From IMG/VR virus record IMGVR_UViG_3300037279_000046: a stretch of DNA of 54,444 nt. One strand, 5' to 3'. The translations under genes were made by a program, and so were the position numbers. Position 1 is the stretch's first letter, and each line of letters begins with the position of its first letter. Below, in pieces: positions 1 to 54,444 of this stretch. Source of the stretch: a virus. Its lineage: Duplodnaviria > Heunggongvirae > Uroviricota > Caudoviricetes. A model generated the notes under the pieces. It saw nothing but the letters and a program-made list of their open reading frames with translations. It did no database searches and was not told where the DNA came from.

Positions 1-17
1 CGTGATATTGGGAGAGC

Positions 18-695
18 TTAGTGGAAGAGGAAGCGCGGATCAAGGAGTGCGCCATCTTCATTTAAGATGAGTGCCTCAGAACCAGTGCCTTGCAAGTAGT
101 CGAGTTCGAAGCTATGAACACCAGCAGACAGGAACTTAGTTGCAGATTTGGTCGTAATAGCGTGCATCCCGTCGTTGTTAACCAAGATACCATCGACATA
201 TAAGTTAGTACCATCGTCAGATGACAGAGAGAACTCATGATAGTTGTCGTCAATGTTTACGATCTCGCCATAGCATTTAACGATATACCAGTTTTGGTAG
301 ATAGGCTGCAATGCAGTAGGCAACACATCGAGACCGTTAGAGGTCGGACCATTAGCTACATTGAAGTTACTGTTATAAGTCCAGCTTCCAACACCAGTCA
401 ATGTGGCTCCGATGATTGCTGTAGTCGTAGTAGGAACAGTATAGAGGCTGCAAGTTAGTCCGTTTGTAACAGGATCAGAACCTTGAGCGACTCGAAGGTT
501 GTTGTATTGGCCAACCAACAGATTGATTGCATCTGCTGTCGGATCATCAGGTGACGGAGTAGGCGTTGGTGCTGCAGGACCTTGAGGACCAACTGCTCCT
601 GTTTGGCCGGTAGCTCCAGTTGCGCCCGTATCGCCAGTTTTTCCGCACGCGCACAAGACCATAGACGCGATAATCGCGATCGTTAACATTTTCAT
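18..695 (-). CDS. Lipoprotein with collagen-like (G-X-Y) stretch, Pro/Thr linker and C-terminal PA14-type domain
   Basis: Signal peptide ending VLCA-C; GKTGDTGATGATGQTGAVGPQGPA; FSLSSDDGTNLYVDG...NNDGMH...GVHSFELDY typical of PA14/GLEYA domains; SD GGGAG upstream. Confidence 0.75.
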   Translation of the reverse strand: MKMLTIAIIASMVLCACGKTGDTGATGATGQTGAVGPQGPAAPTPTPSPDDPTADAINLLVGQYNNLRVAQGSDPVTNGLTCSLYTVPTTTTAIIGATLTGVGSWTYNSNFNVANGPTSNGLDVLPTALQPIYQNWYIVKCYGEIVNIDDNYHEFSLSSDDGTNLYVDGILVNNDGMHAITTKSATKFLSAGVHSFELDYLQGTGSEALILNEDGALLDPRFLFH

Positions 696-803
696 AATTG
701 CTCTCCCAGTTAATTGTTACAGGGCGTAATTGTCCTGTTGATAACACATAATAGTATCGGTAAAAGCAACCGAATACTTTAGACGAATTTGTTTACCAAA
801 TCC

Positions 804-1040
804 TTAAGCAGCTTCATCAAACAAGGATAATTGTAAGTCTATCTTCTGAGTATCTTCTAGTCCAATGAGTTCCTGGCGCTCTCGCTCTGCTATATTAAGC
901 AGCAATCGCCTACTTGGTTCATGAATGATCTCATCAACTAAAGCTAATACGTCACAGTCAGAGTAGAAACTAACTGTGTGCGTCTCAAAGATAACAGTCG
1001 CAGTGCGACGATCTGAGCTCAGCACAATTTTGTCTATCAT
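804..1040 (-). CDS. Small early protein with C-terminal QLSLF beta-clamp-binding-like motif
   Basis: ORF with SD GGGAGG; ends ...IDLQLSLFDEAA. Confidence 0.7.
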   Translation of the reverse strand: MIDKIVLSSDRRTATVIFETHTVSFYSDCDVLALVDEIIHEPSRRLLLNIAERERQELIGLEDTQKIDLQLSLFDEAA

Positions 1041-1058
1041 AAGTCCTCCCAGACTTAA

Positions 1059-1316
1059 TTACCCTCCATGCCTTTCACGGTTAGATGGGTAATCTTTTGG
1101 ATTCTCGCGAACATCGTACCAATGAGGCACAGTTGTCCCATTGTTTACTGCTTCGCAATAAGCCAGCATATAACGTTCCAATAACTGTAAGTTATTGACC
1201 ATTGAGTCATAAGTCTCTTTATTCATAACCAAGCGACCATCATCGGTCTTATCAACTTCAACTTGAAGTAGGACTAGGGCATTGGCAACACCATTAAGCT
1301 CTATTCCGTGTTTCAT
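1059..1316 (-). CDS. Hypothetical protein
   Basis: In operon with neighbours, SD GAGG, ATGA overlap with upstream ORF. Confidence 0.7.
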   Translation of the reverse strand: MKHGIELNGVANALVLLQVEVDKTDDGRLVMNKETYDSMVNNLQLLERYMLAYCEAVNNGTTVPHWYDVRENPKDYPSNRERHGG

Positions 1317-1447
1317 AACTCATCCTCATTTCGAGCGAGATTAAGTTTCTTGTACGGCTTACCATTCTTTCGGCAGTAAGCAATAGCAATATCAGTCTTG
1401 CTCTGAGGTCTAACAAAGAAGTAATAGATCTTCCAAAGCGTTCTCAT
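1313..1447 (-). CDS. 44-aa hypothetical protein (not in ORF track)
   Basis: Manual translation MRTLWKIYYFFVRPQSKTDIAIAYCRKNGKPYKKLNLARNEDEL; ATGA overlaps at both ends. Confidence 0.6.
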   Translation of the reverse strand: MRTLWKIYYFFVRPQSKTDIAIAYCRKNGKPYKKLNLARNEDEL

Positions 1448-1773
1448 AGTTCTATCTTTCTTCCGTCTATCTCAATAGCAACAGGGAATATGTAGTTCCC
1501 ATCATGCTTCTTCATGAGATCAAGAGTCTTGTGTAAACTCTTTGGTCCATTGTATTCGCACAAGAAACAAGACTCTCCAAACTTAGACCACTCAAGAGTT
1601 CCACTGCTCTTATAAGAGATATAACTATCTCCATTAGAGCGGATCTTTCTGCGCCTAGCAGGAAACTTGTCGTCGTCATATTTAGTACCAAAGTAGACTA
1701 TGATCTCTTTGTGGTACCGAGCCATGGAGAGGATCTTCTTTAACTTTTCAGTCTTAGTCATCTTCTTTGCCAC
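1444..1773 (-). CDS. Hypothetical protein
   Basis: ORF track 1444..1791; GTG start at 1773 follows SD AAGGAGG. Confidence 0.65.
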   Translation of the reverse strand: MAKKMTKTEKLKKILSMARYHKEIIVYFGTKYDDDKFPARRRKIRSNGDSYISYKSSGTLEWSKFGESCFLCEYNGPKSLHKTLDLMKKHDGNYIFPVAIEIDGRKIEL

Positions 1774-1783
1774 AGCAACCTCC

Positions 1784-1879
1784 TTAATCAAGAAAGAAAG
1801 ACATCCAAACCATTGCCCACAACCACGTAGGGAACGAAGCGCTTGAGAATGCCATACATATTAAGATAAAGAATGACAT
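1784..1879 (-). CDS. 31-aa hydrophobic membrane peptide (not in ORF track)
   Basis: MSFFILICMAFSSASFPTWLWAMVWMSFFLD; start overlaps upstream stop (TAATG). Confidence 0.5.
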   Translation of the reverse strand: MSFFILICMAFSSASFPTWLWAMVWMSFFLD

Positions 1880-2061
1880 TACACTTGCTCCTTGAGAAGA
1901 GGGCAATTGGTATTCATTACGTCTTGCAGTTTTAATCTTAGCGCTCGCATCTCAGTATCGATCATGCGAACAGTCTCAGGGTAATCAATAGAAACTGTTC
2001 TGAACTCTTCGAGATCAGCGAGTCTCTTGTATATCTGTAACAACAGTTGATTTCGTAACAT
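1879..2061 (-). CDS. Hypothetical helical protein
   Basis: SD AGGAGG upstream; fits operon. Confidence 0.65.
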   Translation of the reverse strand: MLRNQLLLQIYKRLADLEEFRTVSIDYPETVRMIDTEMRALRLKLQDVMNTNCPLLKEQV

Positions 2062-2182
2062 CTGCTTCCTCCTTTGGCAATGGCATTGGTTTAGTCAGCT
2101 CAACGCTGTCCAACCACTCTTCAAACTCCTTGTCTAATTGTTCTTTGTTCTGTTCCATGTATATCTCTTTATTCGGGCAGAG

Positions 2183-2653
2183 TTAAATATCGTAAGCGAA
2201 ATCGTTATTGCGAACCGCATGGTCATAGAACTTATATTTAATACGCTTAAGGATAGTTAACTTAGCATGAGCTTGACTAACGTGGTGTATATACTCAACC
2301 GTGTTGGATGAGCGAGCACGTGCATGAACTGTATATTTAGCATCAACACTGTAGTACTTAAGCGATTGCTGATACCATTGCTCAAACGATACACCGTTGA
2401 CGTCTTGATATTTGGTACATGAGTCGACATACATTTTTTCCACTTCTTCATCAGTTATAGCCTCAGCTCGCGCTAAGTCCAGTTCTTCTTGTTCTTGTTT
2501 TAATTCAGCTGCACGTTTCGCTTTAGAGATCTTAGTTGTATCCTCACGCTCTGAGTAGATCTCGTTAAGTTCTCTATTGTATGCGGCAAACTCTGCATCT
2601 GTTAGATCATCACGTTCCATTTGGCGTTCAAGCCATAAAGTTCTGTTCATCAC
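2183..2653 (-). CDS. Hypothetical protein with N-terminal coiled coil
   Basis: 156-aa ORF, charged helical N-terminus. Confidence 0.7.
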   Translation of the reverse strand: MMNRTLWLERQMERDDLTDAEFAAYNRELNEIYSEREDTTKISKAKRAAELKQEQEELDLARAEAITDEEVEKMYVDSCTKYQDVNGVSFEQWYQQSLKYYSVDAKYTVHARARSSNTVEYIHHVSQAHAKLTILKRIKYKFYDHAVRNNDFAYDI

Positions 2654-2657
2654 GTCG

Positions 2658-2936
2658 TTACCTTATAGTAGATTTACGATCTTTAAGTTTTGATTTACGT
2701 TTGCGGCTAACCTTCTCAGGTCCACCGCGTTTTTCTGGAGGCATATACTTAACCATGAAGTCGCGCCACCCAGTAGGTTTCGCGTCGTCCTTCCAAAGTT
2801 CTGAATCTTGCTCAATACCTAATAAGTTGTGAAGGAATAGCTTCAGCTTAAAAAGCTGGGCATATCCTTCACGTCTAGCCTTAGTGCTAGGTTTACCATT
2901 AGTAGAACTCATGGAGTAGGCTGTTTCCAATGACAA
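2658..2936 (-). CDS. Hypothetical basic protein (start uncertain)
   Basis: ORF in operon; K/R-rich C-terminus. Confidence 0.6.
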   Translation of the reverse strand: MSLETAYSMSSTNGKPSTKARREGYAQLFKLKLFLHNLLGIEQDSELWKDDAKPTGWRDFMVKYMPPEKRGGPEKVSRKRKSKLKDRKSTIR

Positions 2937-3181
2937 GAGATTGAGTTTGCGCTACTGTTATCAGCCACACTTTCATAGCAAATCACTTCATCAGTTTCGA
3001 AGCGATACGTAGATCTAACATTTATTACATCATTGACTTTATAGTGAGATGTAATCTTATGTTTCTCCCTAGCAGCATCCACTGCGGATTGCTGTTGCTT
3101 ACGAGTTGAACTATTTTCACCATCGTCTGAACAGCCAGCTACTAATACCATTGTAAGAGCTATAACCAAATACTTAGCCAT
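2909..3181 (-). CDS. Small lipoprotein
   Basis: MAKYLVIALTMVLVAG-C lipobox; SD AAGGAGG before ATG 3181. Confidence 0.7.
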   Translation of the reverse strand: MAKYLVIALTMVLVAGCSDDGENSSTRKQQQSAVDAAREKHKITSHYKVNDVINVRSTYRFETDEVICYESVADNSSANSISCHWKQPTP

Positions 3182-3377
3182 TGCTCTCCTCCTTGAAATC
3201 AACTTTAGGAACATCTTTCCAATAGAGTGTGCCTTCAACTAGCTCAGCTTGTTGATCTAATGCAGAGCGATAGATCTTATGTCCACTCTTTAAGAGAGTG
3301 ATAACATTATCATTGCTAACCCAAGTGTAGGTCAATTCGCGGTTCATACTAACAGCGAGAACATAATATTTGCTCAT
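3174..3377 (-). CDS. Hypothetical protein
   Basis: SD GGGAGG and promoter-like motif at 3403-3412. Confidence 0.7.
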   Translation of the reverse strand: MSKYYVLAVSMNRELTYTWVSNDNVITLLKSGHKIYRSALDQQAELVEGTLYWKDVPKVDFKEESNG

Positions 3378-3407
3378 AATACCTCCCAGTTATATTCATC
3401 TATAGTC

Positions 3408-3896
3408 TCAGAAAATAGTTGTTAACAGCCAACATTCTTCATCTTCAAAAGATAAGGAGTCAACTACAAGAGATCTTAAATAGGTCATTTGATCTTGTTT
3501 AAGATCAGCATAAGTAGCATAATAAGCAGTAGCATAAGCAGCATAAGCAACATAAGCAGCAGCATCAGCAGCATCAGCAGCATCAGCAGCAACATCAGCA
3601 ACAACAGCAACAGCAGCATAAGCAACATAAGCAGCATAAGCAGCAGCATCAGCAGCATAAGCAGCATAAGCAGCATAAGCAGCAGCATCAGCAGCCTTAC
3701 ATTCCTCTTTTGTAGTTTTGCCTTCCATGAAGAGAGAAGTTACTTCTAACGCTTTAAGACTTCTTTCATCTTCCATGAGATGTTTAACTTGATTGGCGCA
3801 AAATAGAGCGAACTTTACTTGACTCAAATGTGGCAGTAGATAAAGAAAATGCTTTCTATTGTCCCAAGTGAAATCTTTTTCAAATAAAGAATCCAT
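3408..3896 (-). CDS. Ala/Tyr low-complexity repeat protein with Imm5-like helical N-terminus
   Basis: VKFALFCANQVKHL...SLKALEVTSLFMEGKTTKEEC followed by (AAY/AAD)n; SD GGGAGG before ATG 3896; family call from recalled resemblance only. Confidence 0.6.
   Translation of the reverse strand: MDSLFEKDFTWDNRKHFLYLLPHLSQVKFALFCANQVKHLMEDERSLKALEVTSLFMEGKTTKEECKAADAAAYAAYAAYAADAAAYAAYVAYAAVAVVADVAADAADAADAAAYVAYAAYATAYYATYADLKQDQMTYLRSLVVDSLSFEDEECWLLTTIF
3520..3695. repeat. Imperfect tandem 3/9-nt repeat (GCT GCT TAT/GAT)n on the coding strand
   Basis: Plus strand reads agcagcata/agcagcatc units over about 175 bp. Confidence 0.9.
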
Positions 3897-3957
3897 AATT
3901 ACCTCCCAGTAACAACCATCCATAAAATCAGATCAATGTTTGGTCTGACCCTTTGCT

Positions 3958-4392
3958 TCACGTTTTCAAGCTCTTAATGGCAAACTTTAGTTCAGCTAGT
4001 TCTTTTTTTAATGCTTTGTTTTCTTCTATAATTGGATGTTCAGAAAAATAGTAGTCACGCATTTTTCTTAGCATTTCATTGTCAGCTAGTATCGCAAAAT
4101 ATTTTTCAGTTTCAACCCAAACACCAGATGCGGCCATGCGGTGATATGACTTGAGCTGTTCGTTCGCAAAATACAGTTCACGACTAAGGCGCTCAGCCCT
4201 AGCGAATTCAGTTTCGGTGTCTTTAACAATGACTGCATGGTCAATCCCATCTTCAATGAAAAATGGTGCATTAGGTTTCTTGTTACTATTCACGTGCTCA
4301 TACTCCTTTTCAAAGGAATGGATCGAACCGCAGTCGATAATGAATCGCCCACAGACTTTGCATTTGTCGTCGTACTTAGCATTCTCACTCAT
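3958..4392 (-). CDS. Hypothetical protein with N-terminal CxxC and coiled coil
   Basis: KCKVCGR; heptad-like C-terminus. Confidence 0.7.
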   Translation of the reverse strand: MSENAKYDDKCKVCGRFIIDCGSIHSFEKEYEHVNSNKKPNAPFFIEDGIDHAVIVKDTETEFARAERLSRELYFANEQLKSYHRMAASGVWVETEKYFAILADNEMLRKMRDYYFSEHPIIEENKALKKELAELKFAIKSLKT

Positions 4393-4649
4393 AGATCCTC
4401 CAACATCTTGTTTATAGCTATTTGAGCTTTAACCTCGTCTTCTATGTTCTTTCCATAAGAACCTAACGTTGTATATCTTTGAAACAAGGATAATAGTCCC
4501 TCATCATCGCACAGTTCGTGCATCTCATTCATGGTCCAACGAATTGGTTGAGTTAACATATCATCAGGACCAGCATATCCGCTTTGAAATATATGAGTTA
4601 TCATCTTGCATCTTAACTCACCTTGTATGCAGAATGTATTCCTTCTCAT
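4389..4649 (-). CDS. Hypothetical protein (start uncertain)
   Basis: C-terminal part of track ORF 4389..4763; ATG at 4649 overlaps upstream stop. Confidence 0.5.
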   Translation of the reverse strand: MRRNTFCIQGELRCKMITHIFQSGYAGPDDMLTQPIRWTMNEMHELCDDEGLLSLFQRYTTLGSYGKNIEDEVKAQIAINKMLEDL

Positions 4650-4795
4650 TATTGCACGTATGAGCGACGGTAGGACCAGATGTTTAAGGCGCAGAAAGCG
4701 CCTTGGAACAGAGCCCAACCATAAGCACCAGCCATTAGGTCCACAGCACAGAAGAATGCGCACATAGCGATGACACCAATGCTAAAATACTTCAT
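4649..4795 (-). CDS. 48-aa two-helix membrane protein (not in ORF track)
   Basis: MKYFSIGVIAMCAFFCAVDLMAGAYGWALFQGAFCALNIWSYRRSYVQ; SD AAGGAG. Confidence 0.6.
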   Translation of the reverse strand: MKYFSIGVIAMCAFFCAVDLMAGAYGWALFQGAFCALNIWSYRRSYVQ

Positions 4796-4890
4796 AATCA
4801 CTCCTTAACGTAGTGTTTACCAATCCAGTTAATCAGCTCTTGCTGTCTGCGGTCATATATCTTCAGGGATTTGATCTTATCGAGCTCCAT

Positions 4891-4909
4891 GCGTAGCAGC
4901 AGTGTCAGT
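4891..4909 (-). repeat. Variant copy of ACTGACACTGCTACGCC element (3-nt insertion)
   Basis: Plus gcgtagcagcagtgtcagt versus ggcgtagcagtgtcagta at 7115 and 8162. Confidence 0.6.
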
Positions 4910-4928
4910 GGTGCGGACGGGAATAGAG

Positions 4929-4962
4929 AATGGGTCATAGTCGGAGGAAGCTATGACCCATT
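4929..4962 (-). terminator. 12-bp perfect hairpin downstream of 4978..5442 (terminator or processing site)
   Basis: AATGGGTCATAG-10 nt-CTATGACCCATT; no classical U-tract. Confidence 0.5.
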
Positions 4963-4977
4963 GATTGAGGTTGGATA

Positions 4978-5442
4978 TTACTTCGAGAACTTAGCAGCAA
5001 GGTCAGCAGGAAGAGCTGAGAAGTCAACTGTGACTTTCTTAGTCTTAGTTGCATTGATATCGCTAACACGAGCGTCAATGTAAGCTTGAACTTCAGCTTT
5101 CTCTTCGTCGGTAGTCAACGTCGAGATCAAAGCGCGCATTGCTTTGAGTTGCGGGTCGCCAGAGCCAGCGCGTGATCCAGGGTTCTTAGCAACGTAAGCG
5201 ACATTGCCGTTAAGGCGTTTGTCTTTACGCAACCAATTCGACTGAAGACCAGAGACATACGACTTCAAGTCGCTGTCAGTGATGTCTGTCTTCTCGAGCT
5301 CGATCTTTCCGCTACGGAAACCCTCGAACAAGATAGCGTTCACTTGAACGCGCTCTTCTTTGGTTGGGCTATAGCTATCAGCTTGGCCGCAAACGTTAGT
5401 AACGGCTTGGAATACTGCTTCTTTTTGCGACACTTTAGACAT
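4978..5442 (-). CDS. Early protein of unknown function, paralog A of 8407..8868
   Basis: Shares long identical blocks with 8407..8868 (QVNAILFEGFRSGKIE, YVSGLQSNWLRKDKRLNG, VDFSALPADLAAKFSK). Confidence 0.85.
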   Translation of the reverse strand: MSKVSQKEAVFQAVTNVCGQADSYSPTKEERVQVNAILFEGFRSGKIELEKTDITDSDLKSYVSGLQSNWLRKDKRLNGNVAYVAKNPGSRAGSGDPQLKAMRALISTLTTDEEKAEVQAYIDARVSDINATKTKKVTVDFSALPADLAAKFSK

Positions 5443-5499
5443 GGAAAACCTCCCGAGGTTTGTCTATTACAACCAAAGCGTTATTGCCTTGTTGTTTTG

Positions 5500-5724
5500 T
5501 TACCTTGTTCTAGTTTCAGATTCTTCACTATGTCTGAGTGATAGATTAACACTAAGTACTTTTCTCTTACCTACTAAAAAGTAAAGGTCCAACCAGACAT
5601 AAGCTGTATACTCGTCGTATCTATAACGACTAGGTATCAGCCATCTCCAGCCAGACCTTATAGGAATAGCAAGCATCAAGACATCAACTATCCGTTTAGT
5701 CATACAGTTTCTCCTGCTGCTCAC
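5500..5724 (-). CDS. Hypothetical protein
   Basis: ORF fills operon gap; 3' end overlaps promoter motif at 5511-5520. Confidence 0.45.
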   Translation of the reverse strand: MSSRRNCMTKRIVDVLMLAIPIRSGWRWLIPSRYRYDEYTAYVWLDLYFLVGKRKVLSVNLSLRHSEESETRTR

Positions 5725-6032
5725 ATATCATCAGCCACATCGTCCTCAGGCTTGTCAACCTTGACCTTACCCTCTAATACCACTACATTGACAACTCTGC
5801 CAGTGCCATGGTTAGCACCACCACAAGCACAGTCGCATGATGGACCATGAGCATGAGTGCATCTACCATCGCAAGCAGGTCTAGTCCCAGTCTTCTCCCA
5901 CTTCTCACCCTTAATAATGCCCATAAAGATGACAGGACCATCGCAGTCGTATGTGTCAATCTTTCTTTCAGCACTCGCAAATGGAGTGAGACAGTCTAAG
6001 CACTTATGATAATAGAGCATAAAACCCTCCAA
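5721..6032 (-). CDS. Cys/His-rich putative metal-binding protein
   Basis: CLDC ... CDGRCTHAHGPSCDCACGGANHG. Confidence 0.7.
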   Translation of the reverse strand: MEGFMLYYHKCLDCLTPFASAERKIDTYDCDGPVIFMGIIKGEKWEKTGTRPACDGRCTHAHGPSCDCACGGANHGTGRVVNVVVLEGKVKVDKPEDDVADDM

Positions 6033-6034
6033 GG

Positions 6035-6232
6035 TTAAAAACCTGTGTAGTAAGCTTGTTTGTACTCGTGCAATACTAAGTCAAAATCTTTATGAGTCAT
6101 TATGGTGCAGACAAACCACTCCATATCGTGGGCATCTAATACTCTCTTAGCCCACTTAATTGTGGTAACTCTGTGCTCTATGCTCGTAGAACTAACATAT
6201 ACACTCAATGCTTTGCTAAGTTTACTCATCAC
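6035..6232 (-). CDS. Hypothetical protein
   Basis: ATGA overlap with upstream ORF, SD AGGTAGG. Confidence 0.65.
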   Translation of the reverse strand: MMSKLSKALSVYVSSTSIEHRVTTIKWAKRVLDAHDMEWFVCTIMTHKDFDLVLHEYKQAYYTGF

Positions 6233-6567
6233 TTACCTACCTTATTGGCGTTCATCAAGTTCTCGGCGCACTCAACCTTAATGTCTTTCCATAGTGGATC
6301 AGCCCAAATCTTATGTATGTTCATGGCGATACTGCCAATGATAAACCGAACTATGATTCGTTGGTCATCAAGCGTTAGAACACCACCAGCTTTAAGCTTA
6401 TCTACTACTGCTTGGGCGATTGGACTTACCGGTATATTAGACTCGTAAAAGAACTGCATTGCTTCGATAAGTTCCTCACTAGAGACCATTACCTTCCTAT
6501 TCCATTCTGGGTTGATCTTATCTACAGCAGACTTAATGGTTTTCTTAATAACTTTTTTAATAGACAT
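6229..6567 (-). CDS. Hypothetical protein
   Basis: SD AGGTGA; promoter-like motif at 6601-6610. Confidence 0.7.
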   Translation of the reverse strand: MSIKKVIKKTIKSAVDKINPEWNRKVMVSSEELIEAMQFFYESNIPVSPIAQAVVDKLKAGGVLTLDDQRIIVRFIIGSIAMNIHKIWADPLWKDIKVECAENLMNANKVGK

Positions 6568-7114
6568 ACATCACCTCTCTCTCTCTCTCATACACCTCTC
6601 TAGGATCAGGGAGAGCAACCTAGTATCATTACAATACAACCTACAGGCCACTTCTATCCCTTACCTATTAGCAAGGGATTAGAGCAACCAGAGGCTAACC
6701 AGTGGACCACCAGGTTTTACGGTAAGGAATAAGATCAGGTATAGCGTAACCCGCTGATAAGACTAGGGCAAGGCGCGAATAGGCCCATGGGTGTAGCGAC
6801 GCCCACTCTGGGTTCGCTTTCCCCTCAACTATATTCTGGCCTGTATAGGTCCTGTCTTCCTCCCCTTCCCCTACGTAGGTAATCGGCGGGACCTGTATAG
6901 GTCTTATCGGGACATCTATAAGCCTGATCGTTGTGCTTATATAGGCCTAGATTCAGGACTTAACTATGCCGATACCTTGGGCCTTATTTTGGTTGTATCT
7001 AATGGATCGTTTCAGGATATGGGTAACCTGAGGGAGGATGTATCATTGTGGTGCAGTGTGATCGGGTTGTTTTTGGGCTACTCGGGTCAGGTAGTCAGGA
7101 TGGCCTGAGCTCCC

Positions 7115-7166
7115 GGCGTAGCAGTGTCAGTATGGGCCTGAGCTGTTGCCCGACCCATCTGACTGC
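7115..7166 (-). other. Bulged hairpin whose 3' arm (minus-strand RNA) is the conserved ACTGACACTGCTACGCC element
   Basis: GCAG-TCAG-ATGGG pairs with CCCAT-a-CTGA-ca-CTGC; 18-bp identity 7115-7132 = 8162-8179. Confidence 0.55.
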
Positions 7167-7189
7167 TGGCAGGTTATTATGGCTGGATA

Positions 7190-7444
7190 TCAGGCTGCTT
7201 CGTCCTGGCATGTGTACATGAAGCCGCCAAGGACTCCGAAGTATGCGAGGTCGTGGTTGTGCTTTGCCATCTCGTTCAGTGCTGCAGAGATGTCCTTAGC
7301 TATATCCGCTGATGTGATGTGGTTGTAGCGGCTGAAGTGCGCGAACACTATGCGGTTGACATGGGCTTGGTCATCGCACCACACAACCTTGCCGTTAGGA
7401 AACTCTACACCCAAGAGTCCATCGATCGTTCTGAGTAATTTCAT
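7190..7444 (-). CDS. Early hypothetical protein ending DEAA
   Basis: SD AGGAGG and promoter motif at 7471. Confidence 0.75.
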   Translation of the reverse strand: MKLLRTIDGLLGVEFPNGKVVWCDDQAHVNRIVFAHFSRYNHITSADIAKDISAALNEMAKHNHDLAYFGVLGGFMYTCQDEAA

Positions 7445-7532
7445 AGTATGCCTCCTAAGATAAGTACAGTTAATATCAGCAGGCCAAACCAGACTCCTAC
7501 ATAGACACGCTTACAACTGATAGCATCTTGGC

Positions 7533-7739
7533 TCATGCTGCAACCTCGATGTGAAAGGATACAGATGGAGTCACTGCAAGCTGCTGCTTCATCCACTTGA
7601 CATCAGCTGCTTTAAGGCCGAACACATGCTTTAAGTTCCAGACTAGGTTCTTCTCATTGAAGATGCGGAGGATAGGTCCTGACTCAGTGGTCAAGACGTA
7701 GTGCTTGTTGCTCTGTGTTATAGTCAGGTTCATGTTCAC
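7533..7739 (-). CDS. Early hypothetical protein ending EVAA
   Basis: SD AAGGAG. Confidence 0.7.
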   Translation of the reverse strand: MNMNLTITQSNKHYVLTTESGPILRIFNEKNLVWNLKHVFGLKAADVKWMKQQLAVTPSVSFHIEVAA

Positions 7740-7750
7740 TCCTTTGTTAG

Positions 7751-7996
7751 TTAAGATGCAAGTCTTTCAAACTCTTGTTCAGTGATCAGTTCGGTATATC
7801 CACTCACGACCTTAGCACAGCGATTGCCGTTCATTCTCAGCTTACCAAAGTCACGCTCTATCTGATTGAGCTTTAAGACCTTGTCAGTCTTGCGACCCAG
7901 TACATCGACTGTGGTGACGTGATAGTCACACATCGTCTCAGTGTTCTCGTTGCCGATTGCCTTGTTAAGCTTGATAAGTTGATAGCCTTTGAACAT
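7751..7996 (-). CDS. Early hypothetical protein
   Basis: SD AAGGAG, promoter CCTGATCT-TATACT upstream. Confidence 0.75.
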   Translation of the reverse strand: MFKGYQLIKLNKAIGNENTETMCDYHVTTVDVLGRKTDKVLKLNQIERDFGKLRMNGNRCAKVVSGYTELITEQEFERLAS

Positions 7997-8161
7997 TGCT
8001 TGCTCCTTTGTTATAAGTAAGTATAAGATCAGGACACTTATTCATGTCTTTCAATGAAAGAGGCGAGCTCGCGTTGCTCCACTTAAGGACTGCGATTCAC
8101 CATTCATGTCCCGTCTTATAATGGTCTATAGGTTCAGGCAATGCCCCAAGCTGAGGCACTA

Positions 8162-8202
8162 GGCGTAGCAGTGTCAGTAGGCGACTAAGCCTACTGACAC
8201 TG
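8162..8202 (-). other. 14-bp perfect hairpin with conserved ACTGACACTGCTACGCC 3' arm
   Basis: CAGTGTCAGTAGGC-gactaa-GCCTACTGACACTG, just after stop of 8209..8331. Confidence 0.7.
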
Positions 8203-8208
8203 GACTAG

Positions 8209-8331
8209 TTAGAAGAGTGGTGGATTATTAGCGAACCACTCTGCTAGTTGGTTAGCAGTCGCCTCATCCTCAGTGACTGCATCATACTCATCAGCTTCTA
8301 GATATATCTCACTCGGTTGTGCTTCGTTCAT
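8209..8331 (-). CDS. 40-aa highly acidic peptide (not in ORF track)
   Basis: MNEAQPSEIYLEADEYDAVTEDEATANQLAEWFANNPPLF; SD AGGAGG and promoter motif at 8351. Confidence 0.7.
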   Translation of the reverse strand: MNEAQPSEIYLEADEYDAVTEDEATANQLAEWFANNPPLF

Positions 8332-8368
8332 ATGTCCTCCTGGTTATGTTTAGAATCAGGACTCAAGC

Positions 8369-8394
8369 GAGACCAGGACCGAAGTCCTGGTCTC
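8369..8394 (-). terminator. 11-bp hairpin with C(UUCG)G tetraloop downstream of 8407..8868
   Basis: Minus strand GAGACCAGGAC-TTCG-GTCCTGGTCTC; no U-tract. Confidence 0.6.
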
Positions 8395-8406
8395 AATGAA
8401 CACTGA

Positions 8407-8868
8407 TTACTTAGAGAACTTAGCAGCGAGATCAGCAGGCAGAGCAGAGAAGTCAACAGTCTTGGCGACCTTCGTTGCGTTCAGCTCAGCGACTCGTGCA
8501 TCGATGTAAGCTTGAACTTCAGCTTTCTCTTGATCAGTAGTCAGGGTCGTGATCAGAGCGCGCATCGCCTTCAGCTGGGGATCAGTCGAACCAGCGCGCG
8601 AGCCAGGGTTCTTAGCGGTATACTGAACACCACCGTTCAAGCGCTTGTCCTTGCGAAGCCAGTTGCTCTGTAAGCCAGACACATAACCCTTCAGGTCGCT
8701 ATCGCTCTTCTCAGTATCAATCTCGATCTTGCCTGAGCGGAAACCCTCAAAGAGGATCGCATTCACTTGAGCGCGCTGTTCCTTAGTAGGTGCATACACA
8801 CCGTCTTGCTCGCCCATGACATTGATGATAGCTGCGAATGCCGCTTCTTTTTGTGACATCTTGCTCAT
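8407..8868 (-). CDS. Early protein of unknown function, paralog B of 4978..5442
   Basis: Near-identical blocks with paralog A; SD GGGAGG; promoter motifs at 8922 and 8985. Confidence 0.85.
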   Translation of the reverse strand: MSKMSQKEAAFAAIINVMGEQDGVYAPTKEQRAQVNAILFEGFRSGKIEIDTEKSDSDLKGYVSGLQSNWLRKDKRLNGGVQYTAKNPGSRAGSTDPQLKAMRALITTLTTDQEKAEVQAYIDARVAELNATKVAKTVDFSALPADLAAKFSK

Positions 8869-9168
8869 AACATATCCTCCCAGATATTGACTCGGCTTAA
8901 TTGCCTCATCATGTTACTCATTAGTTTCAGATCGTGCATCATAACTTAGCAAAGTCTTTATCATTGCCTCGTTATGCTACTCTATAGGTTCGGGAAACTG
9001 GCGCCCGCTATCCTCAGCTTAAAAGGGAACCCCTATTTTCAGGTCGGTACCCGCCGTCATTACTCCGTGTACATAAGCTTTTTCCTATAAAACAGGCCCC
9101 GCCACCTTCCAACCCTAATAGGCACAATGTACCACCTGGCCCTTTTCTCTATAGGTATAATTTTTCTG

Positions 9169-9327
9169 ATGAAACTCACATTTGATTTCCTTAATGATGA
9201 TCTATATCTGGTCCCCGCCCACAAGCGGAACCTACTAGTACTACTCGCTACACTCAACATCATCAACATCACATTTGAAGACCGCTTCATCGTTAAATGG
9301 ACCAACCAGGACCAACTTAAATTATGA
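9169..9327 (+). CDS. Microprotein with LxxLLxxL[N]-type motif; probable leaderless start
   Basis: MKLTFDF...RNLLVLLATLNII; TATAAT 9156-9161 then 7 nt then ATG. Confidence 0.7.
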   Translation: MKLTFDFLNDDLYLVPAHKRNLLVLLATLNIINITFEDRFIVKWTNQDQLKL

Positions 9328-9545
9328 AGAAAAACCACCACGCCACCCTCACCAAGCGCCAATTCGAGGACTTCGCTCCTTACAAGGACAAAATCCAGAA
9401 CTCACAGGTCTACCGCTTTCACTCATCAGGCGCACAACTATCTGTCCGCGCCTCCGTCGCGGCCAACGGGCTCCACTACATCTCCACAAACATGGCCCCC
9501 GCTAGCCTCATAATAATCTTGATTAAACTGGGCCTTCACCTATGA
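9324..9545 (+). CDS. Microprotein with motif (SLIIILIKLGL)
   Basis: ATGA overlaps at both ends. Confidence 0.7.
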   Translation: MKKNHHATLTKRQFEDFAPYKDKIQNSQVYRFHSSGAQLSVRASVAANGLHYISTNMAPASLIIILIKLGLHL

Positions 9546-9700
9546 ATGACTACATGACTAAACTAAAACACTACTCTCAGCTCTACATGTTCCTCAAACA
9601 ATTGGGCCTATCCGCTCCACTCGTCATGAACTCCAACGACGTCCACAACATTCACTTTGACGGGCAGACCCTCTCCTACTCTGGGACCACATCATGGTAG
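9542..9700 (+). CDS. 52-aa microprotein with motif (QLYMFLKQLGL), not in ORF track
   Basis: MNDYMTKLKHYSQLYMFLKQLGLSAPLVMNSNDVHNIHFDGQTLSYSGTTSW; ATGA-coupled. Confidence 0.7.
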   Translation: MNDYMTKLKHYSQLYMFLKQLGLSAPLVMNSNDVHNIHFDGQTLSYSGTTSW

Positions 9701-9948
9701 TAGCCGAACGCCCACTCACCTGTCAAATTGAGATGAACTATGGAAACGTCGACATCTCGTTCGTGGTTCCTCATCGTGCTCACGAGTCCAAACTTCCGCA
9801 GCTACAACAGGCCCTCTACTCTTCGCTCTACCAGCGATTCATCGGGCAAAGACAGACCTCGGCCCGCCTCGATGAGATGCGATCGATCGTGGACTCGACG
9901 GCTCCACTTCTCTATCTACTCCTTCAACTTGGCGTGAGGATAGCATGA
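9694..9948 (+). CDS. Microprotein with motif (PLLYLLLQLGV)
   Basis: Overlaps both neighbours. Confidence 0.7.
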   Translation: MVVAERPLTCQIEMNYGNVDISFVVPHRAHESKLPQLQQALYSSLYQRFIGQRQTSARLDEMRSIVDSTAPLLYLLLQLGVRIA

Positions 9949-10094
9949 TCCACGTCCTTACTCCTGAGGAGTTCTCACACTTCGTCGACCTATGGAATAT
10001 CTTGGGTAAACTCAAGGCCATGCCGTCCTACAGCATCGTCTACCATCGGGACCGATCTGGCCGCTGCACCGAAGTACATGTGGAGTTCCCATGA
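9945..10094 (+). CDS. 49-aa microprotein with weaker motif (HFVDLWNILGKL), not in ORF track
   Basis: MIHVLTPEEFSHFVDLWNILGKLKAMPSYSIVYHRDRSGRCTEVHVEFP; ATGA at both ends. Confidence 0.65.
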   Translation: MIHVLTPEEFSHFVDLWNILGKLKAMPSYSIVYHRDRSGRCTEVHVEFP

Positions 10095-10264
10095 GCTACA
10101 TTCCTTGCTCGTGCGACGACCTCGTCGGAGCACCTATCACCGAGATCAATGTCAAGGCACTTCCGCTCATCAAGCTCTTGCATAAACTTCTCCACGGGAA
10201 CAGGCCTCACCGTCTTGACCCGTACTGGGAGCCGGACGACTACTATGACACAGGTGTATCGTGA
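10091..10264 (+). CDS. 57-aa microprotein with motif (PLIKLLHKLLHG), not in ORF track
   Basis: MSYIPCSCDDLVGAPITEINVKALPLIKLLHKLLHGNRPHRLDPYWEPDDYYDTGVS. Confidence 0.65.
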   Translation: MSYIPCSCDDLVGAPITEINVKALPLIKLLHKLLHGNRPHRLDPYWEPDDYYDTGVS

Positions 10265-10407
10265 GACTTCACGGCATCTCTATAGAGTTCAAAGACTCCG
10301 AGTATCGAGGAGTCAGTACTCTTCACTGCACGCGTGCTCTTCCACGGCTTCTGAACCTAATGTTTCAGCTGAACCTCATCAAGGGCTTCTCGGTGACCGA
10401 GCTATGA
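10261..10407 (+). CDS. 48-aa microprotein with motif (RLLNLMFQLNLI), not in ORF track
   Basis: GTGA/ATGA coupling; MRLHGISIEFKDSEYRGVSTLHCTRALPRLLNLMFQLNLIKGFSVTEL. Confidence 0.65.
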   Translation: MRLHGISIEFKDSEYRGVSTLHCTRALPRLLNLMFQLNLIKGFSVTEL

Positions 10408-10610
10408 GCTTGTTTCAGAAGTGGAGCCACTACAGGTATATTGGCGAGACCGACGATGAGTTCCGGACCCGTATCATCGGGGATGCGAACCAGCGCTTCA
10501 ACATGATCATCGTCTTAGCCAAGCTCGGTATTCAGGAAGCTAGAGATCAGCTGAGCAAGGCCGGAGTTGAGTGGGCGAGCGACAGATGGTTTAACGACGG
10601 CGGACGATAG
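10404..10610 (+). CDS. 68-aa microprotein with motif (NMIIVLAKLGI) and baseplate-like GETDDEFRTRI segment
   Basis: ATGA-coupled start at 10404 inside track ORF 10149..10610. Confidence 0.7.
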   Translation: MSLFQKWSHYRYIGETDDEFRTRIIGDANQRFNMIIVLAKLGIQEARDQLSKAGVEWASDRWFNDGGR

Positions 10611-10635
10611 CCCAAAGTTCTAGTATAATAAAGAT

Positions 10636-10929
10636 ATGGAATACTTGGCACTCTCAGCAAACGGTCAGTGGTCTTTACATAAGAACACTAACGACCACGA
10701 TGCAGACTCGGTTGCTCCGCACACAGCGGACACACGACCGTATGAAGTATTTCAAGGACACTCGATGACGGGTCAACTCGCAGTTGACCACGGCAGTCAG
10801 GGTACTCTCCACGATTTCGGCGGCGGTAGCCGACCGAAAGCAGAACACACCAAGCAAGCACGCATCGGACAACCGAATCACCCGGTAGACTCGATGTACA
10901 GTGATCGTCACCCGGGCGACGGCGAATAG
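10636..10929 (+). CDS. Hydrophilic His-rich protein starting MEYLALSANGQWSLHKN; probable leaderless start
   Basis: TATAAT-N6-ATG; low-complexity polar body. Confidence 0.65.
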   Translation: MEYLALSANGQWSLHKNTNDHDADSVAPHTADTRPYEVFQGHSMTGQLAVDHGSQGTLHDFGGGSRPKAEHTKQARIGQPNHPVDSMYSDRHPGDGE

Positions 10930-10941
10930 TATAATCGCCGC

Positions 10942-11190
10942 ATGGCGATTGTTCCAAAGACATTTGATCAGATAATGGGCGAGAGCATTGCTTCTTTGAG
11001 CAAGGCACTTGAGGTAGAGATGTTCTATGGACATCCACGCCCTGAGGAAAAGCTTTGCGGTTTGCTCAGCAAGCTTGGTATTAAGAGTGCTCGCAGCTTC
11101 AGCATGTTTAAGTTTGAAGGACTTGACACAATTTTGAAGTCTGTTACGTTTGATAGCACTCAGCTCAAACTATGGAAAGATATTAAGTAA
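10942..11190 (+). CDS. Microprotein with motif (KLCGLLSKLGIKSAR) and N-terminus resembling the baseplate wedge N-terminus
   Basis: TATAAT-N6-ATG; MAIVPKTFDQIMG versus MAIQIKSFNQILG at 32578. Confidence 0.7.
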   Translation: MAIVPKTFDQIMGESIASLSKALEVEMFYGHPRPEEKLCGLLSKLGIKSARSFSMFKFEGLDTILKSVTFDSTQLKLWKDIK

Positions 11191-11262
11191 CTTAGTTCTA
11201 ACTCATTATATTGCATCTGGCAAGGGGCCCCGTCGAAGCGCGGGCGCTTAGGAGAAATACGA

Positions 11263-11481
11263 ATGCTGACAAATATGTTCGATAGCACTTCCACTCTGAA
11301 GCTGTTTCGTATTCTGTATCAACTGAACATCATCACTGATTTTTATCATAAGAAACATGCATTTTCGGCTCTGACTAAAATGATTAACCCGCCAGAGCCG
11401 AAAGAGAACTGGATTAGATTCGCCAGCGTAAGTCTTCAGATAGATTATATTGAGCTAATACCGGTGACCAGACGTGGATGA
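11263..11481 (+). CDS. Microprotein with motif (KLFRILYQLNII)
   Basis: SD AGGAG. Confidence 0.7.
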   Translation: MLTNMFDSTSTLKLFRILYQLNIITDFYHKKHAFSALTKMINPPEPKENWIRFASVSLQIDYIELIPVTRRG

Positions 11482-11581
11482 TTACGTCGATCGACGCAAG
11501 TCAACCAAGCTAAAGATCTTACTCGCGAAGCTTGGAATCAAGAGCGCACGCCCTGCTGTTTCAAGCTTATCAGGTTACTAA
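11474..11581 (+). CDS. 35-aa microprotein with motif (KLKILLAKLGIKSAR), not in ORF track
   Basis: GTG start after SD GGTGA; MDDYVDRRKSTKLKILLAKLGIKSARPAVSSLSGY. Confidence 0.65.
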   Translation: MDDYVDRRKSTKLKILLAKLGIKSARPAVSSLSGY

Positions 11582-11620
11582 TTGAGTTGAAATGTGTAAG
11601 CTGCAAAAGAATCAGCTTGT

Positions 11621-11902
11621 CTACTTCTTGGCACGCTGAGACGACGTTAAGTCTTGAATATGGCGTTCAAGGGCCATCGACGCTTCAAAGTAAGCCTCGG
11701 CCTTTTCATAAGGTGTTAAACACCCTTTAGTAGAAGGATCATAGGATACAAGAGTGAGCTGGTAGCGAACTGGCCCACCGTCTTCTGAGAGTTGTATTCT
11801 CTTTGTAACGGTCTCAATAGTACCTATGACTCTAAGACGCCTCAATAGCATATAGACATGATGCACTGAAGTAACTTGATCGGACGTCAATCTGTTGAAC
11901 AT
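11621..11902 (-). CDS. Small protein with motif (HVYMLLRRLRVI)
   Basis: Overlaps end of 11887..12072. Confidence 0.65.
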   Translation of the reverse strand: MFNRLTSDQVTSVHHVYMLLRRLRVIGTIETVTKRIQLSEDGGPVRYQLTLVSYDPSTKGCLTPYEKAEAYFEASMALERHIQDLTSSQRAKK

Positions 11903-12072
11903 GCATCCTCTGCAATCATCTTGCCAAGTCGAGCCATATAGTCAGTCCAGGTTGCTGCCGCAGGTTCAAATGATGAGCGAATGCCAAGGTCACGAAGAAA
12001 ATACAATAGTCGGAAATGTAGTTCCAACTTCTGTAGATCTTGTATCTTCTGGTACCGCCCAATCCGCGTCAT
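11887..12072 (-). CDS. Microprotein with motif (RLLYFLRDLGIRSS)
   Basis: Track ORF; motif match. Confidence 0.7.
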   Translation of the reverse strand: MTRIGRYQKIQDLQKLELHFRLLYFLRDLGIRSSFEPAAATWTDYMARLGKMIAEDACSTD

Positions 12073-12080
12073 GTACCTAG

Positions 12081-12212
12081 TTATACTAGCTTCGACTTAT
12101 GTGTGTATAGCAATTTGGCAAGAAAGAACTTTAGGTCAATAGCATAGTACAGATCGATTGCCTCTTTATTGTTCTTGAAACGAATAACAACAGGGCGCTT
12201 TTGATCTTTCAT
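12081..12212 (-). CDS. 43-aa microprotein with motif (DLKFFLAKLLY), not in ORF track
   Basis: MKDQKRPVVIRFKNNKEAIDLYYAIDLKFFLAKLLYTHKSKLV; SD AAGGA. Confidence 0.65.
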   Translation of the reverse strand: MKDQKRPVVIRFKNNKEAIDLYYAIDLKFFLAKLLYTHKSKLV

Positions 12213-12241
12213 AAGTACTTCCTTTGATGAGGACCTAGTAC

Positions 12242-12517
12242 TTATATTTTATCAGGTTCTTCGGAAAGCATCTCTTCTATAAGCTTATCGCCTAGCTTTT
12301 GTTCGTATAGGTCTTTCAGCAGCTTATCGTATGTAGATGTTCTTAGGTTGTAGCCGTACTTCTGTTCCCGGCGCATTTTGTTCTTAGGTCCGCCTAGTGT
12401 GCCCTGAAGATAAGAGATATCGTCACAGCTTACGAAACGTAGTTCAGATTTGATCTTGTCAACAACTAGTTGTTCTCTTCTAATGTCTTCTGTGTCGAAC
12501 GCCATACCATCTCCCAA
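12242..12517 (-). CDS. Hypothetical protein
   Basis: Track ORF; partial motif YDKLLKDLY. Confidence 0.6.
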   Translation of the reverse strand: MGDGMAFDTEDIRREQLVVDKIKSELRFVSCDDISYLQGTLGGPKNKMRREQKYGYNLRTSTYDKLLKDLYEQKLGDKLIEEMLSEEPDKI

Positions 12518-12524
12518 GACACTC

Positions 12525-12626
12525 TCACTTGATCTTCAATAAACGATACATAAAAGTAATGAGATGATACTTCGCCTGATCTTGCTTATGTCGAAGGAAT
12601 AAGTCAGTTACTACTGCTTGTCCCAT
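12525..12626 (-). CDS. 33-aa microprotein with motif (HLITFMYRLLKI)
   Basis: MGQAVVTDLFLRHKQDQAKYHLITFMYRLLKIK; start overlaps end of 12611..12856. Confidence 0.55.
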   Translation of the reverse strand: MGQAVVTDLFLRHKQDQAKYHLITFMYRLLKIK

Positions 12627-12856
12627 CGATGCTGCTCGATGTCCAGGGGTTCCTGCTCGTCCACAAGAGCATGATGTGTTATGACATCCAAAGCCATTTT
12701 TGCTCTTTGTGCTGGTGACGGTGGGTTCGGGTACAGAAACTCCGGGAGACACATTGCTTTGAACGGACATACTTTACACCTTTGCGATTCCATGCACTTC
12801 CCGTCTAGGGAAGCAATCTGTTCTAAAATTGTTGAGTCATTTTTACTTAGTGCCAT
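12611..12856 (-). CDS. Small Cys-rich protein, paralog of 12843..13106
   Basis: ILEQIASLDGKCMESQRCKVCPFKAMC; SD GGAG before ATG 12856. Confidence 0.7.
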   Translation of the reverse strand: MALSKNDSTILEQIASLDGKCMESQRCKVCPFKAMCLPEFLYPNPPSPAQRAKMALDVITHHALVDEQEPLDIEQHRWDKQ

Positions 12857-13106
12857 CTGGCTCTCCAAGCAAATCATCAACAGCTTTATCAATCAGTATA
12901 CGTGAGGCGACTTCTTTATATTTAGCGTCGGCCTGCTCTTCAGATAGATCTTCTACCCCAAGGGCTTCCACACATGACAAGAATGAGCCGTTTGATTTCT
13001 TTTTGAGCTTAGACAACGGACAGGACTTACAGATGGACGGTTTGGCCCACAGGGTACAAGAGCCCTCGGAATCTACGATTTTCTTCAATATGTCCATGCT
13101 ATCCAT
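12843..13106 (-). CDS. Small Cys-rich protein, paralog of 12611..12856
   Basis: ILKKIVDSEGSCTLWAKPSICKSCPLSK...LSC. Confidence 0.7.
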   Translation of the reverse strand: MDSMDILKKIVDSEGSCTLWAKPSICKSCPLSKLKKKSNGSFLSCVEALGVEDLSEEQADAKYKEVASRILIDKAVDDLLGEPDGTK

Positions 13107-13170
13107 TTGTTTCAGATGATCCTAAAGAAGATTATACAGTACCTATTAACTAGGATGATATAATGTGTCA

Positions 13171-13662
13171 ATGGAAGAGACAAAGTATTGTCAGTACTGC
13201 GATAAGAATAAACCACTAGATGCATTTCAAAAGAGTCGTGCTAAGTGCAGACCTTGTAGAACTCTTGAGACCAAGAAGTGGAAACAAGAGAATTCTGACC
13301 AGCATTATCTATATCAAAAAGAGTATAAGGCAAAACGATATAAGTCGGATCTCAACTTTAAGATTAAGGTCATCTTAAGATCTCGTGTTCGTAAATTTCT
13401 CAAGAACAATTGGAAGAGTGGGTCGTCAGTCGACATGCTCGGTTGCTCTGTAGAAGATTTTAAGTTACATATAGAGTCAAAGTGGCAAGAAGGAATGTCG
13501 TGGGATAACTGGTCAAAACTTGGCTGGCATCTAGACCACATACTTCCTCTAGACTCATTCGATCTTTCTAAACCAGAAGATATGGCTAAGGCATGCCACT
13601 TCACGAATCTCCAACCGTTATGGGCTCTAGAGAATTGTATTAAGTCAAACAAGGTAGAATAA
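13171..13662 (+). CDS. Free-standing HNH-type homing endonuclease
   Basis: N-terminal CxxC..CxxC; WHLDHILP...CHFTNLQPLWALENCIKSNK; AT-rich; TATAAT-N6-ATG at 13171. Confidence 0.8.
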   Translation: MEETKYCQYCDKNKPLDAFQKSRAKCRPCRTLETKKWKQENSDQHYLYQKEYKAKRYKSDLNFKIKVILRSRVRKFLKNNWKSGSSVDMLGCSVEDFKLHIESKWQEGMSWDNWSKLGWHLDHILPLDSFDLSKPEDMAKACHFTNLQPLWALENCIKSNKVE

Positions 13663-13666
13663 AGCC

Positions 13667-14491
13667 ATGAGTATGGATCGCCCGAACCAACAGTTTCCGA
13701 ACCCACCCGCGACCTCAGTCACCTCGACTCCGTCGCCGATGCCGATCTATCTTCCAGATCCTAGTATCAAGGGTGCCAGTTTCGATCAACTCCTTTCTCA
13801 ACGTGGAATTCGCTTCATTCACTACAAAGCGATTCCTTGCATGAACATCAAGAGCACTGACTTTGAAGCTCATGAGCCTGACTGTCAGTTCTGCGATGAC
13901 TCAGGAATTATCTACTACGCTCAAAACGAGATCTGGGGCGTATTTTCAGGAAATAGTATAGAGAAGACGTTTGAAGCCCACGGTGTGTGGGAGACTGGTA
14001 GCGCAGTCGTAACGCTTCCTACAACGTACCCAGACGGCACGCAAGCAGACTTCAATACCTTTGACAGGCTAGAGATGCCGGATTACACCGTGCGCCTCTG
14101 GGAGCTTAAGGGATATGAGCCTCGTCCCGGCAACATACAAGAGCTTCGTTATCCCGTTGAGAAGGTTGAGTTCGCATCTACAATTGTAGATGGAGTCCAG
14201 ACTTTTTATTATCCAGATGTTGACTTCACGGTGAACGCCGACGGTCAGATCGTTTGGATAGATGGCCGTCAGCCAGAGTATAGTGCTGCTTTAGAGCGTG
14301 GTGCTGTTGTTGGTTGGGCGTATTTCGCTAAGCCAGTCTATGTGGTTCTCCAGTCACTTCGTGAACTTAGAATCACACAGGAACTCGTCGGCGGAGTAAA
14401 AACCGCTATACGCTTGCCTCAACAAATCCTTGTTAGACGCGACTTTATGGTGGGTTCTGGTGAAAAGATTGTTAATGCCCCTATACGCTGA
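13667..14491 (+). CDS. Neck/head-completion protein (SPO1/K-like CxxC-containing family)
   Basis: FDQLLSQRGIRFIHYKAIPC...CQFCDDSGIIY; position upstream of sheath. Confidence 0.65.
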   Translation: MSMDRPNQQFPNPPATSVTSTPSPMPIYLPDPSIKGASFDQLLSQRGIRFIHYKAIPCMNIKSTDFEAHEPDCQFCDDSGIIYYAQNEIWGVFSGNSIEKTFEAHGVWETGSAVVTLPTTYPDGTQADFNTFDRLEMPDYTVRLWELKGYEPRPGNIQELRYPVEKVEFASTIVDGVQTFYYPDVDFTVNADGQIVWIDGRQPEYSAALERGAVVGWAYFAKPVYVVLQSLRELRITQELVGGVKTAIRLPQQILVRRDFMVGSGEKIVNAPIR

Positions 14492-14552
14492 GTTAAGCTC
14501 GATCTTGAGTTATAATGAACCTATCGAGTTGACGGGAGCTAATTAAACTTAT

Positions 14553-15194
14553 ATGATAAACTATAGCGATAAAATGAAAATTGCTAGACTATCTAATCCA
14601 CTGAAAATGGATACAGTTTATCGTTGTTTTTGTGATACCTGCGGTAAAGATAGGGGCTATAAGCGCAAAGTGGATGCTAATAGGTCATGTTCTTCATGCG
14701 TTGCAAAGCAGCGCGTTATTTCAGAGGAAACTAAAGTTAGAATTAGCGATAGTATTAAAAAGTTGCCACCAATTTCAAAAGAATCTAGACTTAAGGCTGG
14801 ATTAAAATTAAAGGGCAGAAAAGTCTCCTTAGAGACTAAGAAAAAATTAAGTTGCATAAAGAGATCTATACCTATAGATCAATTTGATGATTTTTTAAAC
14901 CCTATTAATAAAAGAGATAGGGATTTAATATATAAGAGTGGTCTATCTAAGTCAATTTACGAACGAGATAACTTCAGTTGTCAAGTTTGCTATAAAAATG
15001 GTAAACTCGTTGCTCACCATAAGAATGGTTTTGACCTATTTCCTCAAGAGCGCTTTGATGTTAACAACATAATAACTTTATGCAATAATTGTCATCAAAA
15101 GTTTCATAAAAAATTTGGTTATAAAAACAACACCAAAGATCAATTTCAATTATTTTTAAGTGAGGTTGTAAGTGCCAACAGCAGTCTCACGTAA
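14553..15194 (+). CDS. HNH homing endonuclease with NUMOD3-like repeats
   Basis: SEETKVRIS/SLETKKKLS; RDNFSCQVC...VAHHKNGF...NIITLCNNCHQKFH; AT-rich. Confidence 0.85.
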   Translation: MINYSDKMKIARLSNPLKMDTVYRCFCDTCGKDRGYKRKVDANRSCSSCVAKQRVISEETKVRISDSIKKLPPISKESRLKAGLKLKGRKVSLETKKKLSCIKRSIPIDQFDDFLNPINKRDRDLIYKSGLSKSIYERDNFSCQVCYKNGKLVAHHKNGFDLFPQERFDVNNIITLCNNCHQKFHKKFGYKNNTKDQFQLFLSEVVSANSSLT

Positions 15195-16701
15195 ACAATT
15201 TCGCCTTATGCAGGCAATTTTGCACGGCAAAATTGATGCTTCAAGATCTCCAAGGGGGGTTCCACCAAAATCTGTAGCGGCGAAGTATACTTCGCCAGGC
15301 GCTGGAGCAAGTGAACAGCATGGTGAAGACCGTGGTGGTTCTTGGGGTGCTAAACATCACGAAAAAGCTAAATCTAAAGTCAAAGAAGCCCGCAAGGAAC
15401 GCAAGAAATCTAAGAAAGATTTAAAGAAGTCTTTTGAAGATCACTATGAAGGTCATGCAGCTGCATCTATTGTCATGAACGACAATAATCAGATCCTTCT
15501 TGGTCGCCACTCTACTGGCGGCATGGCATTTCCTGGCGGCCACATGGATATGGCAGACGGCAGTACTGAGATTACAGCTCTTCGCGAACTTAAAGAAGAA
15601 GCTGGTATCACCGGTCGCAACCCCACTAAGGTGTGGTCTGGGAAGTTGAACGGCAACAAGTGCGATGTGTACTTGGTTGAGTCATTTACTGGTGAACCAA
15701 AGTCTACTAAAGAGTTAAAAGATCCTCGCTGGGTCGACGTTGAAGATATCCCTTGGGATGACTTGCGTGACTGCTGCCACGAGCCATTAGAAAATTTTGT
15801 TCGTACTAAGATGCTCAAGTCTCTGCAAGGAATGATTGCAATTGAAAAGCTTGAGAAGAACATCATTCGTCAGCGTGCTGATGCAGTGATGGAAGTTACT
15901 CACGGTGATGCTCTGCGTCTTGTCGGTAACGGCATGTTCCGTAAACTTCGTTCTGAAGTGAAGGGCATGAAAGATGAGGACTTCAAAGACTTCCACATCG
16001 ACACACATAAAGTTACTATCCGTCGCCACATGAGCGATGTATACTCTGGACGCGTCGAAGACGGTCACAAAGTCGTTTATCAGTTTACAAACAAGAGCTT
16101 ACCAGAACTTACTGCCGCTCTTATGTCTGTATTCGAGTGGTATGTTCCTGAGGATGAAGATTTCCTCAATGACGTACACGACGACGCCTTAGATGACGAT
16201 GTTATTCATGGTGGGGTTCAGAACCTCATTGAGAATTACAAGCGCCACAACATCGGCAACATCTATCAAGAGATGGAAACTATTCGCGAGCAGATTCGCA
16301 ATGGTATGGCCGTTGACTTGCAACAAGTTGAAGCCCGCATCATGAAACTCTTCGATAAACTAGAAGAAGTAGTCCATGATGTGAGTGATAAACACAACCA
16401 TCTCGTCGAGATGGCCGGATCAGAGATCGATGAACTTGAGAGCAAACTTCGTGCGTTGCAGAGCAAGATCGATGACATGGGTAAAGGTCCTGAGACTGTT
16501 ACTGCTTACAGCTCTTCACGTCCTAACGTCGCCCAGATCCATGACGACAGTTATCCTTATCTTCCGCGCCCTCAAGTTGAGATCTCTCCGAACGGAGCTA
16601 TTAAAATTAGCTTCGGTACTGACTGGACTGACCTTGAGAAACAGAACTTTCTGCATGATATGCGTGCGAAGGTTGTGAAGCGCGAGAAGATAAATGGTTA
16701 A
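15172..16701 (+). CDS. Probable virion protein containing a Nudix hydrolase domain and C-terminal coiled coil
   Basis: FPGGHMDMADGSTEITALRELKEEAGI Nudix box; lies among neck genes. Confidence 0.8.
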   Translation: MPTAVSRKQFRLMQAILHGKIDASRSPRGVPPKSVAAKYTSPGAGASEQHGEDRGGSWGAKHHEKAKSKVKEARKERKKSKKDLKKSFEDHYEGHAAASIVMNDNNQILLGRHSTGGMAFPGGHMDMADGSTEITALRELKEEAGITGRNPTKVWSGKLNGNKCDVYLVESFTGEPKSTKELKDPRWVDVEDIPWDDLRDCCHEPLENFVRTKMLKSLQGMIAIEKLEKNIIRQRADAVMEVTHGDALRLVGNGMFRKLRSEVKGMKDEDFKDFHIDTHKVTIRRHMSDVYSGRVEDGHKVVYQFTNKSLPELTAALMSVFEWYVPEDEDFLNDVHDDALDDDVIHGGVQNLIENYKRHNIGNIYQEMETIREQIRNGMAVDLQQVEARIMKLFDKLEEVVHDVSDKHNHLVEMAGSEIDELESKLRALQSKIDDMGKGPETVTAYSSSRPNVAQIHDDSYPYLPRPQVEISPNGAIKISFGTDWTDLEKQNFLHDMRAKVVKREKING

Positions 16702-17338
16702 CATATATCTTGAACTTGAACGCTTAAAAGTTACTCTACGCAACAAAGGTATGGACGAAGATTTCGTTAATACTGTAGTTGATAAAGCTGAAGCTGAGAT
16801 AAATGATCGGCTATCGGAACAGATGTCTAATGCCATGGAGAATGCCATCCAGTCTGGTATGCAGAAGAAGTCTGCCGACTTCATTAATGACTTACGTCCT
16901 GCTCCTGGTGCATTTCAATTGGAGACTGCTTCGGGAAATACTGACTTCTCAGAACCACCCATGCCCATGCTCGATAGGCTTCTTGCCTCTGGTGCTAAGC
17001 CAATGAAGGATGGATCTGGTATTTATAAGATCATCCCAGTTGGTGCTCCTAGTAAGACGCCTAGACCTTCTGTAGCCAGTAATATCTTTGAGGCTCAGAA
17101 AGCAATAGCGGCCGAAAGGTATGAAACGGCATTAGCTCAGTATAATAAGGTGAAGCCAAAGGGATCCAAGGTAGAATTTAGGACCGTAACCAGTAAGCAG
17201 AATAGAGCAACACAGTGGATCCTACCAGCTAAAGATAAGGACTTCACTGAGGATCTCAAGTCAATTAATGCGCTCTTAGATGAGTCTCATGATGACATAG
17301 TAATGAGTATAATAAGAGAATATGAGGAAAACTTCTAG
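16694..17338 (+). CDS. Putative neck/tail completion protein
   Basis: Position in head-tail joining cluster; FRTVTS...WILPA motif. Confidence 0.5.
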   Translation: MVNIYLELERLKVTLRNKGMDEDFVNTVVDKAEAEINDRLSEQMSNAMENAIQSGMQKKSADFINDLRPAPGAFQLETASGNTDFSEPPMPMLDRLLASGAKPMKDGSGIYKIIPVGAPSKTPRPSVASNIFEAQKAIAAERYETALAQYNKVKPKGSKVEFRTVTSKQNRATQWILPAKDKDFTEDLKSINALLDESHDDIVMSIIREYEENF

Positions 17339-17913
17339 TGAAGACATGTAGCAAATGTAAGCAAATTAAAGTTAAAGAAGAATTTGGTAAACATAAGAAT
17401 GGGAAAAATGGATTAGATTCGAGATGTAAAACATGTTTAACTCAATACAGAAAGAGCATGGTTGCAAACTCTAATGTTAGAAATAAAGCATGGTATGAGG
17501 CAAACAAGGATCGAAAATCCTTATATAACAAAATCTGGAAAGAAGCAAACTTAGAACATCTTAGTGATTATAACAGCGTATACCAAACAAATAGATATAA
17601 AACTGACATAGAGTACAAACTAAAAGTAAGTTTAAGATCTAGGCTAAATAAGGCAATTAGTGGTAATTATAAGTCTGGTTCTGCTGTAGAGGATTTAGGG
17701 TGCACAATTGACGAATTAAAAGTTCATCTCGAGGTACAATTTAAGTCAGGCATGAGTTGGGATAACCATGGTAGATTTGGTTGGCACATTGACCATATAG
17801 ATCCGCTTACCGCATTTGACTTAACTGATCCAGTTCAAGTAAAGACAGCATGCAATTTTAAGAATCTTCAACCCTTGTGGTGGAAAGAAAACATCTTGAA
17901 AGGTGGAGCTTAA
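17338..17913 (+). CDS. HNH-type homing endonuclease, paralog of 13171..13662
   Basis: CSKC..CKTC; WHIDHIDP...CNFKNLQPLWWKENILKG; AT-rich. Confidence 0.8.
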   Translation: MKTCSKCKQIKVKEEFGKHKNGKNGLDSRCKTCLTQYRKSMVANSNVRNKAWYEANKDRKSLYNKIWKEANLEHLSDYNSVYQTNRYKTDIEYKLKVSLRSRLNKAISGNYKSGSAVEDLGCTIDELKVHLEVQFKSGMSWDNHGRFGWHIDHIDPLTAFDLTDPVQVKTACNFKNLQPLWWKENILKGGA

Positions 17914-17914
17914 T

Positions 17915-18658
17915 ATGAGTTTTTGTATGCCGGAGATCGTCGTTGAGAAAGTGCTTGAGTACGGCATTAAAGAACTGCGCAACAACAAACGTGCATTCTA
18001 CGACCTGTTCGCTCAGTTCACGCAAGATGAACTTAATTTAGACTATGGTCCCAAGTACTTAGACGACATCTGGAAGTGGTTCAGCACCACCAAGATTCCG
18101 GTCGTAAAGGCCTGGTCGTTCAATACCCAAGTTATCCCCTGCATCTCGGTTCACTTAGCTAACGAGACTGAGGATGAGAGCAAGGCCTCTATCGGCGACA
18201 TCGCTGGTGACTTTGGTGGATTCGCTGAAATCAACACTGGGGTGTTCACTGTTATGGTGGACATCGGTATCCATGCCAACAAGGCTGGCGACCACGTTCT
18301 CTGGCTGTATTACATTGTTGCTTATATCCTGTTCAAACATAAGCTTATGGCTCATCGCCTGGGCTTGAAGCTCCATACGTTCTCTGCTTCTGATTACAAC
18401 AAGGAACAGACTAAGATGACAGATAATATCTGGACTCGCTGGGTTCGCTTCCGTTGCACTACAGAGAACTTTTGGGAAGCTGAGCCTTTCAAAGAGATTT
18501 TGGCCATCAATACTGACCCCGCGGTCGGACTGGTTCCATCTGAGGATATCGCAGCCAGCATGGACGTTGATTTGACTAAGGTTAATAGAACAGAGAACCA
18601 AGGAATCAAAGTCGACCGTATTGGCGACTTAGATGATTCAGAAGATTTAGAGACTTAA
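17915..18658 (+). CDS. Putative tail terminator/tail completion protein
   Basis: IPCISVHLANETE, VDIGIHA..GDHVLWLYYIV pattern; two genes upstream of sheath; SD GGAG before ATG 17915. Confidence 0.55.
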   Translation: MSFCMPEIVVEKVLEYGIKELRNNKRAFYDLFAQFTQDELNLDYGPKYLDDIWKWFSTTKIPVVKAWSFNTQVIPCISVHLANETEDESKASIGDIAGDFGGFAEINTGVFTVMVDIGIHANKAGDHVLWLYYIVAYILFKHKLMAHRLGLKLHTFSASDYNKEQTKMTDNIWTRWVRFRCTTENFWEAEPFKEILAINTDPAVGLVPSEDIAASMDVDLTKVNRTENQGIKVDRIGDLDDSEDLET

Positions 18659-18696
18659 GTGGTATATCCAGTTAAAATAGAGAGTAAGGAGCTTAT

Positions 18697-18975
18697 ATGA
18701 GCAAAAAGTGGAAACACAGAGATAAAGACGGACGCGAGGTCATTGAAGACGTCGCCGATGATGCAGTCATTGCTGAAGAATCAGCTCCTGAAGAAGTCAT
18801 CGAAATTCCGATGGTTGACTTCGATGGATGGTATGGTGCACGTCGCAGCCGTATCCCTGTTCATCACCATAAAGAGATTTTGAAGGCTGATTTCAAAGCC
18901 CGCAAAATGCCGGTTATGGGTACGATGGCACAGTTTGATGAAATGTTGAAACTATATGGTGTGAAGCTAGCATAA
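18697..18975 (+). CDS. Small protein immediately upstream of sheath
   Basis: SD AAGGAG; DFDGWY...FKA...FDEMLKLYGVKL recalls the small pre-sheath protein of K/SPO1-like phages. Confidence 0.55.
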   Translation: MSKKWKHRDKDGREVIEDVADDAVIAEESAPEEVIEIPMVDFDGWYGARRSRIPVHHHKEILKADFKARKMPVMGTMAQFDEMLKLYGVKLA

Positions 18976-19038
18976 TTCTAGCTAAGCATCTATGTTATAA
19001 TTGGGTGAGATACATACTTGACTCAGGAGACTTAACAC

Positions 19039-21279
19039 ATGGCAATTAATGTAAGCTTTAATGGTGCTACCATTTACAAACCAGGTGCTTACTCACAAGT
19101 AGAGATTGATCTCGGCGGAGGCTTCCCGTTAAGCCCTACCGGAATCATCGCTCTCTTTGGAGAAGCAGACGCGGGTGCTCCTGGCTCCGCAGAACCGAAT
19201 CTTGCAAACAACGTTTTCGGTCCAGATCAATACAACCAAATTTTGGCTAAGTACGGTTCTGGTAACATCGTTGATGCATGTAACTTCTTGTTTGCTCCGG
19301 GCGCTGATGGCGCAATTCCGGGTGGCGCACAAGCTGTGTACATCTACAAGACAAACGCTTCTACTCAAGCAACGCTTGATCCGATTGCTGCTGGCGCAAC
19401 TCCTTTCGGAATGTTGCAGTCACAAGCATACGGCGTCGGAGGTAACCTTGTTACTTTCAAAAACACTATCACTCCAGAAGGACAAGCTGTTCTGACGAGC
19501 GCTGTTATCACTTTCCCTGTTGTTGTTACAACCGGAACAAATGATACTCTCGCTTACTCGTTGAACGGTGGTGCTCCTGCTACTGCGACTGTTGCTGCTG
19601 ACTCTTACGCTTCTGCTGCTGCTCTTGCTACGGCATTGAACACTGCACTCGGCGCAAACACTATGGTTGCTGCTGCTGGAACTGTAGCTAACACAATCAC
19701 TTTGACTCAAGCAATTGCTTCGAACCCACAACGTAATGGTTACGGTCGTTCGATGCAGCTTGGTTCAGGAAACATCAGCACAAGCATCGGACTTTCGTCT
19801 AACGCTTTCGCTGCTGCTGCTTCTGAGCCTATGGCTACTCTGGTTGTTGCAAACCCTGTTTCGACTCTTACTGAGAGCGCAACTGTTGGTGGAGACATTC
19901 CTTTGTCGATCGGTCGTTCTGCAACTGGTGGCGTAACTGCTGCTTCAGTTACTATCGGAGCTACTGCGATCACGCTGACTCAAACTGGTGCTACTCCTGC
20001 TTCGTACAGCCTCCCAATCGCTAACTTCCCTTCTATTCAGTCTGTTGCTTCTTTCATCAACACTCTGTCAGGATGGAGTGCTTCAGTAGAGAGCGTTCAA
20101 ATCGGTCTTCAACCGATCACTGTTCTCGACCAAGTTTCAGCTGTTGGCGCTTTGTACAGCGGCGCAACTGCTCAACAACCTGCTCGCATCAAAATGGATG
20201 CAAGTGAAGTTGTTGGCTTCTTCGCTGCAAGCACACAAGTTAACCTGGTTCCTTCGGTTTCTGCTTCGCAAACTGCAGTAAAAACTGTTGGTCTTCCAGA
20301 TCAACAAGGCGTTCCAAACGCTCTCTACCTCACTGGTGGAGTTCTTGGAGCAACTGCTTCTGCTGACATCGTTAACGCATTGAGCAAGTTTGAGAAATTC
20401 CGCGTTAACGCGGTTGTTCCTTTGTTCTCGCGTGATGCTTCACAAGACATCCTTGATGAAGTTACTGACCCGTCTTCGACTTACACTATTGCTGCTGTTC
20501 ACCAAGCTGTGAAAACTCACTGCTCGTTGATGGCGACTACTAAGAAAAAGTCTGAGCGTCAAGGTTACTTGTCGATGAAGGACACGTACGCAAACTGTAA
20601 ATCTGAGATCGCTACTACTGCTGACGCACGTCAACAGATGGTCATCCAAGATATCCGTCAAGCTGATTCTGCTGGTAACATCCAGTGGTTCCAACCTTGG
20701 GCTGGAGCTTGTTTGCTCGCTGGTGCTCGCGGCGGTTCGCCTGTCGGTAACCCGATGACATTCAAATATTTCAACATGTCTGGTATCCGCCAGACTGGTC
20801 AATTGCTCTCGACTGCTGAGCAGAACATTGTTATCGACTTCGATCCAGATGTCGCATACGATGACGCTATCCAAAATGGCGTTACGTTCTGGGAAGCACC
20901 ACAAACTGGTGGATTCCGCCTCGTTGTCGATAACACGACCTACGGTAAAGATGGAAACTGGGTATACAACCGTGCCCACGTTCTCTACGCTTCCGATGTC
21001 CTTGCTTATGACTTCCGTAACCAATTAGAGAACATCTACATTGGTCTGAAGAACACTGTGAACGCTGTCGAAGTTCAATCGACTTGCGCAGCTATCTTGG
21101 CTACTTACCTGGCACAAGGAATCACGGTTTCTACTTCTGACGCGAAAAACGGCTACAAAGCCCTTGTAGTTCAGATCAACGGAAACACGATCAATGTATC
21201 GGTAACTGTTAAGCTTGTTGAAGGTATCGACTTTATCTTGGCTAACATCACTCTGCAAAGAGCTAGTTCGTCAACATAA
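19039..21279 (+). CDS. Contractile tail sheath protein with Ala-rich insertion
   Basis: MAINVSFNGATIYKPGAYS, IIALFGEADAG, C-terminal FRLVVDNTTY...YASDVLAYDFRNQLENIYIG. Confidence 0.92.
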   Translation: MAINVSFNGATIYKPGAYSQVEIDLGGGFPLSPTGIIALFGEADAGAPGSAEPNLANNVFGPDQYNQILAKYGSGNIVDACNFLFAPGADGAIPGGAQAVYIYKTNASTQATLDPIAAGATPFGMLQSQAYGVGGNLVTFKNTITPEGQAVLTSAVITFPVVVTTGTNDTLAYSLNGGAPATATVAADSYASAAALATALNTALGANTMVAAAGTVANTITLTQAIASNPQRNGYGRSMQLGSGNISTSIGLSSNAFAAAASEPMATLVVANPVSTLTESATVGGDIPLSIGRSATGGVTAASVTIGATAITLTQTGATPASYSLPIANFPSIQSVASFINTLSGWSASVESVQIGLQPITVLDQVSAVGALYSGATAQQPARIKMDASEVVGFFAASTQVNLVPSVSASQTAVKTVGLPDQQGVPNALYLTGGVLGATASADIVNALSKFEKFRVNAVVPLFSRDASQDILDEVTDPSSTYTIAAVHQAVKTHCSLMATTKKKSERQGYLSMKDTYANCKSEIATTADARQQMVIQDIRQADSAGNIQWFQPWAGACLLAGARGGSPVGNPMTFKYFNMSGIRQTGQLLSTAEQNIVIDFDPDVAYDDAIQNGVTFWEAPQTGGFRLVVDNTTYGKDGNWVYNRAHVLYASDVLAYDFRNQLENIYIGLKNTVNAVEVQSTCAAILATYLAQGITVSTSDAKNGYKALVVQINGNTINVSVTVKLVEGIDFILANITLQRASSST

Positions 21280-21303
21280 TCAAGACTCTGAGTTAGTATC
21301 TAG

Positions 21304-21340
21304 AAGGCCCGGTGGAAACACTGGGCCTTTTTCTTTTCTT
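21304..21340 (+). terminator. Rho-independent terminator after sheath
   Basis: AAGGCCCGGTG-GAAA-CACTGGGCCTT followed by TTTCTTTTCTT. Confidence 0.85.
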
Positions 21341-21434
21341 AACTTAGTTTGGTGTATAGTATTCTCATGGGTTGCATAGTGCAGCCTCAAAAAATGGATG
21401 GTACTGGTCAACCACAAGACCAAAAGGAAAAAGT

Positions 21435-21998
21435 ATGGCAGCAAAGATGCCCTCATTTATCACAGGTGCGAATGCGAAGATTAAAGTAGGCGGTAAGACG
21501 TTTGCTTATGCTTCGGATGTCTCTTATCAAGTATCGGTAGACACCATTCCGATCGAAACTATGGGTCGTTACGAAGCAGTGTCGAACGAACCGGTTAACT
21601 ACTCTGTTGCAGGAGAGTTAAGCGTTGTTCGTTATACCGCTATCGCAAACCAAAACGGTATGCCCGGAACGAACTCGACTGGTAACGGTCTTGGTGAAGT
21701 TAACTACACTACTGGCGGAAACGGCAGTTTTGAAATTAACCCAGGTAACATTTTGCTTTCGCAAACATGGGACCTCGCCGTATTCCAAAAAACACAGACT
21801 GGCGCAACGGCTGGTGGCGGAACTGCTCAGGTTACTGATGCTGTTCAGTTCATCACGATCGCTGACTGCCGTTTCAACCGTAAGAGCGCAGCGTTGAACA
21901 AACGCGGTATCTTGGTTGATCGTCTTTCGTTCGTTGGAATTCTTGCTAGTGACGACAGCTTCGAAGCGTCGAACTCTGGCGATACAGACTTGTCGTAA
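21435..21998 (+). CDS. Tail tube protein, paralog 1
   Basis: FITGANAKIKVGGKTFAYASDVSY...IETMGRYEAVSNEP; own TATAGT box; SD before ATG 21435. Confidence 0.8.
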   Translation: MAAKMPSFITGANAKIKVGGKTFAYASDVSYQVSVDTIPIETMGRYEAVSNEPVNYSVAGELSVVRYTAIANQNGMPGTNSTGNGLGEVNYTTGGNGSFEINPGNILLSQTWDLAVFQKTQTGATAGGGTAQVTDAVQFITIADCRFNRKSAALNKRGILVDRLSFVGILASDDSFEASNSGDTDLS

Positions 21999-22016
21999 TT
22001 TTAAGGAGCAGTACGG

Positions 22017-22700
22017 ATGGCCGCAGTTCGCCCATTCTTCATTACAGGTGCTAACGCAAAGGTTGTCTTGAACGGCAAGACTATGGCCTTCTGTACTGAT
22101 CTCTCTTACTCTGTATCTATTCTCACTCAAACACCCAAAATTCTTGGGATGTACGAAGGCTCGTCAGTCGAGCCTCTCGGTTACTCTGTGACTGGCTCCT
22201 TCACAGTAATTCGCTACGCTAAAGATGCTCACTCGAACATTGGTGCAGTAGCTCCTGGCTTGATCACTCCTAACGATGCTGGTAACGGTATTGGTAACTG
22301 GGGCGCAGCTTGGGGCGGCGGACTTGGAAGCTTCCTCGCTGCTAACGGCGTAGGAAATGATGGTCGTCCAAACGAGAACATGGACCCAAGCAAGCTTCAA
22401 AACGGTACTACTTTTGACATTCAAGTTTATCAGAAGATTCCAGCTCCTCAAAACAGCTCTTCAACTGATCAACAGCTCGGTAATGATGTCACTAATGTTC
22501 TTAATGCAATTACCGGCGATTCAACACAGACTGGAAACATCATTGGTGTGGCCAATCTTCGTTCTTGCAGAATCACTCAAGCTGACTTTAGTATAACTAA
22601 AAAAGGCGCAGCGATTCAGCGTTTTAACTTTGTTGCTCTGTACGCAGACGAAGATAGCTTCGTAGCTAACTTCTCAGGTACTGGTCAACAAAATACTTGA
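22017..22700 (+). CDS. Tail tube protein, paralog 2
   Basis: FITGANAKVVLNGKTMAFCTDLSY...LGMYEGSSVEP; C-terminal F..DSF.A shared with paralog 1. Confidence 0.78.
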   Translation: MAAVRPFFITGANAKVVLNGKTMAFCTDLSYSVSILTQTPKILGMYEGSSVEPLGYSVTGSFTVIRYAKDAHSNIGAVAPGLITPNDAGNGIGNWGAAWGGGLGSFLAANGVGNDGRPNENMDPSKLQNGTTFDIQVYQKIPAPQNSSSTDQQLGNDVTNVLNAITGDSTQTGNIIGVANLRSCRITQADFSITKKGAAIQRFNFVALYADEDSFVANFSGTGQQNT

Positions 22701-22707
22701 GGTTTAG

Positions 22708-23334
22708 ATGTCAGGTTTTAATAACCAACCAGGCTTAGTACAAGGACTCGCAGATAATCTAGCACAGAATATCTCTGGGATCATTTCTACAAAGCAGACA
22801 GCTAAATACGCTTCAGGTGCTCGTACTGTTCTGAAGATCAACGGAAAGCCATGCGGTTTCGCATTCGGCGTATCGTGGAGAATCAACACTACAGTATCTG
22901 AGATCATGACTATCGATGATTACATGCCGGCAGAACTAGTTCCTCAGCGTATCAGCGTCGAAGGTACTATCAGTGCTTTGCATATTCCTGGACAAGGAGT
23001 TGGTGTACAGCTCTGGCAACCAGACGCTCTTAACTTCCTGTTCCAACAGTATATCACTATTGAAGTGCGTGACTCTGCAACAGATCAACTCTTATTCTTC
23101 ACTGCACGGGCTATGATCACTAGCAGAGCAGAAGAACTTCGTGTTGACTCACTTGCCAATGTTACACTCAGTTTTAAAGCAATCGGCTTCCAAGACGAGC
23201 GCGTTCCTCAGCAAGCTGACGACGTTAATGGAGCTCAGCAAACGACTAGTGCGTTTGTTCTGCCTAACGTTCCTTCACGCCTTGACGAGATCCCGTTTAA
23301 TCCGACTTCTGGTGTTCCTACCCTTACTGCATAA
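22708..23334 (+). CDS. Tail tube-like protein, paralog 3
   Basis: YASGARTVLKINGKPCGFAFGVSW...MTIDDYMPAELVP...VEGTIS. Confidence 0.7.
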   Translation: MSGFNNQPGLVQGLADNLAQNISGIISTKQTAKYASGARTVLKINGKPCGFAFGVSWRINTTVSEIMTIDDYMPAELVPQRISVEGTISALHIPGQGVGVQLWQPDALNFLFQQYITIEVRDSATDQLLFFTARAMITSRAEELRVDSLANVTLSFKAIGFQDERVPQQADDVNGAQQTTSAFVLPNVPSRLDEIPFNPTSGVPTLTA

Positions 23335-23382
23335 ACTTGCAGTTCTTAAGGTATAATGACTTCTATACGCTATAGGAGCATT

Positions 23383-23781
23383 ATGGACTTACCAAGTAAA
23401 GAAAAGACTTTTTCATTCGACCATACCGGTCTCGATACTGGTAAAGAATACAAAGGGCAGTTTACTGTCTTGTGTCTTCTTAACGTAGGCCAGAAGCACC
23501 AGCTCTCTCTTGAGAAGACGCGGCTTCTTGGAAACTATGCAACGCCAACTGATGACCTGGCTGGATTCGCAGTTATCCTGGCTAATCTTCGTGCTAAGAT
23601 TGTTGATGCCCCCGAGTGGTGGAAGCAGTCACAAGGTGGCGCTACAATTGACGACGAAGACGCTCTTGTAACCTTATATCGTAAGCTAGAAGAAGCGGAG
23701 CTACAATGGAAAGCCGATTTAAAAAAGAAGACGGAAGCGATCCCGGAACAACCGAAGAATCCAACGTCCTCGAATCCATAA
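23383..23781 (+). CDS. Tail assembly chaperone (G-like)
   Basis: Upstream of tape measure; SD AGGAG before ATG 23383; contains slippery site. Confidence 0.7.
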   Translation: MDLPSKEKTFSFDHTGLDTGKEYKGQFTVLCLLNVGQKHQLSLEKTRLLGNYATPTDDLAGFAVILANLRAKIVDAPEWWKQSQGGATIDDEDALVTLYRKLEEAELQWKADLKKKTEAIPEQPKNPTSSNP

Positions 23782-24218
23782 GAAAAATAGCTCAGTTTAA
23801 TGCTAGATCACCACTAGATACAGAGGAGCAGTTATTACTGTTCCTTCAGTCGTGGTGGTCTAAGCTCTATAATCGTCCCCTCAAAGATCCCGTACTACTC
23901 TCATACACACTAGAAGAGCTCATTTATGAGTTCTATGACCGCATTGAGCGAGATAAAGCTGAACAAGAGCGTCTTGAGCAAGATGATGTTAAAATAGAAG
24001 TTGAGAAAGAGAAAGCTGATATGGATTGGGCAGAGCGGATGGAGCGTGAAGAACGCGAAGCCGAAATGCGCGAACAGGCAGCTAAGGCTAATCAGCCTAC
24101 TCCAGATCCAACAAAAGATCCTGCCAACATCAAGTGGATGGAAGAGCAGATGGCCCAAGCGAAAGCTCAGTTTGGTCAGTCTTTTGGAGAAGACATAGAC
24201 GAAACGTTTGAGGATTAG
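23706..24218 (+). CDS. Tail assembly chaperone extension (T-like), probably expressed as a frameshift fusion
   Basis: Overlaps chaperone in -1 frame and abuts tape measure. Confidence 0.65.
   Translation: MESRFKKEDGSDPGTTEESNVLESIRKIAQFNARSPLDTEEQLLLFLQSWWSKLYNRPLKDPVLLSYTLEELIYEFYDRIERDKAEQERLEQDDVKIEVEKEKADMDWAERMEREEREAEMREQAAKANQPTPDPTKDPANIKWMEEQMAQAKAQFGQSFGEDIDETFED
23718..23727 (+). other. Putative -1 programmed ribosomal frameshift site (T TTA AAA / A AAA AAG)
   Basis: GAT TTA AAA AAG in chaperone frame; overlapping ORF 23706..24218 is in the -1 frame. Confidence 0.7.
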
Positions 24219-24220
24219 AG

Positions 24221-27166
24221 ATGGCGGACAACAAGACACCAGGCAATAAGCCGATGAATAGTTTCGGCTTGTCCGATATCGAAAAGATCGGACAGACCGC
24301 CTATTTCACTCCAAAGTCAGAACAGCATGAGAGAATGCGCGCAGCAACTGCTCAAGAGCAGTTGAACTTATTGCAAGATATTCCTGAAGATGTTATCGCT
24401 GGCTCAGGAGCAATGTCTCGCATCGCCAAGACTGCTCCGAATACTCTTCGCTCTGCAGAGACTCGCATTGAGTCATCTGTCGGAAGTCGTCTTGATCGCG
24501 CTAACTTACAAGTTGTAAATGCTATTGGTCGTCGCTATGCTGAGTCTACAATTAACGGGCAAGCAAAACGTATGGCCGAAGACAGAGATGTTCAATCACG
24601 CTCTCTAGGGATGATGGGTTCTTCTTATGAAGACCTTAATCAACGCAGAGATACTATCAATGGTCAGATTCAAGAATTAGGTAACCAGAGTGCTTACGCT
24701 GCTCGCGGATTATTCGGCGAACAAGGTAAACGTGGAAACCAGTCTAGAATCATCAGTCAGAATGCTCAGACCGCGTTCAGTAAGACACAAGAGATCGCAG
24801 CGATCGATGTTGCACAACGTGCAATGCGTCAGTCTGGCAATGATCCTCTGTCTAAATACGAGAATTTAACTGCCACAGGAAAAGCTGCACAAGACATGAT
24901 GAGTGCTAAGGCGCTCGGCAGTGAAATTGCTTCTGGTGGAGTCAATGTAAGTCGTGATGGTAGACAAGAGAAGGTTGCTAACAAAGATATTGGTTCTGCT
25001 CTTGGAGCTGAAGCCGAAAAGCTTTCTAAGATCTTCGAACAGATGGCTAAGACTGGCCAAGACAATATTGAAGCACTCTCTTCACTTCGTAAGCAAGCTG
25101 AAGAGTCTGCTCAGAACTTTGAGAAGCTGAAACAAGCACAAGGTGCTGGCGGCGGCAATAACTACGGACAGTACGCTCAGTATGCGCAAGCAGCTGGTGG
25201 TATGTTCAATGCTGCAGGCTCTGCTATTCAACAGATTGGCGTTAATCAACGCTTAGGTCAAGTTGGAAACGTTCAAGGCTTCTCTAACATTGAAAATAAC
25301 AAGTACGATATGTACAAGTCTGGTCGTGGCGGAGATGTAATGTCTCAGATGCTGCTTGGCCAGTACGGTAAAGCCGAACAGTTCGGTAGCGAACTTCATA
25401 CAGCGACTAACGTAGCTAACACTGCTTTCCTTGCAGGATCTGCTGCAACAGGTGTTGCTGGTGGATTCCAGATGGCAGAAGCCGGAGCACAGAAAGCTAA
25501 CCCATTAGCTTATGCTTCGGGCGCATCAACTTCAAATACTCAAGCTATGCTTGGTGGAGCACAAAACGTCGTTCAAGGCGTTGCAGGTGTTGCTACTACT
25601 GGCATGGATATGTACCGTGGCGTCTCTGCTGGACAAGCTCAGATCCAAGGAACACAAGCTCAGATGGAAGCTCGTCGTGCAGTACTTAAAGTACAAGCCG
25701 AACAGCTTCAAGGGTTCCGTGACTTCGGTGTAGGCATGGGCGTTGCGGCTCAAGGCATGGGCGGACGCGGTGAAGCATTCCTTCAGAACAGCATGTCCGA
25801 TAAGAGCATGCAGAACATGGTCGGTGCCCGTATGTCTCCTGAGCAAATGGCTCAGATGTCTGCGTCTGGCGTTTCATCTATGGGAAGTCAATTCCAGACT
25901 TCACAAGTATTTGCAGCTCGTAATCTAGAACGCTCTGGTAACGGATCGATGGCTGAGAACATGCAGCGGATGGCTTCTTTGGCTGGTGCAGGATCTAACA
26001 ATCCGCAAGCTGGATTATCCTCTGTTCTCGAATCGGCATTCAGCAAGAGCTTAGATTCTTCTAAAGCATTAACCATGGTTGCAGAAAACACTGGTGCATT
26101 GGTTGCCAGCGGTTCTGCTAGAGCTATGGGTATTGACACAACTGGTGCAGCTGCTGCTATATCAACTGCCGGCATAAACAAGAGCGATCCTAACCAGGAA
26201 TACGCTGTCAACCGCTCTATGCAAGTTCAAGATGTAGTTAACAGAAATGGTACTGACCAAGGTGTTAACTTTGCTGCTATGGCAGCTACAGCCCGTATCA
26301 ACAAGATGACTGGTTTATCAGGAACTCAATCGATCATTGCTCAGGGCTTCTCTGATACTGACCTTCGTGGTATGCGCGACGAGACTGATAAGTCAAAAGT
26401 TGCTGAAGGTCTTCGCATGCGCGGTATCAATGTTAAAGGTGGAGACGATGCGGCTCGCTTAGTTTCTCAGTTGAGTACAGCTCGTGTTATGACTAACTTG
26501 ACTCAAGGTGGAACTGGTATCGCTACTGGTGCTTCTCAATATGCTGATAAGTTCGCAAGAGAAGTTGCTAATGATCCTTCTACTGTTGAGCGCTTAATCG
26601 CTGCACAGAAGACTGGTAAATACGAGTCTAACTCACAGAAACAATTCCTTCAATCTTCAGCTGAAGCTGCTGGCTTACAGAAGGTTGGATTGGATGAGTA
26701 CTTACGTTCGGCTGCTGGTGTTGTAGGTAAGAGCGATACTAACTCCGTTGGTAAAGCTTCTGATGCAATGAAGGACGAAGGCGGATCTGGTACACTCAAG
26801 ACCCTTGACGATCTTCGTACTTCAGGATTTAAGCAGTTGTCAGAGGCTGCATTGCAGGCTGCATTGCAAGCTACTAAGAGCTTAGGTGGAACTGCTGCTG
26901 CACTAAAGACTCTCGCTGAATTAAGTGGTAACTTTGAAAAGATGGGTGCATCTGGAGCAGAAGGCAAGTTCTCAACTGCTGCCGGTGACTCTGCTGCTAC
27001 ATTCGGAAGCGCTGCTACTAAGTTTGATGTTGCCGTTGACCGCTTTGCCGGGATCATGGAAAAAGCAGGTCTTGGAAAAGACTCTACTTCTGATCGCGCA
27101 AAGAAGACCATGGATAAAGTTACTAGTTCATCTAGTGGAATCTTAGATAAGAAAAAAGGCCGCTAA
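24221..27166 (+). CDS. Tape measure protein
   Basis: 981 aa, Ala/Gly/Gln-rich helical, follows chaperone pair and precedes hub. Confidence 0.85.
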   Translation: MADNKTPGNKPMNSFGLSDIEKIGQTAYFTPKSEQHERMRAATAQEQLNLLQDIPEDVIAGSGAMSRIAKTAPNTLRSAETRIESSVGSRLDRANLQVVNAIGRRYAESTINGQAKRMAEDRDVQSRSLGMMGSSYEDLNQRRDTINGQIQELGNQSAYAARGLFGEQGKRGNQSRIISQNAQTAFSKTQEIAAIDVAQRAMRQSGNDPLSKYENLTATGKAAQDMMSAKALGSEIASGGVNVSRDGRQEKVANKDIGSALGAEAEKLSKIFEQMAKTGQDNIEALSSLRKQAEESAQNFEKLKQAQGAGGGNNYGQYAQYAQAAGGMFNAAGSAIQQIGVNQRLGQVGNVQGFSNIENNKYDMYKSGRGGDVMSQMLLGQYGKAEQFGSELHTATNVANTAFLAGSAATGVAGGFQMAEAGAQKANPLAYASGASTSNTQAMLGGAQNVVQGVAGVATTGMDMYRGVSAGQAQIQGTQAQMEARRAVLKVQAEQLQGFRDFGVGMGVAAQGMGGRGEAFLQNSMSDKSMQNMVGARMSPEQMAQMSASGVSSMGSQFQTSQVFAARNLERSGNGSMAENMQRMASLAGAGSNNPQAGLSSVLESAFSKSLDSSKALTMVAENTGALVASGSARAMGIDTTGAAAAISTAGINKSDPNQEYAVNRSMQVQDVVNRNGTDQGVNFAAMAATARINKMTGLSGTQSIIAQGFSDTDLRGMRDETDKSKVAEGLRMRGINVKGGDDAARLVSQLSTARVMTNLTQGGTGIATGASQYADKFAREVANDPSTVERLIAAQKTGKYESNSQKQFLQSSAEAAGLQKVGLDEYLRSAAGVVGKSDTNSVGKASDAMKDEGGSGTLKTLDDLRTSGFKQLSEAALQAALQATKSLGGTAAALKTLAELSGNFEKMGASGAEGKFSTAAGDSAATFGSAATKFDVAVDRFAGIMEKAGLGKDSTSDRAKKTMDKVTSSSSGILDKKKGR

Positions 27167-27188
27167 GTGGAGAAGGTAAAATAAGCTT

Positions 27189-28958
27189 ATGGCCAGCAAT
27201 TATGCAATCAAGACACCACATGCCGCAGTTCTAGTTTGGAACTACATTGATCGTATCGGCACAGAAGGAATGACTAGTTCACCAGAGAGTTCTGGAGTCG
27301 ATGACCTTACTGGTGTAGAGCCGACTATTATTAGTACACTCTCTTGCATTTCTATTTCCACTTCTAAATCTAAAGGCCAACCAGAGGGATCGTTTCAGAT
27401 TGTTCTTGCGCCTACTAAAGACTGGGTGAGTACGCTCACTGCAGGAAGCTGGCTTGCCATCCTCATGTCTAATGATCCTATTACACAGGACGATTTGAAA
27501 TCGGCAAATAAGAGCCAGGTAAAAATGATCGGCAAGATTGAGTCGGTCCGCACTGAAGTAACCGTCGGAGATGATGGGGCGCGTCAAACACGTTTCTATG
27601 TCGCCGGTGTTGACTGGTGCCATATCTTTAATAATATCCTTTACGTCGACAACTTGATTGCTTCTTCTGATGACCCTAAGTCTCAGGGTAATGCTATTGC
27701 TGTCGCACTCCGTAACCTGTTGTTCGGAAATGACGGAACACCAAAGAGCTTTAACGTGGATGAAAATCTCACAGCTCTAATCGGCCTGTTCGGCAAGTCA
27801 GCTGGCGGGTTAATGAAGGCAGGAGTCGATATCAATCGTCTGGCTGCCTCTTTATATAGTTTTAATATGCCTAAGGAGATGGTCCAGTACTTTAACTTCG
27901 TTGATTCAGATGGTGACCCATCTGACAGCGTTAAGATTAACGACAACCTCACTCTGACTAGTGGTAAGCTAATTGACAACGATACTTATCTTCCGACTAA
28001 TGAAGCTAAGGGATATATTGATCCTTTCACACTACAAGGACAACATACTTTCTGGCAAGTGTTAATGGACAATAGCAATCCAGTTTTAAACGAGATGTAT
28101 CCTGAGATGGCATGGGTTGGCGGAGATGATCCGAGTAATAACTCGCTTCAGCTCACTATCTACAATCGGATTAAGCCATTTTCTTTCCGAGGTTTTGACT
28201 CAGAGGGCGGAGCGGGCGATGGTCCACTCAGCTACTTCCAGTATGTCAAGTTACACGACATTGATCCTGTTACAGTAATGAGTATTAACGCAGGAACAAA
28301 CTGGCGCGATAAATTTAACTTCATTGAGGTTAAACCTAACTTCCAAGATTTTAACGTTATCGCTAACTGGTACAAGCAGAAGAGCCAAGCTTTCGACGCA
28401 CAAGCATTTGAGCGAGAAGGTTTCCGCCCTCTGATCCTTGAGACTAAGCAATTCCCGTCAGCTACTAATAAAGCAGGCGGAAACACTACAGATATCAACG
28501 TGGATTGGGACCAGCTTCAAAAGTGGGTTCTTCTTCTTCGTGAATGGTACTTCAATACTCACCGCATGCTGAATGGCACCATGGTGATGTATGGAACCAC
28601 TGACTATATTGCTGTAGGCGATAACATTCGTGTTCCAACTGAGTTATTAAGTGTTACACCCAACCTCACTGTTGACATCGCTGACGATGCCAGCAATGAT
28701 GACTGGTATGTTCTTGCTCAGGTTGAGAGCGTTTCCCACAACTTCACAGTTGGCGGAGATGGCGCTCGCTCTTACACTACTACTATTCAATTCGTTCGTG
28801 GAATTATCGTCGACGGCGATAACGTTGCTCTTGGCGACGGACCACTCGATAAGCTTGCTGATGGTGTAACTCAGGGCCATCGTGAAACAAACACGCAGAA
28901 CGTTATTAGTTCATCGGACTCTTCGGATCCAGATGGAACTAAGCTGGCAGGCACATAA
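27189..28958 (+). CDS. Baseplate hub protein
   Basis: GSFQIVLAP, MIGKIESVR, C-terminal GTMVMYG..DYIAVGDNI...AQVESVSHNF...TTTIQFVRG. Confidence 0.7.
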   Translation: MASNYAIKTPHAAVLVWNYIDRIGTEGMTSSPESSGVDDLTGVEPTIISTLSCISISTSKSKGQPEGSFQIVLAPTKDWVSTLTAGSWLAILMSNDPITQDDLKSANKSQVKMIGKIESVRTEVTVGDDGARQTRFYVAGVDWCHIFNNILYVDNLIASSDDPKSQGNAIAVALRNLLFGNDGTPKSFNVDENLTALIGLFGKSAGGLMKAGVDINRLAASLYSFNMPKEMVQYFNFVDSDGDPSDSVKINDNLTLTSGKLIDNDTYLPTNEAKGYIDPFTLQGQHTFWQVLMDNSNPVLNEMYPEMAWVGGDDPSNNSLQLTIYNRIKPFSFRGFDSEGGAGDGPLSYFQYVKLHDIDPVTVMSINAGTNWRDKFNFIEVKPNFQDFNVIANWYKQKSQAFDAQAFEREGFRPLILETKQFPSATNKAGGNTTDINVDWDQLQKWVLLLREWYFNTHRMLNGTMVMYGTTDYIAVGDNIRVPTELLSVTPNLTVDIADDASNDDWYVLAQVESVSHNFTVGGDGARSYTTTIQFVRGIIVDGDNVALGDGPLDKLADGVTQGHRETNTQNVISSSDSSDPDGTKLAGT

Positions 28959-29965
28959 TGGATTCATTTGGAATTGTTAAGGATAGTAGTATTTGGCAGA
29001 ACTCTAGTGACTTCTCTGCATTCAGCAGAAAAGACAATTCTATTCGTATCGGGATCATCAAGAAGGTGTATCGCGATGGGAATACAGGCGATCTGCGCTA
29101 TCTAGCTGAGCTTCGCGATGCTAACGATGGTATTGAACTCAACTGTCGCCTAATGCGTAAATTTGGTGGCGTCTTCAACTACGAAGATACCGTCATGCAT
29201 GGCTACAAGTTCGATGACAAACCAGATCCTACTTCTAACTTCGCAGCTAAGGCTGGTGACGTCGTTCTTATTGCCCTATTAAATGGACAAGCACGAGACG
29301 GCATCATCCTAGGATGCCTCACACATCCAGCACGCACGTCAGTCATAGACATTGACAATGGACCACAATTCGCATCTGAATTCAATGGGATTGAAACCCT
29401 GATCAATCAGGATGGTGAGTATACAGTTACGTTCAAGGGTATTCCTACGAACATCGATATGCTCGACAACGCTCCTGCATCTGCTCTTCCTGCTCCGACC
29501 TACGATACAACAGTGGGCACATCATTCTATAAGTTTGACAAGACAGGCTCATTCGAAGTGAATGATAACAGCCAGAACATAGGCTTCCAGAATCTTAGAA
29601 TAGATAAGGCTGCTGGAACAGTAGCTATCAACTCTGGTAAGGTCTCGCTATTGTTTACTAAGGCTCCTGAGCAAGTTGACCTAAAAGCTAAAGTTACCAA
29701 TATCGTTTCAGATACCAGCATTACTGCGTCCACACAGCAGTACTCTATGAGCGCTACTACGTCTGCTAAAGTGAAGAGCCCTAAGGTTGCAATCGGCACA
29801 GACGGTATTGAGCTCCTTGACCAGCTCTCGCAACTCATTGATGCGATTGGTAAACTGATCGCTATCTCCCCAGTTGGACCTTGTAATGCCCTTATGACCT
29901 CTCCCGAGTGGTCGGGGGTTGCAGCAGTCCAGACCAAGATTAAGGAGATCACTGGCAGCTTTTAA
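28958..29965 (+). CDS. Central spike protein (OB fold plus beta-helix-like region)
   Basis: GDVVLIALLNGQARDGIILG OB motif; repeating beta strands; position after hub. Confidence 0.7.
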   Translation: MDSFGIVKDSSIWQNSSDFSAFSRKDNSIRIGIIKKVYRDGNTGDLRYLAELRDANDGIELNCRLMRKFGGVFNYEDTVMHGYKFDDKPDPTSNFAAKAGDVVLIALLNGQARDGIILGCLTHPARTSVIDIDNGPQFASEFNGIETLINQDGEYTVTFKGIPTNIDMLDNAPASALPAPTYDTTVGTSFYKFDKTGSFEVNDNSQNIGFQNLRIDKAAGTVAINSGKVSLLFTKAPEQVDLKAKVTNIVSDTSITASTQQYSMSATTSAKVKSPKVAIGTDGIELLDQLSQLIDAIGKLIAISPVGPCNALMTSPEWSGVAAVQTKIKEITGSF

Positions 29966-29989
29966 CTTAGGTTGCTATATAATTGACTC

Positions 29990-30940
29990 ATGGCATTTAG
30001 TGTTACAGATTTACTCAGCGGATTAAATAAGCCCAAAGAAACCCCTGTTCAAAATCAGGTGAACTCTACGGCTGCGGCAGCAGGTCTCGAAGCTGCTATG
30101 GACTTGATCTATGATATCGAGTCCCAGAACTGGTATACCGCAAAACCATACGGATTCAAAGCTACTAACCGAGACGGTGGTGTGTTCACCATGTTCTTGC
30201 CTATTAGCCCAAGCAATTTAAACATCACTACTAATTTCGCAACCAACGTTATTCCTACCTTGTATGGAACTGTAGAAGAGCACTCTGATGTTCGCTACTA
30301 CGACATCACAATTGAAGGAACAACTGGTATGGCTCCAAAATTTGTTGAGCCAGGTGTTGGTGAGCCAGGTGGAAACCTCTATGGCGCTCTCCAGACAAAG
30401 GGACGTACTGCGTTCTCTGTTGCTCAAGGTATCTCGCTCGGTGGATTCTTTTCAAAGACTCTAGGCGCAGTGAATCAGATCGCCAACAAAGCTACTGACC
30501 TTCTTCAAGGTGCACCAAAGCCAAAAGCCGGTGTTTACTCTGATAACAGCGGTTATGTTGCCTTCCACAACCTTTATCGCTTCTTACTTCAGTATAAGAA
30601 GGATACGACTGGTGCTTACTCGAATACGAAGCGCACTTCGCATCCGCTGACTTTCTTTAACTATAAAGATAACAATCAGTACGATGTCGTAGTTCGCAAC
30701 TTTGTATTGCGTAGATCTGTTCAAGATCCTATGCTTTACTATTACTCGATTCAGCTTCGCGCCTACAACTTGCGCCCTATCACAAGTCCGATCGACGAGG
30801 ATTTAACTCAGCGTCTGAAGGATCTTGGTCTTAACGGCGTTAACTCGTCATCTCTTCTTGGAGACATTAAGAGCTTGTCGTCTGGCGTTAAGTCAATCAT
30901 TGGTTCTGCCGTTGGCGGAATTAGCGTATTAGGAAGATAA
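29990..30940 (+). CDS. Baseplate/tube initiator-type protein
   Basis: FLPISPSNLNIT...YYDITIEGTTG...YYYSIQLRA; position. Confidence 0.6.
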   Translation: MAFSVTDLLSGLNKPKETPVQNQVNSTAAAAGLEAAMDLIYDIESQNWYTAKPYGFKATNRDGGVFTMFLPISPSNLNITTNFATNVIPTLYGTVEEHSDVRYYDITIEGTTGMAPKFVEPGVGEPGGNLYGALQTKGRTAFSVAQGISLGGFFSKTLGAVNQIANKATDLLQGAPKPKAGVYSDNSGYVAFHNLYRFLLQYKKDTTGAYSNTKRTSHPLTFFNYKDNNQYDVVVRNFVLRRSVQDPMLYYYSIQLRAYNLRPITSPIDEDLTQRLKDLGLNGVNSSSLLGDIKSLSSGVKSIIGSAVGGISVLGR

Positions 30941-32545
30941 ATGGCTGCTACACTAAAGGACTCATATCAAGGTATTGCGGATGTCAACCTCTGGCTTAAA
31001 ACCAGAACGGGTGATACCCTATATCTATCTGATATTCCTTCAGTAATCCCGCTTCGTTGGCCATATTTCCGTGACAACTGGGATTTCATTAAACAGAACA
31101 TTATCAATAGTTCTTCTCGGTACTCAAATCCTGATTTTTTGAATCAGCAGATTAATGACTTCTCAAGCTTCATCTCTGCTCAACAGGTCAGTGCCGGAAC
31201 GACTAATCCGTTTGCAGATGGCAGCGTCTTCTATCAGTACTATACGATCTTCGATAACGTTCAGATCAGCGCCATCAACTTGACAAATCAAGAGACAACC
31301 CTCGTTACAAACGAGAAGGTTCGCGTTGGTGCATTCTCTAAGAACGACTTTGTAAACTATAAGACGACAATCACGGCTTACAGAGATGTGATTACAGATC
31401 AGTACGGTCTCACTGATGCTACCTATAATATGACCTACAACAGAAGTGCACAGACTGCACAAATTGTTGCCGGCATCACTGAAGAGAACTACTTGTTAAC
31501 TCTTCAAGGATCTATCAAGACAATTAACTTCATCCTTGCTAACTTGTTTGCAGTGGATGCTTCGATTGATCGCTTTGCTTTAGCTCGTGCTAATGCTAAT
31601 AACCCAGATGTGAACATTGGTTCATATAAGTCTGGTACCTTAGTCAAGATCAACTATGGAGAGACTCTTGAGAGTCTAGCTAACCGCTACTTAGGCGATC
31701 CTAACAAATGGATCGACATTGCTATTGCTAACGGCTTGAAACCGCCCTACATTGATGAGGTCGGTCAGCTAATTCCTTTACTCGCTAACGGTAACGGATC
31801 ACAGATTAACTTGGCAGAGACAGACAGCTCTGGCAACTACAACATCAATAAGCTTTATATCAATCAGCCCATCTTCTTGTCCTCTAGCACTCAAGTTGTG
31901 CCAGACCAAAGAACAATCACGAACATCCGTCAAGTACCGGTCTCAGGAGAGATCATCTTGGAGTTGGATGGTGCGGCTAACTTAAATATCTATCAGTTAG
32001 CTGGGAATGCGGCTATCCGCGTCTACCAGGCTAACACTATCAACAGCGCCTTCTTCGTCATGATCCCATCGACGCAGAACCTGCCAGATCAACGGAATGA
32101 TGAAGTTCCTTGGTTCTTGGCAAAGAGTGCTGCTGACGAGAAGCGCGCAAAGATCGACTTGCTCATTGACGACAATGGCGAGTTGAATTTCACCACCAAC
32201 GGAGACCTGAGCCTAAGCTACGGATTGCAGAATGCTATCCAGGCTATCAAGCTCAAAATTGTCACTGAATTGGGGTCTTTACGCTACCATCCAACTTTTG
32301 GTCTGGTAAACGTGGTCGGTAAGACCAACGCCAACATTGACGGAATCAAGGATCTGATTACTCAGTCGCTCACTAACCAAATAGCGGCTGACTCAAGATT
32401 TGATCGTATCGAGACGCTGGATGTCAATTATGCAGTCACCAACACGACTGGCACAGTTCCCGCAGCTATAACAATTCAGATGACAGTGAGATTAGCTGGC
32501 GGCAGTAGGATCCTACCTATTAGTTTCTCAGTGAATAACCTATAA
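30941..32545 (+). CDS. Baseplate protein with LysM-like domain fused to gp25-like C-terminal domain
   Basis: GETLESLANRYLGDPNKWIDIAIANGL; GDLSLSYGLQNAIQAIKLKIVTELGSLRYHPTFG. Confidence 0.75.
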   Translation: MAATLKDSYQGIADVNLWLKTRTGDTLYLSDIPSVIPLRWPYFRDNWDFIKQNIINSSSRYSNPDFLNQQINDFSSFISAQQVSAGTTNPFADGSVFYQYYTIFDNVQISAINLTNQETTLVTNEKVRVGAFSKNDFVNYKTTITAYRDVITDQYGLTDATYNMTYNRSAQTAQIVAGITEENYLLTLQGSIKTINFILANLFAVDASIDRFALARANANNPDVNIGSYKSGTLVKINYGETLESLANRYLGDPNKWIDIAIANGLKPPYIDEVGQLIPLLANGNGSQINLAETDSSGNYNINKLYINQPIFLSSSTQVVPDQRTITNIRQVPVSGEIILELDGAANLNIYQLAGNAAIRVYQANTINSAFFVMIPSTQNLPDQRNDEVPWFLAKSAADEKRAKIDLLIDDNGELNFTTNGDLSLSYGLQNAIQAIKLKIVTELGSLRYHPTFGLVNVVGKTNANIDGIKDLITQSLTNQIAADSRFDRIETLDVNYAVTNTTGTVPAAITIQMTVRLAGGSRILPISFSVNNL

Positions 32546-32577
32546 CCTGTCAGTTTACGTAGTAAAATAGGGTAACC

Positions 32578-35500
32578 ATGGCTATTCAAATTAAGAGCTT
32601 TAATCAAATTCTTGGAGACATGATCCGCACGATCTTAGCGGAAACTCCTCTCAATGACTTAAACGCAGGCTCAGTATTACTTACTTTGCTTGAAGCTGCA
32701 GCTGCTAACGACTTCGAGAACAATGCTGCGATCCTCAACGTTTTAGAGCTTCTTAATATCGATGCCGTACAGAACAGTGACCTTGATGCCCGTGCCGGTG
32801 ACTATGGTTTAACCCGTTATGCTGCCATTAAGGCTTCTGGTAACGTCACCATCACAAACACGAACATCACTAAGATCTCGACTGGCCTCTACGTAATTAA
32901 GCCAGCCCCTATTTCTGGACAGACTACTCTCTTCGTAAACAGCACGACTGGCTGGGCCCCATCTGGAACCTTGTATATCGGCCGTGGTACTCAGTCTTTT
33001 GAAGGTCCGATCCCTTATTCTTCTATCACTCAGTACGCTACGTATTCTCAGATCAATCTGGGCTCTGCGTTGCAACGCGACCATCTGATCTCGGATGTCG
33101 TTGTAGACTCCCAGGGTGAGCCAGATCGCATCATCGCTGCAGGTACGGTAGTTAGCATCCCTGCCAACAACCAGAACCCTGAGATCCAATACGTCACATT
33201 AAGAGACGCTGTTATCCCGGCTGGTGAGCAGAACGTTACCAACGTTCAAGTTATCGCTCTCGTTGCAGGATCACAAGGCAATGCAGGAATCAACACTATT
33301 ACTGCTTTTGATACTCCGCCATTCGCTGGTGCAGCTGTATCTAACACCAATGCTTTCACAGACGGTGCTGACATTGAGACAGACGTCCAACTCCGTAACC
33401 GTATCCAGAGCTATAGCACTACGCTTGCTCGCGGTACTGCTGCTTCGATCATCGACGCAGTAATCGGTGTTTCGGATTCGACAGATAACAAGCAAGTTGC
33501 TTCAGCAGTTATCACTGAGCCAACCGCTGTTAACGAACCTTCTATCCTTTATATCGATGACGGTACCGGCTTCGAGCCCTCGTACACTGGTCAATCGGTT
33601 GATACTCTGTTAAAGAATGCTGACGGAACCGAAGAGTTCTTGCAGCTCTCTAACTACCCACTTCCACGTCCTCAAGTTGTCAACACTGAGGCGGGTCCAT
33701 TCACAGTTACTGTTGGTTCAATCCTTCGTGTAATTGTCGATGGCACTGAGGAAGACATTCAGTTCTTGGCTACAGACTTTGCTAACATCTCGGCAGCAAC
33801 TATCTCTGAGATCATCATTGCTATCAACGCCCGCGCTACATCTTTTAGCGCTCGCTTTACTAACGATGGAGAAAACATTCTGATCTATCCTCAAGCATAC
33901 GATGCTGAGTTGATCCAGGTTTCTCCACAACGCTCGACTGATTCAACTTTGCTTTACATTAACAACCTGTTGAAGTTTCCTACTAACCAGTATAGCTACA
34001 TCTCGTTGTTTAAAAACTCTACTCGTATCTACGAAAAAGAGAAGAGCGCTTCGGTTGAGACTGCGGCATTCGCTAACTGGAACATCACTGGTCCAGGCGA
34101 TATCATTATCTCTGTTGACGGTACTCCGGCACAGGATCGTACATTCGCATTGAGTGACTTTGCTGGAGCTTCTAGCTTCGCGTCTCTCACTCTTGCACAA
34201 TACGTTGCTGCCTTCAATACTAAATTTGCAGGTCTTACCGCTACAGCAACTGCTTCACAGACTATGTTAATCACGTCGAACCAACAAGGTTCAGCGTCTT
34301 CAATCTCTGTAAGCGGTGGTACTTATCTTGATAAGTGGTTCACTAGCGGCGAAATCAGCTCTACTGGACAAAGCTCACAGTTCCAATTGAACCGTCAGAC
34401 TGGTAACCTCCAAGTAGTCGACATCAACGCAGGAGACACAGTTACTGCTGGTATCACGGATGCTAAAGGCTTCGTGCTGTCGTCTACAACTACATCTGGT
34501 AACTACAATGTATCGAGCGATACAAACGGTCGTCCATCTGAGATGGTCGTTGTAGCTGACTCTACATACACTACACAACGAGCTCTTACGCTGTTGGTTG
34601 GTGCTACAATCTCTATCACGAATCCTTCAGGAACAGACATGCGAATCATGTCTTCAACTCTTGCAGCATTCGAGGCGCTTCTGCCAGGTGACTTCATCTA
34701 CTTGACTCCACGCACAACTGGCTGGGTAAATTCAGCTAACGCTGGACTTTTTAAGATTCATGCTAAAGGTCCTCACCTAACTGCTGGAACTGACTCATTT
34801 GTTGATGTTCAAAACATCAACGTGGTTCCTCAGTCGAACGTCTCTATCTTAGATTCTTTGGACATCTCTGCTTTCACAACTGATGGATTCCCTCAGATTT
34901 GGCGCGGCGTCTACGTTGACAATCCTCCTGTTGCTTCAATCACAAGCATCATCGATTCGTTGAACACAGACCTCATTAACGTTATTGCTAGCGTTTATAA
35001 CTCTAGTGCTATCAAGTTAACATCGACTACTGAGAACGGTGGAAGCATTGCTATTCCCGTAGCGGTGTCGAATGCATCATTGCTCTTTGCAAGTACACCT
35101 ACCGCTGAGTTAGGTAACCCACCTCTCATCGCTTACTCTGTACCGACAAAAGATCTCGTATCTAATTTCAGGATCACAACTCCTACAAACCAGAACGTCT
35201 TCTTGAACCGTCACACGTATACAGACGTTAAACGTCAGTTACTTGCTAACTCGGTTCCTGATCAACCAGACTATACTGGTACTTACAGTGAGATTGTTGA
35301 TGCTAACCTCGATGCTACGACTATGGACTTTGATGACTACTTGTCATTCACTGGCGGCAACAACCGCGGGCAGTTCCGTACTGTCGCTGCGTTCCCTACT
35401 TCTGGAAACGTAGGTACTCAAGAGGGTACAGCTCGTACACAACTTGACCATATCATTGGTGATGAGCTTCAAGTTGTAACTCCAATCCAATTTACTACAG

Positions 35501-38500
35501 ACGACTCAATCGTTGTTGTAATGGATCAGAATTCAGCTACCGAAACTGTTGACATTCAAATGGCTCGTACAGGTCGCGTAAATGCTGGCTCTGGCGGATC
35601 TACATTCTTGCCTACTACTACAGAATTCTCAGGATACGATGCAGACAACGAAGCTGGCATCGACTTCTCAAACACTACAGTTTGGGGAACAGAAGTTAAC
35701 GGAACGAACTTCAGCGACTATGCTGTATGGTTCATGGCCCGTAACTGGTACTACGGCGGTGGCGTCGGCTCTGGACAAGGGCAGCTTATAGTTCGTGCTC
35801 AGCAGTACGGACCTAACGGTAACCAGTTGAAGTTCGCGCTCGGATATCCTACATTGGTTAACCAAGCTCCTTCAACTACGTTCGTTAACACACCTTCGTA
35901 CAGCACTTTAACCTACATCTTCGGATCGGGAAATGCACGACCTATCGCTGTATCAGCTGGCGACCGCATCTCTGTAACCGGTCCATATCCTGACAATTCG
36001 ACCAATTTCCCTAGTGGAGCGTCGAGCACAGGAAATTACTACGACTATTCGTTCTCTGCAGGTAACTTCTCGACTGTTAAAGTTGGGGATGTCTTATCTA
36101 TCAATTCGGGTTCGGGCGTATCGCCTAGCAACAGCGGTCAGTTCTATGTGCAAGCTATCAGCGGCACTACTATACGTGTGTTTAATCCGACTGGTTCTGT
36201 TACTGCTCCGGGAACACCTGAGACAAGCACAGTTACTACAATTGCTGATGTTGTAGGAACCCCTACATCTTATGGCGTTACAACTGTTGCTGATGTAAGC
36301 GACAACCTATACCAAAAATACTTCACGATCTACGATACTCAAGGATCTGTAGCAGTATGGTATGACGTTAATAACACTGGTGTTGCAGCTCCTGCTGCTG
36401 GCACAAACCGTTACATTAAAGTAGCTACTGTTGTTACAAATGATACAGCTGCTACAATCGCCACTAAAACTAGCCAAGCTATTGCGCTTGATAATGCTTT
36501 CACTGTGGGAGTTGTTGGAACTCAGTTGACAATCACTAACGTGATCAACGGAGCACTTGCAAATGGTAACTCTAACACTTCTGGCTTTACTGTTACTACT
36601 TCTACGGGAACAGCAAATCAATCGTTGACTGGTAAATACTTCTATATCTACGAGCCTGCTGGTTCAGTAGCTGTATGGTTTGACATGGGTGATGGATCAA
36701 CTCCTGAGCCATTCCATGGAGCTAATCGCTCGATTGAAGTTACTGGTGCACCTTACGGAGCAAGTGCAGCTACTGTTGCTGCAGCGATCGTACAGGTTGT
36801 TAACCCTGACGTTTCATTCCGCGCTACTGCTTCTGGCAATGCAGTCACAATCACTTCGACTTCTGACGGAGCTCTTCCTGCTTCGACTGCTGGAACTTCT
36901 GGTTTCACAGTATCTAGTGTCGCAGGAACATTGACAACTGCTGAGTTGGTAACTAACCCTAACGGCCTCTCGATCTTCCCACTGTCTGGAAATGACGTGG
37001 CCACTATCGCTAGCACTGTTAATGCTGGAACGATCATGACCCTTACTCCGGTCGGATCTACTGCGCTCACTATTAACAAAGCTACTGCTGAAGAAGATTA
37101 CACATACTCTGGAAACGCAACTGCACTTGCTTACGGACACAACCCTACAAACTCTGCTACTCGCGGTTCTGTTGGAATGTATGATGGCGTTGCATACTGC
37201 AAATCATTCAGCAACAGCAACCCTAACTTCACGTTAAAGGCTGCTCTGGTTCTTGAAGGTGTATCGTCTGCGTATGATATGGCTACAGCGCCTAACTACA
37301 ACGATGCTAACTTGGGCGAATACTTCAAGTTGATTCCTACTTCTGTTAAGAATATCTATCACCACTTTACACAGAAAGCTCTTTCACAGCTTCCTATCAT
37401 CGCTGATCTCACTATCACTAATGATCGTAAACGTATTCAGATTGACTCTATGCAGCTCGGTTCTGCAGGAGCGATTGAGGTTATCGGTGGTAATGCTAAC
37501 GCTTCAGTTGCTTATATTAACTCTGAAGCTGAAGACACTACAGATAACACTGGCGAATACTTGCTGGTTAAGATCCCTGCATTCCCTGACACTTTTAGTT
37601 CTGGTGACTATGTTACGCTCACAAATGATGCAGGTGTTAACCGCCTGAATCGTCTACAAGCTACAGACACTATCGACGTAACACTTCCTTCTTCTGGATT
37701 CGCAGCTTATAACTACAATCCAAAAGTGATCAACGTTGCTTCTTCTTCTGTGTTCACAATCGCAGATGTATCTGGCAGCTACGGACGCCCTGCAGGATAT
37801 GTATGGCGTTGGACACACGGCGGTGGACTTACTTTCGCAGCTGTAAACGCTGGCGATATTTTGTTCGCATTTGGTGCAACTCTTCCTTGGGCTCAAGGCA
37901 ATAAAGTTCAGTCTTCTGGTGATGGAAACATCGCTGGTTTCCCAATCATCTTCGTAAATGATGGAGCCAACTACATTGACGTTATTAACCCACTTGGTAA
38001 AGCAATGGGTTCTACTGCGGTAGGAACTGGTAACACAATTCAGATCTGCCCAACTCCAGCTGTTCGTTGGACGTTATCGCATGCCGCATGGGTGCCAACT
38101 GGCTCTATCATCGGCAATGGAACTACTGCTTCATTCATCGCTACTGCCCCTGTTCGTTTGAACACTGGCGACATGGTGAGCATACAAGATAGCAACAACA
38201 TCCCTGATGGAACTTACGGTCCTGTAACTGTAACTGGAACTACTACGTTTTCGTTCGCTTACGCTAGCGCAGCGTTCAGCGAAGCACAGACTGGTGCATC
38301 AGTATTAAAATCAGGCCTTGTTCCTACTCGTTACAAAGTTGAGAAGCTCGGCTTCAATAACATGATCCGTATCCACCGTTATGATGGCCAAAGCCCTCGC
38401 TTCACGGATTGCGGAGTTGCAGTTGACGATTACATGGTTATCGGCGGATCTACATTTGCTTCGAACAACAACGGAACATTCCGTGTTCAAGCGGTTGATA

Positions 38501-39657
38501 ACGACAGCATCATTATTGTTAACGCTACTGGAACTGATGAGCTCAACACAACGACGCTCTTCAACAACAAAGGCTACGAAGCTGCATGGATCAGCAACAC
38601 TGACTACGTAACTGGTATTCCAGGAACGTTCAAGGATGTAGTTGTTGGTCAGTGGGTCAAACAAGCTCAGGACCCTGATTCGTACTACTTGCAAGTGGTT
38701 TCGATCAACGGTTCGGCTGCCACTGCTACACAGATCAACCTCGGTGGAAACTACGAAGGTTCGACTACTTCTGCTCCTGGCGTTTCGTACGATGAGTTAA
38801 ATAACTACAATACCGGTATTTATCTCCAAGCTATTGACGATATCATCTTCTACGAAGGTGACGCTGTCGTTGCTGCAGATACTCTATCAGTTCAAAACCT
38901 CGTAGACCCTAACTGGTTCAACGTAGGAAACATTGGCGTGTTCACAATCGCTGCCTTTGGTACTGATGGAACCACTTATAAGCCTTACGTTCGCGTTGCT
39001 AACGGTAACGGTGTTGCAGAGACTGCTCGTGAGCTCGCTGTATCTCCCACTGGCTTCTATATCACTGAAAGCTTGTTGAACAAGTTCTATACGACTCGTT
39101 TGATCACTCACTCTGTTATGGACGATGCCACCACAACGCTTCGTTCGTTGTACATGGTTCCTGATAACAGAAGCTACAAGTTCAGCAATGCTAACAACAC
39201 TAGTGTTACACACTCTGGTAAACTTGGATTCAGCACTGATGTAACTACTGGTATCGATGGATACCTTTACTACACAGGATTGTTGCAAACTGTTCAACGT
39301 ATTGTTGACGGTTACGAACCAGATGCAGTTACATACCCAGGTCGTCGTGCAGTTGGTGGCTTGATTGAGACTCTTCCTCCGCTGGTTAACGACATCACTA
39401 TTGCTATCAACGTTACAACTAGTAACGGTGTTAACCTTGGTGACATCACTAACAACATCAAGTCTGTGATCATTAACTATGTTCAAGGTCTTGGAGTTGG
39501 TACAGACGTTATCTTGTCAGAGATCATTGCTCAGGTAATGGGAATTAAAGGTGTTGCAGCTGTAACATTTACTAACCCAACTCCTAGCACCGAACGTATA
39601 ACTATCGCTAGTAATACGCGCGCTAATATCTCGGCTGATAACATCGGAATTGCATAA
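32578..39657 (+). CDS. Giant baseplate wedge protein (P2 gpJ/T4 gp6-like) with very large central insertion
   Basis: KSFNQILGDMI, A.G.QGN, GADIETDVQLRNRI, C-terminal IINYVQGLGVGTDVILSEII; 2359 aa. Confidence 0.85.
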   Translation: MAIQIKSFNQILGDMIRTILAETPLNDLNAGSVLLTLLEAAAANDFENNAAILNVLELLNIDAVQNSDLDARAGDYGLTRYAAIKASGNVTITNTNITKISTGLYVIKPAPISGQTTLFVNSTTGWAPSGTLYIGRGTQSFEGPIPYSSITQYATYSQINLGSALQRDHLISDVVVDSQGEPDRIIAAGTVVSIPANNQNPEIQYVTLRDAVIPAGEQNVTNVQVIALVAGSQGNAGINTITAFDTPPFAGAAVSNTNAFTDGADIETDVQLRNRIQSYSTTLARGTAASIIDAVIGVSDSTDNKQVASAVITEPTAVNEPSILYIDDGTGFEPSYTGQSVDTLLKNADGTEEFLQLSNYPLPRPQVVNTEAGPFTVTVGSILRVIVDGTEEDIQFLATDFANISAATISEIIIAINARATSFSARFTNDGENILIYPQAYDAELIQVSPQRSTDSTLLYINNLLKFPTNQYSYISLFKNSTRIYEKEKSASVETAAFANWNITGPGDIIISVDGTPAQDRTFALSDFAGASSFASLTLAQYVAAFNTKFAGLTATATASQTMLITSNQQGSASSISVSGGTYLDKWFTSGEISSTGQSSQFQLNRQTGNLQVVDINAGDTVTAGITDAKGFVLSSTTTSGNYNVSSDTNGRPSEMVVVADSTYTTQRALTLLVGATISITNPSGTDMRIMSSTLAAFEALLPGDFIYLTPRTTGWVNSANAGLFKIHAKGPHLTAGTDSFVDVQNINVVPQSNVSILDSLDISAFTTDGFPQIWRGVYVDNPPVASITSIIDSLNTDLINVIASVYNSSAIKLTSTTENGGSIAIPVAVSNASLLFASTPTAELGNPPLIAYSVPTKDLVSNFRITTPTNQNVFLNRHTYTDVKRQLLANSVPDQPDYTGTYSEIVDANLDATTMDFDDYLSFTGGNNRGQFRTVAAFPTSGNVGTQEGTARTQLDHIIGDELQVVTPIQFTTDDSIVVVMDQNSATETVDIQMARTGRVNAGSGGSTFLPTTTEFSGYDADNEAGIDFSNTTVWGTEVNGTNFSDYAVWFMARNWYYGGGVGSGQGQLIVRAQQYGPNGNQLKFALGYPTLVNQAPSTTFVNTPSYSTLTYIFGSGNARPIAVSAGDRISVTGPYPDNSTNFPSGASSTGNYYDYSFSAGNFSTVKVGDVLSINSGSGVSPSNSGQFYVQAISGTTIRVFNPTGSVTAPGTPETSTVTTIADVVGTPTSYGVTTVADVSDNLYQKYFTIYDTQGSVAVWYDVNNTGVAAPAAGTNRYIKVATVVTNDTAATIATKTSQAIALDNAFTVGVVGTQLTITNVINGALANGNSNTSGFTVTTSTGTANQSLTGKYFYIYEPAGSVAVWFDMGDGSTPEPFHGANRSIEVTGAPYGASAATVAAAIVQVVNPDVSFRATASGNAVTITSTSDGALPASTAGTSGFTVSSVAGTLTTAELVTNPNGLSIFPLSGNDVATIASTVNAGTIMTLTPVGSTALTINKATAEEDYTYSGNATALAYGHNPTNSATRGSVGMYDGVAYCKSFSNSNPNFTLKAALVLEGVSSAYDMATAPNYNDANLGEYFKLIPTSVKNIYHHFTQKALSQLPIIADLTITNDRKRIQIDSMQLGSAGAIEVIGGNANASVAYINSEAEDTTDNTGEYLLVKIPAFPDTFSSGDYVTLTNDAGVNRLNRLQATDTIDVTLPSSGFAAYNYNPKVINVASSSVFTIADVSGSYGRPAGYVWRWTHGGGLTFAAVNAGDILFAFGATLPWAQGNKVQSSGDGNIAGFPIIFVNDGANYIDVINPLGKAMGSTAVGTGNTIQICPTPAVRWTLSHAAWVPTGSIIGNGTTASFIATAPVRLNTGDMVSIQDSNNIPDGTYGPVTVTGTTTFSFAYASAAFSEAQTGASVLKSGLVPTRYKVEKLGFNNMIRIHRYDGQSPRFTDCGVAVDDYMVIGGSTFASNNNGTFRVQAVDNDSIIIVNATGTDELNTTTLFNNKGYEAAWISNTDYVTGIPGTFKDVVVGQWVKQAQDPDSYYLQVVSINGSAATATQINLGGNYEGSTTSAPGVSYDELNNYNTGIYLQAIDDIIFYEGDAVVAADTLSVQNLVDPNWFNVGNIGVFTIAAFGTDGTTYKPYVRVANGNGVAETARELAVSPTGFYITESLLNKFYTTRLITHSVMDDATTTLRSLYMVPDNRSYKFSNANNTSVTHSGKLGFSTDVTTGIDGYLYYTGLLQTVQRIVDGYEPDAVTYPGRRAVGGLIETLPPLVNDITIAINVTTSNGVNLGDITNNIKSVIINYVQGLGVGTDVILSEIIAQVMGIKGVAAVTFTNPTPSTERITIASNTRANISADNIGIA

Positions 39658-39659
39658 TA

Positions 39660-42188
39660 ATGGCTGGTAATAAGACTAAGACAGATGCATTACATGACTT
39701 GCTACCAAGTCATTTTAACAGCAGAACCAATCCTAACTGGAAGGCTCTGCTAGATGCTATTGGTTCTAAGGACCAAGAGACTGCTGACTTAGTTGCTGCT
39801 GTGCGTGATCAGTTCTTTGTTAAGACTGCATCTGCTCCATACTTAGATCGCTTGGCAGCTAACAACATGATCTCTCGTCCATCCCTCGTTGGCATGGATG
39901 ACCCCAGCTTTCGTCAGTACATTCCGATCCTCTCTTATAGTCCGAAGCAAGTAAAACTCATCATCGATCAGCTTCTTGACATCTTCTTCTTTAAGCAGAG
40001 TACTACTGCATTCATCACAACTACTCTTGCTGAGCCATTCGCACTTCAAGATGGTTGGGAATTTGAATACACGGTAGATCAGATCAACGATGAGCGCATT
40101 CAATTCAGCGCATCTGACTTTACAGACATCACTAACGCTTCTGCAAATGAAGTGGTTGCCGCTATCAACCGTCAGACCCAGTACAGCTATGCTACTGCTG
40201 ACTATGATAGCATCACTAAGAATACTTACATTCAACTATTCACAAATACAATTGGATCTAAAGGATCGCTTCAGATTGAGGGCGGGCGGGCTAACGTTGC
40301 GTTCCAGTTCAATGGCTTTATCTCTGGTGCTGGTCAAGGTGCTAACACTCAGTGGACTGTCACGAAGATCGGTCAAGATGTTACTTTTACAAACACCGGC
40401 GGTCAATCTCCTGGTCTTAACCAGTTACAGATTGGCGACATTGCTATAATTAACCTGACAGGAAACGTTGGATCGTTTGCTATCACGAACGTTGATTTAG
40501 CTAACAATGCTATTACCTTTGTAAATCTCTTTGCGACAGTTGGTGTTTATAACCAGACTGACGCTACACAAGTAAAGTTCCTGCGTCCTAATAAGTATGC
40601 AGGATACTTAAATCCTCGCCGGGCTATGACTTGGGAAGTAACCCAAGGCGAGATCACGGTTGAGATGCCTACTTCTCCTCCTGTTGTTAAGCGTTCCCTT
40701 ATGGGATCTGCTCACATCAATGGGGTGTTCAGTCAAATGGACTCGCGTGACAGCGATACCACTATGACCTTGGCTGACGCGACAAATTTCCCAGATGGTG
40801 GAAATTTCTGGCTTGAGCCCGTTGAAGCTATCATCTCGCACTACATTACTAACTCTGAGAACACAACGGTTACGACGACTAGCAATACTCGTCTGATCTA
40901 TGATGTTCAAAAGTATTCATATACGACTCGCCAAGCAGCAAGTACGACTGGTACGATCCTGTCAGGATCACAGCAGATTACCGTGGTAGATCCTACGAAC
41001 ATCGCAACTGGACAACAGGTCGTAATGGCCAATGTTCCTAGTTATGCTCTAGTTCTATCGGTTGTTGGCAATCTTGTTAACATCGATAGAGAAGCTACTG
41101 CAGAGAGTGACAGCGTTGCTGTAACATTCTTAGGCAACCAGCTACAAGGAATCAGCCCTGCTCTTCCTGCTTCGGCAGCAACGAATGAATATGCTAACAC
41201 ATCGATTAGCCGCACGTCTGGCGTCGTTACGGTTACCGTTTCTCAGGCGCATGGATATCAAGTAGGCGAATCTGCGATCATCTCAGGCAGTTCTGGGATC
41301 TTAGATAGCGTTACTACTGGCACACTGACATCTGGATCTAACCAGGTAACTAATATCGCAAACGTATCTGGAATTGCTCCAGGAATGCTTATTTCTGCTA
41401 TCGGTATCCCATCTGGAACTAGCGTTACAGATATTCAGGGCACTACTGTTACTATGGACCAGAATGCTTCTGGTAACGGAACAGCTACATTAAACTTTAG
41501 CGAAAGCTTGAACGGCGGATTCATTATCACGTCAGTTCCTTCGCCCACAACATATACTTTCACAGACCTCGGCAACAATGGAACAGCCTCAAACTCTGGC
41601 ACTTCGCGTGTAGAGCGTGCAGGTCTTGCTCCCACAGGATCAAACGTCTACTGCACCAATGCTGTCCCAGCTTCAGAGAGCCGGATCGAAGGACCTTATA
41701 TCTGGGATCTTACTGCCCCTTTCGTTCTCTCTAGTGATACTGGAACTATTGCTGATAGCATACAAGCTGGTAAAATTGTTCGGCTTCTTGACTTAGGAAC
41801 GAATACGATCCCGTCAACTGGTGGTTACTTGATCTTTGACTATGGTCTTGAGACTCAAGAGGGTCCAGTCAGATATCTCTATAAGCCTACAGACTCGACC
41901 ATCGCTATTGATCCTTCTTACACTTTTAAGTTCAGTCATGCCATTGGCTCTGGTATAACCTTAGTTGAAACTAATGGGCCCCATACGATGAGTGGTACGG
42001 CTGCTGAATATCCTGCTTACATAACTGACCCTTCTCAAGCTAGAATAACTCTTGAGAACTTGATTACGTCAGTGAAAAGTGCGGGTATCTTTGTCAACTT
42101 CTTGATTCGTTACCCAGATCAGCTATACGGAACTTTGGACGTATACAATGAACAAGGGCTTGGTGCTGGCGCACCGTTCAGTGATTGA
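39660..42188 (+). CDS. Baseplate wedge partner (P2 gpI-like) with inserted beta-rich repeats
   Basis: ASAPYLDRLAA...GMDDPSFRQYI; C-terminal LENLITSVKSAGI. Confidence 0.75.
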   Translation: MAGNKTKTDALHDLLPSHFNSRTNPNWKALLDAIGSKDQETADLVAAVRDQFFVKTASAPYLDRLAANNMISRPSLVGMDDPSFRQYIPILSYSPKQVKLIIDQLLDIFFFKQSTTAFITTTLAEPFALQDGWEFEYTVDQINDERIQFSASDFTDITNASANEVVAAINRQTQYSYATADYDSITKNTYIQLFTNTIGSKGSLQIEGGRANVAFQFNGFISGAGQGANTQWTVTKIGQDVTFTNTGGQSPGLNQLQIGDIAIINLTGNVGSFAITNVDLANNAITFVNLFATVGVYNQTDATQVKFLRPNKYAGYLNPRRAMTWEVTQGEITVEMPTSPPVVKRSLMGSAHINGVFSQMDSRDSDTTMTLADATNFPDGGNFWLEPVEAIISHYITNSENTTVTTTSNTRLIYDVQKYSYTTRQAASTTGTILSGSQQITVVDPTNIATGQQVVMANVPSYALVLSVVGNLVNIDREATAESDSVAVTFLGNQLQGISPALPASAATNEYANTSISRTSGVVTVTVSQAHGYQVGESAIISGSSGILDSVTTGTLTSGSNQVTNIANVSGIAPGMLISAIGIPSGTSVTDIQGTTVTMDQNASGNGTATLNFSESLNGGFIITSVPSPTTYTFTDLGNNGTASNSGTSRVERAGLAPTGSNVYCTNAVPASESRIEGPYIWDLTAPFVLSSDTGTIADSIQAGKIVRLLDLGTNTIPSTGGYLIFDYGLETQEGPVRYLYKPTDSTIAIDPSYTFKFSHAIGSGITLVETNGPHTMSGTAAEYPAYITDPSQARITLENLITSVKSAGIFVNFLIRYPDQLYGTLDVYNEQGLGAGAPFSD

Positions 42189-42212
42189 GTCCGATTGGAG
42201 TATAATTAAGTT

Positions 42213-45200
42213 ATGGCTGTATTAGGTAGACTTTTAATTTCTAGCGCTGAACGACTAGACCTTCCAGACGTTTTGTCAATCGACAGCTATGCAGCTGGCG
42301 ATTTCAAATATCTTCTCCAAGGCTTAGTTAATAACGAAAAACCTTATGTCCTGAAAGGATTCGAGGTTATCGATCCTGCGAGTGCCATCGGCACTCAGAC
42401 ATGCTCAATTGAGATTGCAGACTCATGTGTGTTCTATCCGGGCTCTGCAGCAGGTCCATTCTTCTACGGTCTTCCAGCTGGAAACACGAACGCTCAGCCA
42501 CTCGTTCCTGAACTCCGCAAGAACGCAGTTAACTACGTTTACCTTACTTTCACTACGACAAATACTTCTACTGACAGCCGCGCTTTCTGGGATCCAGATA
42601 AGAACGGTGGAGTCGGTGGTGAATTCACTCAGGATGTAAATACTGAGAGCGTTCTAACTTGCCAAGTTAACGTTTCTACTGGCGCTTTCCCGGCCAACAC
42701 GATTCCTATTGCTAAGATCACAGTTGGTGCAGTTGTTATTACTGCAATACAAGATGCTCGCGATATGATGTTCCGTCTCGGAACTGGTGGAATCAGCCCG
42801 AATCCATTCGCTTCTTACGACTGGCAATCTCTTCCTAATTCTAGCTATCAACGTAACGAACCGCCTACAACTATGGTTGCTGGTGGCGTTAACCCTTTCG
42901 AGGGTGGCGACAAGAACATCGAGTCTCTGAAAGACTGGATGGACGCAGTTATGACCAAGCTTCGCGAGCTTGGTGGTACTATTTACTGGTACCAGGACGC
43001 TTCAACTTACAGTATCGTAAGCACATTCACTGATGCATTAACTACTACCTATAAATCTAAAGGTAGCTGGGTTCACAGTGGAACCACTCCAGGTCTCGTT
43101 ACTTGGACTGAAGACATCAAGATTAAACTTACTTCTGATCCACGTTACTATATGCTTCGCGCTGGTAACGTACAGATGGCGAACGAAAATGTCGCGTACC
43201 TAGATCTAGTCCGTAATCAACCGATCAATAGCACCGATGCACCTGTTGCATTCACTAACGGTCAAGCCTACATCAACACGGTCGGTGGATCTGTTGGATT
43301 GTTCGCTAACCTTTCACAAGGTGACTGGATTAAACAAGCGAGCGATCCTGCTCAATACTTCTTACAGGTTGAGGCATTCTTTGACTCTGTAAACGGTGCA
43401 GGAAACCAAACGACTGCGGCACTTGCTAAGTCAGTTGTTTTGTCTGGCGCTTACCTTGGCGTTACAACAAACAACAACGCTCGCTACGATAAAGGTGTTT
43501 ACACTGCTGGCGATGTGATTGTTTCTTCGCGTAATGCTGCTGCTATTGCTGCTGCTGGTGGAGACTTCAGCTGGTTGATCCTTCGTTCGGACACTATCGA
43601 GTCTATTGGTAACATTGCAACAACTAGTCTTACAGTTAGCGTTGCTACTGGATCTGGTTCTCAAGCACTTGTTACTAGCACGACAGCTCACGGTCTCTTA
43701 GACGGTCAGCGCGTAACGATTGCTGGAACAACTGACTACAATGGAACATACGCTGTAGAAGTTGCTTCTACAACTACTTTCTATATCACTACTGCTGTTA
43801 CAGCTGCTGGTCCTGAAACAGGAACTGCAAATTATGCAACGGTAACCACTGTTGCTCGCTCTACACAATATGGACTACAACTCGAGTCTGCAGATCACGG
43901 ATTTGCTACAGACGAGACTATCCAAATTACTGGAACCACCAACTATAATGGTTCGTTCCAAGTTGCTGTTATCGACTCTACACACTTCCAGATCCCAGTT
44001 GCAGGTCCTCTTGCTACTGAGACTGCTGGTTCTGCAACGCTTGCACAAGTAATCGTTCGCTCTGAACTTGGTGCATTCTCGCTAGTTCAAGGTGAGTCTG
44101 GTTCTATCGGCGACGTTCTTTCTCAGAACATTAAATTGTTCTTGGGAATGACTTCAGATACTCAAGTCTATCCTGACTATGCTGTTCCATCTGGCTACAA
44201 TACGCTAGCAGGCACAGAGAACTTCAACAGTGCATCTACTGACAACGTAACAACTCGCCTTAGCGAATTGACTGCGATGATGGCTGATAAAGCCCAGGAT
44301 AAGACTGTTAAGTACTTAGCTACTGGACTTACATCAGTTACAAACACTACAAGCGGTTCAGCTCAGCAAATCACATTTGCTCCAGCTGGTGCTACCCTTA
44401 CATTGTTGCTTCCAGGTTCGCCTTCAAACGCAACAGTAACTTTGCCTTCGGCTGCTCCTGGTATCTCGCTTCTTGCGAACCAATCTGCATACGTAATCAT
44501 TGATCGTAACGGTGGAACTCCAACCCCTGCAATCCAAATCGCCAACACTGCTTCGCTTGCTATCGGTGAGAACACATTCGTCATCGCTACTCGCTTAACG
44601 GGATCAAACGTATGGTTGTGGGATGGAAGCACACTTGCTTCTGGTTCGACTCCGATCTCTCCGACTGGTTCAGCTCAAGATCGCAACTTGAAAGTTATCA
44701 AGGGTGGAACTTGGTCTTGGACACTTTCGACAAACAGCCTCACTTGGACAAGCGATGCTTATGTCCAAATGCCTGGCGTTGCTGACATCTCTAATACACT
44801 TTCTGCTCAAACTAACACAGCATTGACTGCTGACGATATGGTTCTCTATGTAGAGATCAATCGTTCTGGCACCACTGCGAATGTCCTCACAATCACTGCA
44901 GCGCCGATCGCCTCAGTTCCCGTGGACGCGAACGCATTCATTATTGCGCGTCGAGTTAATAACAGCATCATTCTTGGTAACGACGGCATGCTCCTTATTG
45001 ACGGTGAGTCAAAAGGTCTTCATGCTGGTCTATCAGTACAGAACAGAGCATTGTTCGGTACGGGTGTTACTGAGGCAACCTCACAAGGTAACTACTCGAC
45101 TCGCGGCGGCGTAGCCCGTACGATGGCGGATACAGAAGGTTCGTTGGATGCTCTTGCATCTATCGATGCTGAATTCGACAAGTACTTCGGCCAATTGCGC

Positions 45201-46901
45201 ATGATTGCAAAGACGGCAGGAACCACAACACGCGTACGGATCACAGGTTCTGACCGGGTTGCATTCACTGGCGAGACATTGACACAATCAATGAGCTCGT
45301 TGAAAGTATCCTTCACGGGTGCTGAGATTGATTTTGCTACTGGCAGTATCTACGGTGGGGATGCAACTCAACCGTTAAGCAGTGACTTTACAACTGCTCT
45401 TGGTGTAAACTTTACACCTGCGTCTGTTCCATCTGGTAACTACTTTTGGTATGCAGTTACTGCTAACCCATCAGGAACTAATTCTGATAACACAGTGAAT
45501 GTTCAGTTCAACGTTATCGGTGCTACAGCAAGCGGAACAACTCCTACTGACGCTCAGAAACCTGCACTTGGCGGAACTCTAAAACTTGGATTTGTTGTCG
45601 TTAAAGACAACGGTTCTGGTGGCGCTGGAACTATCCTTCCATTCAACTCTGCAAGTATGCCTCTGCCTGCCGCTTCTGCGCAGTCTAAGATTACTCAGCT
45701 CGGCGTTGGATCTGGATCTGGCGGAGGCTCTGGACTTCAAAAGGTTCGCTTGATGAACCCTACATCGACTGTATTGCCTACAGGCACTGTAACAGTCGAT
45801 GGTCAAACGGTTAACACTGGCGATCTAGTATTGTTCACAGGCCTTGCGTCTGGCAATAACATGATCTACAAAGCAGTGGGAACTGGCACAACTATCACTA
45901 GTTGGCAGTCTCAGTACTTGTTCAATGGTTCGGCATCGCCATCAGAGGCCGATACTGTAATCGTTCAAGAAGGTACTAGCTACGCAGACACAGTTGGAAC
46001 ATTTACAGGAACAGCTTGGTCATTCAATAATAAAGTAAGATACTTCAACGCAACGGGCGATTACTGGGAAGTTTCCAGCATGAACTCTGCAGTCCTGGCG
46101 AATAACCAGGTTGCACCGGCTGATATCTTTGCTATTAACTGGCTTGGTTCTGAGAACATGTGGATGGATTACTCCATCGCGCGTGGAACCACAAAAGAAG
46201 CTGGTACGATCCTTATCACTACTGACGGTACTAACGTCGGTATTGCCAACACTAACGTTGAAAACAACGGCTATGCTGGTATCCTTTTCGAAGGAACGAT
46301 CTCTGGATCGACTATCCATATTCAGTACACTTCGACCAATACCGGCTCTACGGCTCAGTTAAAGTGGACTCTGAAGCGTTGGGCTGATGCTTCTGGCGGA
46401 CCTGGCGGAATTCCTAGTTACAGTGGATCGACTAGCTCGAACATCACTGGTAGCGGTTCTGCACAACAGATTGCAGTTTGGAACTCGCCTACAAACGTTA
46501 CAGGAAACTCGAACTTCACAATTGATACGACCAATGGAACCCTTAATTTGGGATCTGGCGCAGATGTAGTTCAACACACTATCCTTACGGATACTGCACT
46601 TGCTGCTAACCAGACTGATGCTTTGTTATTCACTTACAGCACTAGTTATACTTTTGCCGTAGTCGAATACTCAGCTGTCTGCCCAACTGGCAACTATCGC
46701 ATTGGAACTCTCTTGATCACTCAGGACGGTTCAGCTAACGTGAACGTCGTAGATACGTACTCTGAAGTCAGATCCACTGGATTGATCCTTGCTTCTCCAA
46801 CAGTGACCCACACAATTAGCGGGTCCAATGTTCAAATTCGTTACAGCTCAGCCGCTGGAACAGTGGGAACATTCAAATATGCAGTAAGACGCTGGTCATA
46901 A
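42213..46901 (+). CDS. Large baseplate-attached tail fibre/adsorption protein
   Basis: 1562 aa Thr/Gly/Ser-rich; AHGL.DGQ.V.I.GT..YNG repeats; fibre modules. Confidence 0.75.
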   Translation: MAVLGRLLISSAERLDLPDVLSIDSYAAGDFKYLLQGLVNNEKPYVLKGFEVIDPASAIGTQTCSIEIADSCVFYPGSAAGPFFYGLPAGNTNAQPLVPELRKNAVNYVYLTFTTTNTSTDSRAFWDPDKNGGVGGEFTQDVNTESVLTCQVNVSTGAFPANTIPIAKITVGAVVITAIQDARDMMFRLGTGGISPNPFASYDWQSLPNSSYQRNEPPTTMVAGGVNPFEGGDKNIESLKDWMDAVMTKLRELGGTIYWYQDASTYSIVSTFTDALTTTYKSKGSWVHSGTTPGLVTWTEDIKIKLTSDPRYYMLRAGNVQMANENVAYLDLVRNQPINSTDAPVAFTNGQAYINTVGGSVGLFANLSQGDWIKQASDPAQYFLQVEAFFDSVNGAGNQTTAALAKSVVLSGAYLGVTTNNNARYDKGVYTAGDVIVSSRNAAAIAAAGGDFSWLILRSDTIESIGNIATTSLTVSVATGSGSQALVTSTTAHGLLDGQRVTIAGTTDYNGTYAVEVASTTTFYITTAVTAAGPETGTANYATVTTVARSTQYGLQLESADHGFATDETIQITGTTNYNGSFQVAVIDSTHFQIPVAGPLATETAGSATLAQVIVRSELGAFSLVQGESGSIGDVLSQNIKLFLGMTSDTQVYPDYAVPSGYNTLAGTENFNSASTDNVTTRLSELTAMMADKAQDKTVKYLATGLTSVTNTTSGSAQQITFAPAGATLTLLLPGSPSNATVTLPSAAPGISLLANQSAYVIIDRNGGTPTPAIQIANTASLAIGENTFVIATRLTGSNVWLWDGSTLASGSTPISPTGSAQDRNLKVIKGGTWSWTLSTNSLTWTSDAYVQMPGVADISNTLSAQTNTALTADDMVLYVEINRSGTTANVLTITAAPIASVPVDANAFIIARRVNNSIILGNDGMLLIDGESKGLHAGLSVQNRALFGTGVTEATSQGNYSTRGGVARTMADTEGSLDALASIDAEFDKYFGQLRMIAKTAGTTTRVRITGSDRVAFTGETLTQSMSSLKVSFTGAEIDFATGSIYGGDATQPLSSDFTTALGVNFTPASVPSGNYFWYAVTANPSGTNSDNTVNVQFNVIGATASGTTPTDAQKPALGGTLKLGFVVVKDNGSGGAGTILPFNSASMPLPAASAQSKITQLGVGSGSGGGSGLQKVRLMNPTSTVLPTGTVTVDGQTVNTGDLVLFTGLASGNNMIYKAVGTGTTITSWQSQYLFNGSASPSEADTVIVQEGTSYADTVGTFTGTAWSFNNKVRYFNATGDYWEVSSMNSAVLANNQVAPADIFAINWLGSENMWMDYSIARGTTKEAGTILITTDGTNVGIANTNVENNGYAGILFEGTISGSTIHIQYTSTNTGSTAQLKWTLKRWADASGGPGGIPSYSGSTSSNITGSGSAQQIAVWNSPTNVTGNSNFTIDTTNGTLNLGSGADVVQHTILTDTALAANQTDALLFTYSTSYTFAVVEYSAVCPTGNYRIGTLLITQDGSANVNVVDTYSEVRSTGLILASPTVTHTISGSNVQIRYSSAAGTVGTFKYAVRRWS

Positions 46902-46962
46902 CCTTAGTTTATCACTATGATAAAATGAGGGTATCGAGTCGCTTGCTGAGTGAGAGGGTTTT

Positions 46963-48984
46963 ATGGCTAATGAGTTAAAGTTTGGTAATAAGGTTATATT
47001 TCTTAACGGAAATCCTATTACATTGCCTACTGGGACAGCTGATCCGGGTACTGGAGCTGCTGGTGATTTTTTCTACCGCAGTGACCTCGGTTTGGTACGT
47101 TATTACAACGGAACGATCTGGCAGAACCTTGCTGCTGGTATGGTTATTACCGCCCACAGCGGACTGACTGGTTTAACGGCCCCTGCCGATGACCATACTC
47201 AGTATGCTCTATTGGCTGGTCGTGCTGGCGGTCAGATTCAAGTCGGCGGTACTGCTGCCGGAAACAACCTCACCCTCCGTTCGACAACGAACGCTTCTAA
47301 GGGTTCGGTTATCTTAGATGAAACGACTGCCTCAAGTTCTACTGTCACGGGTGCTTTGGTACTCAGTGGTGGTATGGGCGTTGCTGGAAGTATCTTCTCT
47401 GGTGGCATCGTATCTGCTGCTACGCAGGTTCAGACCCCAATCATCGACGCTATCTCTTCTGGAACATTACTGATCGGTAGTTCAAATACTACTCAGATTA
47501 ACGTAGGTAACGATCCTAACACTGCGACTGGTAACATCCTCGCTGGTTCAGGAAACAAGACTTTAAATATCGCAACTGGCTCTGGTACAAACGTTGTTAA
47601 TATCGGTGGTACTAACTCTACAGTTAATATCAACGGTACCCTTAACTACATCCACAGCACGCAGTTACAAGTATCTGATCCTGTTATCACTGTAAACGCT
47701 GGTGGAGCTGCTGGTTCTGCTACTGCTGCTGGCTTCAACATTCAAGAAAACAATGTTATCACTGGTTATATAACCACTGCTAACTCGCGTCAATCGTATG
47801 ACCACCTTGCTCCGGCAGGTCCTGGTATCTTCCGTTTGACTCCTACTACAGCTTCCTTCATCGGTGAGCTCGGTCAGGCTGTTCTTACTGCTAACCGTAC
47901 TTGGACTCTTCCAGATGCAAGCGGCACTATTGCTTTAACTTCTGCTTTCGCTTCATATCTCCCACTTGCTGGTGGCACTTTGACTGGTAACCTTACCATG
48001 TCGAATCAGTCACAAGTTCGTTACGGCGACACAGGAAGCAATTACGTTGCTCTCCGTGGACCGACAACTGTAACTACTGATTACACCCTTACTCTTCCAG
48101 CTGCAGCCCCTGCACTCAATCAGATCCTTGTATCTGATGCTTCTGGTAACTTGTCTTGGGGAGTAAACGGTTCTGGATCAGTTAACTCTGGTACTGCTGG
48201 TCGCTTGAGCCTGTATGCTGCTTCTGGAAACGCTATCTCTGATACGTATGTCCAAAACAGCCAAAACATCAACATCGCAGTTGCTGCACAAGCAGCCCGT
48301 ACTGCAGGTCTGGTTTACACTCTTCCTAACCCAGGAAATGCTGTAACAGCGACCAACATCTTGTTAGATCAAGGTGCTCAGACTGTTAACGGTCAGTTCA
48401 CACTGGCTCAGAGCTTATTGTTCTCTGCTAACGGAACACAAGCGATTGCTTCAGACGCTGCTGAATTGGCTACTGTTTGGGCCTTCGCGATCAACCACAA
48501 TGATGTTACTACACCTAACTTGAACATCGCAACTACTGGAAATAACGGATCAATTATCCTTACCACTAACGGTACAGGCACGATCGATAACGTTACAACC
48601 ATGATGCGTCGTTCTACTGACGGCGTAAACTACTTCCAGGATCAGTATATCGATGCTATGACCCTGGCTGCTAACACTTCGTCAGCTGCTGAGATCAACT
48701 CTTCATTGAGCTTTAATCTCACTAACTTTGACGGTGCTGTTATCAACTACCGCATCAAAGAAGCAACTACAAATAACATCCGTATCGGACAGTTCTATGT
48801 AAGTGCTCAAGGTACAACTGTAAGCAGCTCTGATCAGTTCACTGAGACTGCGGCCCTTGGCTCAACTCTTGGTTTACAGCTCACTGCTGATATTAACTCT
48901 GGCAACGTAAGAATTTTATATAATAACACTAATGCCACTAACGCTAGCACGATGAGAGCGCAAATCCGGAGATTCCACGCATAA
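46963..48984 (+). CDS. Tail fibre protein
   Basis: DPGTGAAGDFFY anchor; DDHTQY, GALVLSGGMGV, QVSDPVITVN fibre motifs. Confidence 0.75.
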   Translation: MANELKFGNKVIFLNGNPITLPTGTADPGTGAAGDFFYRSDLGLVRYYNGTIWQNLAAGMVITAHSGLTGLTAPADDHTQYALLAGRAGGQIQVGGTAAGNNLTLRSTTNASKGSVILDETTASSSTVTGALVLSGGMGVAGSIFSGGIVSAATQVQTPIIDAISSGTLLIGSSNTTQINVGNDPNTATGNILAGSGNKTLNIATGSGTNVVNIGGTNSTVNINGTLNYIHSTQLQVSDPVITVNAGGAAGSATAAGFNIQENNVITGYITTANSRQSYDHLAPAGPGIFRLTPTTASFIGELGQAVLTANRTWTLPDASGTIALTSAFASYLPLAGGTLTGNLTMSNQSQVRYGDTGSNYVALRGPTTVTTDYTLTLPAAAPALNQILVSDASGNLSWGVNGSGSVNSGTAGRLSLYAASGNAISDTYVQNSQNINIAVAAQAARTAGLVYTLPNPGNAVTATNILLDQGAQTVNGQFTLAQSLLFSANGTQAIASDAAELATVWAFAINHNDVTTPNLNIATTGNNGSIILTTNGTGTIDNVTTMMRRSTDGVNYFQDQYIDAMTLAANTSSAAEINSSLSFNLTNFDGAVINYRIKEATTNNIRIGQFYVSAQGTTVSSSDQFTETAALGSTLGLQLTADINSGNVRILYNNTNATNASTMRAQIRRFHA

Positions 48985-49047
48985 TTAAGCTACTGACTTA
49001 AATCATAGTATAATTAGTTTGTAATCAAGCAAGGATAGGGAATTGCT

Positions 49048-50415
49048 ATGTCAAGAGTTTTTTTAAAAGTTAGATCTGGTCTGAATCTAGGTAGTTTAAC
49101 TGCTGACCCCAGTGACCCAAATGAGGGTGATTTTTACTATAACACTACTACTACTACTTTTCGTCAATATATTAGTGGGGCATGGCACAATACGGTTGGA
49201 GATGATTTAACTCAAACTTTAACCAATAAATCCTTAGTTGACAACACAACTTCAATAGTTGGCAATGCCGATGCAACTAAAAAAATTAATTTTACTGCTG
49301 CTGGCACTACTGCTACCACTACTACAGTACAGTCTTCACAAACTATTAATAGAACGTTAACTCTTCCCGATGTAACTGACACATTAGTTGCATTAGCTGC
49401 AACACAATCTCTATCTAATAAACAAATTGCTTATAGTGTGGCAACAGACTCTACTACAACTGGTGCTAACACAACAATTGGCGCTTTTACTACTGGATTA
49501 GTGCGATTAACAAACACCTCACTTACAAGTATAAGTGGCGTACCAGCAGGTACATCTGGTCAAATTTTGATTGTTGAGAATAAAACTGGCAATCAGATTT
49601 CTATCAATAACGAAGAAGCGACCGCGACTGCAGCAAATAGAATTCAAACTGGTGCAGGCGGAAACGTCTCAATGGCAAACAATGCGACATTCGCATTTAC
49701 CTATGACACGACGTCTAGTCGTTGGCAATTAACTGGTGGTTCAGGTTCAGGTTCAGGTTCGGGCGGATACATTGCTCCCACGGTTCAAAAATTTACATCA
49801 AGCTCAGGTACTTATACGCTCCCAACGAGTCCCCGTACTCCGCTCTATATTCGTGTTCGCGCAGTTGGTGCAGGTGGAGGCGGTGGCGGTGGTGGCACTA
49901 CCGCGGTTAACGGAACTGGCGGTAACTCTACTACTTTCGGCACTAGTCTACTGGTGGCAGGTGGAGGCGGTGGCGGATCAGGCGGTTCAATACCTACAGG
50001 TGGCATAGGTGGCAGTAGTTCATTAGGCTCAGGCCCTGTAGGCTTGGCAGCAACAGGTAACAGCGGTGGAACGGGCAGCAACTCAGGCGGGTCAACTGTC
50101 AGTTATCAGACGGGTGGCGTAGGTGGCGGTGGAGCTTTCGGCGGTGCTGGCTATAGCGGCGGTCCAACAGAATCGGGTGGCAACGCGGCGGCAAACTCTG
50201 GTGGCGGTGGTGGTGGCGGTGGAACGGGCACAGGTGTAGCGAATGAATGGGCTGGCGGCGGTGGCGGCGCAGGCGGTTTTGTTGACGCAATCATCACAAG
50301 CCCTTTATCTACCTACGCATGGGTAGTTGGTGGCGGCGGTGCTGGAGCTTCGAATACCTATAACGGCGGTAACGGCGGAAGTGGCTTGATTATAGTCGAG
50401 GAGCACTACCAATGA
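49048..50415 (+). CDS. Tail fibre protein with C-terminal glycine-rich domain
   Basis: DPSDPNEGDFYY anchor; IRVRAVGAGGGGGG...GGSGLIIVEEHYQ. Confidence 0.8.
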   Translation: MSRVFLKVRSGLNLGSLTADPSDPNEGDFYYNTTTTTFRQYISGAWHNTVGDDLTQTLTNKSLVDNTTSIVGNADATKKINFTAAGTTATTTTVQSSQTINRTLTLPDVTDTLVALAATQSLSNKQIAYSVATDSTTTGANTTIGAFTTGLVRLTNTSLTSISGVPAGTSGQILIVENKTGNQISINNEEATATAANRIQTGAGGNVSMANNATFAFTYDTTSSRWQLTGGSGSGSGSGGYIAPTVQKFTSSSGTYTLPTSPRTPLYIRVRAVGAGGGGGGGGTTAVNGTGGNSTTFGTSLLVAGGGGGGSGGSIPTGGIGGSSSLGSGPVGLAATGNSGGTGSNSGGSTVSYQTGGVGGGGAFGGAGYSGGPTESGGNAAANSGGGGGGGGTGTGVANEWAGGGGGAGGFVDAIITSPLSTYAWVVGGGGAGASNTYNGGNGGSGLIIVEEHYQ

Positions 50416-50597
50416 CAATACCATGTTTTGAAGTTACGTTAGTTTATGCGGATGGTTCTACCTGGCTTGCAGGAAGCTTCCAATCTTTGGACGATGCCAA
50501 TGCTTGGGTTACGAATGAAAAAGCACAACCCTACTGGGTAGCTACAACGCAAGCCAACGTCGTCGACAAGTCCTATACAATTACGCCTATTACTTGA
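50412..50597 (+). CDS. Small protein downstream of fibre (possible fibre assembly factor)
   Basis: ATGA overlap with fibre gene. Confidence 0.55.
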   Translation: MTIPCFEVTLVYADGSTWLAGSFQSLDDANAWVTNEKAQPYWVATTQANVVDKSYTITPIT

Positions 50598-50603
50598 GGA
50601 AAT

Positions 50604-50807
50604 ATGAGATTCTATAATGTCCCAAACATCATCCCGACTAGCACAGTTCTGAATACTACTGTCAATAGCCTGCCTATGCAGTTGATGGACGCAATCAGTT
50701 TTAGCATACAAATATTCTTTACAGGCACGTCAGGATATAACGGCGGACAGGGCGGTAGCGGCGGTGGTGCAGGTGGAGCCATCTTCGTTGAAGAGTACTA
50801 TCAGTAA
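50604..50807 (+). pseudogene. Probable chimeric remnant: unrelated N-terminus fused to the last about 23 aa of a Gly-rich fibre
   Basis: Ends YNGGQGGSGGGAGGAIFVEEYYQ versus YNGGNGGSGLIIVEEHYQ of 49048..50415. Confidence 0.55.
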
Positions 50808-51586
50808 TGGCCAATAAGTATCTAGACATCTTATCTCCATGCATCGACCAGTACGGCTTCATAACACAAGCCGGTCCTCAATTTGATGGTGGAGATTCTT
50901 CTCAAAGAGAAGGTACGTTGATGCTTTGGTCTTGGTGTGCTCTTCAAGAGGGCAAGCTATCACAGGCTGACTACGACGTTATTCAAGCTAGATACATCGC
51001 AAATTATGCAAAACTTCGTGAGGGTTGCATGCCAGGCGAGATTACACGTCATCGTGGATCTGCACAATGGTATGACCTCCCGTGGCGCATGTCCCGTGAT
51101 CAGTGGACTCCAAACGCTATTTCTGCAGGCCTTGTGAAGCAGAACCGTGCAGATCTTCTATGGGGTGCATCACTTCGTGGGTTCCTGTTTACCACTAATC
51201 TCATTCCAAACTGGGTTGTTAAAGGCCAGACAGGATATGAGATTAAGTGTCCAGATCTGACAGTACTGTCATCTTGGGGATACATGGCTCGCTGGGCAGG
51301 ATGGCTAGCATTGCCATTGGTATTGATCACAGACTTAGATCTTCTTGTAAACTCTATCATCTGGCATTACAACATCAAGAATCCAGCCAACACGAACACA
51401 GATATCTCTAACCACGTTAACTCATTGCTTCAAGCTAAATACAAATGTCCAACTCCATTCTCATGGTTGGCTCGTAGAATCTTGAATGTTAACGATGTGC
51501 AGAATCTGCTGAACAGCTACTTCGGTCCTGGATCTTGCCCACTCGGACAAGTATCACAAGACTTCCTAGCTGACTCCTGGAAATAA
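50807..51586 (+). CDS. Hypothetical protein, probably alpha-helical, last gene of plus-strand module
   Basis: 259-aa ORF coupled to upstream stop; DGGDS, RH..W...MSRDQ, PDL, D.SN motifs. Confidence 0.7.
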   Translation: MANKYLDILSPCIDQYGFITQAGPQFDGGDSSQREGTLMLWSWCALQEGKLSQADYDVIQARYIANYAKLREGCMPGEITRHRGSAQWYDLPWRMSRDQWTPNAISAGLVKQNRADLLWGASLRGFLFTTNLIPNWVVKGQTGYEIKCPDLTVLSSWGYMARWAGWLALPLVLITDLDLLVNSIIWHYNIKNPANTNTDISNHVNSLLQAKYKCPTPFSWLARRILNVNDVQNLLNSYFGPGSCPLGQVSQDFLADSWK

Positions 51587-51982
51587 TTAAAAGAAGAGCA
51601 TAGACGAGATGTCTATGTATAGCGAAGGATCAACGTTGTTCTTCATGATGTAGGCTTGTGACCACCAAATGGTTACGCCTCTTACTGTCTGCGATTCCCA
51701 TGGGACATGCTGATCTTCAGGACCAGCATTAAACTCAACTGATACTTTAGTACCCTGGTCGAAACCCTTGACGCGCTCTTTCAATGATCGCAATGCATCT
51801 CTAAATAACTGATTGTCATATTTCATCCCGCCGTGAAGAACGCGTGATTCCTCAATATTCTTGAAGAAATCAAATGCTGCGTCTTCTAGGGATTTGTTAT
51901 TGGCAGCAGAGACCCGTTTATCACGGATCTTCTGTGCTTTCTTGTTGATTTCTTTGATAAGGTCTTTTTTAACTTTACTCAT
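51587..51982 (-). CDS. Hypothetical protein
   Basis: 131-aa ORF coupled to upstream endonuclease. Confidence 0.7.
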   Translation of the reverse strand: MSKVKKDLIKEINKKAQKIRDKRVSAANNKSLEDAAFDFFKNIEESRVLHGGMKYDNQLFRDALRSLKERVKGFDQGTKVSVEFNAGPEDQHVPWESQTVRGVTIWWSQAYIMKNNVDPSLYIDISSMLFF

Positions 51983-52535
51983 TATGAGTCTTTAAATAGT
52001 TAAAAGCTTTATAAAGAACATCTGTACTGTCTTGTAATAAACCTATACCTTTATTACAAGGATCACATAGTAGTCCACGAACTTTGCCAGTTTTATGATT
52101 ATGATCAACGGCGAAAAGTTTTACAAAACTTGATTGATGTCTAGTGCAACAAGCACAAAGGCCATTTTGATCATTAAAAAGTTTATTGTAATTTAATAGT
52201 GCTTCTTCCCACGAAGAAGAAGGCCAATATTTATATCTTAATTGCATCCCTCTGTGTTGATCGGAATTTTCTGCTCTCCACTTCTTAGAGTATTCTTTAA
52301 CTCTTGTGGGATCTTTTAAATATCTTTGTTTGTTTGATAATTTAGTTTTTTCTTTATTGTGCTGGTACCAATTTTCTTGGTAAGATTTTATTTTCTCTAA
52401 ATTTTCTTCTTTATATTTTTTATTATTAATAGAACAACATGATCGACATCTACTCTGATAGTTATCAGATCTTCTCTTATCCTTACTGAAAAAAGTAAAA
52501 TCTTTTAATAATTTACATTGACTACATTGTTTCAT
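51975..52535 (-). CDS. Endonuclease VII-family nuclease, probably homing type
   Basis: CACC...FAVDHNHKTGKVRGLLCDPCNKGIG; AT-rich; N-terminal CxxC module. Confidence 0.85.
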   Translation of the reverse strand: MKQCSQCKLLKDFTFFSKDKRRSDNYQSRCRSCCSINNKKYKEENLEKIKSYQENWYQHNKEKTKLSNKQRYLKDPTRVKEYSKKWRAENSDQHRGMQLRYKYWPSSSWEEALLNYNKLFNDQNGLCACCTRHQSSFVKLFAVDHNHKTGKVRGLLCDPCNKGIGLLQDSTDVLYKAFNYLKTHNE

Positions 52536-53398
52536 ACTGACTGAACATTCCTTAAAAATAGTTGTGCAAGTTCTTCATGACCATCTCTCTTTAAGATATC
52601 GTTCCAATCAACATTGATTTCTGCAGTACTAGAAAAATGAGTAACTGCACCGGCATCTACTAATTTTCTGAGTCCTTTAAATCCGGCTTCGTCTGTGTCA
52701 AATCCTCCGAAAACTCTGTATCCTTGTTCTTTAAGATCTCTGAGAGTTTGCGCCTGATGGTCGGAGACGCCAGAGCCAGAAGAGCAAATGAACTTCCAGG
52801 GATTATGAGAAATACCGCCATACTTAAGATTAAACGCTTGTTGTAATGAAAACGCATTCAAATATCCTTCACAAACCACTACGGCCTTTATATTGGGGCG
52901 CAATTTAGCTTGATTCCAAAGTCCAAACAACAACCCCAGACGTGTGCCAGGAAGTGTAGTAATCTTCCACGTTTCTCCGTCTTCATTTATTCTAGCATCA
53001 ATGAACCTTATTTGAGCACCACAGAAATGATTTTCAACGTAGTACGGGAAGACAATACCATCTTCTTTCATGTCGTAATACATATCGCCGTCAGGATTTA
53101 GTCCGCGCGATTTAATGTATTCAACACCCTTTTCTGCCCGAGGGTCCGAGAGAGGAATAAATGAAGATGGCCACGCCATCGCTTGTACTTCGTCAGGCTT
53201 AGCTTCTTGCATGTGGAAATCACCGGTAAGGAAGTCAGTCATGTCGATGTCTGCTATCTCGCAGTACTGTTCTAAAGAGTATCCACGATCGCATTTGTTG
53301 CAGTAGCACCAGATCTTGCCATTTTCATTTTGGTGCCAATAGACCGTCCTATTTCTAGGTTGACAGATAAGACACCAACGGTTATCACGTTTTGACAT
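52532..53398 (-). CDS. DNA primase (Zn finger plus TOPRIM)
   Basis: CLIC...CYCNKC; VVVCEGYLNAFS; GGFDTDEAG; SD GGAGG before ATG 53398. Confidence 0.85.
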   Translation of the reverse strand: MSKRDNRWCLICQPRNRTVYWHQNENGKIWCYCNKCDRGYSLEQYCEIADIDMTDFLTGDFHMQEAKPDEVQAMAWPSSFIPLSDPRAEKGVEYIKSRGLNPDGDMYYDMKEDGIVFPYYVENHFCGAQIRFIDARINEDGETWKITTLPGTRLGLLFGLWNQAKLRPNIKAVVVCEGYLNAFSLQQAFNLKYGGISHNPWKFICSSGSGVSDHQAQTLRDLKEQGYRVFGGFDTDEAGFKGLRKLVDAGAVTHFSSTAEINVDWNDILKRDGHEELAQLFLRNVQSV

Positions 53399-54020
53399 AG
53401 TTAAGCCTCCAACCTTTAACTTTGTAACCAAGACGAACAGAAGCAGAGATGCTTTGCTGCGATGCGTTAAGATCTATTGCGGCTTCTTTTAAAGAAGAAT
53501 AAACTTTACCATCATTTCTAATGACTTGTTTTCTATTATTTTTAACTCTTTTTTCTATATATTCTTGAGAATGTTTCTTTCCATACATTGGATTATTTTC
53601 TCCAATTTTACAATTAGACATTCTTTTAATTGTTTTATCAGATCTCTTAATCCCTTTTAATTTTTTAGATATTGCTTTTTTCGTCTTTTTAGATTGCTGA
53701 TGACCAAGTCTTGCATTATTAGTTTCTTTTGAAATGTTATATCCATGCTTAGGAATAGAGGAGTTATAGAGGTTTATAAAGTAAAGTTCACGCTTATCTA
53801 AATCAACAGATCCTATTTCTATAACTTCAAATTCAAATGCCTCTTCTCCATATTTATTCCAAGCTCTTTGCATAAGAATAGAACTATGACATTTACGATT
53901 TAAAGTCGATCTATGGGCACAAAATCTATCATAGAAGTTACAGTAAGTTGAACCGATGTAACGCTTACCACTTTCTTTATGAGTGATACTATAAATGCCG
54001 GTCTCAATCTTGAGATTCAT
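53385..54020 (-). CDS. GIY-YIG homing endonuclease with NUMOD3/NUMOD1-like C-terminus
   Basis: GIYSITHKESGKRYIGST...RE...YN; HSQEYIEK; YSSLKEAA; very AT-rich. Confidence 0.9.
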   Translation of the reverse strand: MNLKIETGIYSITHKESGKRYIGSTYCNFYDRFCAHRSTLNRKCHSSILMQRAWNKYGEEAFEFEVIEIGSVDLDKRELYFINLYNSSIPKHGYNISKETNNARLGHQQSKKTKKAISKKLKGIKRSDKTIKRMSNCKIGENNPMYGKKHSQEYIEKRVKNNRKQVIRNDGKVYSSLKEAAIDLNASQQSISASVRLGYKVKGWRLNYVKT

Positions 54021-54035
54021 GCTTCACCATTAATT

Positions 54036-54444
54036 CTAATTTATCAAGTTTTGAGAAGAAACTCTTAACTTTCCTTCTAAAGTTCTTCGTTGAACCTCAT
54101 CCTCATCGATGACTGTATATCGACCTTTTTCAAACCCACATGTTATCTTAGATCCAGCTCGCCCGAACCTATCTTTCATAACTATGAAATCCGTAGTCTG
54201 ATTATCGTAGTTCGGAACGATCTCAATGATGACTGTCGCAGGTTCTACGATCGCAGAACAATCCTTGATGCGTGTATCGATGTCTTTAGCACCACCCTTT
54301 TTTGATACAGAGTAGAGATGTGCAAACAGAACGACTGGCATAGAAGAACCTTTGATGTACTGACCCAACCAGACGCGAAGGTCGTTGAGGTTCTCGTACG
54401 CGGTCTTCTTAGAATCCTTAATAGAATACTTAATCAACTGGAAG
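54036..54444 (-). CDS. SF4 (DnaB/T7 gp4-like) replicative helicase, C-terminal part truncated by window edge
   Basis: PVVLFAHL, IKDCSAIVEPAT, IVMKDRFG; frame stays open to the window end; next to primase. Confidence 0.75.
   Translation of the reverse strand, partial: FQLIKYSIKDSKKTAYENLNDLRVWLGQYIKGSSMPVVLFAHLYSVSKKGGAKDIDTRIKDCSAIVEPATVIIEIVPNYDNQTTDFIVMKDRFGRAGSKITCGFEKGRYTVIDEDEVQRRTLEGKLRVSSQNLIN

Follow-up and report, generated by a model that had tools for sequence, protein, structure and literature searches.

A clade-specific array of phage microproteins with one capped leucine-rich helix in common

Background

Most small genes of large phages have neither a known function nor a known family. 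In eukaryotes the F-box and BC-box adaptors join a constant docking element to variable target-binding parts in large, fast-evolving families, and the F-box itself, whose hub is Skp1, spans three helices in a domain of about 40-50 residues. The array of phage microproteins described here shares with them the idea of a constant docking element and variable parts, but its motif is a single helix of about 17 residues without homology to the F-box, and no F-box or SOCS-box domain is found (Pfam, E<=1) in the ORFs of the window, by which we mean the whole 54,444-nucleotide (54-kb) stretch analysed.

The nearest known analogue seems, in concept, to be the capsid-targeting sequence (CTS) of the T-even phages. 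There the internal proteins IPI, IPII, IPIII and Alt form a diverse set sharing only this short sequence, which is strictly N-terminal, is removed by the prohead protease and addresses the proteins to a common partner (PMC3012670); a preliminary description of this DNA had known of no such system. As with the CTS, diverse small phage proteins of a variable locus share one short peptide and the virion module adjoins the array. Unlike the CTS, the element is a 17-residue helix plus cap that may sit at any position of the protein, in 2-19 copies per genome. The host-takeover module of Bacillus phage SPO1 (26 small genes; PMC6873191) likewise encodes numerous small proteins of poor conservation in a dense operon, although no common motif has been reported among these (PMC6873191).

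The array in the window

The source is an uncultured peat phage of about 175 kb; in this genome, as in each of its relatives, the tiny motif genes number up to about 19. The preliminary description had proposed an array of 15 microproteins with one motif in common, and the array itself is borne out: a six-frame search of the window with [LIVMF]xx[LIVMF][LIVMFW]xxL[GN][ILV] gives 18 matches, ten of them inside 9100-12700 and all ten within the previously listed ORFs and in their orientation. Dinucleotide shuffles of the array region give on average 0.20 matches (maximum 3, n=1000) and residue-shuffled ORFs 0.085 (maximum 2, n=5000). The first eight ORFs are chained as described, by six 4-nt ATGA/GTGA overlaps and one of 7 nt.

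The number of copies is another matter. A motif HMM trained on the relatives' copies, with a top background score of 6.4 bits, gives 9.8-19.5 bits in nine window ORFs (9127, 9542, 9694, 10261, 10404, 10942, 11263, 11474 and 11887) and marginal scores of about 6.5 bits at 10091 and at 9324, whose motif runs right up to the stop. The remaining four of the 15 do not score above background: 9945 is unsupported, whereas 11621, 12081 and 12525 are conserved genes whose orthologues retain the variant helices LLRRL[RK]VIG, FLxKLLY and FMxKLLG respectively. Eleven of the 15 listed copies have G or N as their cap, as had been counted, and the so-called 16th copy at 11592-11639 is a frame of 15 codons. 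The genes are as follows.

9127..9327, +, 66-aa ORF; LLVLLATLNI at 9232-9261; HMM 12.2 bits; regex match; start placed at 9127 here and at 9169 previously; N-terminal part resembles a membrane helix (KD19 2.01)
9324..9545, +, 73-aa ORF; LIIILIKLGL at 9507-9536, stop two residues on; HMM 6.5 bits, match curtailed by the ORF end; regex match; ATGA overlap at either side
9542..9700, +, 52-aa ORF; LYMFLKQLGL at 9581-9610; HMM 9.8 bits; regex match
9694..9948, +, 84-aa ORF; LLYLLLQLGV, C-terminal, at 9907-9936; HMM 12.1 bits; regex match
9945..10094, +, 49-aa ORF of the overlap chain; FVDLWNILGK at 9981-10010 unsupported as a copy, HMM 0.1 bits
10091..10264, +, 57-aa ORF; borderline LIKLLHKLLH at 10166-10195, lacking a Gly/Asn cap; HMM 6.6 bits, top background score 6.4
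10261..10407, +, 48-aa ORF with GTG start; LLNLMFQLNL at 10348-10377; HMM 10.4 bits
10404..10610, +, 68-aa ORF; MIIVLAKLGI at 10503-10532; HMM 10.2 bits; belongs to cluster 0, the largest that blastp makes of the motif ORFs
10636..10929, +, 97-aa Gly/Pro-rich conserved gene without the motif, within the array; homologues in 15 loci
10942..11190, +, 82-aa ORF; LCGLLSKLGIKSAR at 11053-11094; HMM 17.5 bits; orthologues in loci L024 and L061
11263..11481, +, 72-aa ORF, AGGAG upstream; N-proximal LFRILYQLNI at 11302-11331; HMM 15.3 bits; homologues in 5 loci
11474..11581, +, 35-aa protein, nearly all motif; LKILLAKLGIKSAR at 11510-11551; HMM 18.8 bits
11621..11902, -, 93-aa conserved gene; variant helix VYMLLRRLRVIG at 11828-11857; main-motif HMM 0.6 bits; LLRRL[RK]VIG retained by homologues in 21 loci
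11887..12072, -, 61-aa conserved family member; LLYFLRDLGIRS at 11980-12009; HMM 19.5 bits; 57 database clusters matched, none with a name
12081..12212, -, 43-aa conserved gene; variant LKFFLAKLLY at 12105-12134, without Gly cap; HMM 3.8 bits; homologues in 17 loci
12242..12517, -, conserved gene, about 87-91 aa, lacking the motif; belongs to the same leftward operon; homologues in 8 loci
12525..12626, -, 33-aa ORF; variant LITFMYRLLK at 12534-12563, FMxKLLG in orthologues; HMM 3.2 bits; frame open to 12770

No homologue of the seven + strand chain ORFs (9127-10407), the 9127..9327 ORF included, was detectable in 59 related loci. HNH endonuclease genes adjoin the array.

A short helix constrained at the protein level

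The conserved element is a Leu-rich helix, roughly three turns long, whose Leu stripe lies on one side (positions 0, 3, 4 and 7). A Gly/Asn C-cap with a hydrophobic staple closes it, K-S-A often comes next, and the whole takes up some 17 residues. Conservation is confined to one helix face and the cap; enrichment past the cap is limited to K, S and A (22-29%), Glu is not conserved, and nothing is conserved beyond +12. The conservation is of protein: each of the six Leu codons appears at the invariant Leu positions, Ser is encoded by both AGY and TCN, and in 162 of 162 homologous pairs pN falls below pS, with a median omega of 0.39 over the 30 unsaturated ones. The KLGIKSAR copies of the 10942 and 11474 ORFs, which had been singled out for their synonymous codons, do differ solely at four synonymous third positions.

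A chance pattern, a DNA- or RNA-level repeat or non-coding sequence might be suspected from the weak codon-usage scores of the small ORFs and the odd composition of 9127-9948 (32% C, 17% G). The shuffles, the Leu codon diversity and the selection in every pair refute this, as does recurrence in the same frame in more than 40 contigs, and one sequence was found identical in contigs from four sequencing runs; we consider it almost inconceivable.

Distribution among related phages

The search of related contigs suggested in the preliminary description finds the arrays again in more than 40 uncultured phage contigs, with 1.06 hits per kb in arrays against 0.24 per kb elsewhere, 2-19 hits per whole genome, and a clade consensus of [S/A/H]xxxLLxLLxKLG(I/L/V)KSA. 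There, 188 distinct motif ORFs make up 126 blastp clusters; every motif ORF among the relatives is at most 140 aa (superfamily median 56 aa), some of 35-45 aa are nearly motif only, and the proteins are mostly basic (median pI 9.0). In all of IMG/VR just 10 contigs contain a strict DNA pattern for LxxLLxKLGIKSA, all ten being relatives of this phage, and by these sequence searches the motif is a clade hallmark. Pfam and PHROG families do not match the motif proteins, nor do the window ORFs match Pfam at E<=1, and none of 50,697 phage records gave a cultured relative. The motif had been reported absent from the 1-9 kb genes; in the window no HMM match of at least 7 bits lies there, but in relatives that side does have motif genes, and other motif genes lie among nucleotide-metabolism genes.

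That the constant module sits in otherwise unrelated proteins, as had been proposed, is supported by its placement (of 126 clusters, 42 have it near the N-terminus, 57 in the middle and 27 near the C-terminus) and by hhalign between subfamilies, where only 24 and 13 columns align, around the motif. In orthologue alignments the invariant columns fall in the motif, and its flanks include Zn-ribbon-like and hairpin sequences among others. The array is part of a clade-specific, greatly expanded phage microprotein superfamily, with the helix as sole common element. Single-pass membrane microproteins were considered and rejected, because just 8 of 125 cluster representatives reach KD19 >= 1.6.

What the helix may do

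The reading we favour, tentatively and at close to an even chance, is that the motif is a portable docking or association helix, a candidate binding module for a common partner; both the binding and the partner are what we infer. Through the shared helix a whole variety of small proteins would reach one conserved surface, and each would owe its individual activity to its variable remainder. About half of this reading would go to a conserved host or phage protein as partner, about a third to other family members, such as the 61-aa hairpin protein (11887-12072), and the rest of the rough split to a virion precursor. A more ambitious form, possible but on the doubtful side, is a hub-and-adaptor system in which up to about 19 microproteins per genome would plug the constant helix into one conserved machine (host or phage protease, chaperone, polymerase or prohead core) and hypervariable remainders would pick targets or cargoes, the array then being an evolvable library of adaptors or decoys. 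Against docking, many proteins competing for one site would need a rationale.

Alternating Gly and Asn at a cap, with a hydrophobic residue following, are classic features of helix capping, and the motif cap has both. L-x-x-L-G-h-x-S is a generic helix C-cap or helix-helix corner signature, present also in XRE-type HTH domains and a LAGLIDADG intein, and so the conservation could be partly structural. The arrays might then be fast-diverging tandem paralogues or frameshift-reborn genes that keep a Schellman-type capped helix as folding nucleus, with no common partner. Such a relic, which we think unlikely though worth serious weight, would fit tandem arrays of rapid turnover, with the 9127-10407 chain lacking homologues in the 59 loci, and a signature that recurs in unrelated solved proteins and, weakly, in PF14528. 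The AF2 model of the 61-aa protein at 11887..12072 is a two-helix hairpin (pLDDT 89) with L-G-I at the turn or tip, a position in favour of docking. The model can bury the Leu stripe against helix 2, and in the hairpin subfamily the stripe may simply pack on the protein's own second helix, which counts against docking. However a folding relic fits less well with the residues kept across the 126 clusters when all else is lost, namely Leu rather than just any hydrophobic residue, K at -2 from Gly and K-S-A after it, or with a non-collinear motif found at N-terminus, middle or C-terminus and joined also to non-helical Cys-rich domains. C-terminal copies stop 3-8 residues past the cap and so have no following helix to turn into.

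Complex prediction weakly supports a possible mutual binding of two family members, 11887-12072 and 10942-11187, with a score of 0.35 against 0.01 for the best control, the score runs for the pair disagreeing (0.56, 0.35 and 0.01). At least 5% of contacts agree between runs and partner pLDDT is at least 43. In calibration 58 of 80 solved complexes attained the mark, as did 2 of 110 mismatched pairs; with a score of 0.60 or below it was attained by just 7 of the 80 solved complexes and by both passing mismatches.

Were the docking reading right, the motif peptide could retrieve the partner for a whole class of small phage genes. One short recognisable peptide unites well over a hundred clusters of these and so gives a single experimental handle on phage 'dark matter'. 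Should that partner turn out to be a single conserved machine, bacterial viruses would have in the array their own counterpart of the motif-based adaptor families, as well as a natural library of modular binders.

Very improbably, the proteins are miniaturised or decayed nucleic-acid binders that retain an HTH helix-turn or the LLxRLGI helix of a LAGLIDADG homing-endonuclease half-domain. The motif does resemble XRE HTH and LAGLIDADG_3 (PF14528) in its hydrophobic residues at i, i+3/4 and i+7 followed by Gly, a hydrophobic residue and Ser/Ala; among solved structures a profile search picks out Rgg/XRE regulators and, at E 0.02, a V-ATPase intein that has three such helices, PF14528 touches two motif ORFs, and HNH endonuclease genes lie nearby. 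But the motif proteins have no further such features and often end right after the cap, with no third helix, no conserved hydrophobic residue at Gly+6 and no LAGLIDADG motif upstream, and they are intact small ORFs under purifying selection. Identity with LAGLIDADG_3 was rejected since the best scores, 13.2 and 12.3 bits, lie below the 22.5-bit Pfam cut-off and cover only about positions 38-81; an HTH (XRE/Cro) identity was rejected on the two-helix hairpin model, the absence of conservation beyond +12 and the lack of an HTH Pfam match.

Upstream elements and a possible virion address

A TATAAT-N6-ATG element is common to several array genes and tail/baseplate genes. TAGTATAAT stands 6 nt before the ATG of 10636..10929 and of 10942..11190, and array genes 10636, 10942 and 13106(-) share the element with sheath, baseplate and fibre genes, and 12072(-) has a copy with one mismatch, TAGTATAAC, whereas the leftward 0-9 kb block has none. 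The array does not look like that 'early' block, several of its genes having a tail/baseplate-type element. This, the adjoining virion module, the basic proteins and the precedent of diverse T4 internal proteins sharing just one conserved targeting sequence (PMC3012670) would suit a motif acting as an address to the virion. We regard such an address as distinctly improbable, because the motif is N-terminal in only a minority of clusters, no conserved cleavage site is apparent after it, the structural proteins of the window and loci neither carry nor obviously complement it, and some motif genes lie among those of nucleotide metabolism. Of all long ORFs in the loci, 39% also have a TATAAT element ahead of them, so the element may not mark late genes only.

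Layout of the array and copies of the motif

According to the ORF listing the small ORFs form two convergent runs, and six ATGA/GTGA overlaps, together with a single 7-nt one, join the first eight, so both the convergent arrangement and the overlap chain reported in the preliminary description are borne out.

9127-11581 (+), first run of small ORFs
11621-13106 (-), second, convergent run

A Shine-Dalgarno sequence is absent from many of the chain ORFs. With the motif written as the regular expression [LIVMF]xx[LIVMF][LIVMFW]xxL[GN][ILV], a six-frame search of the 54 kb gives 18 matches, 10 of which lie within 9100-12700, all ten in the proposed ORFs and orientation. Dinucleotide shuffling of the array region yields a mean of 0.20 matches (maximum 3 in 1000 shuffles) and shuffling of residues within the ORFs a mean of 0.085 (maximum 2 in 5000), and the proposed excess over shuffled controls is thus found. 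This expression was set up after the fact and so the set of related phages serves as the independent test. A profile of the motif segment recovers nine ORFs of the window at 9.8-19.5 bits, against a background of at most 6.4 bits; hence of the fifteen copies first listed nine are clear, those in 9324 and 10091 are borderline, and 9945, 11621, 12081 and 12525 fail the profile. Three of the last, 11621, 12081 and 12525, are conserved genes whose orthologues have related but distinct helices (LLRRL[RK]VIG, FLxKLLY and FMxKLLG). Scoring of the small ORFs by codon usage was indecisive. A further frame of 15 codons (11592-11639, +) ends in LVYFLAR-stop and overlaps the convergent gene 11621-11902 at its 3' end; it may be what is left of another copy, or chance.

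Recurrence in related phages and samples

Fifty-nine IMG/VR loci of relatives were retrieved with two flanking genes (8407-8868 and 13667-14491), and the syntenic arrays looked for in related contigs are present: the motif reaches 1.06 per kb over 5 kb of sequence upstream from the virion-gene anchor versus 0.24 per kb elsewhere, with the strand layout of the window. The consensus of the aligned copies is [S/A/H]xxxLLxLLxKLG(I/L/V)KSA, with conservation confined to positions -4 to +12. Five relatives available as whole records have 2, 5, 12, 15 and 19 profile matches at E≤10 (2-14 at E≤0.01), all in open frames of at most 140 aa and most of them around the array, and a strict back-translated LxxLLxKLGIKSA pattern finds 10 contigs among all 2.9 million of IMG/VR, every one a relative. 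The array is therefore real, highly non-random, clade-wide and uncharacterised.

Turnover within the array is fast, since the seven + strand ORFs of 9127-10407 have no detectable homologue in any of the 59 loci although the anchors are 74-80% identical; nor did a metagenome-contig search find relatives of 9694-9948. On their coding strand the first four chain ORFs (9127-9948) have 32% C to 17% G (GC skew -0.31); they may be young or very fast-evolving genes.

The window encodes virion proteins, including a tail sheath and a tail-tube initiator, and none of 50,697 deposited records of cultured phages matches it in nucleotide or protein sequence (megablast, blastn, tblastn). The array sequence is present in 24 peat metagenome runs, with no RNA run among those listed. 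Contigs from four sequencing runs show 0 differences across 8800-13200, which rules out a one-off assembly artefact and makes polymorphism-based pN/pS impossible. A flanking virion gene has relatives in three metagenome-assembled genomes (L073, L074, L075), labelled as Saprospiraceae and Cytophagales (both Bacteroidota) and Saccharibacteria, and these labels hint weakly at a Bacteroidota host.

Selection on the protein

Conservation at the level of the protein, as originally argued from two KLGIKSAR copies, is confirmed: these differ at four synonymous sites only, and across 117 cluster representatives the invariant leucines use all six codons near background proportions and the serines of the motif use both codon families. 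The suggested check for purifying selection also came out positive, pN being below pS in 162 of 162 homologous pairs, with a median omega of 0.39 for the 30 pairs whose dS is unsaturated.

Placement and flanks of the motif

Clustering by blastp sorts the 188 distinct motif ORFs into 126 groups, in which the motif is N-terminal (42), central (57) or C-terminal (27). Profile-profile comparison aligns the motif alone, over 24 columns between A1, the 61-aa family, and A5, a subfamily with a conserved C-terminal NxxGxPDxLxMxP...KK module, and over 13 columns between A1 and another subfamily, A4; in orthologue alignments the invariant columns lie within the motif. Flanks include a CxxC...CxxC zinc-ribbon-like domain, the module of A5 (L002:8229-8498, L004:6630-6842, L011:5678-5950 and others) and helical hairpins; in some proteins of 35-45 aa there is little besides the motif. 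The A5 type forms 128 clusters at 50% identity among 1.84 billion proteins, nearly all of 51-132 aa. Few members are membrane-like (8/125) and the median pI is 9.0. The modular adaptors or decoys first proposed are consistent with these data as regards a constant motif amid unrelated flanks; the common hub they were to bind was not found.

An origin of these proteins as capsid or baseplate fragments is unsupported, in that the profile of one subfamily's C-terminal module matches no large ORF in the loci, and blastp of the 10404 and 10942 proteins against the long proteins of the window gives a best E of 0.013-0.04. The only long protein matched by a subfamily profile, P0170, is a repeat protein whose LLxxLGIxSAEAFG repeat looks like a chance resemblance.

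Structure and database resemblance

In the confident AlphaFold2 model of the 61-aa family (11887-12072; pLDDT 89) two helices, 2-28 and 32-59, form a hairpin whose turn contains L-G-I. The motif is therefore predicted to take in the three final turns of a helix and a Gly/Asn C-cap, which has a hydrophobic staple, and to provide the N-cap for the following element. The alternation of Gly and Asn in the cap position is as expected for a left-handed capping residue. A Cys-rich subfamily with a C-terminal motif is modelled at low confidence (pLDDT 62), the motif helix being its best-defined part.

A Foldseek search of PDB and viral models with the predicted hairpin returned generic helical hairpins, none at E≤0.001, and neither Pfam nor PHROGs gave anything consistent for the window ORFs, 18 cluster members or larger motif proteins. 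Database members of the 61-aa family form 57 clusters, every one metagenomic and unnamed; a word-index search with the single protein found only itself, and the ESM Atlas gave no usable lead. Look-alikes from a solved-structure profile search are local (three LLxKLGI helices in a V-ATPase intein, one in Rgg/XRE regulators) and two motif ORFs touch PF14528 at 12-13 bits, below the cut-off of 22.5, so the signature is a common helix-corner pattern. Pfam, PHROG and solved-structure profile searches gave no evidence of HTH or LAGLIDADG membership. A purely structural relic, in which the helix and its cap are kept for folding alone, is a serious rival to a binding function.

An upstream element and a possible virion address

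Ten of the 26 TATAAT hexamers in the window are found at most 45 nt upstream of a start codon on their own strand, versus 0.6 expected.

TATAAT hexamers near start codons
10624-10629
10930-10935
13131-13136 (-)
13159-13164
14511
17308
18996
29978
42201
49009

Between four of them and the ATG there are exactly 6 nt. This spacing, which recurs in relatives, is suggestive of leaderless mRNAs; several members, including the 11887-12072 orthologues, have a conserved TATAAT 6-9 nt before ATG. A sigma-70 promoter and terminator scan found no excess over shuffles. Start-proximal hexamers are limited to the array and the virion module, with none in the leftward 0-9 kb block. A separate word, YCYGA-N3-TA, has 35 matches in the window, 15 of them clustered on the - strand in 3403-9043, and is absent upstream of array genes.

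That array, tail and baseplate genes have the hexamer in common keeps alive the idea that the motif is a virion-address tag, for which the internal proteins of T4 are a precedent, being diverse and having a targeting sequence as their sole common element (PMC3012670); the array likewise combines diverse small proteins with one common short element. Against such a tag, the motif is not N-terminal, other copies lie among metabolism genes, and 39% of all long ORFs in the loci are preceded by TATAAT.

A proposed portable binding helix

One helix face and the cap are kept with residue-level fidelity, in positions and contexts that vary freely. The most economical reading is that the motif would be a portable binding helix carried by otherwise different small proteins. 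Complex prediction lends weak support to binding between the 11887-12072 and 10942-11187 members, with a score of 0.35 (best control 0.01), at least 5% of contacts agreeing between runs and a partner pLDDT of at least 43; 58 of 80 solved complexes reached the mark used, as did 2 of 110 mismatches, and at scores of 0.60 or less only 7 of those 80 did so, together with both passing mismatches. The members may bind one another or a third protein. Mimicry of the ClpX IGF loop by L-G-I, directed at the phage ClpP-like proteases, is a candidate idea; ClpP-fold genes occur in 5/5 whole relatives, whatever the motif count. Near one ClpP-like gene there are secondary motif genes, which belong to a nucleotide-metabolism block rather than a head module.

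Genes beside the array

Further genes and frames lie within or next to the array.

10636-10929 (+), conserved 97-aa Gly/Pro-rich protein within the array, without the motif; homologues in 15 loci, no match in Pfam or PHROG
12611-12892 (-) and 12843-13106 (-), two small Cys-rich (CxxC) proteins at the head of the leftward operon, without known family
12525-12770 (-), 81-codon frame overlapping 12611-12892 (-)

Across 38-51 related loci the two Cys-rich proteins keep 67-80% identity, far above the motif genes. In about 10 relatives the 81-codon frame, which ends with the FMxKLLG helix, has no stop throughout its overlap with the 3' part of the conserved Cys-rich gene; candidate explanations are an overlapping gene, a product of frameshifting and a by-product of conservation in the main frame. 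The 153-aa flanking gene (8407-8868 in the window), without a match in Pfam, PHROG or PDB, is present in the related locus L002 in two copies, 10001-10462 and 14734-15192, about 4.7 kb apart.
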